64,000 nt of DNA from an uncultured Candidatus Rokubacteria bacterium. Its GTDB lineage: Bacteria > Methylomirabilota > Methylomirabilia > Rokubacteriales > CSP1-6. Below the pieces are notes generated by a model that did not search any database, was not told the DNA's origin, and worked only from the letters and a program-made list of their open reading frames with translations. A program made the translations under genes and the position numbers. The DNA is taken from contig CAVYTA010000006.1 in NCBI GenBank assembly GCA_963771355.1, positions 384,001 through 448,000 on the forward strand, read 5' to 3'. This document shows, one piece after another, positions 1 to 64,000 of this stretch (the stretch's first letter is position 1; the number at the start of each line of letters is the position of its first letter).

Positions 1-107
1 CCCGGTGTCCGCGGTTACGGGCGGAAGGTGGTGAACGGCGCCTCACATGACAGGTGGGTTCAACCCTTCACGCGGACCGTGAGCCGCCTGGACGGCTACG
101 GCCGAGT

Positions 108-1406
108 CTACTTCATCATGCGGGGCAGCCACAACGAGATGATGGGGAAGGCGACCAGGATGGCGAGGCGGATGACGTCGGCCCACACGAAGGGCATCAC
201 GCCCCGGAACACGGTGGCGGTGGAGACCTGGGGCAGCAAGGTCTTGAGCACGAACATGTTCATGCCCACCGGGGGGCTGATGAGGCCGATCTCCACCACG
301 CACACGATGATGATGCCGAACCAGACGGGGTCCAGCCCCAGGTGCACGACGAGGGGGAAGAACACCGGCATGGTGAGGAGCACCATGGACAGCTCCTCCA
401 TGGCGGTGCCGAGCACCACGTAAATGGCGCAGATGGCCGCCACCACCATCAGGGGACTGAGCCCCAGGCGGGTGACCAGGTTCTTGAGGTCGGCGGGCAT
501 GCTGGTGATGTTCACGAACTCCGCGAACATGAGCGCTCCGATGAGGATGAGGAAGAGCATGGAGGTGGTGCGGGCGCTCTCGAGGAGCGCGGCGTAGAGC
601 GTCTTCCAGGTGAGCGCGCGGCGCCAGCCCGCGAAGGCCAGCGCGCCCATTGCCCCCATGCCCGCGCCCTCGGTGGCGGTGAAGAGCCCGCCGTAGATGC
701 CGCCCATCACGAAGAGGAAGAGCGCGGCCACGCCCCAGACGTCCTTGAGCGCGAGCCAGCGCTCGCCCCAGGACGACCGGGGGCCGGGCGGGCCCCAGCT
801 GGGGTGGCGCCAGGTCGTGTAGACGATGGCCAGGCAGAGCAGCACCGCGCCCAGGATGCCGGGCAGCACGCCCGCCGCGAAGAGCTTGCCGATATTGGTC
901 TCGGTGAAGACGCCGTAGATGATCATGATGGTCGAGGGCGGGATCATGATGCCGAGCGTGCCCGCGGCCGCCACCGTCCCGGCCGCGAGCTGATCCGAGT
1001 AGCCGAAGCGCTTCATGGACGGGTACGCCACCTTGGCCATGGTGGCCGCGGTGGCGATGGAGGAGCCGCAGATGCCGCCGAAGCCCGCCGAGGCCCAGAC
1101 GGTGGCCATGGCCAGGCCGCCGCGCAGGTGCCCGATGAAGGCATACGCGGCGCGGAAGAGCTCCTGGGACATGCCGGCGCGGGTGACCAGGTTGCCCATG
1201 AGGATGAACAGCGGCACCACCGACAGCGTGTAGTTCCGTCCCGTCTCGTAGATCTTGGTCTGGACCATGGCACCGGCCACCGTCCAGTTCCAGTCGCGCA
1301 TGTAGGCGTACCCGATGATGCCGACCAGCCCCATGGCGAACGAGATGGGGATCCGCACGAAGGCCAGCACCATCATCAGGAGCAGCCCCAGCAGCCCCTC
1401 GATCAT
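108..1406 (-). CDS. dctM: TRAP transporter large permease
   Basis: 432 aa highly hydrophobic protein with DctM motifs (SGSS-like CGSSIAT, GTLGIMIPPS, EIGLISPPVG); lies downstream of dctQ and dctP. Confidence 0.95.
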   Translation of the reverse strand: MIEGLLGLLLMMVLAFVRIPISFAMGLVGIIGYAYMRDWNWTVAGAMVQTKIYETGRNYTLSVVPLFILMGNLVTRAGMSQELFRAAYAFIGHLRGGLAMATVWASAGFGGICGSSIATAATMAKVAYPSMKRFGYSDQLAAGTVAAAGTLGIMIPPSTIMIIYGVFTETNIGKLFAAGVLPGILGAVLLCLAIVYTTWRHPSWGPPGPRSSWGERWLALKDVWGVAALFLFVMGGIYGGLFTATEGAGMGAMGALAFAGWRRALTWKTLYAALLESARTTSMLFLILIGALMFAEFVNITSMPADLKNLVTRLGLSPLMVVAAICAIYVVLGTAMEELSMVLLTMPVFFPLVVHLGLDPVWFGIIIVCVVEIGLISPPVGMNMFVLKTLLPQVSTATVFRGVMPFVWADVIRLAILVAFPIISLWLPRMMK

Positions 1407-1882
1407 CTATGAGGCGCCATCGCGCGCCAGAGGTGGATGACGGCGGCCAGCCCGATCATCGCCGCCATGAAGTACACGAAGGGGCCGTAGACAATCCGCA
1501 GCACGTCGGTCGAATCGCGATAGCCCCAGATCTTGTCCGCCTTGAGCCAGGTCAACCAGGCCAGCGCCCCCATCATGACCGCGGAGCCGAGGTTCACCGC
1601 ACGCTCGAGCCAGCCCTGCCGGCGGGGCCCGAGCAGGCGGTCGATGAAGTCCATCAGCGCGTGCTCGTTGGTGAAGGACACCAGCGGCAGCCCCGCGAAG
1701 ATGAGCACCAGCAGGAGCAGCTCGGTGACCTCGAAGGCCCCTCGCACCGGGCGGTTCAGGACATAGCGCGCCACCACGTCCACGAAGGTGAGGAGCATCA
1801 TGGCCAGGAGGATGATGGAGGCGGCGACGCCGAGAAGGCCCTCGACGCGCCGCTCCCAGACGGGCGCGGAGTCGGTCACCAC
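1403..1882 (-). CDS. dctQ: TRAP transporter small permease
   Basis: 159 aa with 4 TM segments and the DVVARY..N.P motif; stop overlaps the dctM start. Confidence 0.92.
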   Translation of the reverse strand: MVTDSAPVWERRVEGLLGVAASIILLAMMLLTFVDVVARYVLNRPVRGAFEVTELLLLVLIFAGLPLVSFTNEHALMDFIDRLLGPRRQGWLERAVNLGSAVMMGALAWLTWLKADKIWGYRDSTDVLRIVYGPFVYFMAAMIGLAAVIHLWRAMAPHR

Positions 1883-1898
1883 CCGCGCCCGGCGACCG

Positions 1899-2921
1899 TC
1901 ACTGGCCGGCGGCGACCTTCTTCAGCTCCGCGCGAAACTCGGCGAGGATCCGGGCCGCGTCCACGCCCTTGGCATTCGCCTTGGTGATCCAGTCCTCCTC
2001 GATGGGGGCGGACCGCTTCTTCACCTCGGCGACGAAGGCGGGGTCGGCGCTGACGATCTTGACGCCGGACTTCTGCAGCGCCTCCAGCCCCTTCTTGTCC
2101 GCCTCGTCCCAGGACCGGCCGGCGAGGCGCGCGATGTGCTCGCCGGAGATCCGGCTGATGGCGTCCTGGTCCTGCTTGGGGAGCTTGTTCCACTTGTCCT
2201 CGTTCATGAAGAAGCCGAAGGCGGAGCTGTACATGCCGCCCGGGAAGAGCGTGGCCTGCTCCAGCACGGACTCCAGCTTGAAGGAGACGATGGACTCCAT
2301 GGGGAAGAACACGCCGTCGGCCACCCCGCCCTTGAGGAGCTCGTAGGACTCCGGCGCGGGCTTCACGAAGGCCGAGGCGCCGAGCGCCTTGGCCACCGCT
2401 TCCGCCACGCCGCCGCCGGTGCGGATCTTCAGTCCCTGCACGTCGTTGATGCCGGTGACCGGCCGCTTGGTGAACATCTGCCCGGGTCCATGCGTGAACA
2501 CGCCCAGAAGCTTGACGCCCTTGTACTCGCCCACCTTGTCGAAGTGCTTCCAGTGGATGCGCGAGAAGGCCACCGAGTTGACGAGCGCGGTGTCACCCGC
2601 GCCGGGGAGCTCGGCCATCAACGGCAGAATGTGGCGCGAGGGCGTGTAGCTCGCGGTCACATAGGAGAGGTCCACCAGGCCGTCGCGGACGGCGTCGAAG
2701 GTGCCCGGAGGCGCCGAGGGGTGCTTGGGCAGCATGGTGAGCTTCACCCGGCCGTTGGTGACCTTCTCGACCTCGTTGGCCCAGCCCTGCAACACCACGC
2801 TGGTCAGGTGATGCTGGGGCGAGACCCACGAGGACATGGTAAGGGTGGTGGTCTGGGCAAGGACCGGCGGGGCGGCGGCGAGGAGCCAACCGGCCATCGC
2901 GGCGAGCACGATTCGGGTCAT
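1899..2921 (-). CDS. dctP: TRAP transporter substrate-binding protein
   Basis: Signal peptide MTRIVLAA..LAQ, GLKIR motif, YELLKGGVADG; ATG at 2921 preceded by GGGAGG. Confidence 0.93.
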   Translation of the reverse strand: MTRIVLAAMAGWLLAAAPPVLAQTTTLTMSSWVSPQHHLTSVVLQGWANEVEKVTNGRVKLTMLPKHPSAPPGTFDAVRDGLVDLSYVTASYTPSRHILPLMAELPGAGDTALVNSVAFSRIHWKHFDKVGEYKGVKLLGVFTHGPGQMFTKRPVTGINDVQGLKIRTGGGVAEAVAKALGASAFVKPAPESYELLKGGVADGVFFPMESIVSFKLESVLEQATLFPGGMYSSAFGFFMNEDKWNKLPKQDQDAISRISGEHIARLAGRSWDEADKKGLEALQKSGVKIVSADPAFVAEVKKRSAPIEEDWITKANAKGVDAARILAEFRAELKKVAAGQ

Positions 2922-2975
2922 GGGGGCCTCCCGAGGCGGGCGCGACGGCCCGCCGTCGGCGGGTAGTGTAACATC

Positions 2976-3021
2976 CCGGAGACGGCGGGCCGGAGACGGC
3001 GGGCCGGAGACGGCGGGCCGG
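2976..3021. repeat. 14-bp perfect tandem repeat (CCGGAGACGGCGGG x3.3) in the divergent dctP / PEP-mutase intergenic region
   Basis: Read directly: copies start at 2976, 2990 and 3004, with a partial copy at 3018; an 11-bp inverted copy GGCCCGCCGTC lies at 2947-2957. Confidence 0.95.
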
Positions 3022-3040
3022 GACCAGGGGGACGACACGG

Positions 3041-3874
3041 ATGCCCACGCAGGCAGAGAAAGCGGCGACGTTCCGCGCGCTGCATGCGCGGCCCGGCGTG
3101 TTCATCATGCCCAATCCCTGGGATACGGGCACCGCGCGGCTCCTGGCGTCGCTGGGCTTCGAAGCCCTCGCGACCACCAGCCTGGGCGTGGCCAATAGCC
3201 TGGGCCGGCCGGATGGCACCGGCGCGGTGAGCCGCGCCGAGGTGATCGCGAACTGCCGCACCATCGCGGACGCCACCGACCTGCCGGTGAACGCCGACCT
3301 GGAGAACGGCTACGCCGACGAGCCGCGCGCGGCCGCCGAGATCATCCGGCTCGCCTCGGAGGCGGGCATGGTCGGAGGATCCATCGAGGACGCCACCGGC
3401 GATCCCGCGCGGCCCATCTACGACTTCACCCTGGCGGTGGAGCGGGTGCAGGCCGCGGTGGAGGTGGCGCGCGCGCTCCCCGTTCCCTTTCTGCTGACGG
3501 CGCGGGCCGAGAACCTCATCCACGGCCGGCTCGACCTGGACGATACGATCAAGCGGCTCCAGGCCTTCGAGGCGGCCGGCGCGGACGTCCTCTACGCGCC
3601 CGGGCTCCGGGACCTCACGACCATTCGCGCCGTGGTCTCGGCGGTGAGGCGGCCGGTGAACGTGGTCATGAGCCACATCGATCCTGCCCTCACCGCGGCC
3701 GAGCTGGCGGCGGCCGGCGTGAAGCGCATCAGCGTGGGCGGCTCGCTCTCGCGCCTGGCCCTGGCCGCCTTTCTCCGCGGTGCGCGCGAGATGAAGGACA
3801 CCGGCGGGTTCACGTGGGCCCGGGAGACGGTGACCGGCAAGGAGCTGAAAGGAATCTTCGCGCGATGGCAGTGA
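3041..3874 (+). CDS. Isocitrate lyase / PEP mutase family protein
   Basis: PNPWD, ALATTS, PVNADLENGY, GGSIED, TARAE and RISVG motifs. Confidence 0.92.
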   Translation: MPTQAEKAATFRALHARPGVFIMPNPWDTGTARLLASLGFEALATTSLGVANSLGRPDGTGAVSRAEVIANCRTIADATDLPVNADLENGYADEPRAAAEIIRLASEAGMVGGSIEDATGDPARPIYDFTLAVERVQAAVEVARALPVPFLLTARAENLIHGRLDLDDTIKRLQAFEAAGADVLYAPGLRDLTTIRAVVSAVRRPVNVVMSHIDPALTAAELAAAGVKRISVGGSLSRLALAAFLRGAREMKDTGGFTWARETVTGKELKGIFARWQ

Positions 3875-3884
3875 TCGCCGCACC

Positions 3885-6563
<2,679 letters not shown>

Positions 6564-6612
6564 GTGGGACGGACTCGAGCGCCGCGCGCCCGGTGGCGAA
6601 GGAGGGCGGCTC

Positions 6613-7626
6613 TCAGCGCGCGCCCGCCGCCAACCGCGCGCCCGCCACCATGGCGGCCAGCTTCGCCCGCGCCAGCGCTCGCGGCAAGTGCTTCATGCCG
6701 CAGTCGGGCGCCAGCACCAGCCGCGAGGCGGGGAGATGGGCGAGCGCGGCGTCGATCCGTCGCGCCACCGTGTCGGCGGACTCCGCCTCCGGTGAGCCCA
6801 GATCCAGCACCCCCAGGACCATGGTCTTGGACGGGAGGGCCGCGAGCACGGACGGGTCCAGCCCCGGTTGCGCGGCCTCGATCGAGATCTGATCCGCCGC
6901 GCAGCGGTCGAGCTCGGGCAGGAACGAGTAGCCGCTGGGCTTGTCCTTGACCGAAAAGGCGTAGCCGAAGCAGAGGTGCACCACGGTGGTCTTGCGCAGC
7001 CCCCGCAGCGCCCGGTCGATGGCCGGCACCGCGTAGGCGCGCGCCCGGTCCGGCTGGGCCTGCATGTATGGCTCGTCGAGCTGGAGCACGTCCACCAGGG
7101 GCTCGAGCTCGGCGAGCTCGGCATTGACGGCGTCGGCATAGGCCATGGCCAGGCGCTCCGGATCGCGGTAGTGCTCGTCCTGGGCGAGCTGGGTCATGGT
7201 GAAGGGGCCGGGGATGGTCACCTTGATCCGGCGCCGGGTGATAGCGCGGAGGAACCGGACGTCGTGCAGGAGCACGGGGCGCGCGCGGGCCACCGGGCCC
7301 ACGATCCGGGGCACCGCCTGCGGCTTGCCCACGCGGTTGATGGCGGTGCCGGGGGTGAGGGGATCCACGCCCTCCAGCGCGGTGGCGAACTGGTTGAAGT
7401 AGCTCTCGCGCCGCTGCTCGCCGTCGGTGACGATGTCCACGTCGGCGGCCTCCATGTCGGCCACGGCGAGGCGGACGGCGTCGTCCTGGGCCTCCTCGAG
7501 CAGCGGCTCGGCGACGCGCCACAGCTCACGCATGCGCACGCGCGGCACCGCGTTGGTCCGGAGCCGGTCGTGGTCCACCAGCCAGGGCGGCTGGGGATAG
7601 CTCCCCACCACCGTGGTGGTGAGCAT
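6613..7626 (-). CDS. Cobalamin-independent methionine synthase II family (MetE catalytic-domain-only) protein
   Basis: TTVVGSYP, TDGEQRR, QLDEP, HLCFG, IE and PDCG zinc-binding motifs. Confidence 0.9.
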   Translation of the reverse strand: MLTTTVVGSYPQPPWLVDHDRLRTNAVPRVRMRELWRVAEPLLEEAQDDAVRLAVADMEAADVDIVTDGEQRRESYFNQFATALEGVDPLTPGTAINRVGKPQAVPRIVGPVARARPVLLHDVRFLRAITRRRIKVTIPGPFTMTQLAQDEHYRDPERLAMAYADAVNAELAELEPLVDVLQLDEPYMQAQPDRARAYAVPAIDRALRGLRKTTVVHLCFGYAFSVKDKPSGYSFLPELDRCAADQISIEAAQPGLDPSVLAALPSKTMVLGVLDLGSPEAESADTVARRIDAALAHLPASRLVLAPDCGMKHLPRALARAKLAAMVAGARLAAGAR

Positions 7627-8787
7627 CTAGGCGCGCGAGACGAAGGCGGGCATGACCTCCTTGGCGAACCAGGCCAGCTGCTCGACCATGGCCGCCTGGG
7701 GCGTGCCCATGCTGTTGCTGACGTGGACGTACTCGAGGCCGGGGAACTCCTGCTCCAGCGACTTGAGGTAGGCCACGAGCTCTTCCGGCGGACCCGCGAA
7801 CCAGGCGCCGACCTTGGTGTAGTCCTCGAGCTTCGGCACACCGCCCGCGTCCCAGCCGCCCCGCCGCGCCGCCGCCAGGTTCTGCTCCGGCGTCATGCCC
7901 GGCACGAAGCCCAGCGGTCCGAACATCTTCACGTGCTCCTCGTACCAGGGCGTGATCTCGCGGACCGCGCGCTCCCGCGACTCGGCCAGATGGTAGAAGA
8001 TGCCGAGGCTCAGCCCCTCGCCGAGACGGTAGTCGAGGCCTCCGCGCTGCGCGGCTTCCTGATAGGCGTAGATGGACCGCGAGGCCATGGTGGCGGCGCC
8101 GCCGCCGATCATGCCCCGGATGCGGTGCTTGACCATGAAGTCCAGCCCGCGGGCGCCCGCACTCACGATGGGCTGCCAGCACTCCACCGGCTGGTGAATC
8201 GGTCGCGGCACCAGGGTGATCTCCTTGAGCTCGTACCCGCGGTAGGGCACCGGCGGGGGCAGGGTGTAGTGCTGCCCCTGGTGAGAGAACGACTCCGACC
8301 GGAAGGCCTTCATGATGACGTCCACCTGCTCCTCGAAGAGCGCGCGGTTGGCCTCGGCGTCCCGCATGGGGCTGCCGAAGGTCTCCACCTCGCGGGTGTG
8401 GTAGCCGCGGCCCACGCCGAAGATGCACCGCCCGCCGGTGAGGATGTCGGCGGTGGCGAAATCCTCTGCGAGGCGGAGGGGATGCCACATGGGGGTGATG
8501 TTGAAGCCGCAGCCGATGCGGAGCCGGGTGGTGAGGTGCGACAGATGCACCGCCGCCATCATGATGTTGGGAATGCACTCGTAGCCCTCGTGCTGGAAGT
8601 GGTGCTCGGCCAGCCAGAGGGCGTGGTAGCCATGGTCGTCCATGCAGCGCGCGATGGCCTCCGCCTTGGTGAACACCGAGGCCAGGTGGTCGTTGGAGTA
8701 GCGGCGCGCGTTGGCGGGGGTGGCCTGCTGACCCATGTCGCCCAGATCCACGTGGCCGGCGTAGACCGTCGAGAACTTGGTGATCAT
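7627..8787 (-). CDS. LLM class (luciferase-like) flavin-dependent oxidoreductase
   Basis: WLAEHHF, HPLRLAEDFATADILTGGR and GVGRGY motifs. Confidence 0.92.
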   Translation of the reverse strand: MITKFSTVYAGHVDLGDMGQQATPANARRYSNDHLASVFTKAEAIARCMDDHGYHALWLAEHHFQHEGYECIPNIMMAAVHLSHLTTRLRIGCGFNITPMWHPLRLAEDFATADILTGGRCIFGVGRGYHTREVETFGSPMRDAEANRALFEEQVDVIMKAFRSESFSHQGQHYTLPPPVPYRGYELKEITLVPRPIHQPVECWQPIVSAGARGLDFMVKHRIRGMIGGGAATMASRSIYAYQEAAQRGGLDYRLGEGLSLGIFYHLAESRERAVREITPWYEEHVKMFGPLGFVPGMTPEQNLAAARRGGWDAGGVPKLEDYTKVGAWFAGPPEELVAYLKSLEQEFPGLEYVHVSNSMGTPQAAMVEQLAWFAKEVMPAFVSRA

Positions 8788-8799
8788 GTCGCGTCTCCG

Positions 8800-9864
8800 T
8801 CAGGCGGGGTGCTGGTGGAGGTAGTGCGCCCGGAGAAGATCCAGGCCGAAGTCATTGCGGGGATCATGCCATACGGAGTGGATGTGGTTGGCGTCGTTCT
8901 GGGTATTGTCGTACTCGATGAGGAGCGTGGGGCCGTGGAGCCGGTAGTAGTGGGCCTTGCCCGGCTCGAGCGAGCCCGCCCAGGCGAAGTGCAGCAACTC
9001 GATCCCGGCCTCGCGCACGCGGCGGAGCTCCTCCGCGGCCAGCTCGGCGCGCATGTTCTGCGCGTACTCCTCGACCAGGCGGAGGGCCAGGCTCCGCTGG
9101 TCGCCGGTCAGGTCCGCCAGCGGCAGCCCCGCGGTGGTGGCCAGGCTGAGGGCGCGCCCGGGCCCGCTCACGATGTCCCCCAGCGCCCGCGTGTCGATGA
9201 TGAGGCGCGGGCGGAGGCGCGGCTCCACGCTGCGCGCCAGCGTGCGGGCGAGGTCCTGCTCCGCGGCCAGCGCGCGCAGGCCCTGGTGGGGGCCGGCGGG
9301 CACCTCGGCGGGATTGGCGCCGAGGAAGGCCGGCGTCATGGCGATGGGCTTGCCGGGTACGAGGGTGAAGTTGAGGGAGAGATGATGTCCTTCCAGGCGC
9401 CAGCCCCAGGGCGCGGCGGCGGCGGGGTGGCCGAACACCGTGATCGAATAATTCTCGGGATCGCGGAGGAGCGCCCCGAAGGTCTCGAGGCGGCGCAGCA
9501 CCTCCTCGAGCCGGATGACGTTGACCGCCTTGGCATAGCCCACCGCGCTGAGGCTGGCCTTCATCAGCTCATGCGCGGCGGCCCGCGCCGGCGCCGGCAT
9601 GTCCTTGAAGGGCAGGCCCTCGCGGCTGCGGGGCACATAGTGCCAGTTGAGCCGCTCCTTGTCCGCGAAGCCGATCAGCGCGCGCCGTTGCCCGTCGGGA
9701 GAGAGCGTGGCGAGGAAGGCCGCCGCCGCGGCGGCCATGGCGCTTCGCGCGGCGTCGGCGGGCTGGGCGAGGAGGGGCCGCGGACGGGCCGCCATCGCCG
9801 CGCCGGCCGCGAATCCCCCCGCCAGCCCGTGCAGCAGCCGGCGGCGCGTGAGGGGCCCCGCCAT
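8800..9864 (-). CDS. DUF3500 family protein, Tat-exported
   Basis: TRRRLL Tat signal; WHYVP, WGWRLEGHHLSLN, YYRLHGPT and NHIHSVWHD..NDFG motifs; ATG at 9864 after GGAGG. Confidence 0.88.
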   Translation of the reverse strand: MAGPLTRRRLLHGLAGGFAAGAAMAARPRPLLAQPADAARSAMAAAAAAFLATLSPDGQRRALIGFADKERLNWHYVPRSREGLPFKDMPAPARAAAHELMKASLSAVGYAKAVNVIRLEEVLRRLETFGALLRDPENYSITVFGHPAAAAPWGWRLEGHHLSLNFTLVPGKPIAMTPAFLGANPAEVPAGPHQGLRALAAEQDLARTLARSVEPRLRPRLIIDTRALGDIVSGPGRALSLATTAGLPLADLTGDQRSLALRLVEEYAQNMRAELAAEELRRVREAGIELLHFAWAGSLEPGKAHYYRLHGPTLLIEYDNTQNDANHIHSVWHDPRNDFGLDLLRAHYLHQHPA

Positions 9865-9869
9865 GGCCT

Positions 9870-10523
9870 CTACGAGTACTTCACCGTGCACCCGTAGGCC
9901 CGCGTCACCGGCGTCTTGACCGGCTGGCCGGCGGCCACCGCCTGGAGCGCCGCCCGCACGTAGTTGTTGGCGCCCGGCACGTCGCTGCGGCGGCTGGTGG
10001 GCTTGTCGTCGATGGCGCCCGCGTAGACGAGGAGACCCGCCTTGTCCACGACGTACATGTGGGGCGTATTGGTGGCCCCGTACATCTTCCCGACCTCGCC
10101 CTTGGTGTCCAGCAGGACCGCGGTGGGCGCCGCCTTGCGGTTCGTGGTCAGCTCGTCGGCATGGGCGGGCTTCACGTGGCCCTGCTCGCCCGGCGCCGAG
10201 GAAATGACGGTGAGCCAGATGACGCCGGCGCCGGTGGTCTCGCGCTGCAGTGTCTGCATGTTGCCGGTGTCGTAGTGCTTCCGCACGTACGGGCAATCGT
10301 GATTGGTCCACTCGAGGATCACCAGCTTGCCGCGGTAGTCGGCCAGGCTCACCGCCGCGCCGCTGGTGGAGGTGGAGGTGAAGGCGGGCGCGGCCTCGCC
10401 GACCTTGGCCACGGCGGCCTGCGCCGGCAGCGGGCGCGCGAGGCCGTCGACGGCGCCGATGAGCACCGCGGCGCAGCCGGTGCGGGTGATGAAAGCGCGT
10501 CGGGACAGACGTTCGGGAGTCAT
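9870..10523 (-). CDS. Redoxin / AhpC-TSA family thioredoxin-fold protein, Tat-exported
   Basis: SRRAFI Tat motif; LEWTNHDCPYV, ATNTPHMYV, YAGAIDD and C-terminal YGCTVKY; ATG at 10523 after AAAGGAG. Confidence 0.88.
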   Translation of the reverse strand: MTPERLSRRAFITRTGCAAVLIGAVDGLARPLPAQAAVAKVGEAAPAFTSTSTSGAAVSLADYRGKLVILEWTNHDCPYVRKHYDTGNMQTLQRETTGAGVIWLTVISSAPGEQGHVKPAHADELTTNRKAAPTAVLLDTKGEVGKMYGATNTPHMYVVDKAGLLVYAGAIDDKPTSRRSDVPGANNYVRAALQAVAAGQPVKTPVTRAYGCTVKYS

Positions 10524-10552
10524 GGGGTCTCCTTTCGATTCGGGGGGCCGGG

Positions 10553-12712
10553 TCACAAGGCCTCGATGGCCTCGAGTATGGTCCTCTCGCTGAGGATTTG
10601 CGGGAGAACGGTAGGGGGGGCGGCGGCGCCGGCGGCGCCGGCTACACGGGCCCCCGCGGGATAGACCACGTAGAGGGGGACGCCATTCCGTCCGAAGGTG
10701 CCGAGGGCGGCGGCGATCTCGGCGCTCCGGCTGGTCCAGTCGGCCCGGAGGTAGACGACGCCCTTGCGCGCGAAGGCCTCCGCCACCACGGGCGAATGGA
10801 GCGCGATGCGCTCGTTGACGAGACAGGTGATGCACCAGGCGGCGGTGAAGTTCACGAATACGGGCTTGCCCTGCGCGCGCAGCTCCGCGACGCGGCGCGG
10901 GCTCCAGCCCTCTGCGGCGGGGCCGCCCGCGGTGGCCGCCGCGGCGGGCGGGGCCGACCTCGGTGCGGAGGACGCGAGGGGGCTCAGCGCCAGCGCCGCC
11001 ACCACGCCGGTCACCGCGGCCACCGAGCCGGCGCGCCGCCAGCGCGGCCGCGCGTCGCGCGTGCGGCCGTGCAGCCATGCCGCGAAGGCGATGAGCAGGA
11101 GTCCGCCCAGCGCGGCCGCCACCGCCTCCGGGCCGGCCTGCCGGCTCAGCACCCAGACCAGCCAGGCTGCCGTCGCGTAGAGCGGAAAGGCCAGCGCCTG
11201 CTTGAGCCACTCCATCCACGCGCCGGGCCTCGGCAGCCAGCGGCGCCAGGCCGGCGCCAGGGATAGTGCGAGATACGGCAGCGCCAGGCCGAGCCCGAGG
11301 GCTTCGAAGACGAGCAGCGCGGCCCCCGCCGGCTGGGTGACGGCGTACCCCACCGCCACGCCCATGAAGGGCGCGGTGCAGGGCGTGGCCGCCACCGCGG
11401 CGAGCGCGCCCGTGAAAAAGGTGCCGGCATGGCCCGATCGCGCCGTGAGCCCCTGGCCGAATCCCGTGATCCGTCCGCCCACCAGCCAGACGCCGGACAG
11501 CGCGAGCGCCAGCGCGAAGAAGAGGTACGCGAGCAGCGTGACGATGGCGGGGGACTGGAGCTGGAAGCCCCAGCCGATCTGGTCGCCGCCCGCGCGCAGC
11601 GTGAGCAGGGCACCCGCGAGCGCGCCGAACGCGAGCAGCACGCCCGCGGTATAGGCGAGCCCGTGACGCCAGGCCCCGCCCGGCCCGGCATCGGCATGGG
11701 CGACGAGAGCCAGCGCCTTGACCGACAGCACCGGCAGCACGCACGGCATCAGGTTGAGGATCAGGCCGCCGAGCAGCGCCAGGCCGATCGCCTCGAGGAG
11801 CGAGACGGCGGGAATGATCGGGGCGGCAGGTCCCGCTAGTCCCGCCGCCGCCTCCGACGGTGTGGCCTGGATCACGAAGGCCTGGCTCACCATGCCGCCG
11901 TCGAGCCGTTCGCGGATCACCAGCACGCCGTCGATGGGGCCCTCGGCGGCCTCGACGAGATCACCGCGCTTGAGTCGCACGATGATCCCGTCCGGATCCA
12001 CCGTCGTGTCCTGCGGGGCGGCATGGTCGATGACGCCCCACCGGGCCGGGAAGAACCAGACCTCTCCCACGCGCTCGGCACGCAGCCGGGGCGCGGCCAC
12101 GGTGAGCGTGACCGACTCCGGCGTCGCCGCGTAGCGGGCGGGCCACGGGCTCGGCGCGGGAACAGCCCGGCGCGCCGCCGCGATGGCCGGCGCCGAGCGC
12201 GGGTCCGGCGCCGGGCGCGCGGCGACGACGGGAAGCGTGAGCGCGACGTCCGCCTCCTCGGGAATGCAGATCTTCGCGCAGACGAGCCAGCTCGCGCGCG
12301 CGCGCAGGTCGAGCCGAGCGCCGGGGGAAAGGTCCGCGGGCGCGGTGAGCCGGGCGAGCACCACCACCGCGTCGGTATAGCCGAAGCTCATGGCCGGGCC
12401 CACGGGGATCCGCTCGGGATGCGGCCAGACGAGGGGACCGGCCGCGACCCCGCGCGGCAGCGTCCAGGCGACGGTCATGGGCTCGCCGGAGTCGCCGGGA
12501 TTGATCCAGTACGTATGCCAGCCGGGCGCGATGCGTTGACGGATACCCACCCACACGGCCCCGCCGGGCTCGATGCCCGCCGCCTCGCTGATCAGCTCGA
12601 CGCGAACCCGGGGGCCCGCGGCCTCGGTCGCCCGTTCGGCGGCGCGCGCGGTCCCATCGAGGAGACCGAGCGCGAGCAAGGCGGCGAGCAGCGGGAGGGA
12701 CCTCCACGCCAT
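10553..12712 (-). CDS. dsbD: Thiol:disulfide interchange protein, DsbD family (N-domain, TM domain, thioredoxin domain)
   Basis: GWHTYWINPGDSG, C..IC, NLMPCVLPV, ATPCTAPF and FTAAWCITC motifs. Confidence 0.9.
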   Translation of the reverse strand: MAWRSLPLLAALLALGLLDGTARAAERATEAAGPRVRVELISEAAGIEPGGAVWVGIRQRIAPGWHTYWINPGDSGEPMTVAWTLPRGVAAGPLVWPHPERIPVGPAMSFGYTDAVVVLARLTAPADLSPGARLDLRARASWLVCAKICIPEEADVALTLPVVAARPAPDPRSAPAIAAARRAVPAPSPWPARYAATPESVTLTVAAPRLRAERVGEVWFFPARWGVIDHAAPQDTTVDPDGIIVRLKRGDLVEAAEGPIDGVLVIRERLDGGMVSQAFVIQATPSEAAAGLAGPAAPIIPAVSLLEAIGLALLGGLILNLMPCVLPVLSVKALALVAHADAGPGGAWRHGLAYTAGVLLAFGALAGALLTLRAGGDQIGWGFQLQSPAIVTLLAYLFFALALALSGVWLVGGRITGFGQGLTARSGHAGTFFTGALAAVAATPCTAPFMGVAVGYAVTQPAGAALLVFEALGLGLALPYLALSLAPAWRRWLPRPGAWMEWLKQALAFPLYATAAWLVWVLSRQAGPEAVAAALGGLLLIAFAAWLHGRTRDARPRWRRAGSVAAVTGVVAALALSPLASSAPRSAPPAAAATAGGPAAEGWSPRRVAELRAQGKPVFVNFTAAWCITCLVNERIALHSPVVAEAFARKGVVYLRADWTSRSAEIAAALGTFGRNGVPLYVVYPAGARVAGAAGAAAPPTVLPQILSERTILEAIEAL

Positions 12713-12767
12713 GCTGAATCGTACCATGTGGGCGAAGGCGCGCCGGATGACGGCAGCGTGACGAGGA

Positions 12768-13505
12768 CTAGAACCGGTACTTGAGGCCGGCGGCGGGAAC
12801 CGACGAGCCCGAGCCGCCCAGGAGTCCGAAGATTCCGGACCGATGGTGGAGACGGATGACGAAGTCCCACTGCGGGAAGCGCGGCAGCCCGAAGGTCAGC
12901 TCGAAGAACACGTAGTTCTGCAGGCGCTTGGCCTCGTCGAAATTCTTCTTCTCGAGCCGCGGGGGCTCGGTGGCGAACGAGGGCCCGTCCCCCACCGCGA
13001 TCGTGGTGGCGACGTGGTCATTCCAGGGGAAGGTCACCCAGCGGGCGACCACGGCACTCGTGAACTCCCAGTGCGTCTGGTCGCCGAACCATTTCGTCAC
13101 GCCGATCTCCGCTTCCCAGCGGAGATGCTTCCACAGCACCGCGAACTCCCGGGACATCGCCAGCGACACCATGGCCGCGTGGTCGAACTCGACCGGCTCG
13201 GTGAAGAACTCCAGGAAGTCGTTCTTGGCGAAGGGCCCCCCGTAAACCGTCACCGCCCAGGGGAAGGCCGTGTGGATGGCGTCCCGGGGGGGAACGACTT
13301 CCGCGTCGCGCGGGGCCTGCGCGGAGACTGCCGTCGCGAGGACCAGGAGAAGGACGGCGAAACACGCGGCTCCCAGCGAGGGGGCCGACGGTCGCGCGGA
13401 CGCTATTTCCGGATCCCCATCTCGCGCAGGCGCGAGGCCTCCACCAGGGAGAGGGCGCCGAGCGCAATGAGGCCCACGCCACTCCCCGAGGTCAGGGCGC
13501 CGCAT
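12768..13505 (-). CDS. Outer-membrane beta-barrel, acyloxyacyl hydrolase / PagL-like (start uncertain)
   Basis: Hydrophobic signal-like segment ending VSAQA, alternating beta-strand pattern, HHRSG motif, C-terminal GLKYRF barrel signal. Confidence 0.6.
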   Translation of the reverse strand: MRRPDLGEWRGPHCARRPLPGGGLAPARDGDPEIASARPSAPSLGAACFAVLLLVLATAVSAQAPRDAEVVPPRDAIHTAFPWAVTVYGGPFAKNDFLEFFTEPVEFDHAAMVSLAMSREFAVLWKHLRWEAEIGVTKWFGDQTHWEFTSAVVARWVTFPWNDHVATTIAVGDGPSFATEPPRLEKKNFDEAKRLQNYVFFELTFGLPRFPQWDFVIRLHHRSGIFGLLGGSGSSVPAAGLKYRF

Positions 13506-13545
13506 CGCGGCGCCTAGTATAACCAATCCGCGAGCCGGCGAAACC

Positions 13546-13574
13546 TTGCCAGGGGCCGGGAGCCGCTTCATACT
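13546..13574 (+). promoter_or_regulatory. Sigma70-type promoter for a leaderless histidine kinase mRNA
   Basis: TTGCCA (13546-13551), 17 bp, CATACT (13569-13574), then 7 nt to the ATG at 13582; no Shine-Dalgarno. Confidence 0.65.
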
Positions 13575-13581
13575 TGGCGGG

Positions 13582-15492
13582 ATGCGGTCAGAGCAAGATC
13601 CCGGCTTCGGCGCGAAGCTGCGCGCGGTGTTCGGCCTGAGCCCCACCATCCTTTGCCTCACCGGGCTGGAGGACGGCCGGGTGCGGGACGTCAACGACTC
13701 CTTCCTCCACACTAGCGGGTTCACTCGCGAGGAGGTCATCGGCCGGCCCATGGCCGAGCTCGGCCTCTGGCTCGACCCCGAGGATCGCGCGGAGGGCTTG
13801 CGCGCCCTGCGGGCGGGTCAGCAAATCCGGGGCATCGAGGCGCGCTTCCGCATGAAAAACGGGGAGCAGCGCGTGACCATCCTCGCCGCCGACGTCGTTA
13901 CTTTCGACGGGGAGGCCTGCATCCTCACCGCTCTCACCGACATCACGGATCGCACGCGCGCCGAGGAGGCGCTGCGCGAGAGTGAGCGGCGCTTCACGAC
14001 CGCCTTTCACGCCAACCCCTTGCCGATGACCATCATCGCGCTGAGCGATCACCGCCACCTCGAGGTCAACGAGGCGGCCGTCCGCCACAGTGGATATTCA
14101 CGGGAGGAGCTGCTGGGGCGCTCCAAGCAAGAGCTGGGCGTCTGGGTGGTGCCGGAGCAGAAGGAACGGATGCTCCGCCTCCTCCTCGAGCGCGGGCAGG
14201 TGCGCGATCTCGAGGTGGCGTTCCGGACCCGGGCGGGTGACCTGCGGCAGCTCCTGGTCAACTCCGAGGTCATCACCTACGACGGGGCGCCCGCGGTGCT
14301 CAGCGTGTCCCACGACATCACCGAGCGCAAGCAGCTCGAGGCGGAGAACCGCGTCCGGCGCGACGAGGCGGAGGCGCTCGCCCAGTCCCTCCGCCAGGCC
14401 AACCGCGCCAAGGACGAGTTCCTCGCCATGCTGGGCCACGAGCTGCGGAATCCGCTCGGTACCCTGACCAACGCGGTGGCGGTGCTCGACAAGATGACGG
14501 GCGACGAGACGACGCGCCACCTGCTCGCCATCGTCTCGCGCCAGACCGGCCACCTCGCCCGCCTGGTAGACGATCTCCTCGACGTGGGGCGGGTGACCAC
14601 GGGCAAGATCGAGCTCAACATGCGGCCGGTGGAGCTCCGCGCGCTGGTCGGACGGTGCCTGGACGCGCTCGTCCAGGCGGGACGCACCCAGCGGCACACG
14701 GTGACGCTCGAGGGGGTGGATCTCCACGTCGACGCCGACGTCACGCGGCTGGAGCAGATCGTCAACAACCTCCTCGACAATGCCTTGAAGTACACGCCGG
14801 GGTCGGGCTCCGTCCTGGTGGAGACCGTGGAAGAAGACCGTCAGGCGGTGCTCCGGGTCCGCGACACCGGCAACGGCATCGCCGCCGATCTCCTCCCCCG
14901 CGTGTTCGACCTCTTCGTCCAGGAGCCGCAGGGCCTGGACCGGTCGCGGGGGGGCCTCGGCATCGGGCTTGCCCTGGTGAAGCGGCTCGTCGATCTGCAC
15001 GGGGGCACGGTCTCGGTGTGGAGCGCGGGACCGGGACAGGGCAGCGAGTTCACGGTCCGGCTGCCCCTGCGGGAGCAGCCGGAGGCGGCACGGGACGCCG
15101 TGAGCCGCGCGGCCGCGCCGGTGCCGCCGCCGCGGCGCCGTGTGCTCGTGGTCGAGGACAGCGTCGACGCGCGGCAGAGCCTGCAGATGCTGCTGGAGCT
15201 GGCCGGCCACGTGGTCGAGACCTCGGAGGACGGGCCCAGCGGGCTCGCCAAGCTCGATCAATTCCGGCCCGAGGTCGCCCTCATCGACCTCGGCCTGCCC
15301 GGCATCGACGGCTACACGCTGGCCCGCATGGCACGCGACAACCCGCAGACCCGCGCCATCCGCCTGGTCGCGGTCACGGGCTATGGCCAGGCGGAGGACC
15401 GAGCGCGCGCACTCGCCGCCGGGTTCGACCTCCACGTGACGAAGCCGGTGGACGCCTCCATGCTGGAGGAGATGCTCGGCCGTCCCCGCTAG
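13582..15492 (+). CDS. Cytoplasmic PAS-PAS hybrid histidine kinase / response regulator
   Basis: Two PAS/PAC units (DITDR, DITER), LGHELRNPL, NLLDNALKY, GLGIGL and a receiver domain. Confidence 0.93.
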   Translation: MRSEQDPGFGAKLRAVFGLSPTILCLTGLEDGRVRDVNDSFLHTSGFTREEVIGRPMAELGLWLDPEDRAEGLRALRAGQQIRGIEARFRMKNGEQRVTILAADVVTFDGEACILTALTDITDRTRAEEALRESERRFTTAFHANPLPMTIIALSDHRHLEVNEAAVRHSGYSREELLGRSKQELGVWVVPEQKERMLRLLLERGQVRDLEVAFRTRAGDLRQLLVNSEVITYDGAPAVLSVSHDITERKQLEAENRVRRDEAEALAQSLRQANRAKDEFLAMLGHELRNPLGTLTNAVAVLDKMTGDETTRHLLAIVSRQTGHLARLVDDLLDVGRVTTGKIELNMRPVELRALVGRCLDALVQAGRTQRHTVTLEGVDLHVDADVTRLEQIVNNLLDNALKYTPGSGSVLVETVEEDRQAVLRVRDTGNGIAADLLPRVFDLFVQEPQGLDRSRGGLGIGLALVKRLVDLHGGTVSVWSAGPGQGSEFTVRLPLREQPEAARDAVSRAAAPVPPPRRRVLVVEDSVDARQSLQMLLELAGHVVETSEDGPSGLAKLDQFRPEVALIDLGLPGIDGYTLARMARDNPQTRAIRLVAVTGYGQAEDRARALAAGFDLHVTKPVDASMLEEMLGRPR

Positions 15493-15496
15493 CCCG

Positions 15497-16558
15497 TCAG
15501 GCCATCAGGAGGCTGCCGGGCACCTCGCGGCCCATGGTCTGGATCTCGGCCGCCGAGATCCCGTGGGCCATCAGCGCGGCCACGAACATCTGCAGCCCGT
15601 CCACCGGCGTGGGATTGCCCGTCTGCCCGAGATCGGTCCCGAGCACGAAGTGCCGCGCGCCCACCGCGCGGATACAGGCCGCCGTCTCCGCCAGCTCGAC
15701 GCGGGCGGAGTGCCGCATGAACTCGAGCGGCGAGTCGGGACCGGTGAGCATGCCCAGCGCGCAGAGCTCCATCCGGCCGCCGAGCGCCGCCGCCTTCTTC
15801 ATGTGGGCGGTCGTCATGCCCACCACGTCGAACTGGGCATGGGTGACCACGATGCGGTCGCAGCCGGCCTCGCGGGCGGCGGCGATGAGGACGAGCGCCT
15901 CGTCGGCGGACGCGTGCCCGGTATGCACGACCAGCCGTTGCTGGGCGCACACCGCGAGCACCTCGCGCACGGCGGGGAGCACCGCGCCGCGCTCGTCCAC
16001 CACCCGGATGCCCGAGGGCGCGGTCCCGCCGCGGCGGACGTGGTTGTCGGCGTCGAAGGTGGGGAACCACACCACGCGGCCGTGGCCGCCCTGCATGCGC
16101 CACATCCACTCGACCGCCTTGGGGTTGAGGCCGCCCACCGCGCCATTCAGCACGATGCCGCCAAAGACCTTGATGCCAGGCACGTGCTTGCGCGCCAGCC
16201 AGGCGCGGTCGGCGGTGGCGGTGACGTGGTTCTTGAACACGAGGGCTTCCATCTGCCGCGTGGCGGCCAGCTGCGCCAGCTCGTCGTCGTCCACCGCGCG
16301 GCCGAAGATGTCGGGAGCGGCGTGGGTGTGGAAGTCGATGAGCCCGCGAATGGGGCTGACCGGCGGCGGCGGCGGCGAGTAGCCCTGAACCCCTCCGGCG
16401 GGAGCGGCGGCGCGCGAGGTGGCGGCGGCGCGTCCGGCGGCGGCGGGCCCGCCCCGTCGGCGGCTCGCATGGGCCGCGCGCGCGGCGTGATGGACGAGGG
16501 AGCAGCCGCAGAGAAGCGGACGCGGGGCGACGGGGGCGGAACCGGTTGTGGGGATCAT
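15497..16558 (-). CDS. DUF6282-like amidohydrolase-fold (PHP/TIM barrel) protein; start uncertain
   Basis: IDFHTHAAPD, KNH, GGIVLN..VGGLNP, VVWFPT, TGH, VTH and GTDLGQ motifs. Confidence 0.75.
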   Translation of the reverse strand: MIPTTGSAPVAPRPLLCGCSLVHHAARAAHASRRRGGPAAAGRAAATSRAAAPAGGVQGYSPPPPPVSPIRGLIDFHTHAAPDIFGRAVDDDELAQLAATRQMEALVFKNHVTATADRAWLARKHVPGIKVFGGIVLNGAVGGLNPKAVEWMWRMQGGHGRVVWFPTFDADNHVRRGGTAPSGIRVVDERGAVLPAVREVLAVCAQQRLVVHTGHASADEALVLIAAAREAGCDRIVVTHAQFDVVGMTTAHMKKAAALGGRMELCALGMLTGPDSPLEFMRHSARVELAETAACIRAVGARHFVLGTDLGQTGNPTPVDGLQMFVAALMAHGISAAEIQTMGREVPGSLLMA

Positions 16559-16583
16559 AGGCCCCGGATCATACACGACCGGG

Positions 16584-17700
16584 TCAGGCGCGAAAGGCCG
16601 CGTGCTCCACCGTCCACTGCTCGAGGAGACTGGGATCGGGCTCCTGCGCGATCCCCGGCACCTGGGAGACGGCGACCTCGCCCGGGCCGCTGAGCACGAT
16701 CTCGGGCTTGCCGAGATCGTCATTGTAGAAGTACGACGAGGGGAAGATGTCACCCGGATAGGTGAAGTTGGGCAGGGTGGCGAGCTCGGCGCAGATGGCG
16801 CCGCCCACCGCGCTCTCGAGCATGCCGCCCACCCAGCAGGGGATGCCGTGCTCGGCGCAGAGGGCCTGGATCTCGCGCGAGGCGGTGAGGCCGCCCACGC
16901 GCCCCATCTTGATATTGACCACCTTGCAGCTCCCCAGACGGATGGCCGCCCGCACATGGGCGAGGCTCTGCGCGCTCTCGTCGAGACAGACCGGCGTCTC
17001 GAGCTGGCGCTGGAGATCGGCGTGATTCACCAGGCTCATGCCGTCGTCCTCGAGCGGCTGCTCGATCATGGCCAGCCCATGGCGGTCCAGGGCGCGGAAG
17101 AGCTCGAGGTCGGCGAGCGTATAGGCGGCATTGCAGTCCACGTGGAAGGTGAAGCGCGGAAAGGTGGCGCGCACCGCCTCCACCATCTTGAGGTCCCAGC
17201 CCGGGGCGGAACTTGAGCTTGATCCGCGGGAAGCCCGCGTCGATCGCGCCCTGGATCTTGGCGAGCAGGATGTCGAAGGAGTCCTGGACCCCGAAGTCCG
17301 CGCCCACCTTCACGCGATCGCCCGTTCCGCCGAGCGCCGCGTGCAGCGGCAGGCCCCGGCGCTTGGCGTCCAGCACCCACCAGGCGATGTCCAGCGCGGC
17401 GCGCGCGAACTCGTTGCCCTTGATGAAGGCGATGCGATCGAGGAGGTCGCGCGAGGTCTCGAGATCCTGGCCGATGAGGCGCGGGGCCATGTACTCCCGC
17501 ACGGTGTGAAAGGCGGCGAGGGTGTGCTCCGACGAGTAGTTGGGGATGAGCACGGGGCAGCTCTCGCCCCAGGCATGCTGCCCGCCGCCTTCCATGCGCA
17601 CGAGGATGGTGTCGCTGTGGAGCTGGTCGCCATAGGACGTCTTCCAGACGAAGGCCAGGGGCAGCTTGGCCCAGTACACGTCGATGCGCTCGATCTTCAT
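16584..17700 (-). CDS. menC: o-succinylbenzoate synthase / N-acylamino acid racemase (enolase superfamily); +1 frameshift at 17200-17202
   Basis: KLK, VDCN..Y, IEQP, CLDES, NIK..RVGG and GGMLES motifs split across two frames; removing one C at 17200-17202 restores KFRPGWDLKMVEA. Confidence 0.82.
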
Positions 17701-17765
17701 GGGGTTCCCTCGCATGCCGCGGGATGATACCGCGGCGCCGCGCGCGGTGGTAGACTGCGGCGCCG

Positions 17766-18989
17766 ATGTGGAGGCCGCTGCCCGCCTACCCGCTCTACTG
17801 CGCCTACTGCCTCATCGTGCGGGCCCTCCGGGCGGTGTACTGGACCGCCGCCGTCTACTTCTACATCAGCGTGGTAGGGCTGGACCCGTTCCGGCTCGTC
17901 ATCGTGGGGACGGCGCTGGAGGTGGTGATTCTCCTCGGGGAAGTGCCCACCGGGATTGTCGCCGACGTCTACAGCCGCCGGCTCTCGGTGATCCTGGGCG
18001 TTGCCCTCATGGGCGCCGGCTTCGCGTTCGACGGGGCGGTGGGAGCCTTCTGGGCCACGCTGGTGGCGCAGCTCATCTGGGGCCTGGGCGCGACCTTCAC
18101 CAGCGGCGCGCTCGGCGCGTGGATCGCCGACGAGTTTGGCGGGGAAGACCTTGAGCGCGTCTACTTGCGCGGCGCGCAGTGGGCCGGCGCCGGCGAGCTG
18201 CTGGGCATCGGGGTCGGGGTCGGGCTCTCCTACGCCGGGCTCGCCCTGACCATGATCTTCGCCGGCGGCGCGCTCCTGGCCTTCGCCGCCTTCCTGGCCG
18301 CGGTGATGCCCGAGCACGGCTTCGCGCCCCTCGCGCGCGGGCCGCGCGGCGCCTGGCCGCATCTCGGGTCGACGCTTCGCGCGGGCCAGGCGGTGGTGCG
18401 AGGGAGCGGCTCGCTCCTGGCGTGCGTGGCGCTGGTGGTGCTCCTGGGCATGGGGAGCGAGAGCTTCGACCGGCTGTGGGAGGTGCACCTGCTCGGCATC
18501 GGCCTGCCTGTGGTGTCCGGGATGACTCCGGTGGCCTGGTTCGGGGTGGTCAACGCCGGCGGGGTGCTCCTGAGCATCGCGGCGGCCGAGGGGATGCGCC
18601 GCCGCGTGACGCTCGGCGCGCCGCGCACTCTGCTGCGGCTGCTGCTCGCCTTCACCGGACTCATCACGCTCGGCATGGTAGCCTTCGGCGCCGCGCGCAG
18701 CTTCGCGGCCGGCGTGGCCGCCTACTGGCTCACGCTGCTCCTGCGCCAGCTCGTCGCTCCGCTGATCGACGCCTGGCTGGCACGCCGGACGCCGTCGGCG
18801 GTTCGCGCCACGGTCCTGTCCTTTGCAGGCCAGGCGGACGCGGCGGGGCAGATCGCCGGCGGTCCCCTCTTCGGCTGGATCGCCGGCGCGCATTCCACAG
18901 GCCTCGCGCTCGCGGCGGCCGGGCTAACCCTGCTGCCCGGCATCCCGCTGCTGCTCCGGGCCCTCCGGGCGGACGCGCGGGAAGTGTGA
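17766..18989 (+). CDS. MFS transporter (TetA(P)-like)
   Basis: About 12 TM segments; EVPTGIVADVYSRR, FTSGA..AWIADE, SESFDRLW and RATVLS..GQ motifs. Confidence 0.88.
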   Translation: MWRPLPAYPLYCAYCLIVRALRAVYWTAAVYFYISVVGLDPFRLVIVGTALEVVILLGEVPTGIVADVYSRRLSVILGVALMGAGFAFDGAVGAFWATLVAQLIWGLGATFTSGALGAWIADEFGGEDLERVYLRGAQWAGAGELLGIGVGVGLSYAGLALTMIFAGGALLAFAAFLAAVMPEHGFAPLARGPRGAWPHLGSTLRAGQAVVRGSGSLLACVALVVLLGMGSESFDRLWEVHLLGIGLPVVSGMTPVAWFGVVNAGGVLLSIAAAEGMRRRVTLGAPRTLLRLLLAFTGLITLGMVAFGAARSFAAGVAAYWLTLLLRQLVAPLIDAWLARRTPSAVRATVLSFAGQADAAGQIAGGPLFGWIAGAHSTGLALAAAGLTLLPGIPLLLRALRADAREV

Positions 18990-19041
18990 GACCATCCGCC
19001 CCGACGGCGGAGCGACCCACTCTTCACGAAGGGAGACGGCC

Positions 19042-20136
19042 ATGCGCGCAGAGGCGGCGGTGCTCTACGAGGTCCGGAAGCCCCTGGTGGTCGAGGACGT
19101 CGAGCTCATGGAGCCGGGCCCGGGCGAGGTGCGAGTGAAGTGGACGGCCAACGGGGTCTGCCACAGCGATCTCCACGTGATGACGGGAGATTATCCGCAT
19201 CCGCTGCCGGTGGTGCTGGGGCACGAGGCCGCCGGCGTGGTGGAGCAGATCGGCGCCGGCGTCCAGACGGTGAAGGCCGGCGACCACGTCTGCTCCAGCT
19301 ATATCCCGTCCTGCGGGCGCTGCGGCTACTGCATCGGCGGCCAGCCGACGATGTGCGCGCTCCGCGACAAGCCGCGCTGGTTCATGCTGGACGGCACCGC
19401 GCGCTTCCGCCGCGGCGGGCAGTCGCTCCATCACTTCCTCCAGGTGTCGGGCTATGCCACCCACGCGGTGCTGCCGGAAGAAAGCGTCATCCCCATCCGA
19501 AAAGATGCGCCGCTGGACGTGGTCTGCCTGGTGAGCTGCGGCGTGCTCGCGGGGGCGGGGCCGGTCTTCAATCGCGCCAAGGTGCCGCCGGGGGCGAGCG
19601 TGGCGGTCTGGGGCTGCGGCGGCGTGGGGCTCAACACCATCCAGGCCGCGCGCCTGGTGGGGGCGGGCAAGATCATCGCGGTGGACGTGATGCCGCGGAA
19701 GCTCGCGTGGGCGGAGGAGTTCGGCGCCACGCATCTCGTGGACGCGTCGAAGGAGGACCCGGTGGCCCGCGTCCACGCCATCAGCGGCATGGGCGGGGTG
19801 GACTACTCGTTCGAGGTGGTGGGGACCCAGAAGACCATCGAGCAGGCGCTCCTCGCGACGCACCGGGGCGGCACCTGCGTGGTGGTGGGGGTGAGCCCGG
19901 CGGGCACGCGCATCTCGGTGGACCCGTCGCTCCTCCTCCAGCAGCGGGTGCTCACCGGGTCGTCCTTCGGCGCCGGCCACCAGCGCACCGACGTGCCGAT
20001 GCTGATCGACCTCTACATGAGCGGGAAGTACAAGCTCGACGAGCTGATCACCCGGCGCGTGCCGCTGCGCGAGCTCAACGAGGCCTTCGACCTCATGGTG
20101 CAGGGCGAGGTCAAGCGGAGCGTGGTCGTCTACTGA
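19042..20136 (+). CDS. Zn-dependent alcohol dehydrogenase (MDR family)
   Basis: GVCHSD, LGHEAAG, CGRCGYC..C structural Zn site and GCGGVG. Confidence 0.95.
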   Translation: MRAEAAVLYEVRKPLVVEDVELMEPGPGEVRVKWTANGVCHSDLHVMTGDYPHPLPVVLGHEAAGVVEQIGAGVQTVKAGDHVCSSYIPSCGRCGYCIGGQPTMCALRDKPRWFMLDGTARFRRGGQSLHHFLQVSGYATHAVLPEESVIPIRKDAPLDVVCLVSCGVLAGAGPVFNRAKVPPGASVAVWGCGGVGLNTIQAARLVGAGKIIAVDVMPRKLAWAEEFGATHLVDASKEDPVARVHAISGMGGVDYSFEVVGTQKTIEQALLATHRGGTCVVVGVSPAGTRISVDPSLLLQQRVLTGSSFGAGHQRTDVPMLIDLYMSGKYKLDELITRRVPLRELNEAFDLMVQGEVKRSVVVY

Positions 20137-20145
20137 TTACTACTC

Positions 20146-20466
20146 CTACTGGATCACCGAGCGGGGCGTCGCCACCAGGCGCGTCACCTTGATCTTCTCG
20201 CGGTCGATCATCGTGGGCACGCGCGGCGAGATCTCGGTCTTCCAGTAGTCGCTCTGGTACACGGCGTCGTAGAGACGCTTCCGCTCCGCCTCGCTCTCGA
20301 AGCGGCGGATCCAGACATAGACGCTCTCGTCGTCCTCACCCACGAAGCTGCCCAGGATGACCATGCCCATCTTGACCTGGAAGGGGATGATCTCCTCCTC
20401 CATGCACTTCACCCAGTTGTCCCGCTGGCCGGGGTGCAGGTGGTACTGGCGGAGCTCGAAGATCAC
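20146..20466 (-). CDS. NIPSNAP family protein
   Basis: IFELRQY start, VWIRRF, L.ATPRS end; 106 aa; SD GAGGAG. Confidence 0.85.
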   Translation of the reverse strand: MIFELRQYHLHPGQRDNWVKCMEEEIIPFQVKMGMVILGSFVGEDDESVYVWIRRFESEAERKRLYDAVYQSDYWKTEISPRVPTMIDREKIKVTRLVATPRSVIQ

Positions 20467-20495
20467 GAGGGTCTCTCCTCTCGGCGGGCTTTGAT

Positions 20496-21377
20496 CTAGA
20501 CGGCGGCGGGGACGGGCGCGTCCACGTCCAGGGTGGTGACGCGCCGGAGCTCGCGGCGATACTTCGCGTCGTCGAAGGCCCGGGCGCGGTGCATGGTGGC
20601 GCGGTTGTCCCAGATCACCAGATCGCCCACCCGCCAGTGGTGGCGGTAGACGAACTGGGGCTGGGTGGCGTGCTCGATGAGATCGCGGAGCAGCAGCCGC
20701 CCCTCGGGTACCGGCCAGTCGATGATGCGCGAGGCATGCGAGGCCACGTAGAGCGACCGGCGCCCCGACCGCGGGATCGTCCGGATCAGGGGATGGACGG
20801 CGCCCTTGAGCGCTTCCGCCTCGTTCTCGGAGAACTCGAAGCCGAGCGTCTGGCGCGAGTGGGCGATGGAGTGGTGGACCCGGAGACCTTCCAGGCGCTC
20901 CTTCATCTCGGCGGGAAGGGCGTCGTAGGCGGCGCGCATGTCGGCGTACTCGGTGTCCGCGTCCACCGGGGGCACCACCTTGGCGGACAGCATGGAGTAC
21001 CGTCCCGGCGGATCCTGAAACGACGCGTCGGTGTGCCAGAGCCGGTTGCCGAGCCCGTACATGCGGCGCCGGTGGTCCGAGCGCATGATCTCGCCGTTCT
21101 CGTCCAGGTTCGAGATATCCCCGAGGGCCTCGTTGCCCAGCCGGTTCTTCTGCAGCGCGCTGATGCCGAGCTTGGTGTGGAGCACCCCGTCCAGCCGCTG
21201 GGCGAAGTCGAGGTGCTCGGGGTCGGTGAAGGGCTGGTCGTGGAAGACGAGCACCGCGTACTGGTCCATCCCCGCCCGGATCTCGGCGAGAGTGGCGGCG
21301 TCGTGAACTTGCCGCAGATCGACCGGACCTACCTCCGCGGCGAAATGCGGCGTCAACTGGCGAAAGCTCAGCGCCAT
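20496..21377 (-). CDS. TauD/TfdA family Fe(II)/2-oxoglutarate dioxygenase, TfdA-like
   Basis: WHTDASF, YSMLSA.VVPP, DMRAAYDALP, WDNR..MHR and RELRR.T motifs. Confidence 0.9.
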   Translation of the reverse strand: MALSFRQLTPHFAAEVGPVDLRQVHDAATLAEIRAGMDQYAVLVFHDQPFTDPEHLDFAQRLDGVLHTKLGISALQKNRLGNEALGDISNLDENGEIMRSDHRRRMYGLGNRLWHTDASFQDPPGRYSMLSAKVVPPVDADTEYADMRAAYDALPAEMKERLEGLRVHHSIAHSRQTLGFEFSENEAEALKGAVHPLIRTIPRSGRRSLYVASHASRIIDWPVPEGRLLLRDLIEHATQPQFVYRHHWRVGDLVIWDNRATMHRARAFDDAKYRRELRRVTTLDVDAPVPAAV

Positions 21378-21453
21378 GTGCTTCCCTCCCATGAGGAATT
21401 ATCCCGAGCGTAGGCCCGGCGGGGGGCCGCGGTCAAGTCTCGGACGCGCGTGG

Positions 21454-22611
21454 CTACCTGAGGCGCGCGCTGGCCAGGGCGGCGCCCTCGACGAGCGCGC
21501 GAAGCTTGGCCCACACCACGCTCTCCGCGCACATCTCGGAGCCGGCGAAGGTGCCGAAGCCGCAGTCGGTGGACGCGATGACCCGGGTACGATCCCCCAC
21601 CGCCTCGACCGCCTGGGCGATGCGGTCCGCCACCACCTCCGGATGCTCGACGTAGTTGGTGGTGGTGTCGATGACCCCGGGAAGAAACAGCAGGGATCCC
21701 GGCAGCCCGCGCCGCGCCAGCACCTTGTACTCGTGCTGGTGGCGGGGATTGGCCAGCGGGAGGGACAGCGCGCCCACCCGGGCGCGGAGCAGCACCGGGA
21801 GGATGTCCTCCAACGGCACGTCGTGGACGTGGGGCCCGTCGTAGTTGCCCCAGCACACGTGCAGGCGAATGCGGTCGGGCGGGATGCCCTCGGTGGCGCG
21901 GTTGATGGCTTCCACGTGGAGCTCGATCGCGCGGAGGAAGCCGTCCAGGGACTCGCCCTGGAAGAAGCGCACCCGCTCCATGGCGAGGTCGGGGCAGTCG
22001 AGCTGGAGCAGGAGCCCGCGCGCGTGGATGAGCGCGTACTCCTTGCGCATCTCGTCCGCCAGCGCGAGCACGTAGCGCTCGTGCGAGTCGTAGTGCGCGT
22101 TGAGGAGCACGGTGGCGATGGTGCCGGGGGAGGCGGCGGTCATGAACCGCTCGACGAAGCGGCCGGGCGCGGCGTCGGTCACGCGCTGGAAGAGGGCACA
22201 CTCCCGCTCGGCCTCGCCGAGGTCCTCGTAACGCACGGCGGCGATCGCCTGCGGCGCATCGCCGATCCGCGCCGCCGACTGGCGCCGCCGGGCCAGCATC
22301 TCGGCGTAGTCGGGAAACTCGGCGACGTCACGCGCCGGCAGGCGCGCGCTGACGCCGCCGAAGCCGCGCATGCGCCGCGCCACGTAGGTGGAGAAGCCGG
22401 CCCGCGGCTGCTCGCCGTCGTTCCCGACGTCGATGCCGATCTCCGTCTGGCGGGCCACCACCGTGCGCACCGCCGCTTCCGCCTCGCGGGCCAGCGCGCC
22501 CGTGTCCACCGGCTCGCCGCGATCCTGACGGACGAGCAGGTCACGGAGGACGGGGTTGCGCGGGATGCTGCCCACGTGGGTGGTCAGGATGCGGTCGTCG
22601 CTCTTGCGCAT
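21454..22611 (-). CDS. Cobalamin-independent methionine synthase II family protein (epoxyalkane:CoM transferase-like)
   Basis: ILTTHVGS, NDGEQ, QLDCPDL, HVCWGNY.GPH, ANPRH.HE and STDCGF motifs. Confidence 0.88.
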   Translation of the reverse strand: MRKSDDRILTTHVGSIPRNPVLRDLLVRQDRGEPVDTGALAREAEAAVRTVVARQTEIGIDVGNDGEQPRAGFSTYVARRMRGFGGVSARLPARDVAEFPDYAEMLARRRQSAARIGDAPQAIAAVRYEDLGEAERECALFQRVTDAAPGRFVERFMTAASPGTIATVLLNAHYDSHERYVLALADEMRKEYALIHARGLLLQLDCPDLAMERVRFFQGESLDGFLRAIELHVEAINRATEGIPPDRIRLHVCWGNYDGPHVHDVPLEDILPVLLRARVGALSLPLANPRHQHEYKVLARRGLPGSLLFLPGVIDTTTNYVEHPEVVADRIAQAVEAVGDRTRVIASTDCGFGTFAGSEMCAESVVWAKLRALVEGAALASARLR

Positions 22612-22672
22612 GAGAACCCGCGCCAGGGTACCATCGGCGGGCGGAGTCGACATCGAGTTCAGGAGGGGCGCC

Positions 22673-23773
22673 ATGGTGACGCTGTTGACGGAGCGGGGCG
22701 AGCGGACGGTGGCGGAGGCGCGCGGCGAGGGGGACCATCTCTGGCTCGCCGCCTCCGAGATGGAGGCGGCCACGGGCTGGGAGGTGCAGCCGGAGGGGCT
22801 GTGCCATGGCGCGGCCTGCGTGCCGTGGCCGGCGGGCCGCGAGGCCGAGCTGGTCCGCGACGGTCGCGTGGAGGTGGGCGCCTTCTGGCGTCACCTCGGC
22901 AAGCCCGCCGCGCATAGCGCGGCCGGCGACGTCTGGGTGCTGGGCGAGGGGGCGGGCGAGCGCGCGGAGGCGCTGCGCTCGCTGCAGGCGCCGGACTTCA
23001 GCCTGCCCGACCCGAGCGGAACCATGCACTCGCTGTCCGAGCTGCGCGGCAAGAAGGTGCTGCTGGTCTCCTGGGCGTCCTGGTGAGGGTGCCGGCGCGA
23101 CCTGCCCGTGTGGCAGGCGCTCTACGAGGAGCTGCGGGACCAGAACTTCACGGTGGTGGCCGTCGCCATGGACAGCCGGCCCGCCGATCCGCTGCCGTGG
23201 ATCGAGGCGGCTCGACCTACCTACCTGACCCTGATAGACCGTGACCACCGCCTGGCCGACCTCTACAACATGGTGAACGTTCCCGAAGCGGTGTGGATCG
23301 ACGAGGATGGACGCATCGTCCGGCCCCCCGAGCCGGCCGGCTCCTACGAGGGCTTCCGCCAGATGAATCGGCAGACCAAGGAGATGCCGGAGGAGGCGGC
23401 CCGCCTCACCGCCCAGGCCAAGGCGACCTATGTCGACGCCATCCGCGACTGGGTGCGGAACGGCCCGCGCAGCGAGCACGCGCTCGATGCCCGGCGCGCC
23501 TTCGCCCACGTGAAGGCGCCCGACGACAACGCGGCGCGCGCCCACGTCGCCTTCCGACTCGGGCAGTATCTGATCCGCGCCGGGCGATCGGACGAGGGCC
23601 GGCGCTGGCTGGCGGAGGCGAGCCGCCTGCACCCGGAGTCCTGGTGCATCTGGCGCCAGCAGGCGGGCGTCAACGAGACGGGGCTCGCGTCGCTGCCGGA
23701 ATTCTGGGAGCGAGTGGACGCGCTCGGGGAGAAGCGTTATTACCCCGCGATCGACATGCACGGCATGCCATGA
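22673..23773 (+). CDS. Selenoprotein: UGC-motif peroxiredoxin/TlpA-like thioredoxin-fold protein (Sec138), 366 aa
   Basis: ORFs 22556-23086 and 23108-23773 are in one frame separated only by TGA 23084-23086; read-through gives APDFSLPD..GKKVLLVSWASW-U-GCRRDLPVWQALYEEL..NVPEAVWIDEDGRIV; SD AGGAGG at 22661-22666; hairpin downstream. Confidence 0.9.
23094..23122 (+). promoter_or_regulatory. Bacterial SECIS-like hairpin
   Basis: GCG(23097-99), bulged A, CCTGCC(23101-06), loop CGTGT, GGCAGG(23112-17), CGC(23118-20); the stem starts at the 11th nt after the UGA and the loop at the 21st, with G at loop position 2. Confidence 0.75.
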
Positions 23774-24654
23774 AGACCGTCCTCATCACCGGCGCCGCGG
23801 GCGGCGTGGGGTCCGGGCTCCGCCGTGCCCTGGCGGGGAAGTACGCGCTGCGCCTGTCCGACCTGCGGCCGGTGAAGAATCTCGCTCCCGGCGAAACATT
23901 CATGCGCGCCGACATCACGAAGCTCCCCGACTTCCTCCGCATCAGCCGGGGTGTCGACGCCATCGTGCACCTGGGGGGCTACTCGGTGGAGGGCCCGTGG
24001 CCGCGCATCCTCAAGGCCAATATCACGGGCTGCCACAACGCCTACGAGGCCGCGCGGCGGAACGGGGTGCCGCGCTTCATCTTCCCCACCAGCAATCACG
24101 CGGTGGGGTTCTATCGGCGCGACGAGACCATCGACCACCGCGTGTATCCGAAGCCGGACGGCCGCTACGGCGTGTCCAAGGTCTTCGGCGAAGCGCTCGG
24201 CAGCCTCTATGCCGACAAGTACGGGCTGCGCGTCCTCTGCATCCGCATCGGCAACCTGAACGAGCGCCCCATCGACAAGCGCCGGCTGGCCATCTGGATC
24301 TCGCCGCGCGACCTGGGGCAGCTCGTGTCCATCGGCGTCGAGCACCCGGACCTGCACTTCGAGATCGTGTACGGCGTGTCGGACAATCGCCGCGCCTGGT
24401 ACGACAACGCCAACGCACAGCGCCTCGGCTACCGGCCCCAGGATCGCGCGGAGGACTACGCCGCCGAGGTGCTGGCCAAGGAGCCGCCGGTGACGGACGA
24501 GCGCGCGGAGACCTTTCAGGGCGGCACCTTCGTCACCGCGGAGGCGGTCGAGGACCCGAGCGGGCTGACGGTGACCAGGAGGCGGGCGAGGACGAAGACC
24601 ACGACGAAGACGACGACCAAACGGTTGCGCCGCGCTGGTCGGCGAGGCAAGTAG
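23770..24654 (+). CDS. NAD-dependent epimerase/dehydrogenase, uronate dehydrogenase-like
   Basis: LITGAAGGVG, SNHAVGFY, PDGRYGVSKVFGE, RIG, WISPRD and YGVSDN motifs; ATGA overlap with the selenoprotein stop. Confidence 0.88.
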   Translation: MKTVLITGAAGGVGSGLRRALAGKYALRLSDLRPVKNLAPGETFMRADITKLPDFLRISRGVDAIVHLGGYSVEGPWPRILKANITGCHNAYEAARRNGVPRFIFPTSNHAVGFYRRDETIDHRVYPKPDGRYGVSKVFGEALGSLYADKYGLRVLCIRIGNLNERPIDKRRLAIWISPRDLGQLVSIGVEHPDLHFEIVYGVSDNRRAWYDNANAQRLGYRPQDRAEDYAAEVLAKEPPVTDERAETFQGGTFVTAEAVEDPSGLTVTRRRARTKTTTKTTTKRLRRAGRRGK

Positions 24655-24659
24655 CCGCC

Positions 24660-26103
24660 ATGGCGGACGTGCGTCGCGTTGCGATCAAGGCGCCTTATGT
24701 GCTGGCCCACGACGGCCGGGCGCATCGCCTGCTCCGCGATGGGGTGGTGGTGGTGGAGGGGGATCGCGTGCTGTCCGTGGGACCACGCTTCGAGGGCCGG
24801 GTGGACGAGACGGTGGACGCCGCCGATCGCATCGTGACCCCGGGCCTCATCTCCACCCATGCGCACATGGCGGGCTCTCCGCTCGACCGCTCGTTCATCG
24901 AGGACCGCGGCAACCCGCAGTTCTTCTACTCCGGCCTCTTCGAGATGCTGCCCGTCCGCGCCGAGGCCCAGGACGAGGAGGCCAGCCGGGCGTGCATCGA
25001 CTTCTCCATGGCCGAGCTGCTGCGCGGCGGGGTGACCACGGTCATGGAGATCGGGCCCATCGGGGAGTACGTGGTCGAGCGCGCCGCCCACTACGGCCTG
25101 CGCGTCTACCTCGGGCCTGGGCTTCCGCTCCGGCCGCTGGCTCACGCGCGACGGGAAGCGTGTCGAGTGGGAGTGGAACGAGGAGGCGGGGCGCCAGGGG
25201 CTGCGCCGCGCGGTGGACTTTCACGCCAAGCACGACGGGGCCCACGGTGACCTCGTGCGCTGCTTCTTCGCGCCGGCCCAGATCGATACCTGCACCGCCG
25301 AGCTGCTGAAGGACGCGAAGCGCTGGGCGGACGAGACGAGGCGCCCCTATCAGGTGCACACCTCCCAGTCCGTGGTCGAGTTCAACGAGATGCTGAGCCG
25401 CCACGGCAAGACCCCCATCGCCTGGATGCAAGAGCTGGGGGTGCTGGGCCCCAGCACCATCCTGGGCCACGCCATCATCGTGGGCGGCTCCTCGTGGACC
25501 AACTACCCGGCGGGCGACGTGGACATCATGGCCGACTCCGGCTGCTCGGTGGCGCACGCGGTGTGGGTGTTCGCGCGGCGCGGCGTCGCCATGGAGTCAT
25601 TCGGCCGCTACCGCGCGGCCGGCATCAACATGTCGCTCGGCACCGACACCAATCCCCAGAGCGTGATCGAGGCCATGCGCTGGGCCGCGGTGGTGTCCAA
25701 GATGATGGAGCGGAACACGGAGTCCACCACCGCCGCCCACGTCTTCGACGCGGCCACCCTCGGCGGGGCCCGGGCGCTGGGCCGGGACGATCTCGGGCGC
25801 ATCGCGCCCGGCGCCAAGGCGGACCTGGTGCTGTGGAGGGCGCGGTCCTGGCGCATGACGCCGCTCCGCGACCCGATCAAGAACATCGTCTACAACGCCA
25901 CCGACGAGGATATCGACCGCGTCTATGTGAATGGGCGCTTGGTGGTGGACGGAGGCCGGGTGCTGGCCGCCGACGAGCGCGCCATCCTCGCCGCGCTCCA
26001 GGCGGGCGGGGATCGCATGTGGCCGCGCATGGCCAAGTCCGACTGGGCGGGTCGGGGCGCCGACACGCTCTCGCCCCCCACCTATCCCGACTGGGAGCGC
26101 TAG
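24660..26103 (+). CDS. Metal-dependent amidohydrolase (chlorohydrolase/deaminase family); +1 frameshift at 25113-25115
   Basis: PGLISTHAH, QVHTSQ, LGHA, LGTDT, AT.GGARALG and GRIAPGAKADLV motifs; removing one G restores YLGLGFRSGRW. Confidence 0.85.
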
Positions 26104-26108
26104 CGGGG

Positions 26109-27095
26109 CTAGGTCGCGCTCACCGCGAACTTCTGGAAGGTGTGGCAGCCCGCGGGTGCCAGCCCGCGGCTCACCGCGAAGGTCCAGGACACCTCGCCCA
26201 CGTAGACGTCGCCCTTCGAGTCCACCGCCAGGCCGTGGGGCGCGACGAAGCTGCCCGGCGCCACCGCGTCGGGGGTGCCCCAGCGCGCCAGCACCTTGCC
26301 GTTCTGGTCGAAGACGCTGGTGCGGCCGTGGCGGGGCACCGTGATGGCCCCGTGGCGCTGAGAGGTTTGCCCCTTGTGCCACCAGAGCTCGGACACGTAG
26401 GCGCGGCCCTGCCGATCGAACACGATGTGGGTGGGCCGCTGGGTGTCCGTCCACTCGGCGAGATACTCGCCGTCCGGGTCGAAGATCTGGATGCGGTCGT
26501 TCTCGCGATCGCAGACGAAGACTCGCCCGTCGGCGGAGGTCGCGATGCCGTGGGGGAGATGGAACTGGCCGGGCCCCTTGCCGGAGACGCCCCAGGAGCG
26601 CAGCAACTCGCCGGTGGGGGAGAACACGTGGACGCGGCAATTCCCGTAGCCGTCCGAGATGTAGAGGCGCCCCTTGAGCCCCACCGCCACGTTGGTGGGC
26701 CGGTTGAAGGGCCCGGCCGGGCGCGGGATATTGATGGAGTCCTTGCCGTCGTAGCCGGTGTCCGAGGGCGTGTCGAGCGTGCCCAGCGTCATGAGCAGCT
26801 TGCCCTCGGGCGTGAACTGCCGGACGGTGTGGTTGCCGTCGTCGGTGCAGAAGAGCGTCCCGTCCGGCGCCACCGTGATCCCGTGGGTCCGATAGGTGAA
26901 CTCGCCCTCGCCCCACGAGCGCAGGAAGCTTCCCTTGCGGTCATACGCGATGATCGGGTGGTCGCCGCGGCAGATGAGGAAGACCCGATCCTCGCCGTCC
27001 ACCGCCACGCCCGCGACGTCGCGGTGCTCATAGCCGGCGGGGAGCTGCTCCCAGCCCTCGACCACCTGGAACTTCAGCGCGCTGTCCTGGACCAT
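26109..27095 (-). CDS. NHL-repeat beta-propeller, peptidyl-alpha-hydroxyglycine alpha-amidating lyase (PAL) family
   Basis: HGITV, FNRPTNVAV, ISDGYGNCRV, GQFHLPHGI, CDRENDRIQIF and FVAPHGLAVD motifs. Confidence 0.88.
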   Translation of the reverse strand: MVQDSALKFQVVEGWEQLPAGYEHRDVAGVAVDGEDRVFLICRGDHPIIAYDRKGSFLRSWGEGEFTYRTHGITVAPDGTLFCTDDGNHTVRQFTPEGKLLMTLGTLDTPSDTGYDGKDSINIPRPAGPFNRPTNVAVGLKGRLYISDGYGNCRVHVFSPTGELLRSWGVSGKGPGQFHLPHGIATSADGRVFVCDRENDRIQIFDPDGEYLAEWTDTQRPTHIVFDRQGRAYVSELWWHKGQTSQRHGAITVPRHGRTSVFDQNGKVLARWGTPDAVAPGSFVAPHGLAVDSKGDVYVGEVSWTFAVSRGLAPAGCHTFQKFAVSAT

Positions 27096-27217
27096 GATCG
27101 CCCTCCGCGGTGGTGCCGCTCTCTGTTCACCCCTCGTACCCCCGCCAGACTAGGAACGAGGAGGGCGCGAGTCAAGCCTCCTGCGCTAGAATCTGCCGGG
27201 AGCGAGGAGGCCCAGCC

Positions 27218-27919
27218 ATGACCACCGAGACCTGGTACGACGGATTGACGGCGGAGCTGCTGGCGCAGAGCCCCTTCCGGCAGTCGGGCTACTTCAAGCG
27301 CTTCGCCGCCGGCACGCTGACCCGGGAGCAGGTGTGGGGCCATATCGGCCAGCACTACCTGCTCATCGAGGCGTTTCCGCGCATCTTCAGCGCCATCCAC
27401 GCGCGCTGCGACGATCTCGAGGTCCGGAAGGATTGCGCGCGCCACCTGCTGGTGGAGGATCTCGGCTATTTCGAGGGCCGGGTGGGCGGCACGCCGGATC
27501 ACGACGAGATGTACCGGCGCATCGGCGACGACCTCGGCTATCCGCGCGAGGCGTACGCCGCCATCAAGCCGGTGCCCGAGATGGCGGCCATCCTCGCCTT
27601 CTTCCGCCGCCTCGGCGGAGAGACCCCGTGGCATGCCTCGCTCTGCGCCACCGCGCTGCTCGAGGAAGAGGTGGTCGAGATCGCCCAGACGGTGGGGAAG
27701 GCCTTGCTGACGCACTACGGCGTCCGACCGGAATGGGGCGGGCTGAACTACGCGGCCCACGAGGCCATCGAGAAGGAAGAGTCGGGGGAGACCAAGAAGA
27801 CCATTCTCAAGCACGTGGCCACCGATGCCGCGCGGCGGGACGCGGAGGCGGCGATGCGGGAGATGCACCGCTTGCTGGAGGACTACGCGGCGGGCCTCGC
27901 GCGGCGCTATCCCGACTGA
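27218..27919 (+). CDS. Heme-oxygenase-like diiron enzyme (CADD/PqqC/TenA fold)
   Basis: G.LTREQ, HY..IEAFPR, L.ED...PDH.EMY and E..H..E ligand pattern; SD GAGGAGG before the ATG at 27218. Confidence 0.75.
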   Translation: MTTETWYDGLTAELLAQSPFRQSGYFKRFAAGTLTREQVWGHIGQHYLLIEAFPRIFSAIHARCDDLEVRKDCARHLLVEDLGYFEGRVGGTPDHDEMYRRIGDDLGYPREAYAAIKPVPEMAAILAFFRRLGGETPWHASLCATALLEEEVVEIAQTVGKALLTHYGVRPEWGGLNYAAHEAIEKEESGETKKTILKHVATDAARRDAEAAMREMHRLLEDYAAGLARRYPD

Positions 27920-27941
27920 GGGCGGCGCGCCCGCACGCGCG

Positions 27942-28835
27942 TCAGCGGCGGCAGAGCTTGCGGAGGGCCGCCATGTCGGTGGAGGCGAGCGCCAGGGGCT
28001 CCATCGTCTGCCCGCCGCCGATCGCGTTCATGATGGCGGCGGTGTCCTCGACGTGACCCAGGCCGAGCGCATGCCCCAGCTCATGGGCGAGCACGAGGGT
28101 GAGGTCACGCTCGTCGTGGAACTCGAAGATCGTGATGGTGCGCCCGTCGTACTCGCCCTTGTGGAACTGGCGCGGCTCCCCGTAGAGCCCGTTGAAGGTG
28201 GCCACGCTCCGGTTGTGCGCCTGGGCGATGGCATTGCCCTTCTCGGCGAGAGCATTCACGGTGGCGGCGAGCTCGCCCAGCGTCGCCCGATCCGAGTCGA
28301 TCTGCCGCCGCGCGGCGTCCAGCCGAGCGCGCTCCGCTTCCAGCTCCGCCTGCGCGTCGCGGGGGGCACCGCCGCGCGCGTTCCACTCCTGCACGCGGGC
28401 GTTGTAGGCCTGCGCGCGCTCGGTGTACGCCACCTGCGCCGCCTCCAGGTCCCGGGCCCGCCCCTCGTAAGTCCGGCGCCACTGCGCGTAGGTCTGACCG
28501 GCGGAGGCATGGGATGTACGCGTCTCGCTCATGCTGGTCCGCAGGCGGCCCCCGGTCTGGGTCCGCTGCTGGCGCTCGTCGAAGACGAACTCCACGGTGA
28601 GCGTCGCGGTGGGCGTATGGGCGAAGAGCGTGCGGCCCAGCGCGCGCTCCCACATTCCCTCCGCGCGCCGTAGGGCCTCGCGCACCTCCTCCGGGCGGAG
28701 GCCGAAGCGCTCGTCGACGGTGCCGACGCGATAGGCCACCGGGTGGACGCAGGCGCCATAGCGCTGGGACCACAGGAGCGCGGCGACCACCGCCACCGCC
28801 CCCACCAGCCCCAGCCACAGCAGCTTCCGGCTCAT
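27942..28835 (-). CDS. Matrixin (M10) family zinc metalloprotease with a coiled-coil insert and N-terminal membrane anchor
   Basis: HELGHALGLGH zinc motif, Met-turn AIMN, heptad-rich central region. Confidence 0.88.
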   Translation of the reverse strand: MSRKLLWLGLVGAVAVVAALLWSQRYGACVHPVAYRVGTVDERFGLRPEEVREALRRAEGMWERALGRTLFAHTPTATLTVEFVFDERQQRTQTGGRLRTSMSETRTSHASAGQTYAQWRRTYEGRARDLEAAQVAYTERAQAYNARVQEWNARGGAPRDAQAELEAERARLDAARRQIDSDRATLGELAATVNALAEKGNAIAQAHNRSVATFNGLYGEPRQFHKGEYDGRTITIFEFHDERDLTLVLAHELGHALGLGHVEDTAAIMNAIGGGQTMEPLALASTDMAALRKLCRR

Positions 28836-28976
28836 GGCCTCGCGTGGTGCGAGGGCCGTGCCATCCGCCGAGGCCGCCAAACCCCTGTGAGAGCACGGGT
28901 TGTCGGGGCGTAACACTCGTGCCGAGGGCTCCGCCGCCCGCCGGATTGCCGAATCCTGTCCGGCCGCTGCCGCCTT

Positions 28977-29027
28977 CAGTCAGGGGGCGCGGGCAGTCAG
29001 CGCACGCGGGCAGTCAGGCGGCACGGG
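28977..29027. repeat. Degenerate 17-bp tandem repeat x3 (CAGTCAG-N6-CGGG)
   Basis: cagtcagggggcgcggg / cagtcagcgcacgcggg / cagtcaggcggcacggg at 28977, 28994 and 29011. Confidence 0.85.
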
Positions 29028-29057
29028 CCCTGGTCGCAGCCTGGCCCTGACTCGGCG

Positions 29058-29402
29058 CTAGCGGCCCGGCGTCACCGGCGGTGGCGGAGGCGGTGGGGGT
29101 GGCGGGGGCGGCGGCACCCGCGCAGATGGGCAGCGGAACACCTCCGCCTGGATCACCGTCAGGTCGTCGGAGCGGAACGAGAGCACCACGGTGTCGCCGC
29201 CCAGCCGCACCGCCTTCCGCCGCAGGTCCTTGAAGTTTTCGTCGGTCACATAGCCGATGCGCGTACAGCTCCGCGCCACGCCGGCGTCGGTGCTGATCCG
29301 CAGCCCCGCCATGGCGAGCCGCTCGGGGTCCTGCGCCGCCGCCGGCTGCACGACGGCGAGGGTGAGGGCGGGGGCGACGATCCAGAGAATCCGGAGACGC
29401 AT
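29058..29402 (-). CDS. Small secreted hypothetical protein with a poly-Pro tail
   Basis: Signal peptide (AAA-QD), two Cys, LRRKAVRLGGDTVV, poly-Pro tail; SD AAAGGA. Confidence 0.7.
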   Translation of the reverse strand: MRLRILWIVAPALTLAVVQPAAAQDPERLAMAGLRISTDAGVARSCTRIGYVTDENFKDLRRKAVRLGGDTVVLSFRSDDLTVIQAEVFRCPSARVPPPPPPPPPPPPPVTPGR

Positions 29403-29414
29403 GGCGGTCCTTTC

Positions 29415-29873
29415 CTAGAGCGGGATGGCGAGCAGGGTGTCGATGCGGGAGCTGTCGCAGACCACGACGCGCGCGCGGAAGCGGAGGGTGTCGCCCTCGT
29501 CCACGATCACGTCGAGGTAGCGGCCGGTGGCGAAGAGGTCCATCTGGCCGTCGCGTACGATGCGCACGACCAGGAACGGGGTCTCGAAGCGCAGCTCGCC
29601 CTCGGACTCGCCGAGCGGGGCGGGGAGTCCCACCAGATGCCGATAGGCCTGCCGCTCGAAGACGTTGGCCTCGCGCAAGGCGGCCACGCGGTCCTCGAGC
29701 ATGCCCTTGGAGTCCGCGAAGATGATGCCGGCGGGGAGCCCGCGGCGATGGTTCTCGGCGGTGGTGATGACGTAGAGGCAGGGCTCGGTGAAGAATCCCG
29801 GCCAGTCCTCGAGCCGGTCGTCATCGATGGCGCGCACGTAGTCGGCATTGAGCTGGGCGACGCGCTCGAGCAT
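29415..29873 (-). CDS. tphA3: Aromatic ring-hydroxylating dioxygenase beta subunit, terephthalate 1,2-dioxygenase-like
   Basis: WPGFF, ADSKGML.DRV.ALREAN, YRH.VGLP and VCDS..DTL.AIPL match TphA3-type small subunits as I recall them; the substrate call is tentative. Confidence 0.75.
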   Translation of the reverse strand: MLERVAQLNADYVRAIDDDRLEDWPGFFTEPCLYVITTAENHRRGLPAGIIFADSKGMLEDRVAALREANVFERQAYRHLVGLPAPLGESEGELRFETPFLVVRIVRDGQMDLFATGRYLDVIVDEGDTLRFRARVVVCDSSRIDTLLAIPL

Positions 29874-29877
29874 CGCC

Positions 29878-31119
29878 TCAGTAGCCCATGTAGCGGCGAT
29901 ACGCCTTCCAGAAGCCGCGCACGGCGGCTTCGGTGGCCCGCGTGTCCTGCGACTCGGCGCCCTCGCCGCCCATGTTGATCACCGAGAGCGTGTCGCCGGC
30001 GGTGGCCACGCCGCGCTGGACGAAGCCCCCCACGCAGCCGTCTTCCATGGAGACATAGCCCGCCGGCCCCACCAGGTTGCCCTGCCGGAGCCGGCGCCGG
30101 CGCATCTCGGGCGTGTCATCGGTGAAGCCGAAGTAGATCCAGTGCAGCTCCATGGCATCGGGGCCCTTGGGGAGCACCTGGCGCACCGCGAGGGCGTTGT
30201 AGACCTGCTGGACCACGAGGCCGGGGAACACGGTGAGGATCTGGAGCTGGATGTCGTCGCCGAACTCCTTCACGGTGTCGAGCAGGCTCGGATCGTTGAG
30301 CCGGTAACGCGCCTTCTCGGAGCGAATGTCCTGATCGCGGTAGGCGCTGCTCTCCCGCTCGTCGCCCCGGTCGATGGTCGAGCTGGCATGGTGCGCGCCG
30401 TCGGGGCTCACCAGCACGCCGCCCCCCTGGGTGAGCCGCGTGATGTGGAAGGTGCTGAAGAAGGTGTGCAGGAGGCTCGCGTGGTAGGTGTCCTTCACGT
30501 TCTCCACGTAGAGCTTCCAGTTGTTGGGCAGGACCTGGACGAAGCGGCCGAGCACCTGGATGGGCTTGCCGAGCACGCGCGTGAGCCGCGCCCGCACCGC
30601 GTCGCCCAGGTATTCCTCCAGCGGCGGTGCCTCCGCCGACAGGCTGGCGAACACTAGGCCGCCCAGGGTGGCGGTGCGGAGCGCGCGCGGCCCGTGGTCG
30701 GCCTTACAGAAGGAATCCGGCATGCCGCCCCGCCCGTGTGCCCCCTTCTCGAACGCGACGCTCACCAGCTTGCCCTCGAGATCGTAGCTCCACGCGTGAT
30801 ACACGCACTGGAAGCGCTTGCCGGCATTGCCCGTGTCGTCGAGCGCGATGAGCGCGCCGCGATGGGCGCAGCGGTTCTCGAAGGCGTGGATCTCGCCCGT
30901 CTCCCCCCGCACCACGACGACCGGCATCTCGCCCACGAAGGTGGTGCGGTAGTCGCCCGCCCGCGGGAGATCGGACTCGAGGGCCACGTAATTCCACACT
31001 GGACCCTCGAAGATGCGGCGGAGCTCCTCGCGATAGTTGGCGTCGTCCTGATAGACCCAGTAGGGAACGCGCGCGAGAGTCGAGCCGGGCCATTCGCGTC
31101 GGGGTTGAGCAGTCGTCAT
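29878..31119 (-). CDS. tphA2: Rieske aromatic ring-hydroxylating dioxygenase alpha subunit, terephthalate 1,2-dioxygenase-like
   Basis: Rieske NRCAHRG and CVYHAWSY; mononuclear Fe site [13 protein letters not shown] and SMEDG; C-terminal [13 protein letters not shown]; the substrate call is tentative. Confidence 0.78.
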
Positions 31120-31146
31120 GACGTCTTGCCGGGAGGATAGCACGTC
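31115..31146 (-). repeat. 32-bp direct repeat copy 1 (extended -10, short leader, start codon)
   Basis: Minus strand GACGTGCTATCCTCCCGGCAAGACGTCATGAC; 31/32 identical to 33013-33044. Confidence 0.93.
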
Positions 31147-31154
31147 ATCCGGCG

Positions 31155-31982
31155 TCAGAGGTGCGCGCCGCAGTACTTGCAGTGGGTCGCGTCGACGTCG
31201 TGTCCTTCGGCGCCGCAGGCCGGGCATGCCTGGCGGGAGACGGCGCGACCGGTCCTGGCCATCTCCACCGACACGATACCGGTGGGGACCGCGATGATGG
31301 CGTAGCCGAGGATCATCAGGACCGACGCCAGCAACTGGCCGACCGTAGTCCTCGGCGCGATGTCGCCGTAGCCCACGGTCGTCATCGTCACCACCGCCCA
31401 GTACATGCTCGTCGGGATGCTGGTGAAGCCGTGCTCCTCCCCCTCGACCAGGTACATGAGCGCGCCCATGACCACGACGATGGTCACGACGCCCCCGAGA
31501 AACACGGTGATCTTCCGGCGGCTCGCGCGCAGAGCCAGAACGAGCTGCTGAGCCTCGCCAAGGAAGTGGGCGAGCTTGAGGATCCGGAACACTCGCAGCA
31601 GCCGGACGGTGCGGATGACCATCAGCGATTGGGCCTGGGGCAAGGCCAGCGCCAGGTAGGTCGGCACGACGGCCAGGAAGTCCACGACGCCGAAGAAGCT
31701 GCGGGCGTAGCGCCACGGACGGTCGACCGCCACGAGCCGCAGCGCATATTCGATGGTGAAGACGACGGTGACCGTCCACTCCACCGCCCGGAGCACCCCA
31801 CCGTACTCGCGCCTGATGCTGGCCACGCTCTCCAGCATCACGGCGATGACACTCACCAGGATGGCGACTAGCAGGCAGACGTCGAACGCCCGGCCGGCGG
31901 GGGTGTCGGCCTCGAAGATCACCTCATGCAGGCGCGCGCGCCAGCGGGATCGAGTGGCCAGCCGGTCCGCGGAGATGGTCAC
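31155..31982 (-). CDS. Voltage-gated potassium channel (ion transporter) with a C-terminal Zn-ribbon
   Basis: S4 segment [13 protein letters not shown]; selectivity filter [10 protein letters not shown]-terminal CPAC..HCKYC. Confidence 0.93.
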
Positions 31983-32039
31983 GCGCCCATCGTAGCGTGA
32001 CCGGACGACTCCCGCACTACTCGGCGCGGGCGGCGTCGC

Positions 32040-33017
32040 CTACCGTCGCGGGCCCGGCCGCCAGGTCGCCACCATTCCCGCGACGCCCGCGGGCATGAAC
32101 CGCATCGAGAGCACGAGGAGCGCCCCGAACACCGGGTGCACCAGGTCGCGGGAAATCGTGCCGGCGATGTCGGGCCAGAACTGCAGGAAGAGGCCCCCGA
32201 CCACGGCGCCCCAGACCGAGGTCATGCCGCCGAACACCGAGCCCACCAGCAAGAGAATCGAGAGCCAGTAGGTGAAGCTCTCGGGCGCGATGAAGTCGAG
32301 GAGCAGCGCGGCGAGGGCACCGGCGATGCCGGCGTAGGCGGCCCCCGCCGCGAAGATGGCGGCGGTGTAGTGGGCGAGGTCGATCCCCACGACCTGGGCG
32401 GCGACGGGATCGTCGCGCAGGGCGCGGATCGCGCGGCCGGTGGCGCTTGCGATCAGATTGCGCGCCATCCAGAGCAGCAGGGCGAGGATCCCGAGGGTGA
32501 CGAAGTACCACCATTGATCCTGATTCACGGGCAGATCCACCGGTGCGCTCGGCCGATCCAGGTAGAGGCCCTGCACGCCACCCGTCCAGGGGCTCAGATG
32601 GCTGGACTTGAGCATCTGTGGCATCGCGAGGGCAAGGGCGAACGTGGCCAGGGCGAGGTAGAAGCGGGCGAGCCGCGCCACCACGCGCCCGAAGAGGTAC
32701 CCGGCGGCCAGGCACACCAGCGCGGCGGCGAGGATTCCCGCGTAGGGGGACACCCCCCCGTGGCGCATCAGCACCGCCATGGTGTAGGCGCCCAGCCCGT
32801 AGAACGCGCCGTGCCCGAGCGAGATCAGCCCCGCCTGGCCCGTGATGAGGTTGAGCCCGAGGATGGCAATCGCGTGCGTGGCGGCGAAGGCGAGCTGGTA
32901 GGTCCGGAAGTCCCACAGCAGGAACGGGAGCGCGAGCGCGCACGCGACGAGGGGCACCAAGGCGAGGCGCGGATCCAGGGCGCGGGCGCCGGGTCCTGTC
33001 GCCGGCACGGTGGTCAT
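32040..33017 (-). CDS. livM: Branched-chain amino acid ABC transporter permease (orphan)
   Basis: GLNLITG.AG.ISLGHGAFYGLGAY, YLALAT, GRAIRALRDD..AA, GI and MP.G motifs. Confidence 0.88.
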   Translation of the reverse strand: MTTVPATGPGARALDPRLALVPLVACALALPFLLWDFRTYQLAFAATHAIAILGLNLITGQAGLISLGHGAFYGLGAYTMAVLMRHGGVSPYAGILAAALVCLAAGYLFGRVVARLARFYLALATFALALAMPQMLKSSHLSPWTGGVQGLYLDRPSAPVDLPVNQDQWWYFVTLGILALLLWMARNLIASATGRAIRALRDDPVAAQVVGIDLAHYTAAIFAAGAAYAGIAGALAALLLDFIAPESFTYWLSILLLVGSVFGGMTSVWGAVVGGLFLQFWPDIAGTISRDLVHPVFGALLVLSMRFMPAGVAGMVATWRPGPRR

Positions 33018-33044
33018 GTCGTCTTGCCGGGAGGATAGCACGTC
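33013..33044 (-). repeat. 32-bp direct repeat copy 2 (extended -10, short leader, start codon)
   Basis: Minus strand GACGTGCTATCCTCCCGGCAAGACGACATGAC; 31/32 identical to 31115-31146. Confidence 0.93.
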
Positions 33045-33101
33045 TGCTACGGTGGCGCGGCGGGGCAGGGACGCGGCTCACCTCGAGCAGGAGGGATCGA
33101 C

Positions 33102-34334
33102 ATGACGCTGGATGCGCGTGAACGGGACGAGAAGGGGAAGATCTCGCGGCGGGGGCTCATCACGGTGATGGGGGCGGCGGGCGCGGCGATGCTGGCGCCC
33201 GGGCTCGCGCGCGGACAGACCCCGCCGGCCGGTCCGATGGCGCCGCCGAGCACGGTGACCACGCCGCCGCGCGATTTCGGGCCCAATGCGCCGCCCAATG
33301 TGTACTTCACCGATCCGGACGTCCTCACCATACAGCCCGCGTTCGACGGGCTCCGCCAGCCGAACGCGCCGATCCAGCGACTGTGGACGGGCGCGCTGTG
33401 GTCGGAGGGGCCGGCGTGGTCGGGCCAGGGCCGCTACCTCGTGTGGAGCGACATCCCCAATAACCGGCAGCTCCGCTGGCTCGAGGACAACGGGAAGGTG
33501 ACCGTGTTCCGCAGCCCGTCGAACAACAGCAACGGCAACACGTTCGACTTCCAGGGCCGCCAGCTCTCCTGCGAGCATCTCACCCGGCGCGTGGTCCGCT
33601 ACGAGCTCGACGGCTCGGTGACCGTGCTCGCGGAGGCGTTCGGCGGCAAGCGTCTCAACTCGCCGAACGACGTGGTGCCCCATCCGGACGGCAGCTACTG
33701 GTTCACCGATCCGCCCTATGGCGGCCAGCTCTACGAGGGCGCGCCGGACGCCCCGGGCGGACCGAGCAACCGGGCGAGCCGCCTCAACCCGCGGCTGGGG
33801 CAGCCGCCCGAGATCGGCCGCACGAGTCGTGAGCTCCCTACCTCCACGTACCGCCTCGACCCGAGCGGCCGCGTGGATCGGGTGGTGGGCGAGGATCAGG
33901 TGCCGGATCCGAACGGGCTCTGCTTCTCGCCCGACTACAAGAAGCTCTACGTGGTCAGCACCGGGAAGGGGCCGGGCGATACCGGGCCGGGCGGCAAGGG
34001 CGAGATGTACGTGTTCGACGTGGGCAGCGATGGGAAGGCCACCAACGGCAAGCTCTTCAGCAACTTCATGGTAGACGGCGTCAAGTGCGGGCCGGACGGC
34101 GTGCGCGCCGACGTGGAGGGGAACCTCTGGTGCTCGAGCAATGCCGGGCGCAGCGTGGGCTATAGCGGGGTGACGGTGTGGTCGCCGCAGGGGCAGCTCA
34201 TCGGGCGCATCCGCCTCCCCGAGATCTGCGGCAATGTCTGCTTCGGCGGCCCCAAGCGCAATCGCCTCTTCATGGCGGCGAGCCAGTCGCTCTACGCGCT
34301 GTACACCGGGACCCAGGGCGCGGCGCCGGGATAG
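33102..34334 (+). CDS. SMP-30 / gluconolactonase family protein, Tat-exported
   Basis: SRRGLI Tat motif; WSEGP, WSDIPNN, NSNGNTFD, RLNSPND, PNGLCFSPD and PDG motifs. Confidence 0.92.
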   Translation: MTLDARERDEKGKISRRGLITVMGAAGAAMLAPGLARGQTPPAGPMAPPSTVTTPPRDFGPNAPPNVYFTDPDVLTIQPAFDGLRQPNAPIQRLWTGALWSEGPAWSGQGRYLVWSDIPNNRQLRWLEDNGKVTVFRSPSNNSNGNTFDFQGRQLSCEHLTRRVVRYELDGSVTVLAEAFGGKRLNSPNDVVPHPDGSYWFTDPPYGGQLYEGAPDAPGGPSNRASRLNPRLGQPPEIGRTSRELPTSTYRLDPSGRVDRVVGEDQVPDPNGLCFSPDYKKLYVVSTGKGPGDTGPGGKGEMYVFDVGSDGKATNGKLFSNFMVDGVKCGPDGVRADVEGNLWCSSNAGRSVGYSGVTVWSPQGQLIGRIRLPEICGNVCFGGPKRNRLFMAASQSLYALYTGTQGAAPG

Positions 34335-34392
34335 GCGCCGTCGGCCCGGCAACGGACGACATGCGGAAACCCACCCCCACGCGGAGGCCTCC

Positions 34393-35259
34393 ATGAAGCG
34401 ACTCAGCATCATTCTGCTCGCCATCAGTTTCGTCGGAGCGTTTGCCGGATCCGTCGCCGCCCAGGCGCTGGATGGCACGCTCAAGAAGATCCAGAGCACC
34501 GGCGTCATCCGCGTCGGCTACCGCGAGAGCTCCGCCCCGTTCTCGTTCATGGGACCCGAGGGCAAGCCCGTCGGCTACTCGATCGACCTGTGTGACCGCG
34601 TGGTGCGAGCGGTGCAGGCGGAGCTGAAGCTAGCGAGCCTCAAGGTCCAGTACGTGCCGGTGACGGTGTCGAATCGCGCCGACCTGGTCATCAGCGGCGC
34701 AGTGGATATTGAATGCGGTTCCACCACCATCACGTTGGCCCGCCAGGAGCGGGTGGACTTCACCAACCTCACCTTCATCGACGGGGGCGGGTTTATGGTG
34801 GGGCGAGGCTCCGGCATCCAGGGCATCACGGATCTTGCCGGTAAGAAGATCGGGGTGATCCCGGGCACCACCACCGAGCCTGCGATCAAGGAGGAGCTGC
34901 AGCGGAGCGGCGTCACCGCCACCATCGTTCCCGTCACCGATCACGACAAGGGATTCGCCGCGCTTAAGGCGGGCGAGATCGACGCCTATGTCTCCGACCG
35001 GGTCATCCTCGTCGGCTTGCTCATCCGGGAGAACGCGGCGGACAGCTTCGGCATCACCGATGGGCAGTTCTCCTACGAGCCCTATGCGCTCATGCTGAGG
35101 CGGAACGACTCCGCCTTCCGTCTGGTGGCTAACCGGGCCCTCGCGCGGCTGTATCGCTCCGGCGATATCGCGCCAATCTATAGCAAGTGGTTCGGCGCGG
35201 TGGGGCGGCCGTCGGCTCCGCTCCTCATCATGTACCGGCTCTTCGCGCTGCCCGAGTAG
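34393..35259 (+). CDS. Amino acid ABC transporter substrate-binding protein (GltI-like)
   Basis: Signal peptide; TLKKI, GYRESSAPFS, GYSIDLC, DIECGSTT and EPYALM motifs; SD GGAGG. Confidence 0.92.
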   Translation: MKRLSIILLAISFVGAFAGSVAAQALDGTLKKIQSTGVIRVGYRESSAPFSFMGPEGKPVGYSIDLCDRVVRAVQAELKLASLKVQYVPVTVSNRADLVISGAVDIECGSTTITLARQERVDFTNLTFIDGGGFMVGRGSGIQGITDLAGKKIGVIPGTTTEPAIKEELQRSGVTATIVPVTDHDKGFAALKAGEIDAYVSDRVILVGLLIRENAADSFGITDGQFSYEPYALMLRRNDSAFRLVANRALARLYRSGDIAPIYSKWFGAVGRPSAPLLIMYRLFALPE

Positions 35260-35292
35260 AGGCGGGCGGACCCACCCGCGAGGCGCGCGGCG

Positions 35293-36295
35293 GTGCCGAA
35301 CGTGCTGGTGACCATGCCCTTCGACGAGGGCCTGCTCGACCGGCTGCGGGCAGTGTCGCCGGACCTCGCGGTGACGCGGGGCGACCCCGCCACCGCCGAC
35401 TACTCGCGCGCCGACGTGCTCTACGCGGGCAATCCGCCGCGGGATCTCGCGCGCGCTCCGCGGCTCACCTGGGCGCAGCTGCACATGGCGGGGGTGAACG
35501 CGCTGCACGATCACCCCATCTTCGCCGCGCGCCAGGTCGCGCTGACCACCTCGAGCGGCGTGCACGCGGCCGCCATCGCGGAGTACGCGGTCACCATGCT
35601 GCTGGCACTCGCGCACCGAGTGCCCCGCATGGTCGAGTGGCAGGGGCGGGGCGGCTGGCCGCCCGACGAGCAGCGCTGGCCGCTGTTCGTGCCCACCGAG
35701 GTGCGGGGCGCCACGCTGGGCATCATCGGCTACGGGAGCATCGGGCGCGAGCTGGGGCGCATCGCCAAGACCGCGTTCGGCATGACCGTGCTCGCGTGCA
35801 AGCGCGACCCCACGCGGCGGGCGGACGACGGGCTACTGTCTGCCGGGGACCGGTGATCCGGAGGGTCGCGTGCCGGACGAGTGGCTGCCGCCCGCGGGGC
35901 TCCCCGGGCTGCTCGCGCGGTCCGACGTCGTGGTCATGTGCGCGCCGCTCACGCGCGAGACCCGCGGCATGCTCGGCGCGCGCGAGCTCGCCGCCATGAA
36001 GCCCACCGCCTACTTCATCAACGTCGGGCGCGGCGACACGGTGGACGAGACGGCGCTGGCCGCCGCGCTCGGAGCCGGGCGCCTGGCGGGGGCGGCGGTG
36101 GACGTCTTTGCCAAGGAGCCGCCTGCCGCGGGCCACCCGCTCTACGGCCTCGACAACGTCATCCTCTCGCCGCACGTGTCCGGGTTCCTGCCGAGCTACG
36201 ACGAGAAATGCGTGACGCTCTTCGCGGAGAACCTGCGCCGCTATCTGGCCGGCGACGTCCTCCTCAACCTGGTGGACCGCGCCCGCGGCTACTAG
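35293..36295 (+). CDS. D-2-hydroxyacid dehydrogenase; +1 frameshift at 35830-35832
   Basis: GIIGYGSIG, PLT.ET, INVGRG, DVF..EP and SPHVSG motifs; removing one G restores DDGYCLPGTGDPEG. Confidence 0.87.
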
Positions 36296-37500
36296 ACGCG
36301 CCGCGGAAGACCGCCCGCCGCCCGCGACGACGACGTGCCCAGCGCGAAGAGCACCGCGCTCGCGACGACGGCGAAGGGTGCAGCCCCGAAGGCGATCGCG
36401 TAGGAGCCGGTGAAGTCGTGGAGAAAGCCCGCCGCCGCCGGACCCAGCGCGGCGCCGCAGCGCCAGCCCAGGGTGAGGATGCCCATGATGGCGCCGATCG
36501 CGCGCATGCCGAACAGATCGGGCACCACCTTCACCACCATGGTGTCCGTGGCGGCGAAGCCGGCGCCGAAGAGCGCCACCGAGGCCAGGAGAATCTCGCG
36601 CGAGGGAATCCAGCGCAGGGCGAGCAGGGCGACGGCGGTGAGGCCGTAGGCGACGTAGATCGTGGTCCGAGGCCCGAGGCGATCGGAGAAGGCCCCGCCG
36701 GTGAGCCGGCCCAGCGCGGCGCCGAGTCCATAGGTGGTGAGCGCGAGTGATGCCCCCGCCAGGCCGATGCCCTGGTCCCGCGCGAAGGGCACGATGTGGA
36801 CGGACACCATGAGGGCCAGCGCGCCCTGGAGCAGCCAGGATCCATTGAGGTACCAGTGCCGCGGATCCGCCAGCGCCTCGCGCAAGGTGGCGCCGGGCCC
36901 GACGCCCAGCGCCGAGCCGCGGGACCCGGCGGAGCCGTCGCGGAGCGCGGCTCCTTCGGTCCCGCGCGGGAGCCGCACGGACAGCGCGGCCGCGAGCGTG
37001 ACGAGCCCGGCGCCTCCGGCCAGCCACGCGTAGGCATGGCGCCAGCCCACCGCCTCGATCAGCCAGGCCGCGAGCGGCCCCCCGGTGATGTACCCCAGGT
37101 TGAACCCGACGAAGACGACGGCGAGGGCGAGACCACGGTGCGCGACGAACCAGTGGGCCACGGTGGAGGCGCCCAGCAGATAGAAGCCCGACATCCCCAC
37201 TCCGGCCAGCACGCCCACGAAGAGATAGAGCTGCCAGAGGCTGTGCACCGTGGCGACGAGCATGAACCCCGCCGTGGCCAGGATCACGGTGACGACGAGC
37301 AGGAGCCGCGGCCCGTGGCGGTCCGCCAGCGCGCCGACCACGAACCCGGCCACGCCGCCCAGGATCAGATTCAGCGACAGTGCGGCGGAGATGGCGCCCC
37401 GGCTCCAGCCGAAGGTCTCGGCGAGCACGGGCAGGAAGACGCCGTAGGCGGCGAGCGGGGTCGAGATCCCGTAGGTGACCGCGAAGAGCGCGGCCACCAC
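36292..37500 (-). CDS. MFS transporter (OFA/MCT-like); true start unresolved
   Basis: About 12 TM segments; FGWSR, GALADRHGPR, WF..HRGLA and SDRLG motifs. Confidence 0.85.
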   Translation of the reverse strand: MVAALFAVTYGISTPLAAYGVFLPVLAETFGWSRGAISAALSLNLILGGVAGFVVGALADRHGPRLLLVVTVILATAGFMLVATVHSLWQLYLFVGVLAGVGMSGFYLLGASTVAHWFVAHRGLALAVVFVGFNLGYITGGPLAAWLIEAVGWRHAYAWLAGGAGLVTLAAALSVRLPRGTEGAALRDGSAGSRGSALGVGPGATLREALADPRHWYLNGSWLLQGALALMVSVHIVPFARDQGIGLAGASLALTTYGLGAALGRLTGGAFSDRLGPRTTIYVAYGLTAVALLALRWIPSREILLASVALFGAGFAATDTMVVKVVPDLFGMRAIGAIMGILTLGWRCGAALGPAAAGFLHDFTGSYAIAFGAAPFAVVASAVLFALGTSSSRAAGGLPRRV

Positions 37501-37686
37501 GAGCCAGCGGCGGGCGTGCGGGCGCAGGGGGCGCTAGCCGAGATCCCGCTCGGTCGGCTCGCGCCGCGCGCGCGTCACCGTGCCCCGTCTCTTCAGCATC
37601 GGCGGCTATGTTAGCCCAAGCCCGTGTACAATGCCGTGACGCATTGAGGGAGTGACGCGGTGCCCCCGGTTCTCAGGAGAGCGGAC

Positions 37687-39042
37687 ATGGCCGACGCCCG
37701 GACGATCGAGCATCTGTGGACGCACAAGACGCAGGACCACCCCTGGCTGGCCGACGAGGATCTCGTCATCGACCATGCCGAGGGCGTGTGGGTGTGGACG
37801 GAGAAGGGCAAGAAGCTCCTGGACGGCTTCGCCGGGCTCGCGGTGGTGAACGTGGGCCACGGCCGCCGCGAGATCGCGGAGGCCATCGCGGAGCAGACGG
37901 TGCGGCTCGCCTACTACCCCACCACGCGCCAGTTCTCCAATCGGCCCGCGGCGGAGCTTGCCGCCCGACTGGCCAGCCTCACGCCGGGCGACCTCCGCTA
38001 CTCCTTCTTCGCGGTGAGCGGCTCCGAAGCCAACGAGCGGTCCATGCAGATCGCCCGGCAGTACTGGCTCGCCAAGGGCAAGACCGCCAAGCACAAGGTC
38101 ATCTCGTTCGAGGGCGGCTATCACGGCGCCACCATGGGCACCTTCGCGGTCTGCGGGCTGCCCCAGCTCGCGGCGCCCTATGCCCCGCTGCAGGTCCCGG
38201 GCTTCGCCAAGGTGAAGCCGCCGCATCCCTTCCGCGACCGCGGCACCGGCACCGACGCGGAGCTGATCGCGCGCCGCGCGGCCGAGCTGCGGGAGGCCAT
38301 CCTCCGCGAGGGGCCGGACACGGTGTCGGCGGTGATCCTCGAGCCCGTGCTCTCGTCGGGTGGCTTCATCATGCCGCCCATCGGCTGGCTGCGCGCGGTG
38401 CGCGCGATCTGCGACGAGCTGGACGTGCTCATGATCGCGGACGAGGTCATCACCGGCTTCGGACGCACCGGGCGCTGGTTCGCGTGCGAGCACGACGGCG
38501 TGGTGCCCGATCTCATGTCGGTGGCCAAGGGCATCACCTCGGGCTATATCCCGCTGTCCGCCAGCATCGCCCGCCCGCATCTGGCCGACGCCTTCCCCGC
38601 CGGCTCCACCCAGGAGAACGTGCACCCGAACACCTATGCCGCCCATCCCGTCGCCTGCGCGGCGGCGCTGGCCACCATTCGCATCATGGAGCAGGACAAG
38701 CTGGTGGAGAACGCGGAGGCCATGGGGCAGCGCCTGCTCGCGGGGCTGCAGGGGGCGCTCGGCCGCTCGCCCATCGTGGGTGAGGTGCGGGGCCGCGGCC
38801 TGCTGGTCTGCGTGGACCTGGTCGAGCCGGACGGATCCGGGAAGTCCTTGGATCCCAAGACCGTGGCCGAGCTGGACCGGAAGGCGTGGGACCGGGGCGC
38901 GATCGTCTACGCGCGGGGAAACGTGCTCCGGCTCGCGCCGCCCCTGTGCATCACCAGCCACGAGGTGGACGAGCTGGTCGGCGTGGTGGCGGACAGCGTG
39001 AACGAGCTGGCCCGCGACCTCAGCAGCGGGCGGGGTCGGTGA
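37687..39042 (+). CDS. Class III PLP-dependent aminotransferase (omega-amino acid type)
   Basis: SGSEANE, YHG.T, ILEP, IADEVITGFGRTG and AKGITSGY.PL motifs. Confidence 0.94.
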   Translation: MADARTIEHLWTHKTQDHPWLADEDLVIDHAEGVWVWTEKGKKLLDGFAGLAVVNVGHGRREIAEAIAEQTVRLAYYPTTRQFSNRPAAELAARLASLTPGDLRYSFFAVSGSEANERSMQIARQYWLAKGKTAKHKVISFEGGYHGATMGTFAVCGLPQLAAPYAPLQVPGFAKVKPPHPFRDRGTGTDAELIARRAAELREAILREGPDTVSAVILEPVLSSGGFIMPPIGWLRAVRAICDELDVLMIADEVITGFGRTGRWFACEHDGVVPDLMSVAKGITSGYIPLSASIARPHLADAFPAGSTQENVHPNTYAAHPVACAAALATIRIMEQDKLVENAEAMGQRLLAGLQGALGRSPIVGEVRGRGLLVCVDLVEPDGSGKSLDPKTVAELDRKAWDRGAIVYARGNVLRLAPPLCITSHEVDELVGVVADSVNELARDLSSGRGR

Positions 39043-39397
39043 CCGTCAGCCGCACCGCGCCGGACGCCGCGTCGTAGTCGAAGTCTCCGCCCGCGCACTG
39101 GAACCGCGGCGGACCGGCCAGGAGCGCGACCACCGCGCTCTTGTCGGGCGGCCATTTCCCCTCGTTCGTGGCCTGGTAGGTCCGGAGGGCGCCGACCAGA
39201 GCGGCCAGGGTCGCCTGGTCGGCGGCCAGCCGGGCATGCGCGAGCGGGCGCTCCTCCTGGAATTTCTCCACCGTCTTGGCGGTCGAGCCCACGTACTTGT
39301 AGACCAAGGCGCCCGCCACCGCCACCACCACCAGCACCACCGCGATCTCGATGAGGCCGAGGCCGCGCTGATTCCCCACCAGCCTGCGGAGCCGCAT
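39020..39397 (-). CDS. Type IV pilin / pseudopilin-like protein
   Basis: Basic leader MRLRRLVGNQRG followed by LGLIEIAVVLVVVAVAGALV (class III signal, G-1 and E+5). Confidence 0.7.
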   Translation of the reverse strand: MRLRRLVGNQRGLGLIEIAVVLVVVAVAGALVYKYVGSTAKTVEKFQEERPLAHARLAADQATLAALVGALRTYQATNEGKWPPDKSAVVALLAGPPRFQCAGGDFDYDAASGAVRLTVTDPARC

Positions 39398-39444
39398 GCC
39401 GTGTCCCCCTCGCGGCGAGTGTATAGCGGCGGTATCATCGGGGC

Positions 39445-39708
39445 GTGAAACATTCGCTGGCGCGCGCCCTCGACTTCCTGGCCGCCGGGGCCTGGCAGGA
39501 CGCCCACGGCATCGTGCAGGCCGAGGACTCTCCGCTCGCGGCGTGGCTCCACGGCATCGTGCACACGCTGGAGGGCGACCTCGACAACGCCCGCTACTGG
39601 TACCGCAAGGCGAACCGCGCCTTTCCGGGGCCCGAGGCCGTCCAGGGCGAGATCGCGGCCGCGCGCGCCGAGGTCCGGGGTGGGGAGACCGGCCGTCTCC
39701 CGGAATGA
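39445..39708 (+). CDS. Conserved hypothetical helical protein
   Basis: W..AH.IVQ..AWLH..VH..EGD..NARYWY..A pattern; TATCAT 6 nt before the GTG. Confidence 0.75.
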   Translation: MKHSLARALDFLAAGAWQDAHGIVQAEDSPLAAWLHGIVHTLEGDLDNARYWYRKANRAFPGPEAVQGEIAAARAEVRGGETGRLPE

Positions 39709-39887
39709 AGCTGACGACCCGGCTCTCCGCGTGGGCGTTGTACCAGTTTCAGAACGGCATGATCTACGGGATCGGCTGGTTTCTCCGGCCGCGCTTCATC
39801 ATCGGCACCTTCCTGGTCCTGGCCCTGCTGTACGCGGCCGGAATCCTGTTGACGCGTCTGGTCGGCTACGTCCGGGGCGCCGGGTAG
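39705..39887 (+). CDS. Small membrane protein (60 aa)
   Basis: ATGA overlap with the upstream stop; hydrophobic C-terminal half; GC3-biased codons. Confidence 0.6.
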   Translation: MKLTTRLSAWALYQFQNGMIYGIGWFLRPRFIIGTFLVLALLYAAGILLTRLVGYVRGAG

Positions 39888-39980
39888 ATTGACGAGGGCC
39901 GGCCAACGGTGCCATCCTGCGCGGGTGCGCGGGATACCGCGCCTGTCTCTCAGGGGAACCCGCAGTGGAGGTCGCCGCAC

Positions 39981-41042
39981 ATGGCCACCATGACCGCGCA
40001 GCCGCTCGAGGGTCCCGCCGCCTGGCGGGGAGCCGACCTCGCCCGAACCACCGACTGGATCTGGCCCATCTCCGCCGCGGCGGCAGGGGAGCTGGACGCC
40101 GCGCTGCAGGGGGTGAAGCGGCGCGGTCTCGCCTGGCGCGACATCCGTCGTGAGGATTTCCCCATTCCCGACTTCGCGCGGACGCTGGCCGAGGTCCAGC
40201 GCGAGCTGGAGGACGGCCGAGGCGTCGTCCTCCTCCGGGGCCTGCCGGTGGAAGGCTACACCGAGGACGAGCTGCGGCAGCTCTACTTCGGCATCGGCGC
40301 CCATCTGGGCTCGGCGCGCTATCAGAACTCGCGAGGCGAGCTGATCGGAGAGGTGCGCGACGAGGTCCGGGTGTACGGCGCGGTGAGCCAGCCCGCCATG
40401 CCCGACCGGGACGCGAGCGCTCCGCCCACCTCGCGCTACAAGGCGCGCTCGAGCGGGCCCCTGCGCTTCCATACCGATCGCACCGACGTGGTGGCCCTGC
40501 TCTGCGTGCGCCAGGCGCGGGCGGGCGGACAGAGCAAGGTGGTCAGCTCGGTGGCCATTCACGACGCCATCCTCGCGCGCCGCCCCGACTTGCACGCGCT
40601 GCTCCTCCAGGACTATCACCGGAGCCGCGAGGGCGAGGAGGCCGGCGGAGAACGTCGCACCTTCGCGCTCCCCGTCTGGGGAATTCGCGACGGACGGTTC
40701 ACGAGCCAGTACTCGCGCACCTTCGTCGAGGCCGCCCAGCGCCTGCCCGGCGTGCCGCCGCTCACCGCGGCCCAGGACGAGGCGCTCGATCTCCTCGCCG
40801 AGGTGGCGGAGGAGCTCTGCTACGAGATGACGCTCGAGCCGGGGGACATCCAGCTCCTCAACAGCCACGTCACCTACCACGCGCGCACCGCCTACGAGGA
40901 CGACGCGGCGCGGAAGCAGGACCGTCTGCTCTACCGCCTGTGGCTCTCCGTGCCGAACAGCCGGGCGCTACCGCCCGGCTTCGAGGTGCTCTGGGGTCGC
41001 ATCGAGGCCGGCGCGCTCCGCGGCGGGATCGACCAGCGATGA
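39981..41042 (+). CDS. TauD/TfdA family dioxygenase (clavaminate-synthase-like)
   Basis: GPAAW.G, GRG.V.LRG, FHTD..DVV.LLC, GDIQ.LN...H.RT and R.L.RLWL motifs; SD GGAGG. Confidence 0.9.
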   Translation: MATMTAQPLEGPAAWRGADLARTTDWIWPISAAAAGELDAALQGVKRRGLAWRDIRREDFPIPDFARTLAEVQRELEDGRGVVLLRGLPVEGYTEDELRQLYFGIGAHLGSARYQNSRGELIGEVRDEVRVYGAVSQPAMPDRDASAPPTSRYKARSSGPLRFHTDRTDVVALLCVRQARAGGQSKVVSSVAIHDAILARRPDLHALLLQDYHRSREGEEAGGERRTFALPVWGIRDGRFTSQYSRTFVEAAQRLPGVPPLTAAQDEALDLLAEVAEELCYEMTLEPGDIQLLNSHVTYHARTAYEDDAARKQDRLLYRLWLSVPNSRALPPGFEVLWGRIEAGALRGGIDQR

Positions 41043-42584
41043 CACGCGGAGGCCGGCGGTTCGCGCTGGGCGTCGCGCTCCTGGCGGCGGCGCTGACGCT
41101 CGCGCCCGCGCCCGAGCCCGCGCGGGCGCAGGCCAAGCCCGAGGGCGAGATGCGCTGGGCGCTCTACGTCACCGTCCCGCCGGCCTGGTTCGATCCCGGC
41201 GACGTGGTGGGGGTCATCACGCCGTTCTGGATCCTCTATGCCCTGCACGACGCGCTGGTGAAGCCGATGCCCGGCAATCACCTGACGCCGAGCCTGGCCG
41301 AGTCCTGGACGGTGAGCCCGGACCAGAAGGTCTACGAGTTCAAGCTGCGCCAGGGCGTGAAGTTCCACAACGGCGACCCATTCACCGCCGAGGACGTGAA
41401 GTTCAGCTTCCACCGCGCCAAGGCCAAGCTCCTCCACGAGAAGGTCAAGGACGTGGTGATCGCCGATCCCGCACCGCGTGCGCTTCGTGCTGCACGAGCC
41501 GTGGCCCGACTTCATGACCTTTTACGGCACCTTCGTGTCCGGGGCCGGCTGGGTCGTGCCCAAGAAATACATCGAGCAGGTGGGCGTGGAGGGCTTCCGC
41601 AAGCACCCCATCGGGCTCGGGCCCTACAAGTTCGTGAGCATCAACCCAGGCATCGAGCTGGTCATGGAGGCCTACGAGGGCTACTGGCGCAAGATGCCGT
41701 CGGTGAAGCGTCTCGTCTACAAGAGCGTGCCCGACGCCACCACGCGGCTGGCCATGCTCAAGCGGGGCGAGGTGGACCTCGCGTATCTCATCGACGTCCC
41801 GATGGCCGAGGACATCAAGCGGGATCCCACCCTCAAGCTGGCGTTTTCCGGCGGCATCGGGACCACCTATCTCGACTTCCTGGACATGTGGGATCCCAAG
41901 TCGCCCTGGCACGACAAGCGCGTGCGGCAGGCGGCGAGCCTGGCCATCGACCGCCGAGGCCTCAGCGACGCGGAGACGGTGGGGGCCTCCATTCCCACCG
42001 GCAATGTGGTGCCGAAGGGCTTCGAGTTCGCCATCCCCATCGAGCCGGACCCCTACAATCCCGCGCGGGCCAAGCAGCTCCTCGCCGAGGCGGGCTATCC
42101 AAAGGGGTTCGACGCGGGCGATCTGTATCCCTGGCCGCCCTACTTCTCGACGGGGGAGACGGTGACCAACTACCTCGCCGCCATCGGCATCAAGACGCGA
42201 GTGCGCACCATGGAGCGCGCGGCCTTCTACTCGGCCCTGTCCTCGAAGAAGCTCAAGGGGCTCTGCGTGTGCGTCAACGCCGTGTACGGCAATGCGGCCT
42301 CGCGCCTGTCCGAGACCGTGCCCGCCGAGGGCAACTACGCCTACGGCGCCTGGCCGGACATCGAGGCGCTCTACGCCCAGCAGGGGCGCGAGACCGATCG
42401 GAAGAAGCGCGAGGCCATGCTCCGGCAGATCCAGCAGCAGCTCAGCGAGCGCGTGCGCTTTGCGCCCATCTACGACTATATCTGGCCGAGCGCGGTGGGG
42501 CCGCGGGTGGCGGAACCGGCGCTCATGCTGATCAATCCCTATCCCTGGTCGGCTCCCCTCGAGGACGTCCGCCTCAAGAAATAG
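41039..42584 (+). CDS. ABC transporter substrate-binding protein, family 5; +1 frameshift at 41468-41470
   Basis: Signal peptide; PSLAESW, KFHNGDPFTAEDVKFS, PIGLGPYKF and RVRQA..LAIDR motifs; removing one C restores DPHRVRFVL. Confidence 0.88.
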
Positions 42585-42608
42585 TCCCCAGGACACAAGG
42601 AGATCTCG

Positions 42609-42926
42609 ATGCTCGCGATGTGGGTGAAGGTGCGGATCAAGCCGGATCAGCGGAAGCGCTTTCTCGAGGCCATCGAGGCGGACGCCCTGGGCTCGGAGCG
42701 GGACGAGCCCGGCTGTCTTCGCTTCAACGTGCTGCAGGACGAGAAGGACGCCAACGTCTACTACTTCTTCGAGGTGTACAAGGACCAGGCGGCGCTGGAG
42801 GCCCATCGCCTCACCCCGCACTACGCGACGTGGCGGGCGGCGGCCGATACGCTCGATGGTCCCACCGAGCCCACCCGCTGCGCGACGGTCTTCCCCGCCG
42901 CGCGGCCCTACTGGGGCAAGGTCTAG
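42609..42926 (+). CDS. Putative quinol monooxygenase (ABM family, LsrG-like)
   Basis: EPGCLRFNVLQD, FFEVY and H..TPHY motifs. Confidence 0.88.
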   Translation: MLAMWVKVRIKPDQRKRFLEAIEADALGSERDEPGCLRFNVLQDEKDANVYYFFEVYKDQAALEAHRLTPHYATWRAAADTLDGPTEPTRCATVFPAARPYWGKV

Positions 42927-42933
42927 CCGCCGC

Positions 42934-43494
42934 TCAGCGCTGGCCCATCGCCCGGTTCGCGACCTCGACCGTCTTCTTCGCCACGTCGAAGCGATTGGTC
43001 TCCTTGGTCTCGACATCGCCCCCGGTGACCCGGATGAAGAAGGTGTCGTCGCCGAACTCGATCGAGTGGATGTCGCCCTTCGCGAACACGGCGGCCTTGC
43101 CCGGCTCGTTGAGGAACTCCCGCTGGAGCTCGAGCTCTGCGTGGCCGGGCCGGCTCCCGTCGTCGAGGCGGCGCCACCGGCGCATCCGGGTGGGATTCTT
43201 GTAGTTGCCGTAGATCACCCAGCAGGGCCCGTGGTCGTGCACCGAGGACGTCGCGCCCTTGGCGCGGCCGTGGACCAGCACGTGCACGTCCGTCTCCGGA
43301 TCGTGGCCGATGGTGGTGCGCTCGGCGTGCGGGACGGGGTCGCCCAGATGCTTGGTGAGGAGCTCCGGGTTGGCGAGGAGCTTCTCGAGATGGTCGCGGA
43401 TCTCGGCCAGCCCCGACGGGATCCCCTTGGTCTTGATGGTGGCGCGCGTGTCGGCGAGGAACTGGTCGAGCGAGTAGAGCGCGGTCACGGCCAT
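42934..43494 (-). CDS. Cupin, cysteine/thiol dioxygenase-like
   Basis: VHDHG..WVIYG and GDIHS 3-His cupin pattern. Confidence 0.7.
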   Translation of the reverse strand: MAVTALYSLDQFLADTRATIKTKGIPSGLAEIRDHLEKLLANPELLTKHLGDPVPHAERTTIGHDPETDVHVLVHGRAKGATSSVHDHGPCWVIYGNYKNPTRMRRWRRLDDGSRPGHAELELQREFLNEPGKAAVFAKGDIHSIEFGDDTFFIRVTGGDVETKETNRFDVAKKTVEVANRAMGQR

Positions 43495-43504
43495 GGGACC
43501 TCCT

Positions 43505-43975
43505 TCACGCAGTGGGCACCGCGATCCCGCGGCGCGTGAGCTCGCCCATGAGATCGAGCGCGCGGGTGGGGACGGGCCGGCCTTCGGGCACCGTCCAGAA
43601 GATCTCGAACTCGAGCCCGTCCGGATCCTTGGCGTAGAGCGAGAGGCTGACCCCGTGATCGGACTGACCCACCAGGGCCCCCACCTCCACCAGGCGGCGC
43701 TGGGCGCGCACCAGATCCGTCAGCTCCGCCACCTCCCAGGCGGAGTGGTACATGCGCGCCACGCCCTCGTGCGGCGGCGCCACGCCCGCTTGCTCGAAGA
43801 GGCCCAGGTGATGGTCGTCGGGGCTGCCGGGGATACGCAGGAAGGCCGCGCGCGGGTACCGCGTCTTCACCTCGAAGCCCAGGACCTCCACGTAGAAGCG
43901 CACGCTGCGCTCCACGTCCGAGATCCAGAGCACGAGGTGCTGGAGCCGCTTGAGCCCGATACCGCCGTCGCTCAT
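43505..43975 (-). CDS. VOC (glyoxalase) family protein
   Basis: LQHLVL..SD.ERS..FY..VLG, HHLGL, YHSAW and SLY.KDPDG..FE motifs; ATGA overlap. Confidence 0.9.
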   Translation of the reverse strand: MSDGGIGLKRLQHLVLWISDVERSVRFYVEVLGFEVKTRYPRAAFLRIPGSPDDHHLGLFEQAGVAPPHEGVARMYHSAWEVAELTDLVRAQRRLVEVGALVGQSDHGVSLSLYAKDPDGLEFEIFWTVPEGRPVPTRALDLMGELTRRGIAVPTA

Positions 43976-44325
43976 CGGGAAGCCTCCGGCGCTCCGGCCG
44001 GATACTCGGCCCGCACGGTGATGACCACGCAGGCGAGGAGCGCGTCGCCGGTGGGCGCGCGCAGGCCGCCCGGCACCGCGTGCACCGTCACCTCGCCGTG
44101 CGGGAGCTCTTTGCGGACCCGCTCGACGTCCACCGACCCCGGCTCCGGCACGCCCACGGTGACGTCCACCAGCATGCGGCCGCCGCGAGCGCGGATGTCC
44201 TGGAGGAGGGGCAGGCTGGAATGGCGGATGGCGTCCGAGACGGCGCGGCAGGCGGCCTTGGTGCCGTCGCCGCCATGCACGTCCACGCCCATGCCGAACT
44301 CGAAGACGAGGGGATTCGCGCTCAT
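43972..44325 (-). CDS. Lin0512 family protein
   Basis: EFGMGVDVHG.D.TKAA.RAV.DAI.HSS and LPHG...V..GGL motifs. Confidence 0.85.
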   Translation of the reverse strand: MSANPLVFEFGMGVDVHGGDGTKAACRAVSDAIRHSSLPLLQDIRARGGRMLVDVTVGVPEPGSVDVERVRKELPHGEVTVHAVPGGLRAPTGDALLACVVITVRAEYPAGAPEASR

Positions 44326-44417
44326 GTGGCTGCATGGTTCCCGATGCGGTCTCCGCTGTCAAGCCGTCCGTTGTATAGTCGGGCCCTGACCCGCACCTTC
44401 ACCAGAGGGAGGACGCC

Positions 44418-45353
44418 GTGAAGCTTCTCTTTTTCGACGAGTTCCGGCTGGGCGTGCTCGAGGGTGACACCGTGCACGACGTCACCGCGGCGGTGCAGGA
44501 CCTGCCGCATACCGGGCCCCACGATCTCATCAATGCGCTCATCGCGCGGTTCGCCGAGCGTCGCGCGGCGCTCACCGAGGCGGTCCGGCGCGGGAAGGGC
44601 GTCCCGCTCACGCAGGTCCGGATCCGGCCGCCGCTGCCGCGGCCCGTCACCATCGTGTGCATGGCGGTGAACTACATGGAGGACGGCACGCGGACGGAGC
44701 CGGCGCCCATCAACGCCTTCCAGAAGTCGCCCCTCTGCGTCATCGGGCAAGGTGACACCATGGTGCTGCCCGACGTTCCCGCCACCATCTTCGAGGGCGA
44801 GGCGGAGGTGGCGGTGATCATCGGCAAGCGCGCGTCGAATGTCCGGGCCGCCGACGCCATGAGCTATATCTTCGGCTACACGAACTTCATCGACGGCTCC
44901 GCGCGGGGATTGCCGCCCGCGGGCAATACCTTCTACCAGATGAAGTCGCGCGACACCTTTGCGCCCATGGGGCCCTACCTGGTCACCGCCGACGAGGTGC
45001 CCGACCCGCATAAGCTCGCGGTGAAGCTCTGGGTGAACGGGACCCTCATGCAGAACTTCAACACCAGCGACATGGCCCACAATATCCCGCGCTGCATCGA
45101 GTGGGTGACCTCCATCCATCCCCTCGAAGTGGGCGATGTCCTGGCCACCGGGACCAACCACCGGGGGCTCTCCGGCTTCCAGAACGGGGACCGGGTCGAG
45201 CTGGAGACGGAGGGGCTAGGGCGGCTGCACTTCGGAATCCGCGACGACCTCAAGCGCACGTGGTCGCGCGAGACGCGGCTGAACCGGCAGGAGAAGGGGC
45301 TCGAGGGCACCACGCCCCAGCTCAGCGGGAAGCACGCGCCGCCCGCGCGATAA
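44418..45353 (+). CDS. Fumarylacetoacetate hydrolase family protein
   Basis: MAVNY, EGEAEVAVIIGK, D.SAR, KS.DTFAPMGP and GDVLATGT motifs. Confidence 0.92.
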   Translation: MKLLFFDEFRLGVLEGDTVHDVTAAVQDLPHTGPHDLINALIARFAERRAALTEAVRRGKGVPLTQVRIRPPLPRPVTIVCMAVNYMEDGTRTEPAPINAFQKSPLCVIGQGDTMVLPDVPATIFEGEAEVAVIIGKRASNVRAADAMSYIFGYTNFIDGSARGLPPAGNTFYQMKSRDTFAPMGPYLVTADEVPDPHKLAVKLWVNGTLMQNFNTSDMAHNIPRCIEWVTSIHPLEVGDVLATGTNHRGLSGFQNGDRVELETEGLGRLHFGIRDDLKRTWSRETRLNRQEKGLEGTTPQLSGKHAPPAR

Positions 45354-45367
45354 GGCGTTGCGCGCGG

Positions 45368-46591
45368 CTAGGGCGTCTCGACGAAGCCGGCCCGCGCGAG
45401 CTCGTCCACGCGGGCAGGGGCATAGCCGAGCAGGCCCTCGAGGACGGGCCGCGTGTGCTCGCCCACGCGATAGGGCGCGGGGTGGCGTGGGCCCAGCGGC
45501 TGGCCGTCGAGGTGATACGGGCTCGCGGTGACGCGCACGTCGCCCCGCGCGGGATGCGGCACTGCGGGAAAGAATCCCCGCTCCGCCAGGTGGGGGGAGG
45601 CGATCACCTCGGCCGGGCGCAGCACCGGCGCGCATGGAATGCGGGCCTCGGCCAGCGCGGCGAGCGCGGCGTCCACGCTGGGGAACGTCTCGAGCCACGC
45701 GGTGACGATCTCGCGCAGCGGCCGCCAGTTCACGCGCCGCTTCTCCGTGGTGTCGAATCGCGGATCGCCATCCAGCTCGGGCCGCCCCATGAGGCCGAGC
45801 ATGCGCGGCCAGAGCTCGGCGGAGCCCACGAACTGCATGGCGAGGCTCCGGTCCCCGATGGCGGCCACCACCATGCCCGGGCGCGGGTTGCCGTGTTCCT
45901 GCCCGCCGTTCAGGACCGCGGCGTAGGTGACGCTGTCGGCGGCGACGAGCGCCTCGAGCATGGACACGTCCAGGTACGCGCCGCGTCCGGTCCGTCCGCG
46001 CCGGAGAAGGGCGCCCATGATGGCGCCGGCGGCATGGGTGCCGGCGAGGACGTCCGCGGCCTGGAGGTTCGAGGCGCGCGGGGCCGCCTCGTCGCCCTGC
46101 TCGAGGTGCATGAGGCCGGACTGCGCGTTGATGATGTGGGCGAACGCGGGCCGCGCGCGCCAGGGCCCGGTCTGGCCGAAGCCGGAGATGGAGCAGTAGA
46201 CGAGGTCGGGCTTGAGCGCCCGCAGGGTCTTCTCGTCGCAGCCAAGCCGGCCCACCACCCCGGGCATGAAGTTCTCCACGAATACGTCCGCGTGTCGCGC
46301 GAGATCGTGGATGACCGCGCGCCCCTCGGGGCGCGACATGTCCACCGCCACGCTTTCCTTGCCCGCGTTGACGCGGTGGAAGTAGCTGCTCTGGTCGGCG
46401 CGCCCCGGCTCGAGCTGGAGATAGTTGCGACGGGTCTCGTCGCCGTCGCCGGGCCGTTCGATCTTGATGACGCGGGCGCCCAGGTCGCAGAGGAGGCGGG
46501 TGCAATAGGGACCGGCGAGCACCCGGGTGAGGTCGAGGATGGTGTAGCCGGCGAGGGGTAGCTCGTCGGCGGCGGAGGGCGTGGGCGACAC
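45368..46591 (-). CDS. CaiB/BaiF family III CoA transferase
   Basis: LDLTRVLAGPY, LGARVIKIE.P..GD, NAGKES, DVFVENF.PG and SISGFGQTGP motifs. Confidence 0.93.
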   Translation of the reverse strand: MSPTPSAADELPLAGYTILDLTRVLAGPYCTRLLCDLGARVIKIERPGDGDETRRNYLQLEPGRADQSSYFHRVNAGKESVAVDMSRPEGRAVIHDLARHADVFVENFMPGVVGRLGCDEKTLRALKPDLVYCSISGFGQTGPWRARPAFAHIINAQSGLMHLEQGDEAAPRASNLQAADVLAGTHAAGAIMGALLRRGRTGRGAYLDVSMLEALVAADSVTYAAVLNGGQEHGNPRPGMVVAAIGDRSLAMQFVGSAELWPRMLGLMGRPELDGDPRFDTTEKRRVNWRPLREIVTAWLETFPSVDAALAALAEARIPCAPVLRPAEVIASPHLAERGFFPAVPHPARGDVRVTASPYHLDGQPLGPRHPAPYRVGEHTRPVLEGLLGYAPARVDELARAGFVETP

Positions 46592-46592
46592 G

Positions 46593-47660
46593 TCAGGCGA
46601 CGTGGGCGGCGGACTCCGCGCGCGGGAGCCCCAGCGTCTCACCCGCCGCGAGCAGCTCCTCCCAGGTGGTGGGGTCCACGTAGATGCCGTCGCGCGTGCG
46701 CTCGGCATGCGCGATCCGCTCCGGATCGCCCGGCACCAGCACGGGCAGGGCGGGATCGGCCGCCGGCGAAGCCTTCACGTAGTCCACGAAGCCGTCGATC
46801 TCCCGGCGCAGCCAGTCCACGCCGGCCAGGCGGGCAGGGTCGACCAGCACCGCGAACATGTTGTTGATGATGCCGCCCAGCCGCGCATTGCCGGGCTGGA
46901 TGGTGGGGCCGCCCGACAGCGCGCCGGCGAGGAGCTCCGCCACCACCGCGAGCCCGTAGCCCTTGTGCCCGCCGAAGGGGAGCATGGCGCCCTGCGGCTC
47001 GCTGTACATCACGTTGGGGTCGCGCGTGGGCCGGCCCTGGGCGTCGATGAGGGTGCCGTCGGGGGCGGGCTTGCCCTCGTTCTTCGCCACCCGGACCTTG
47101 CCCATGGCCACCGCGCTGGTGGCCATGTCGAGGAGCACGGCGGGCTGACGCTCGGTCGGGGGCAGGCCGATGCAGACGGGATTGGTGGAGAAGCGCGCGT
47201 CGCCCCCCCGGAAGGGCGCCACCAGCGCCCGGTGATCGGCCACGTTCACGAAGTGCAGGGAGACGAGCCCGGCGGCGGTGGCCATCTCGCCGTAGACGCC
47301 CACGCGCCCGATATGATGCGCGTTGGCGAGGGTGGCCACCGTGACGCCGGTCTGGCGACAACGGGCGATGGCGGCGGACATCATCTCGCCCGCCACCGCG
47401 CGCCCGTAGCCGCGGTTACCGTCGAACATCAGGAAGGGGCCGTCGTCCTTGACCACCTTGGCCGGCGTGTTGGGGACGACGAGACCCGCGCGCAGATGAC
47501 GGACATAGGTCGGGATCATCCCGATCCCATGGCTGTCGTGGCCCTTGAGATTGGCCTCGACCAGGTGACCCGCGACGAGGTCCGCCTCGCCGGCGGCGCT
47601 GCCGCCGGCACGTAGAATGGCGCCTCCGAGCTGTCGCAGTCCCTTCGCCGTCGCGCGCAC
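46593..47660 (-). CDS. Type 2 malate/lactate/ureidoglycolate dehydrogenase (Ldh_2, YbiC/HcxB-like)
   Basis: ANLKGHDSHG, HHIGRVG, FSTNP, LDMATS, PFGGHKGYGL and PGDPE motifs; GTG start approximate. Confidence 0.9.
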   Translation of the reverse strand: MRATAKGLRQLGGAILRAGGSAAGEADLVAGHLVEANLKGHDSHGIGMIPTYVRHLRAGLVVPNTPAKVVKDDGPFLMFDGNRGYGRAVAGEMMSAAIARCRQTGVTVATLANAHHIGRVGVYGEMATAAGLVSLHFVNVADHRALVAPFRGGDARFSTNPVCIGLPPTERQPAVLLDMATSAVAMGKVRVAKNEGKPAPDGTLIDAQGRPTRDPNVMYSEPQGAMLPFGGHKGYGLAVVAELLAGALSGGPTIQPGNARLGGIINNMFAVLVDPARLAGVDWLRREIDGFVDYVKASPAADPALPVLVPGDPERIAHAERTRDGIYVDPTTWEELLAAGETLGLPRAESAAHVA

Positions 47661-47677
47661 GGGTGCCCCGCCCCGCG

Positions 47678-48289
47678 TTACTTCTTGACCTCGGCGGGAA
47701 GCAGACCCAGCCGGGTGGCCAGCACCTGCTGCACTTCCTTGGCCGCCTCGCGCCACAGGCTATTGGGCCCGTCGTGCAGCGCCTGGTACTGCTTCCGGAA
47801 CTCGGCCAGGGCCGCGTCCTGCTGGTCGGCGGGGGCCACGTCCACGGTCTTCGCGCGCAGGCCGATCATCTTCTGGGTGGCCGCGCCGGAGCGCTCGATC
47901 CAGTGGCCGATCTCGTTCCAGTTGGCGTCGAAGAAGACGATGACCGGGATGGAGCGGTAGCCGTTGTTGAGGTAGAGATCGGTGATGTCGAGATTCTGGT
48001 CGCGGAAGAAGACGCGCAGCTCGCAGTTGGGCATGGCCTCGCAGATATGGGCCAGCAACGGCGAGTTCCGGTGCACGTCGCCGCACCAGTTCTCGGCCAG
48101 CATGACGGCATACTTGACCTTGCCGAGCGCGTTCCCGCTGAAGAACTTGCGCTCCTCGTCGGTGAGCTTGGTCTTGCCGTAGTTGTCCTCGGTGCGGGCC
48201 TGGGTGTCGCCCATCTGGGCCATGTAGTCCTTCCAGCTGAGACCCTTGGCGAAGCGGGCGGCGTCGAGCGGAACGGTGAGCTGGGCCAT
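47678..48289 (-). CDS. Thioredoxin family protein (Thioredoxin_9-like, single active-site Cys)
   Basis: AENWCGD, RDQN, SIP.IVF.D and W.ER motifs; SD AAGGAG. Confidence 0.85.
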   Translation of the reverse strand: MAQLTVPLDAARFAKGLSWKDYMAQMGDTQARTEDNYGKTKLTDEERKFFSGNALGKVKYAVMLAENWCGDVHRNSPLLAHICEAMPNCELRVFFRDQNLDITDLYLNNGYRSIPVIVFFDANWNEIGHWIERSGAATQKMIGLRAKTVDVAPADQQDAALAEFRKQYQALHDGPNSLWREAAKEVQQVLATRLGLLPAEVKK

Positions 48290-48523
48290 GTCTGATTCTC
48301 CTTGCTCGAGGTGAGGGTCGATGATCCGGGGCCAACGAAGTCGTCGTTAGCATACAGGAATCGCGGCCCGAAGGGGAGCCGCTCTCCGGTGGTGATCCAC
48401 CCAGGCGCAGACGCACCAATGGCGGCTCGAAGGCCGCCGGTGCAGCCGGTTGCCGCCGGACCGGGGTTCGGGTCATCGCACTTGGAGAAGTCGATGGCAA
48501 TTCGGGCCCGAGATTCGACTGTA

Positions 48524-48543
48524 GTGTAGGCGGACATTTACAC
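48524..48543. promoter_or_regulatory. Palindromic upstream activator site for a sigma54 enhancer-binding protein (candidate)
   Basis: GTGTA-N10-TACAC, i.e. TGTAGG-N6-TTTACA, about 95 bp upstream of the predicted +1. Confidence 0.55.
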
Positions 48544-48573
48544 CCCGTAAGCCATGACGGGATTCATGCCCTG

Positions 48574-48586
48574 CAAGCTATTGAAA
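48574..48586 (-). promoter_or_regulatory. IHF-like binding site
   Basis: Minus strand TTTCAATAGCTTG versus consensus WATCAANNNNTTR (1 mismatch), lying between the palindrome and the -24 box. Confidence 0.55.
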
Positions 48587-48603
48587 GTCCGCGGTCGCCG
48601 GGG

Positions 48604-48619
48604 TGGCAAGCGGGGTGCA
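48604..48619 (+). promoter_or_regulatory. Sigma54 (-24/-12) promoter
   Basis: TGGCAAGCGGGGTGCA: GG(48605-06)-N10-GC(48617-18) versus consensus TGGCACG-N4-TTGCW. Confidence 0.65.
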
Positions 48620-48629
48620 TACCCTCATC

Positions 48630-48710
48630 GAGGCGCCGTCGCGGTAAAGCCGCCACGCTGACGGGCTTCAACGGGCGGTGCTCCGCGTGAGCGGGCACCG
48701 CCCGTCGTCT
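48630..48710 (+). ncRNA. Candidate sigma54-dependent small RNA (two stem-loops)
   Basis: Predicted +1 (G48630) is the first base of a bulged stem 48630-48669; a second 15-bp GC stem with GUGA loop spans 48671-48705; no plausible + strand CDS follows. Confidence 0.5.
48671..48705. terminator. Strong hairpin, probable (bidirectional) terminator
   Basis: ACGGGCGGTGC(T)CCGC-GTGA-GCGGGCACCGCCCGT, 25 bp beyond the minus-strand dctP stop; only a weak U tail. Confidence 0.6.
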
Positions 48711-48730
48711 TGCTGTCGGCGGGCCCGACG

Positions 48731-49849
48731 CTACCGCTTCTGCCAGTAGTGGCGGACCGCGATGTCCATCGGAGGCGTCATCCTCTGCGCGTGGGCCACC
48801 GTCTTCCGGGCGTACTCCTTCTGCGCGGCCAGCACCTTGGCGAAGAACGGGTTCTTCTGCGCCTCGGCGTCGAAGGTCTTGTCGATGGCGTCCAGCTCGG
48901 CGCGGAGGATCTCGTCGGGCGTGCGCAGGATCTGGACGCCATGCTTGGTGACCAGCTCGTCCGCGGCCTGGCTGTCATGGTCCACCGTGTAGGCGCTCAG
49001 CCGGGTGATCTCGGCCATGGCGGCGTACTTGACGATGGCCTGGAGATCCGGAGGCAGCTCCGCCCACTTCTTCCGGTTGACGATCAGCTCGTGGAAGGTG
49101 GGCGGCTGCCGGAAGCTCGGCATGTAGTAGAACTTGGCCGCTTGCTGGAAGCCGATGACCATGTCGCGGCTCGGGATCGCCCACTCGGCGCCGTCGATGA
49201 CCCCGCGCTCGAGCGAGGGGACGATGTCGCCGCCGGCCATTCCCACCGTCGAGACGCCCATCCGCCGGAACATCTCGAGTCCGATCCCCGAGGACCGGAA
49301 CTTCAGCTTGCGCAGGTCCTCGAGGTTGTTCATGGGCTTCTTGACCCACCCGAAGGCCTCCCAGAACGGCTGGATCGTCGTGAAGTGGGCCACGACGTCC
49401 ATCTTCAGCTCCTTCTGGAGCAGCTCGTTGTAGAGCTCCTGCCCGCCCCCCGCGTACAGCCAGGCGGTGAACTCGTTCTGCCCCATTCCGAATGTCCCGC
49501 CGAGCGGGGAGCCGAAGAGCCCGGCGGCGGAGTTCTTGCCCGCCCAGAGGCCCGGCCACGTGAGGCCGCCGTCCAGCGCGCCGCGGTTCACGGCATCCAG
49601 CACCTCGAAGAATCCGACCACGGCGCCCACCGGAAGCGTCTCGATCTTGAGGCGGCCGCCCGACATCTGCTCGATCGACTTGGCCAGCTCGACCAGGGAG
49701 CGATGCGGATAGTCGGTGACGGGAAACGAGCTCTGGACCTTCCAGACGAACGTCCGCGGCTGGGCGGGCGCCGGGGTCTGGGCCAGCGACGCGAGGACGA
49801 GGAGCGCGACGATCGCCGTGGTCAGCGCGAACCAGGTGCGTGCTCTCAT
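48731..49849 (-). CDS. dctP: TRAP substrate-binding protein (TakP-like DctP), orphan
   Basis: Signal peptide; WKVQS, MSGGRLKIE, AWLYAGGG, GW.KK and SLERGVIDGAEW motifs. Confidence 0.9.
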   Translation of the reverse strand: MRARTWFALTTAIVALLVLASLAQTPAPAQPRTFVWKVQSSFPVTDYPHRSLVELAKSIEQMSGGRLKIETLPVGAVVGFFEVLDAVNRGALDGGLTWPGLWAGKNSAAGLFGSPLGGTFGMGQNEFTAWLYAGGGQELYNELLQKELKMDVVAHFTTIQPFWEAFGWVKKPMNNLEDLRKLKFRSSGIGLEMFRRMGVSTVGMAGGDIVPSLERGVIDGAEWAIPSRDMVIGFQQAAKFYYMPSFRQPPTFHELIVNRKKWAELPPDLQAIVKYAAMAEITRLSAYTVDHDSQAADELVTKHGVQILRTPDEILRAELDAIDKTFDAEAQKNPFFAKVLAAQKEYARKTVAHAQRMTPPMDIAVRHYWQKR

Positions 49850-49875
49850 CTTCTTCTCCTTTGTGGGCTTCGGGT

Positions 49876-50754
49876 TCAGGCCAGGAACTCGCGCACCGTC
49901 TTCAGGAAGACCTCCAGCTTGTCGTGGTGGAGCCAGTGGCCGGCGCCGTCCACGCCGATCACGCGCGCGTTCGGGAAGTGCCGCGCGCGTCCGTCCGCGC
50001 CGGGATCCCCGGAGCGGCTCTCCTTGCCGTACAGGAGCAGGGTGGGGCAGGTCACGCGCGACCAGAGATGCGCGATGTCCCGCCCGCGCATGTCGTAGGG
50101 GAACCACGCCCGCACGTAGTTGTCGAACTTCCAGCTATACGTCCCGTCCTCGTTCTGGTTGACGCCGTGCACGGTGAGGTGGCGCGCCTGCTCGGCGGTG
50201 AGGTGGGGGTTTTCCTCCTGCATGCGCTTGAAGGCGTCCTCGATGGAGGCGTAGCGGCGGGGTAGCCGCCCGGCCAGCATCCGCTGCTCGTGAATCCACT
50301 CGATCATCCGCTGGTCGATGGTCTTCTCGCGCTCGGCGCGGACCTCGGGCGAGGGACCGAGCCCCTCGATGGCCACCAGCCGCGACACCGTCTCCGGATA
50401 GATGCCGGCGTAGCGCAGGGCGATGTTGCCGCCCAGCGAGTGCGCGACGATGGTCACGGGCGCCAGCCGTTGCTGGTGGATGAGCTGGGCAAGATCGTAG
50501 AGGTAGCCCGCCATGGTATAGCTGCCGTCCGGCGACCACTGGCTGTCACCGTGGCCGCGCAGGTCCGGCGCGATGACATGCCACCGGTCGCGGAAGGCGG
50601 CGGCGGTCCAGTCCCAGTTCCGGCAGTGGTCGCGGCCGCCGTGGACAAGCAGCAGCGGCGGCGCTCCGGGATTTCCCCAATCGACATAGTGCAGGCGCAG
50701 GCGCTGGGAGAAGTACGAGTGGGAGGCCGGGCCCGGCGCTCGATCGTTGCTCAT
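49876..50754 (-). CDS. Alpha/beta hydrolase
   Basis: LLVHGG.DH, PDLRGHGDS, AHSLGG nucleophile elbow and GHWLHHD. Confidence 0.92.
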   Translation of the reverse strand: MSNDRAPGPASHSYFSQRLRLHYVDWGNPGAPPLLLVHGGRDHCRNWDWTAAAFRDRWHVIAPDLRGHGDSQWSPDGSYTMAGYLYDLAQLIHQQRLAPVTIVAHSLGGNIALRYAGIYPETVSRLVAIEGLGPSPEVRAEREKTIDQRMIEWIHEQRMLAGRLPRRYASIEDAFKRMQEENPHLTAEQARHLTVHGVNQNEDGTYSWKFDNYVRAWFPYDMRGRDIAHLWSRVTCPTLLLYGKESRSGDPGADGRARHFPNARVIGVDGAGHWLHHDKLEVFLKTVREFLA

Positions 50755-50765
50755 CAGCGAGGAGG

Positions 50766-51581
50766 TCAGAAGCCGAGAAAGTCCCGGAGCGCCGCCAGCA
50801 CCGCGTCGGGATTGTCCTCGTGCAGCGTGTGGACGGCCCGCGGGATCTCCACGAAGCGTCCCCGCGGCAGCGTCGTCGCCATGCGCTCTGCCACGTCGCG
50901 GTCGAGCACGGTGCTCTCCGCGCCGCGCAGCACCAGGGTCGGCGGGGTGACCGTCTTCAGCAGCCCCCACCAGTCGATCTCGCCGGTGAAGCGCCGCTCC
51001 TTGACGCTCGGATGCCAGGTCCAGATGAGCCGGCCGTCGGGGCGCGTCTTGAGGCTGGTGGTGGCGACCCAGCGGTAGTAGTGGATGCCGGGATAGGGAT
51101 TGCCGCGGTAGAGATGCTGGGCCGCCTGCTCCACGCTGTCCCAGCTCTCGGGCTCCGGCGGGCCGGATGACGGCTGGCTGGCGCGCTTGCTGATCTCGGG
51201 GCCGATGTCCACGATGACCAGCTTCTGCACCGCCTCCGGCCGCTTCGCGGTGAAGTAGATCGCGTTGCGCCCGCCCATGGAGAGCCCCACCAGGACGAGC
51301 GACGCGAGGCCGAGCTGCGCGGTCACGCCGGTGAGATCGTCGAAGGCGGTGATGGGGCCGTAGGTCTCGGCGGGATCGCTCTCGCCGTGACCACGCTGGT
51401 CCAGCGCATAGACGTGGAAGTGCGGCTGCAGCGCGAGGCTCAGCGTGTCCCAGGCATGGGCGTGTCCGGTGAAGCCGTGCAGGAGGAGGAGCGGCGTGCG
51501 CCCTTCCCCGCCCCAGTCCAGGCAGTGCAGGCGCAGGCCATTGACGGTCAGATAGCGATCGGCCGGCCGGAGGAGGTTCAT
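50766..51581 (-). CDS. Alpha/beta hydrolase
   Basis: LLLHGF, DQRGHGES, GLSMGG, VDIGP and H..HEDNP motifs. Confidence 0.92.
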   Translation of the reverse strand: MNLLRPADRYLTVNGLRLHCLDWGGEGRTPLLLLHGFTGHAHAWDTLSLALQPHFHVYALDQRGHGESDPAETYGPITAFDDLTGVTAQLGLASLVLVGLSMGGRNAIYFTAKRPEAVQKLVIVDIGPEISKRASQPSSGPPEPESWDSVEQAAQHLYRGNPYPGIHYYRWVATTSLKTRPDGRLIWTWHPSVKERRFTGEIDWWGLLKTVTPPTLVLRGAESTVLDRDVAERMATTLPRGRFVEIPRAVHTLHEDNPDAVLAALRDFLGF

Positions 51582-51705
51582 GCGCTGGGCCAAGAGTAGC
51601 GGGGCGGGGAGGAGGAATCAAGGGTGCGATTGGCCTCCCGCGCGTCGCGTGCTAGACTCCCGCGCGTCGGGTTTGCCGCGGCCCGCGCCGCGAGGGGAGG
51701 ACGCC

Positions 51706-53211
51706 ATGAGGCTCCTGAGCGACGACGAGCTGCGGGCTCTCGAACCGGCCGAGACGGCGGCCTTTGCGGGGCCGGTTCCCACCCAGATCGTGTCGAGCGA
51801 CGAGTATTTTCCCTCGCCCCAGAGCGCCGAGCAGCGGCGCGTCCAGACGCGCGTCGAGGCGCTGGGCGACGAGCTCGGTCGCAGGCGGGGACTCTCCCGC
51901 CGCGCCTTCTTCCGCACCGCCGGCGGGATGGCGGCGGCCTACGTGGCCATGAACGAGGTGTTCGGGCCCTTCTTCGACGCGAGCCTGGCCGAGGCCGCCG
52001 ACAAGGACCTGGCGGCGGAGCGCGCCAGGGGGCTCGCCGGACAGTTCGTGATGGACACCCACACGCATTTCCTCCGCGACGACACGCGCCTCGAGGGCTT
52101 CGTGCGCCAGCGCGAGGCGGTCGGACGGGCCGGGTGGAATCCCGGCCTCGCCACTAAGCCGCAGACACTTGAGGATCTGAAGTTCGACAATTACTTCAAG
52201 GAGATATTCCTCGACTCGGACACCAAGGTCGCGCTCGTCTCGGGCGCGCCCTCCGAGGTGCCGCAGGACTGGTTCCTCACCAATGACATGGCGGTGGAAG
52301 CGCGCGCCAAGGTGAACGCGCGGCTCGGCGCGCGGCGACTCATGGCGCATGCGATCTTCACGCCCGGCTATCCCGGCTGGCTGGAGGAAGTGGACCGCGC
52401 GATCACCCAGCTCAAGCCCGACTCTTTCAAGGGCTACACCATCGGCGACAACACCCACAAGGACAAGAGCCAGCACCCGTGGCGGATGGACGACGAGAAG
52501 CTCGTCTACCCGGCCTACGAGAAGATGCTGAAGGCGGGCCTCGTCAACGTCTGCGTCCACAAGGGGCTCTTCCCGCCGTCGCTGGACCAGCGCTTCCCGA
52601 GCCTCCGGCCCTTCTGCGATGTGCGGGACGTGGGCAAGGCGGCGAAGGACTGGCCCGGGCTCAACTTCATCATCTACCACGGCGCCTATCGGTTCCCGGG
52701 AGGCGGCAACCCGGCGGACGCCCTCGCCCAGTTCGACCGCGAGGGCCGCGTGGACTGGGTCACCGATCTCGCCGAGATCCCCGCGAAGCATGGGGTCGGC
52801 AATGTCTACGCCGATCTGGGCCAGCTCTTCGCCCAGACCACGGTGGCGCAGCCACGCCTGGCCGCCGCCCTCATGGGCACGCTGGTCCGCGGCATGGGCG
52901 CGGATCACGTCATCTGGGGCACGGACGCCGTGTGGACGGGGGCGCCCCAGTGGCAGATCGAGGGGCTGCGGCGCCTGGAGATCCCGGAGGACATGCGAAA
53001 GGCCCACGGCTTCGCGCCGCTGGGCGCCGCCGACGGGCCGGTCAAGCGGGCGATCCTGGGCGAGAACGTCGCGCGCCTCTACGGGTTCCGGCGCGAGGCC
53101 GAGCTGGGCCAGCCCGGCGACCGGCTCGCCGCGCTCAAGGCCGACTACGAGGCGGCGGGCGGCGGACGCTCGAACCTCCGCTACGGGTACGTCCTGCCCT
53201 CACGCGCCTGA
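51706..53211 (+). CDS. Amidohydrolase_2 family protein with an internal twin-arginine-like segment
   Basis: MDTHTH, KGY, CVHKG, IIYHG and WGTD motifs; SRRAFF near residue 63; SD GGGGAGG. Confidence 0.88.
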   Translation: MRLLSDDELRALEPAETAAFAGPVPTQIVSSDEYFPSPQSAEQRRVQTRVEALGDELGRRRGLSRRAFFRTAGGMAAAYVAMNEVFGPFFDASLAEAADKDLAAERARGLAGQFVMDTHTHFLRDDTRLEGFVRQREAVGRAGWNPGLATKPQTLEDLKFDNYFKEIFLDSDTKVALVSGAPSEVPQDWFLTNDMAVEARAKVNARLGARRLMAHAIFTPGYPGWLEEVDRAITQLKPDSFKGYTIGDNTHKDKSQHPWRMDDEKLVYPAYEKMLKAGLVNVCVHKGLFPPSLDQRFPSLRPFCDVRDVGKAAKDWPGLNFIIYHGAYRFPGGGNPADALAQFDREGRVDWVTDLAEIPAKHGVGNVYADLGQLFAQTTVAQPRLAAALMGTLVRGMGADHVIWGTDAVWTGAPQWQIEGLRRLEIPEDMRKAHGFAPLGAADGPVKRAILGENVARLYGFRREAELGQPGDRLAALKADYEAAGGGRSNLRYGYVLPSRA

Positions 53212-54882
53212 GCGGCGCGCGGCCGTCGCGGGGGTGGGGAGCTCGTCGGGATCGATGGGGATCTCGATGACCGCGGGCTTGCCCGCGGCGAAGGCCGCGC
53301 GGACCGCGTCGCCGATCTGATCCGGCTTCTCGACGTAGTAGCCCTCCGCCCCGAACAGTCGCGCGAGCTGGTCATAGCGCGGGTTGCCGATATCGCAGCC
53401 GATGTAGCGCCCGCCGTAGAACGCCCGCTGATAGGCCTTCTCCGAGCCCCAGCAGTTGTTGTTCATGACGAGCGTCACCGCGTTGATGTGGTGGCGCACC
53501 GCCGTCTCCAGCTCCTGGACGTTCATGAGAAAGCCCCCGTCGCCGTGGATGGCGAGGACCGGCGCCTCGGGCCGCCCGAGCTTGGCGCCCAGCGCCACCG
53601 GGAAGGCGAAGCCGAGGCCGCCGAGATCCAGGGGGGTGAGGAAGGTGCGGGGCCGCGCGAAGGCCAGGCGGTCATAGCCGTAGGCGGGGGCCGCGCCCGC
53701 GTCGAGCGTGACGATGGTGTCGGGCGGCAGCGCCCTCCGCAGCTCCGCGTAGACGCGCTGGGGCTTGAGCGGTTGCGTGTCGAGGCGGCCTTCCGCCTCG
53801 AGCCGAGCCTGGCGCTGGCGCCGCAGGGCGTCCACGTCTTCCCGCCAGCGCGCGCGGTCGGCCGAGCCGCCGTCGCGGGCGAGGCGGTCCGCCAGCGCGA
53901 CGCAGGTGAGGCGGGCGTCCGCCTGCATGCCGACCGCGACCGGATAGTGGCGGCCGATCTCCCGCGCGTCGAGGTCGACGTGGATGAGGGCGGTCTCGGG
54001 ACGAATGGCGCGGTCGTCGAAGTGGCTCGTGAACTGACCGAGCCGCGTGCCGATGGCGAGGAGGACGTCGGCGTGACGGCAGGCGGAGGCGGCCTCCGGC
54101 GCGCCCGCGCGGCCGAGTGGCCCCAGGTAGAGCGGATGCGCGTTCGGCACCGCGTCGTTCCGCCCATAGGCGGTGATCATCGGAATGCCGTGGCGCTCGG
54201 CGAGCTGGACCACCAGGTCGCCGGCTTCCGCGCGCGTGACGCCGCCGCCCACGAGGAGCAGCGGCCGCTCCGCCCGGCGCAGGAAACCCGCCGCCGCCTC
54301 CACCGCGTCCGGATGCGGCGGCAGAGGCGCGGTGACGCGATACGCCGCGGGCGCTATCAGCGAAAGATCCAGCGTCTGGTCGTTGAGCACGTCGCGCGGG
54401 ATCTCGACCAGGACGGGACCGCGGCGCCCGGTCATGGCCGCGCGCAGCGCGGTGCGGAGCAGCTCGGGAATGCGTGCGGCCCGCGTCACCTGCAAGGCGA
54501 GCTTGGTGACGGGTCGAAACATGCCGACGAGATCGTATTCCTGGAAGGCGTCCTTGCCCTGATGGTCGAGGGACACGCCGCCCACCAGCACCACCACCGG
54601 GGAGTGGGCCACGTGCGCGGCGGCCACCCCGGTGAGGAGGTTGGTGGCGCCGGGGCCGCTGGTGACGAGGCAGACGCCGGGGAGATCGGTCACGCGGGCG
54701 AGGCCGTCGGCCATGAAAGCGGCCGCCTGCTCGTGGCGCACGTTGATGTACTCCACGCTCCGGTCGTCGTAGAGGGCGTCGAGCACGTCGAGAAAGGTGG
54801 CGCCGACGATCCCGAAGATGTGGCGGACACCCTCCGCCTTGAGGAGCTCGACGACGGCGCGGCCGCCGGTCATGTCCGCCAT
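53200..54882 (-). CDS. Thiamine pyrophosphate-binding enzyme (acetolactate synthase-like; resembles sulfoacetaldehyde acetyltransferase)
   Basis: VRHEQ.AAFMAD, TSGPGATN, FQE.D and GDGGF..NN.CWGSEK motifs. Confidence 0.88.
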   Translation of the reverse strand: MADMTGGRAVVELLKAEGVRHIFGIVGATFLDVLDALYDDRSVEYINVRHEQAAAFMADGLARVTDLPGVCLVTSGPGATNLLTGVAAAHVAHSPVVVLVGGVSLDHQGKDAFQEYDLVGMFRPVTKLALQVTRAARIPELLRTALRAAMTGRRGPVLVEIPRDVLNDQTLDLSLIAPAAYRVTAPLPPHPDAVEAAAGFLRRAERPLLLVGGGVTRAEAGDLVVQLAERHGIPMITAYGRNDAVPNAHPLYLGPLGRAGAPEAASACRHADVLLAIGTRLGQFTSHFDDRAIRPETALIHVDLDAREIGRHYPVAVGMQADARLTCVALADRLARDGGSADRARWREDVDALRRQRQARLEAEGRLDTQPLKPQRVYAELRRALPPDTIVTLDAGAAPAYGYDRLAFARPRTFLTPLDLGGLGFAFPVALGAKLGRPEAPVLAIHGDGGFLMNVQELETAVRHHINAVTLVMNNNCWGSEKAYQRAFYGGRYIGCDIGNPRYDQLARLFGAEGYYVEKPDQIGDAVRAAFAAGKPAVIEIPIDPDELPTPATAARRSGA

Positions 54883-54975
54883 TCGCGAAAGCATACAAGG
54901 AATGCGTCGGCGTGTCATGGGGGCGCCCGCGTTGGACGAAGCATGCGCCTGAAGGATGGTAGAGTGCTGGCGGTG

Positions 54976-55013
54976 TGCAGATCGCCCCAAGAGATGCAGA
55001 TCGCCCCAAGAGA
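54976..55013. repeat. 19-bp perfect tandem duplication (TGCAGATCGCCCCAAGAGA x2)
   Basis: Copies at 54976-54994 and 54995-55013, just upstream of the RBS of the 55026 gene. Confidence 0.95.
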
Positions 55014-55025
55014 AAGGTGGGAGCC

Positions 55026-55949
55026 ATGAGAAGAGCAATCGTGATGACACTCGCGCTGGCGGCGTCTCTCGCGTCTGGATGCGCGGGCAGCGCTCCGACG
55101 CCGGCCATGCAGGACGTGAAGCCGCTCCGGGTGGTCTCGGAGCAGACCGCCACGGGCTTCGCGTTCCCTGAGTCGGTGGCCTACGACCCCCGGGCCAAGG
55201 TCCTCTATGTCAGCGAGTTCGGCTCCGAGCTGAAGCCGGCCGAGAAGGACGGCAAGGGGCGGATCAGCCGGGTGTCGCTGACGGGACAGATCCTGGACAA
55301 GCAGTTCCTTCCCGGCCCCGGCGGAGAGGTCCTCAACAAGCCCAAGGGAATCTGGATCCAGGGCAACCGGCTCTGGGTCACGGATATCGACGTGGTGTGG
55401 ATCTTCGACCTGACGAACCGCCGCAGCAAGAAGCTCGCGCTGCCCGGCGCCCAGTTCGCCAATGACCCCGCCGTCAGCAAGGGAGCGCTCTACGTCAGCG
55501 ATAACCGTGCGGACCAGCTCTTCCGGGTGGAGCCGGCCGACTTCCTCGAGACGAGCACGCCTCCCAAGGTCACCCGCGTCTTTCAGGGCAAGGGGATCAA
55601 TCCCAACGGCGTCTACCCGGCCCGGGACGGCTCCCTCCTGATCGTCGGGATCATGTCGGCCGAGCAACCGCGCGGCATCTACTCGCTCGGCGCCGGCGAC
55701 GAGGTCAAGACCTTGGCCACGGGCCTCGGCCGGCTGGACGGCCTCTATCAGATGGACGACGGGACCCTGCTGGTCACGGACTGGGGCTCGGGGTCGCTCC
55801 TTCGCTGGAGCGCGACGGGCACCGAGACGCTGGCAAAAGGCTTCAAGGGTCCGGCGGACTTCTGCGTGATTCCGGAGGGGAATGGGTTCCTGGTGGTGGT
55901 GCCGGATCTGGTGCAGGGCGAGCTGCGGATGGTGCGGCTCGCGCGGTAG
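55026..55949 (+). CDS. SMP-30/gluconolactonase-like beta-propeller lipoprotein
   Basis: Lipobox LASG-C; PESV, LN.PKG, FAND, PNG, LDG and GPAD motifs. Confidence 0.82.
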   Translation: MRRAIVMTLALAASLASGCAGSAPTPAMQDVKPLRVVSEQTATGFAFPESVAYDPRAKVLYVSEFGSELKPAEKDGKGRISRVSLTGQILDKQFLPGPGGEVLNKPKGIWIQGNRLWVTDIDVVWIFDLTNRRSKKLALPGAQFANDPAVSKGALYVSDNRADQLFRVEPADFLETSTPPKVTRVFQGKGINPNGVYPARDGSLLIVGIMSAEQPRGIYSLGAGDEVKTLATGLGRLDGLYQMDDGTLLVTDWGSGSLLRWSATGTETLAKGFKGPADFCVIPEGNGFLVVVPDLVQGELRMVRLAR

Positions 55950-55984
55950 CGCGCCCGCCGAGCGCATCCGCGGGTGCGCGTCCG

Positions 55985-56761
55985 TCAGTGCATGATGACG
56001 CCGCCGGTCACGTTCAGCGCCTGACCGGTCATGTAGCCCGCGCGCGCGGAGGCGAGGAAGCCGATCACGCTGGCCACGTCCTCCGCGCGCTCCATGCGGC
56101 CCAGCGGGATCTGGGCCTCGCGCTGGCGGGTGAACTCCTCGGGCGAGAGGCCGAGGAGCTTGCCCTGCTCGCGCGCCACCATGGTCCACATGTCGGTCTC
56201 GACGAAGCCGGGGCAGACGCAGTTCACCCGGATCCCGTCGGCGGCGTGGGCAAGGGCCAGGCTCTTGGTGATGCTGACCACGGCGGCCTTGCTCGCGTTG
56301 TAGGGCAGGTTCGTCTTGCTGCCGACCTTGCCCGCCAGGGAGGCGAGGTTGACGATGCACCCGCGTTTGCGCTCGATCATGACGGGCAGTACCGCCTGGC
56401 AGGCGAAGAAGAGCGCCCGGGCATTGATGCCGAGGACGGCGTCCCAGTGCTCCTCGGTGACTTCCAGCGTGGCCGCCGCGCGGTAGATCCCGGCATTGTT
56501 GACGAGGATGTCGATCGACCCCAGATCGGCGAGGGTCCGGGCCACCATGGACTCCAGATCCCCGCGGCGGGTCACGTCGGTGGCGAGGGCGACGGCGCGG
56601 CGGCCGGTGGCCTTCACCTCGCCGGCGGTGCGCTCGGCCCCGGCCTTGTCGAGCTCGGCGACCACGATGTCCGCGCCGAGGCGGGCCAGCTCGAGCGCGG
56701 TGGCCCGCCCGATGCCGCGTCCCCCGCCGGTGACGATGGCGACCTGTCCGGCCAGCTCCAT
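55985..56761 (-). CDS. SDR family oxidoreductase
   Basis: TGGGRGIG, LVNNAG, YNASK and VNCVCPG motifs. Confidence 0.95.
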   Translation of the reverse strand: MELAGQVAIVTGGGRGIGRATALELARLGADIVVAELDKAGAERTAGEVKATGRRAVALATDVTRRGDLESMVARTLADLGSIDILVNNAGIYRAAATLEVTEEHWDAVLGINARALFFACQAVLPVMIERKRGCIVNLASLAGKVGSKTNLPYNASKAAVVSITKSLALAHAADGIRVNCVCPGFVETDMWTMVAREQGKLLGLSPEEFTRQREAQIPLGRMERAEDVASVIGFLASARAGYMTGQALNVTGGVIMH

Positions 56762-56800
56762 GGCGATTCTCCTCTCGGGGTGTGAGGACGCGGAGAGCGG

Positions 56801-57803
56801 CTAGGCCGCGCCCGGCATGATGACGGTCTTGGCGCCGCGGCCCGCGGTGGCGTGGGCGAAGGCCTCGCTCGATCCGCTCCAGGGGGAAGCGGCCGGTCAC
56901 GAGGCGCTTGAGGCCCAGCTTCGGCAGGAGCGCCAGCGCGCGGCGGAAGGCGGTGCCCCGGCCATAGGCGCCGTGGATGCTGATCTCGCGAAAGTGCACG
57001 TCGAAGAGATCCAGCGGCAGGCGGCTGCCCTTGGGATTGACTCCGACGAGCTGGACGACGCCGGTGGGCCTGACCAGCCGCAACGCCTCGACGACCAGCT
57101 CCGGCTTGCCCACCGCCTCGCAGACCACGTCGACGCCGCGCCCCTTGGTGAGCTCGCGCATCCGCTCGTCCAGGCTCTCGCGGGTGGGATCGATGACTAC
57201 CTGCGCGCCCAGCTTGCGCGCGATGGCGCGCCGCTCCGGGATCGGGTCCGACAGGATCAGGCGCTTCGCCCCGCGCGTCTTGGCCATGGCCATGGTGATG
57301 AGGCCCATGATGCCGCCGCCGATCACCAGCACCGTGGCGTCGCGCGGCATCCGGTACATCTCGAGCCCCGACAGGCAGCAGGCGGCGGGCTCCGCGAGCG
57401 CGGCGGTGACGGGGTCGAGCCCGCGGGGCAGGGGATGCGTGCAGGAGAGCGGCAGCGCCACCCGCTCGGCGAAGCCGCCCACGCGCGTGGCGCGCGGGCA
57501 CTGGGAGATGCGGCGGTTGGCGCAGGCCGGGCATTGGCCGCAGCCGTAGGAGGGCTCGCAGGCGACCGCCTTGCCGATGAGCCGGCGGCTCACGCCCCGG
57601 CCGACGTCGCGGACGATGCCGCTGTACTCATGGCCCATGATGAGCGGCGGCGTCCACGGGAACAGCCCCTGGGTGGCATGGATGTCGGTGCCGCAGATCC
57701 CGGCGGCGTGCACGTCCACCACCACCTGCCCGGGGGCCGCCACGGGCTCGGGCGCATCGTCCACGGTGAAGCGGTCGGCCCCGCGCCAGGTCGCAACTTT
57801 CAT
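56801..57803 (-). CDS. Zn-dependent dehydrogenase (threonine/sorbitol dehydrogenase-like); +1 frameshift near 56868
   Basis: GICGTD, GHE, CGQCPAC..C, EP and GGGIMG motifs; removing one base gives the typical end I.EAFAHATAGRGAKTVIMPGAA with TAG at 56801-56803. Confidence 0.87.
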
Positions 57804-58075
57804 GGGGCCTCTCCGTGGGTGCCGCCGCCCTCCATGGGAGAGAGAATCATCACCTCGGCGGAGTCGGGGAGCGGCGTGTCCGGGGTGGCGATCTCGCCGT
57901 TCACCGCCACGGTGGCGTCGGCGGCGGCATCGATGCCGATGACGTCGAGGAGGTCGGTCACCCGCGCCCGCGGGGGCAGCGCATAGCGCTGCGGCCCCAC
58001 CGCCCCCGGCGGGAGAAAGCGCCGGAAGCCGGCGAAGAACGTCACGCGGACGGTGACGATGCCCCCCGCCGTCAC
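57800..58075 (-). CDS. MoaD/ThiS family ubiquitin-like protein with a C-terminal extension after GG
   Basis: VRVTFFA..R, V.DLL..IGI, VAVNG and V.I.SP.EGG followed by GTHGEAP; 4-nt overlaps with both neighbours. Confidence 0.8.
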   Translation of the reverse strand: MTAGGIVTVRVTFFAGFRRFLPPGAVGPQRYALPPRARVTDLLDVIGIDAAADATVAVNGEIATPDTPLPDSAEVMILSPMEGGGTHGEAP

Positions 58076-59688
58076 CGATCCAGCCACACGTCCTGCATGC
58101 GCCCGTAGTTGTAGAGGGCGTTGTGGGGCACGAGGTTCTTCACGTGCGGGTAGTGCGCGAAGTATTCCTTGCGCCAGCCGAGCATGGGCCGGGCCACGTC
58201 GGCCTCGAGCTTCTTCTGGATTTCGAGCACGAGGCGGAGACGCTTGGCGCGGTCCAGCTCCTGGGACTGCTGGTCGATGAGCCGGTCCGTCTCCTCGCTG
58301 CAATAGTCCGTGTAGTTCCGGGAAGATCCGCACTTGTAGTTCTCCACGAAATACGCGTCGGGATCGTCGAAGCCGCCGGCGGTGAGATTGGCCCCGATCT
58401 GGTAGTCCCGCCGGGCCAGGGTCGGGAACCACGCCGCCGAGTCCATCTGCTTCACGGTGGCCTCGATGCCGATCTGGTGGAGCTGGTCGGCCACGAAGGA
58501 CGCCACGTCGAGATAGATGGAGAGGGTGCGGGTGGCCAGCTCCACGCGGAGCGGCTTGCCGCCGGGCCCGAAGCCGGCGGCGGCGAGGAGACGGCGGGCC
58601 TCCGCCTTGTCGGCGGCGCTGTTCCGGTAGCCGGGCAGCGTCTTCAAGTCCGGATCGGAGAGCCCCCAGATCCCCAGGGGCTTCGGCATCAGGCCTGCCC
58701 CCACTACCGCGCCCCCGTGGCGCACGCTCTGGACATAGCCGTGCCGGTCCATGGCGAGGCTCACCGCGCGGCGCACCGCGGGATTGTCGAAGGGCGGGCG
58801 CTTGTGGTTGATCACCACGTTGTCGCTGCCGTTCTGGCCCACCTCGGTGATGACCAGGGACGGCGCGCTCTTCTTCGCCGCCTCGGCCATCGCCTTGGTC
58901 ATCTCCAGCGGCACGAAGGCGTCGAGACGCCCGGCCTGGAGGGCGGCGAGACGGGTGCCGCGCTCGGTGATGACGGTGTAGCGGATGCCGTCGAGATAGG
59001 GCCGGTCGGGGATGAAGTAGTCCGGATTTCGCTCCAGCTCCACGGACTGCCCGCGCAGCCACTCCTTGAACCGGAAGGGCCCGCTACCCAGGCACTTCTG
59101 GCGCAGCTCACCGAGCGCTACATGCGCCGGGTAGACCGGGGAGTAACCCGAGGCGAGCATGAGCAGGAGCGACGGCTGCGGGCGCTTGAGCCGGAACACC
59201 ACCGTATGCGGCTCCGGCGCCTCGATGGCCTCCACATTGGCCCACCAGTCCTTCCGGGGGCTGAGGCGGAACTTCACCGGCGCCTCGGGCGCCTCGCGCG
59301 CCACGTCGAAGGTGTACTTCACGTCGCGCGAGGTGAGCGGCTTGCCGTCGTGCCACTTCACGTTCTTCCGCAGGAAGAAGACGAGATTGCGGTAGTTGTC
59401 CTGCCAGGACCAGCGCTCGGCGAGCTCGGGAATGACGGTGTCGGCGCTCTCCAGCGGCTTGAGCGGGTGGAAGAGGACGAGGTTCGAGTAGCACGGCGAC
59501 ATGGGCCAGACATTGGAGACGGTGGCCGACTCGTGGGCGATGAGCCCCGGCGGGTCCTCGATGAGCACGGCCTGGAGCACGCCGCCTTTCTTCGGGGTCT
59601 GGCTCTCGGCGGACGGGCAGATCCCGGCGAGGAGAGCGAGGACGAAGGAGAGGCCCAGCGCGAGGGAAAGGGGGCGGGGCATGGTCAT
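58072..59688 (-). CDS. ABC transporter substrate-binding protein, family 5
   Basis: Signal peptide; PELAERW, KWHDGKP.TS.DVKYT, GSGPF and PFDN..VRRA..LAMDR motifs. Confidence 0.93.
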   Translation of the reverse strand: MTMPRPLSLALGLSFVLALLAGICPSAESQTPKKGGVLQAVLIEDPPGLIAHESATVSNVWPMSPCYSNLVLFHPLKPLESADTVIPELAERWSWQDNYRNLVFFLRKNVKWHDGKPLTSRDVKYTFDVAREAPEAPVKFRLSPRKDWWANVEAIEAPEPHTVVFRLKRPQPSLLLMLASGYSPVYPAHVALGELRQKCLGSGPFRFKEWLRGQSVELERNPDYFIPDRPYLDGIRYTVITERGTRLAALQAGRLDAFVPLEMTKAMAEAAKKSAPSLVITEVGQNGSDNVVINHKRPPFDNPAVRRAVSLAMDRHGYVQSVRHGGAVVGAGLMPKPLGIWGLSDPDLKTLPGYRNSAADKAEARRLLAAAGFGPGGKPLRVELATRTLSIYLDVASFVADQLHQIGIEATVKQMDSAAWFPTLARRDYQIGANLTAGGFDDPDAYFVENYKCGSSRNYTDYCSEETDRLIDQQSQELDRAKRLRLVLEIQKKLEADVARPMLGWRKEYFAHYPHVKNLVPHNALYNYGRMQDVWLDR

Positions 59689-59692
59689 GGGG

Positions 59693-59908
59693 TCAGATGG
59701 TGAAGCGGCGCCGGAACACGCGCCTGATGAGATACGGGTTGGCGCCGAGCTCGTAGAGCTTGCCGATGTCGCCGGCGCTGAGGGCGGTCCGCTCGGCGTC
59801 GCTGAGCGCGTGGCCGGCCATGTCCTCCTCGGTCAGGCGCTCCTTCATCTGGTGCTGGCGCGCGATCGTGGTGAGCAGCTTGTTGAGCGCATAGGAGATG
59901 GCGATCAC
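59693..59908 (-). CDS. Extradiol ring-cleavage dioxygenase small subunit, LigA-like (71 aa)
   Basis: YALNKLL, LSDAER.AL..GD..KLY.LGANPY; GTGA overlap with the LigB-like stop. Confidence 0.8.
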   Translation of the reverse strand: MIAISYALNKLLTTIARQHQMKERLTEEDMAGHALSDAERTALSAGDIGKLYELGANPYLIRRVFRRRFTI

Positions 59909-60738
59909 GGGTGCACCCACACCGTCGCGCAGCCGGTGATCCACTCCGCCACCGGCTCGTAGGCGAGCACCTCGCCCTTCCACCCGGGCACCGCGCCCAG
60001 CAGCGCGATCCAGTTCCGGATCTCCTGCCCGCCGTTGCCGCCGTCTCGCTCGATCTCCTCCCAGGTGAGGCGGGCCAGAGGCGCCACGTCGCCGCGGGCG
60101 ATGTGGTCGAGCGCCCAGTGGTCCCAGTCGGGGTTGATGCGGCCGGTTTCCGGCGTGCCCACCCAGTGGGATAGTCCGCCGGTGGCGATCAGAGCCACGC
60201 GGCCGGGGGCGGCGCGGCCGCGCACGAAGTCACCCACGAACGCCCCTACCTCGAGGCAGCGGCGGGGCAGGGGGAGCGGCGGCGCCGCGCAGTTGGTGTA
60301 GACGGTCACCACGGGGACGGTGGCTTCCGGCAGCAGGAAGGACAGCGGCACCGACATCTCGTCCCAGCTCTCGATGTCGTGGGAATAGGCGAAGTCGATG
60401 CCGGCGGCGAGCCCCGCCTCGAGGAGCGCCATGGCCCACTCGGGATGGCCGCGCAGCGTGCGCGGCGTGAGGCGCATGAGGCCCGCGCCGCCCGGGCTCG
60501 GCGCCTCGTAGCTGCCGGCCAGGCCCACGCAGAAGGCGGGGAGATTGTCGTAAGCGAAGTTCTGCAGGTGATCGTTGACGAACATGACGAGCAGATCGGG
60601 GCGCGCGGCGGCCAGCCGTCGGCGCAGCTCATGGAAGCCGGCGTAGAGCCGGTCGCGCTGCTCCGGCCGCGAAACCTCCGGCTTCCCGGTGATGAGCGGG
60701 GCGTGTGCAGTCAGCGCGGCGGCGACGATCTCGGCCAT
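59905..60738 (-). CDS. Class III extradiol ring-cleavage dioxygenase catalytic subunit, LigB-like
   Basis: HAP, NDH, VPL, TGGLSH and GGQEIRNWIA motifs; SD GGGAGG. Confidence 0.88.
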   Translation of the reverse strand: MAEIVAAALTAHAPLITGKPEVSRPEQRDRLYAGFHELRRRLAAARPDLLVMFVNDHLQNFAYDNLPAFCVGLAGSYEAPSPGGAGLMRLTPRTLRGHPEWAMALLEAGLAAGIDFAYSHDIESWDEMSVPLSFLLPEATVPVVTVYTNCAAPPLPLPRRCLEVGAFVGDFVRGRAAPGRVALIATGGLSHWVGTPETGRINPDWDHWALDHIARGDVAPLARLTWEEIERDGGNGGQEIRNWIALLGAVPGWKGEVLAYEPVAEWITGCATVWVHP

Positions 60739-60825
60739 GCGGCCCTCCCGGTGTGACGACGGGGCCCACTTCAACATCGCCGCCGGTGGGTGTCAAGGTG
60801 CACGCCTGCATATATAATGACGCGC

Positions 60826-61953
60826 GTGAAGGGGAACGGCGCGAGCGCCAAGGGACTCCGGCAGGTCGCCTACTTCGACTGTCCCGGCGGCGGGCAGGTG
60901 GTGGTGGACGGCCACCTCGCCTGTATCGCGCACATGAAGGCCCCCCACGGCACGACCTTGGTCGATATTCGCGATCCTGCCTCTCCAAAGCGCGTGGCAA
61001 CACTAGATGTTCCGCCGGGCACGCACTCCCACAAGGTGCGCGCCGCCAACGGTCTCATGCTCGTGAACCGCGAGGGCCACGGCGCGGGCGCGACGGGACC
61101 CGGCGGGGCGGGCGGGCTCCTCATCTACGACGTGTCCACGCCGGCGCGGCCACGCGAGCTCGCGTTCTGGCGCTGCGGCGGCCTGGGCGTCCATCGCTTC
61201 ACCTTCGACGGCCGCTACGCCTATATCTCGCCCGAGATGGACGGGTACGTGGGCAACATCGTCATGATCCTGGACCTCGCCGATCCCGCGCGGCCGGTCG
61301 AGGTGGGACGCTGGTGGATGCCCGGTCAGTGGACGGGCGGCGGCGAGACGCCGGGCTGGAAGGGACGCCAGCATCGCTGTCACCATCCCATTCGCCTCGG
61401 CGATCGGCTCTACGTGAGCTACTGGCACGGCGGCTTCGTCATCCTCGACGTCGCCGATCTGGCCAAGCCGCGCTTCGTGTCCGGGCTGGACTGGAGCCCC
61501 CCGTTCCTCACGCCCACCCACACCGCGCTGCCGGTGCCGTTTCCGATCGCCGGCCGTCGGATCCTGATCGTCGCCGACGAGGACGTGGCCAAGCTGGAGC
61601 CGGGCCCGCCCTCCTTCCTGTGGCTGGTGGACATCACCGACGAGCGCCGGCCGGTACCGTTCGCGAGCTTCCAGGTCGACGGCATCGACGGAGGTCCGCA
61701 GCCGGAGTTCACCGGCTGTCACCAGCCCTCCGAGCGAGTGACCGGCACCGAGATCCCGGTGGCCTGGTTCGCCCACGGGCTGCGGATTGTCGACATCGCG
61801 AAGCCCCACGCGCCGCTAGAGGTCGCGCATTTCCTTCCCCCCGTCCCCGAGGGCCACGACCGCGTCTCCAGCAACGACGTGTGCGTGGACGATCGCGGGC
61901 TCATCTACCTGATCGACCGGGGCCGCGGACTGCACATTCTCGAGCGGGTGTGA
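60826..61953 (+). CDS. LVIVD repeat beta-propeller protein
   Basis: Repeated LVDIRDP, IYDVSTP, ILDLADP, ILDVAD and IVDIAKP; TATAAT (60813-60818) lies 7 nt before the GTG (alternative ATG at 60817). Confidence 0.85.
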   Translation: MKGNGASAKGLRQVAYFDCPGGGQVVVDGHLACIAHMKAPHGTTLVDIRDPASPKRVATLDVPPGTHSHKVRAANGLMLVNREGHGAGATGPGGAGGLLIYDVSTPARPRELAFWRCGGLGVHRFTFDGRYAYISPEMDGYVGNIVMILDLADPARPVEVGRWWMPGQWTGGGETPGWKGRQHRCHHPIRLGDRLYVSYWHGGFVILDVADLAKPRFVSGLDWSPPFLTPTHTALPVPFPIAGRRILIVADEDVAKLEPGPPSFLWLVDITDERRPVPFASFQVDGIDGGPQPEFTGCHQPSERVTGTEIPVAWFAHGLRIVDIAKPHAPLEVAHFLPPVPEGHDRVSSNDVCVDDRGLIYLIDRGRGLHILERV

Positions 61954-63572
61954 GCGCCGCGCCGTCGGACACCGCCGCGCCGCCCGACGAGGCCCCGATC
62001 GGGTCGGCCCGGAAATGGGCCATCACGGCCTCGGTGATGGTCGTCACGGTGATGCAGGTGCTCGACGTCACCGTGACCAATGTCGCGCTCCCGCATATCC
62101 AGGGCTCGCTCTCCGCGGGCGTGGACGAGGTGTCGTGGGTGCTCACGTCCTATCTCGCCGCCAACGCGGTGGTGCTGCCCGCCACCGGCTGGCTGGCGGG
62201 TGCGCTCGGCCGCAAGCGCCTCTTCCTCGGCTGCACCGTCATGTTCACCGCCGCCTCCGTGCTCTGCGGGCTGGCGCCGAACATCACCTGGCTCCTGGTG
62301 GCGCGTCTGCTCCAGGGCATCGGCGGGGGGCCGCTGATGCCGCTGTCGCAGGCCATCATGTGGGAGATCTTCCCGCTGCGGCAGCGCGGCATGGCGATGG
62401 CGGCGTGGGGGGTGGGCATCATGATGGCGCCCATCTTCGGCCCCACCCTGGGCGGCTGGATCTCGGACAACTGGTCCTGGCGCTGGATCTTCTACATCAA
62501 CGTGCCGATCGGCGTGCTGGGTCTGTTCGCGGCCAGCGCGGTGCTCTTCGATCCTCCGTATCTCAAGCGGCCCGGGCGGGTGGACGTGCTGGGCCTCGTC
62601 CTCATGGCGGTGGGCTTTCTCTCGTTGCAGCTCTTCCTGGATCAGGGTGAGCGCAACGAATGGTTCGAGTCCTATGCCATCATCGGGCTCGCCCTCCTTG
62701 CCTCCTCCACCCTGATCGGGTTCCTCCTGCGGTCGCTCACCGTGGACGAGCCCATCCTCGACCTCACCGTATACGCCGACCGCAACTTCGCCGCGTCCAG
62801 CCTCATCATGCTGGTGGTCATGATGGGCTTCTTCTCCAGCATGGTGCTGCTGGCGCTGTTCACCCAGCGCGTGCTCGGCTACGACGCCTGGACGTCCGGC
62901 CTGGTGCTGGCGCCGGGCGGGGTCGGCAACCTCCTTTCCCTGGTCATCGCGGGGCGGCTCATCACGAGAATCGACCAGCGCTGGCTGCTGGCACTGGGCT
63001 GCATTCTCAACGCCTATGCCGTCTACGTCATGTCCGAGGTCACGCTGGGGATGGACTACTGGTCGCTCGCCTGGCCGCGCTTCATCCAGGGCGCGGGCGT
63101 GGGCTTCATCTTCGTGCCGCTGAACACGGTGGCGCTCGCCACCATCGCGCGGGAGAAGATGGGCAATGCCACCGCCGCGCTCAATGTCGTCCGCAACCTC
63201 GGGGGGGCCATCGGAGTGGCGGTGATGACCACGCTTCTGGCCCGGCGGAGCCAGGAGCACCAGTCCACCCTCGTGGGCCACGTCAATATCTACGATCCCG
63301 AGACCGCGGAGCGCTTGCGCGTCTGGGCCCGGCACTTCACCGCCGCCGGCGCCGACGCCTTCACCGCCCAGAAGCAGGCGGTGGGCATGCTGTACCGCGA
63401 GGTCACCCGCCAGTCCGAGCTGCTCGCCTTTGCCGACGATTTCTGGATCCTGTTCGTGCTGTTCTGCGGGTCGCTCCTGCTCCTGCCGCTCCTCGAGCGG
63501 GTGCGGATCGATGCGCCCTCGAAGAAGCGCGGGGATCCGGCGGCGGAGCCGGCCCCCCTGATCGTGGAGTAG
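61950..63572 (+). CDS. DHA2 family (EmrB/QacA) MFS efflux transporter
   Basis: LD.TV.NVALP, WVLTSY, R.LQGIGGG, P..GP.LGG and WRWIFYINVPIG motifs; GTGA overlap. Confidence 0.93.
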   Translation: MSAAPSDTAAPPDEAPIGSARKWAITASVMVVTVMQVLDVTVTNVALPHIQGSLSAGVDEVSWVLTSYLAANAVVLPATGWLAGALGRKRLFLGCTVMFTAASVLCGLAPNITWLLVARLLQGIGGGPLMPLSQAIMWEIFPLRQRGMAMAAWGVGIMMAPIFGPTLGGWISDNWSWRWIFYINVPIGVLGLFAASAVLFDPPYLKRPGRVDVLGLVLMAVGFLSLQLFLDQGERNEWFESYAIIGLALLASSTLIGFLLRSLTVDEPILDLTVYADRNFAASSLIMLVVMMGFFSSMVLLALFTQRVLGYDAWTSGLVLAPGGVGNLLSLVIAGRLITRIDQRWLLALGCILNAYAVYVMSEVTLGMDYWSLAWPRFIQGAGVGFIFVPLNTVALATIAREKMGNATAALNVVRNLGGAIGVAVMTTLLARRSQEHQSTLVGHVNIYDPETAERLRVWARHFTAAGADAFTAQKQAVGMLYREVTRQSELLAFADDFWILFVLFCGSLLLLPLLERVRIDAPSKKRGDPAAEPAPLIVE

Positions 63573-63583
63573 GCTGGAGCCGC

Positions 63584-64000
63584 CTAGAGGTTCGGGAGCA
63601 CGCTGGCCGCGAAGAGCCAGGTGCCCTCGGGGCGGGGCGCGTCGGCGAAGTTCACGGTGAGCCGCTGCGCGCCCTGGGCGAGGATGCCCTGCAGGGCATC
63701 CGTCACCTGCGCCGGCGTGCCGGCCAGGCGAATGTCCCGCATGGGCCGGACATGGGGCGCGCTCTTGAGCCGCTCCACCTCGCGCTCGGTCTCGGCGATG
63801 AGGATGCCCACCCGCACCACCTGGGTGATGGTGTCGTAGTCGCGCCCGACCTCGCGGCAGTGCGCCTTCAGCACCTCCTGCTTGTGGGCATAGGTCGGCG
63901 CGTCCCGGAAGCTGTAGTTCCACCAGTCCGCGTGCTGGGCCACCGCCCGCAGCAGGTACTTCTCGCCGTGACCGCCCACCAGGATGGGGGGCACCGGGTC
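63584..64000 (-). CDS. LLM class flavin/F420-dependent oxidoreductase, C-terminal part (truncated by the window edge)
   Basis: PPILVGGHGEK..LR.VA.HAD.WN, C.EVGRD and GTP.QV motifs. Confidence 0.85.
   Translation of the reverse strand, partial: DPVPPILVGGHGEKYLLRAVAQHADWWNYSFRDAPTYAHKQEVLKAHCREVGRDYDTITQVVRVGILIAETEREVERLKSAPHVRPMRDIRLAGTPAQVTDALQGILAQGAQRLTVNFADAPRPEGTWLFAASVLPNL

Follow-up and report, generated by a model that had tools for sequence, protein, structure and literature searches.

The locus described here lies in the window, by which we mean the whole 64,000-nucleotide stretch of Candidatus Rokubacteria DNA that was analysed, and consists of a single 366-codon frame that runs from ATG 22673 to TGA 23771-73 and carries one internal TGA, at 23084-86 (codon 138), in the residue context W-A-S-W-U-G-C (Table 1). 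Gene calling with translation table 11 turns this frame into two ORFs, one ending at 23086 and the other starting at GTG 23108, and the resulting pieces of 137 aa and 221 aa are both without the active site. The original prediction held that the two ORFs share one frame split by this TGA, that the seven codons between them (GCRRDLP) are open, that the second ORF lacks a Shine-Dalgarno (SD) sequence and that read-through gives 366 aa. Each of these statements was borne out, and no SD-like run was found before GTG 23108. GC3 is 0.96 before the TGA and 0.91 after it, and both halves are coding-like.

Table 1. Coordinates of the UGC gene and its features in the window
Feature	Position	Strand	Description
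Shine-Dalgarno-like AGGAGG	22661..22666	+	6 nt before ATG 22673; from sequence
Whole gene	22673..23773	+	366 aa, Sec at codon 138 (predicted); NF041054 WAxxUGC_long
N-terminal domain, ~aa 1-97	22673..22963	+	Invariant Cys44 (22802-04) and Cys49 (22817-19); no Pfam family
ResA/TlpA-type thioredoxin-fold domain, ~aa 100-264	22970..23464	+	Structure and Pfam matches
U-G-C active-site motif	23084..23092	+	TGA = Sec138 (predicted), GGG = Gly139, TGC = Cys140
Bacterial SECIS-like hairpin	23097..23120	+	Core stem 23101-06/23112-17, loop CGUGU 23107-11
TPR-like helical C-terminal part, ~aa 285-330	23525..23662	+	AlphaFold helices; Pfam TPR_2 E 0.046, below cut-off

In an ATGA (23770-23773), the stop codon of the gene overlaps the start codon of the gene that follows, an NAD-dependent epimerase/dehydratase, an arrangement conserved in just one same-genus relative, and a MetE-like gene lies divergently upstream. 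Promoter and terminator scans returned no sigma-70-like site and one terminator-like site, the latter inside the downstream gene; neither count departs from chance. Elsewhere in the window, an enolase-superfamily gene (MenC-like by eye; 16584-17715, minus strand) and an amidohydrolase gene (24660-26103, plus strand) each contain one frame change, near 17190 and 25115 respectively, which are probably assembly indels.

Decoding of the internal UGA

The two frames very likely constitute one gene, whose internal UGA would be decoded as selenocysteine. A homologue was present in 28 of 40 relatives (one of the 40, an unpublished genome, enters denominators only), and codon 138 was TGA in all 30 loci taken from relatives, a set in which our own locus and one duplicate are counted. 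In the best 80 GTDB loci the codon was TGA in 77 and TGC in 2, with no motif match in the remaining one; TAA or TAG occurred in none of the 80. The TGA is kept down to 52% identity and in several phyla, Alpha- and Betaproteobacteria included. The nearest named records, at 66-70% identity, belong to Rokubacteria/Methylomirabilota, which makes a soil Rokubacterium the probable host. At the protein level, 71 of the best 120 matches are full length (72 when one unmatched sequence is counted), and C-G-C was read in 71/72; 49 of these 120 are tail fragments, all starting at the Val or Met of the SECIS loop. The original prediction had named Cys or TGA at this codon as what to look for in homologues, and what was found is either a single Cys protein or a TGA at the same codon.

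A true stop at codon 138, whether through a pseudogene, a sequencing error or two separate proteins, would be in keeping with the indel-type breaks seen elsewhere in the assembly (in selA and the two window genes above) and with the fact that databases carry the halves as separate proteins. Against it stand the conservation of TGA, and never TAA or TAG, over that phylogenetic range and the DNA contigs: those of all five DNA runs examined, which come from five studies (one possibly the source of the assembly), bridge codon 138 with no other letter listed. None of the three outcomes that the original prediction had named as refuting it was encountered: a genome lacking Sec machinery (see below), TGC or TGG in the sequenced DNA, and homologues that are consistently two proteins. 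Furthermore, a split would sever the thioredoxin fold, falling after strand 128-134 and before helix 139-157 of the AlphaFold model, and would remove the motif, and the second ORF, without an SD sequence, would begin in the SECIS loop. The true-stop reading is thus already largely refuted, and we regard it as extremely improbable. Contigs of three RNA runs contained short pieces only and were unable to show transcription.

Selenocysteine insertion depends on a ternary complex of SelB, GTP and Sec-tRNA, which binds a hairpin just 3' of the UGA. Very probably this is the mechanism by which Sec would be inserted at codon 138. The hairpin core, CCUGCC/GGCAGG around the loop CGUGU, occupies 23101-23117, that is, +15 to +31 after the UGA, and with a bulged A the stem reaches +11 to +34 in the centroid fold. 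The hairpin had been said to begin at the 11th nucleotide, which is correct for the extended stem, the core beginning at +15. The GTG in its loop (23108) is the false start chosen by the gene callers.

The published bSECIS constraints, taken from the accessible portion of PMC13188914, are a loop of 3-9 nt, a stem of 4-16 bp, a G in the first two loop positions, a spacing of 16-37 nt and an energy of -7.5 kcal/mol or lower. Evaluated with an in-house script rather than bSECISearch, the hairpin lies within all of these limits, having a 5-nt loop (CGUGU), a 6-bp stem, a spacing of 20 and an energy of -9.3 kcal/mol. Its folding energy is unremarkable against shuffles (z = -0.22, 0.02 and -0.73) and ordinary for DNA of 70% GC, and 7,896 of the 118,203 TGA triplets in the genome (6.7%) satisfy a simplified SECIS filter. 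Support for the hairpin comes from the comparison of relatives and not from stability.

For this comparison, 77 Sec genes were set against 120 Cys genes, 118 of them from a metagenome pattern scan demanding D-L-x-x-W and two from GTDB; the Cys set is the more distant (43% identity vs 60.5%), and the relatives are not independent. In a fixed test, at least five stem pairs had to close a loop of 5 nt at a spacing of 20 nt from the codon, with loop position 2 occupied by G and position 3 by G or U; 77/77 Sec genes and 24/120 Cys genes passed it. Synonymous codon choice is skewed as well: Leu is CTG or TTG in 77/77 Sec genes (background 0.60) and in 75/120 Cys genes (background 0.53), and in the Sec genes Pro is CCC in 50/57 (background 0.36), Ser is TCC in 20/20 (background 0.20) and Val is GTG in 68/75 (background 0.52). 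Pairing of the 6-bp stem amounts to 96.3% across 67 distinct rows, as compared with 30-66% for slid controls, and double-sided changes number 16. The 6-bp stem also occurs in 33/120 Cys genes because the D-L-P-x-W-Q protein sequence forces part of it. The bare stem reaches -7.5 kcal/mol or lower in 41/77 Sec genes only, and in many relatives the minimum free energy structure is a competing fold. The Sec-versus-Cys comparison provides a clean case of a SECIS element constraining synonymous codons.

The original prediction also implied selA, selB, selC and selD elsewhere in the genome (5.53 Mb, 99.8% complete), and all four are present above their cut-offs. Profile searches gave 367 bits for selB (cut-off 242), 555 for selA (cut-off 268) and 266 for selD (cut-off 125), and tRNA-Sec scored 69 against an Rfam gathering score of 47; a 5-kb stretch of contig C7 contains selC, selA and selB. 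The selA gene (C7:113015-114392) is frameshifted in the assembly, being broken after about codon 69, near 113216-113235. This is probably an assembly indel, given that other assemblies encode full-length SelA proteins (481-483 aa) whose C-terminal part is 97-99% identical and that two window genes are similarly broken. Among the relatives, selA was found in 32/40 and in 24/28 of those carrying the TGA gene; the four in which it was not found are 67-96% complete. In the selD gene (contig C4, ~224130-226260, plus strand), the SelD part is preceded by a long fused N-terminal region, which appears by eye to be FAD-dependent oxidoreductase-like; the gene has Cys in CGGC and no internal TGA.

Decoding without selenium, by genome-wide reassignment of UGA to Trp or Gly or by its reading as Cys, would accommodate the Cys found at codon 138 in homologues. 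We consider it extremely unlikely: the UGC gene and its neighbour both terminate in TGA, every Trp of the UGC gene is TGG, and the sole UCA tRNA reported by ARAGORN is tRNA-Sec(UCA), the tRNA-Trp having the anticodon CCA.

Family membership and domain organization

Scored with C in place of U, the protein reaches the NCBIfam model NF041054, "ResA-like WAxxUGC motif-containing protein", with 300.2 bits (cut-off 300, E 2.3e-89), residues 25-361 aligning to positions 8-353 of the 354-position profile. The margin over the cut-off is just 0.2 bit, with close Cys homologues lying between 276 and 301; the next NCBIfam family is ResA, at 63.7 bits against a cut-off of 170. A UGC-containing Prx-like selenoprotein family, which the original prediction had named, has indeed been in print since 2008: the part of the GOS survey available to us lists 46 Sec sequences and 855 Cys homologues under "Prx-like (UGC-containing)", and sequences in its supplement show an upstream CxxxxCxP, W-x-S-W-U-G-C, NVP and a helical tail (PMC2398784). 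Judging from motif and architecture, we infer that the NCBIfam model and the published names refer to one family. The protein shares with this family the motif and the length class, and nothing of substance sets it apart beyond a score that sits at the cut-off. It is highly probable that the locus is one Sec gene encoding a 366-aa member of the WAxxUGC (UGC-containing TlpA/ResA-like) family, likely a cytoplasmic disulfide reductase.

The literature search, in which most subscription papers were beyond reach, returned no functional study or enzyme data for the family and nothing under the name WAxxUGC. Rokubacteria combined with selenocysteine gave no on-topic title, and term searches of two 2026 papers, PMC13326102 among them, did not find Rokubacteria named.

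The AlphaFold model (mean pLDDT 94.6, pTM 0.92) has three parts. The central part most resembles DsbE-like 3gl3 (Z 15.4, rmsd 2.0, 139 residues aligned) and ResA 2f9s (Z 14.6, rmsd 2.3, 137 aligned), and Foldseek matched ResA/TlpA/DsbE-type proteins at E 1.7e-11. Peroxiredoxins match the same fold with Z 11-12, and the "Prx-like" label therefore did not survive the structure matches, which indicate a ResA/TlpA-like fold and not a peroxiredoxin. U138 is modelled in the nucleophile position. Invariant in 72/72 sequences are U/C138, G139, C140, R141 and N202-V-P204, the last forming an NVP loop (23276-84) at what we take to be the usual cis-Pro position. Alignment to CxxC-containing TlpA paralogues leaves a one-residue gap in the motif, so that U-G-C corresponds to a CxxC shortened by one residue.

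A CxxxxC domain at the N-terminus and a TPR-like C-terminus had been proposed as extras of this copy. The sequence GLCHGAACVP, with C44 and C49, is present as described, and helices are modelled at 285-302, 306-319 and 324-330. Neither part is extra, however: since NF041054 spans residues 25-361 and the GOS sequences share both, they are family-wide. C44 and C49 are invariant in 72/72 sequences, with both retained in 56/59 distant representatives covering the positions, and they fall on the two strands (42-45 and 48-51) of a predicted beta-hairpin. For the N-terminal domain (aa 1-97), Pfam gave no family for the query and scattered weak matches in 40 aligned members. Its best fold match is weak (5h3k, Z 6.1, rmsd 3.7, 87 aligned), the N-domain of the Caf1A/FimD ushers matches at Z 4.5-4.9, and Foldseek returned nothing at E 0.001. 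The fold searches gave no match to a redox fold and none to the copper-amine-oxidase stalk or DsbD-N fold, either of which the domain might still adopt, and the Atlas look-alikes are unnamed.

A second WAxxUGC paralogue, with TGA and CxxxxC, was observed at C6:2501516-2502556 (minus strand). It is 42% identical to the UGC protein, scores 262 bits with NF041054, which is below the cut-off, and has a hairpin at the same spacing with the loop GGUCU.

The UGC gene is an additional member of a family catalogued since 2008, and its description is chiefly an annotation fix for a gene that gene callers split into 137-aa and 221-aa pieces.

Other candidate selenoproteins in the genome

An unfiltered genome-wide motif scan was too noisy, and a codon score was added as a filter, after which 28 genomic TGA sites passed both the hairpin test and the coding score on both sides. 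Twenty read-through candidates were picked by eye; 18 of them, as partial windows with one above cut-off, match NCBIfam redox families (BCP/Prx, UGSC, AhpD/YciW, DsbA/G, TlpA/ResA, SelL-like, rhodanese and PDO), and the other two match Pfam OsmC and CoA_trans. About 20 further selenoproteins are candidates in this genome.

One of them, at C7:248490-249224 (plus strand), is a gene resembling subunit A of CoA-transferases (Pfam CoA_trans, E 1e-7); it has an in-frame TGA at 248670, in the context H-[ST]-U-P, and a GGC-loop hairpin. The TGA is present in 13/13 close orthologues (47-92% identity; the unpublished genome left out), and the same position is Asn in 10/10 distant paralogues. No NCBIfam selenoprotein model covers this gene, a selenoprotein of this type is absent from the accessible part of a 2026 review, and the literature search gave no on-topic title. 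On these sequence grounds we regard it as a candidate uncatalogued selenoprotein and as a more interesting lead than the UGC gene.

Possible function of the U-G-C site

We moderately favour a role for the UGC protein as a disulfide reductase of the cytoplasm, in which Sec138 makes the attack and Cys140 acts as the resolving residue. In such a reaction Sec138, located where the active-site helix begins and in the position of the attacking Cys of ResA/TlpA, would attack a substrate disulfide or mixed disulfide, and Cys140 would resolve the intermediate to give a Sec138-Cys140 selenenylsulfide. The invariant Cys44/Cys49 pair of the hairpin may then re-reduce the site as an internal relay, with the TPR-like helices helping to bind a partner; these latter two elements are suggested only tentatively. 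The ResA/TlpA/DsbE proteins share with the UGC protein the thioredoxin fold and a nucleophile placed after W-A-[ST]-W. They differ in having CxxC in place of U-G-C and a membrane anchor, whereas the UGC protein contains no signal peptide, hydrophobic or membrane segment, has additional N- and C-terminal domains and falls far below the family cut-offs (63.7 vs 170 for ResA, and 56.2 vs 230).

Reduction of hydroperoxides by Sec138, with Cys140 or Cys44/Cys49 as resolving residues, would make the protein a selenoprotein peroxidase instead. Selenocysteine suits peroxide chemistry, the best Pfam match is AhpC-TSA (E 7e-19), and the fold is shared with peroxiredoxins such as BCP/PrxQ and AhpE. The peroxidatic motif of peroxiredoxins, PxxxT/SxxC, is nonetheless absent, since its P would fall on L131 and its T/S on A135, which stand 7 and 3 residues before U138; the NCBIfam BCP model gives 20 bits against a cut-off of 140, and ResA, DsbE and TlpA outrank peroxiredoxins among the structure matches. 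Membership of the peroxiredoxins was accordingly rejected, and peroxidase activity appears quite improbable.

By analogy, Sec138 alone might strip a low-molecular-weight thiol from S-thiolated proteins in the manner of a bacilliredoxin or glutaredoxin, Cys140 being secondary. The precedent is the redox-active CGC motif of BrxA and BrxB, which, according to the part of PMC8945050 available to us, de-bacillithiolate Gap, MetE and OhrR. The likeness is to the three-residue C-G-C (U-G-C here, C-G-C in homologues) and is a functional analogy only, the UGC protein being much larger and composed of three domains. The divergent MetE-like gene upstream would fit such a role, but it recurs in 1/109 loci, that of a same-genus relative. 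Additionally, no Brx family matched in NCBIfam (E up to 1) or Pfam (E up to 0.1), and C140 is invariant. We therefore hold this activity to be unlikely.

The remainder of the neighbourhood is no more conserved. Each of the eight window neighbours examined is found again in 0-3 of 109 loci. In the 80 GTDB loci no other cluster occurs in more than 13, the most frequent being a luciferase-like monooxygenase, an ABC ATPase and a glyoxalase. The fusion partners seen when 23 of 150 representatives were scanned amounted to generic multi-Trx proteins and a single MFS fragment. Because neighbours are not conserved, gene neighbourhood was rejected as a clue to function, and the locus offers no special handle on the function of the U-G-C or the N-terminal dithiol.

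For the N-terminal pair, a structural or metal-binding role without electron transfer, the thioredoxin domain being recycled by an outside reductant, is conceivable, although we would not assume it. It would agree with the lack of any redox-fold match for the N-terminal domain and with an apparent signal peptide, seen by eye, in a few distant homologues (P0141, P0148 and P0150), where a structural hairpin disulfide is therefore possible. The UGC protein itself, with neither signal peptide nor hydrophobic segment, is a less expected place for a purely structural disulfide, and the near invariance of C44 and C49 also speaks against this role.

Returning to disulfide reduction, a further and more doubtful extension is that the WAxxUGC family as a whole constitutes a self-contained relay, in which the cross-strand Cys44/Cys49 dithiol would pass electrons to a strained Sec-Gly-Cys and the TPR-like helices would select the client. 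If true, this relay would represent an undescribed reductase architecture that is widespread in soil bacteria and has been masked by split annotation.
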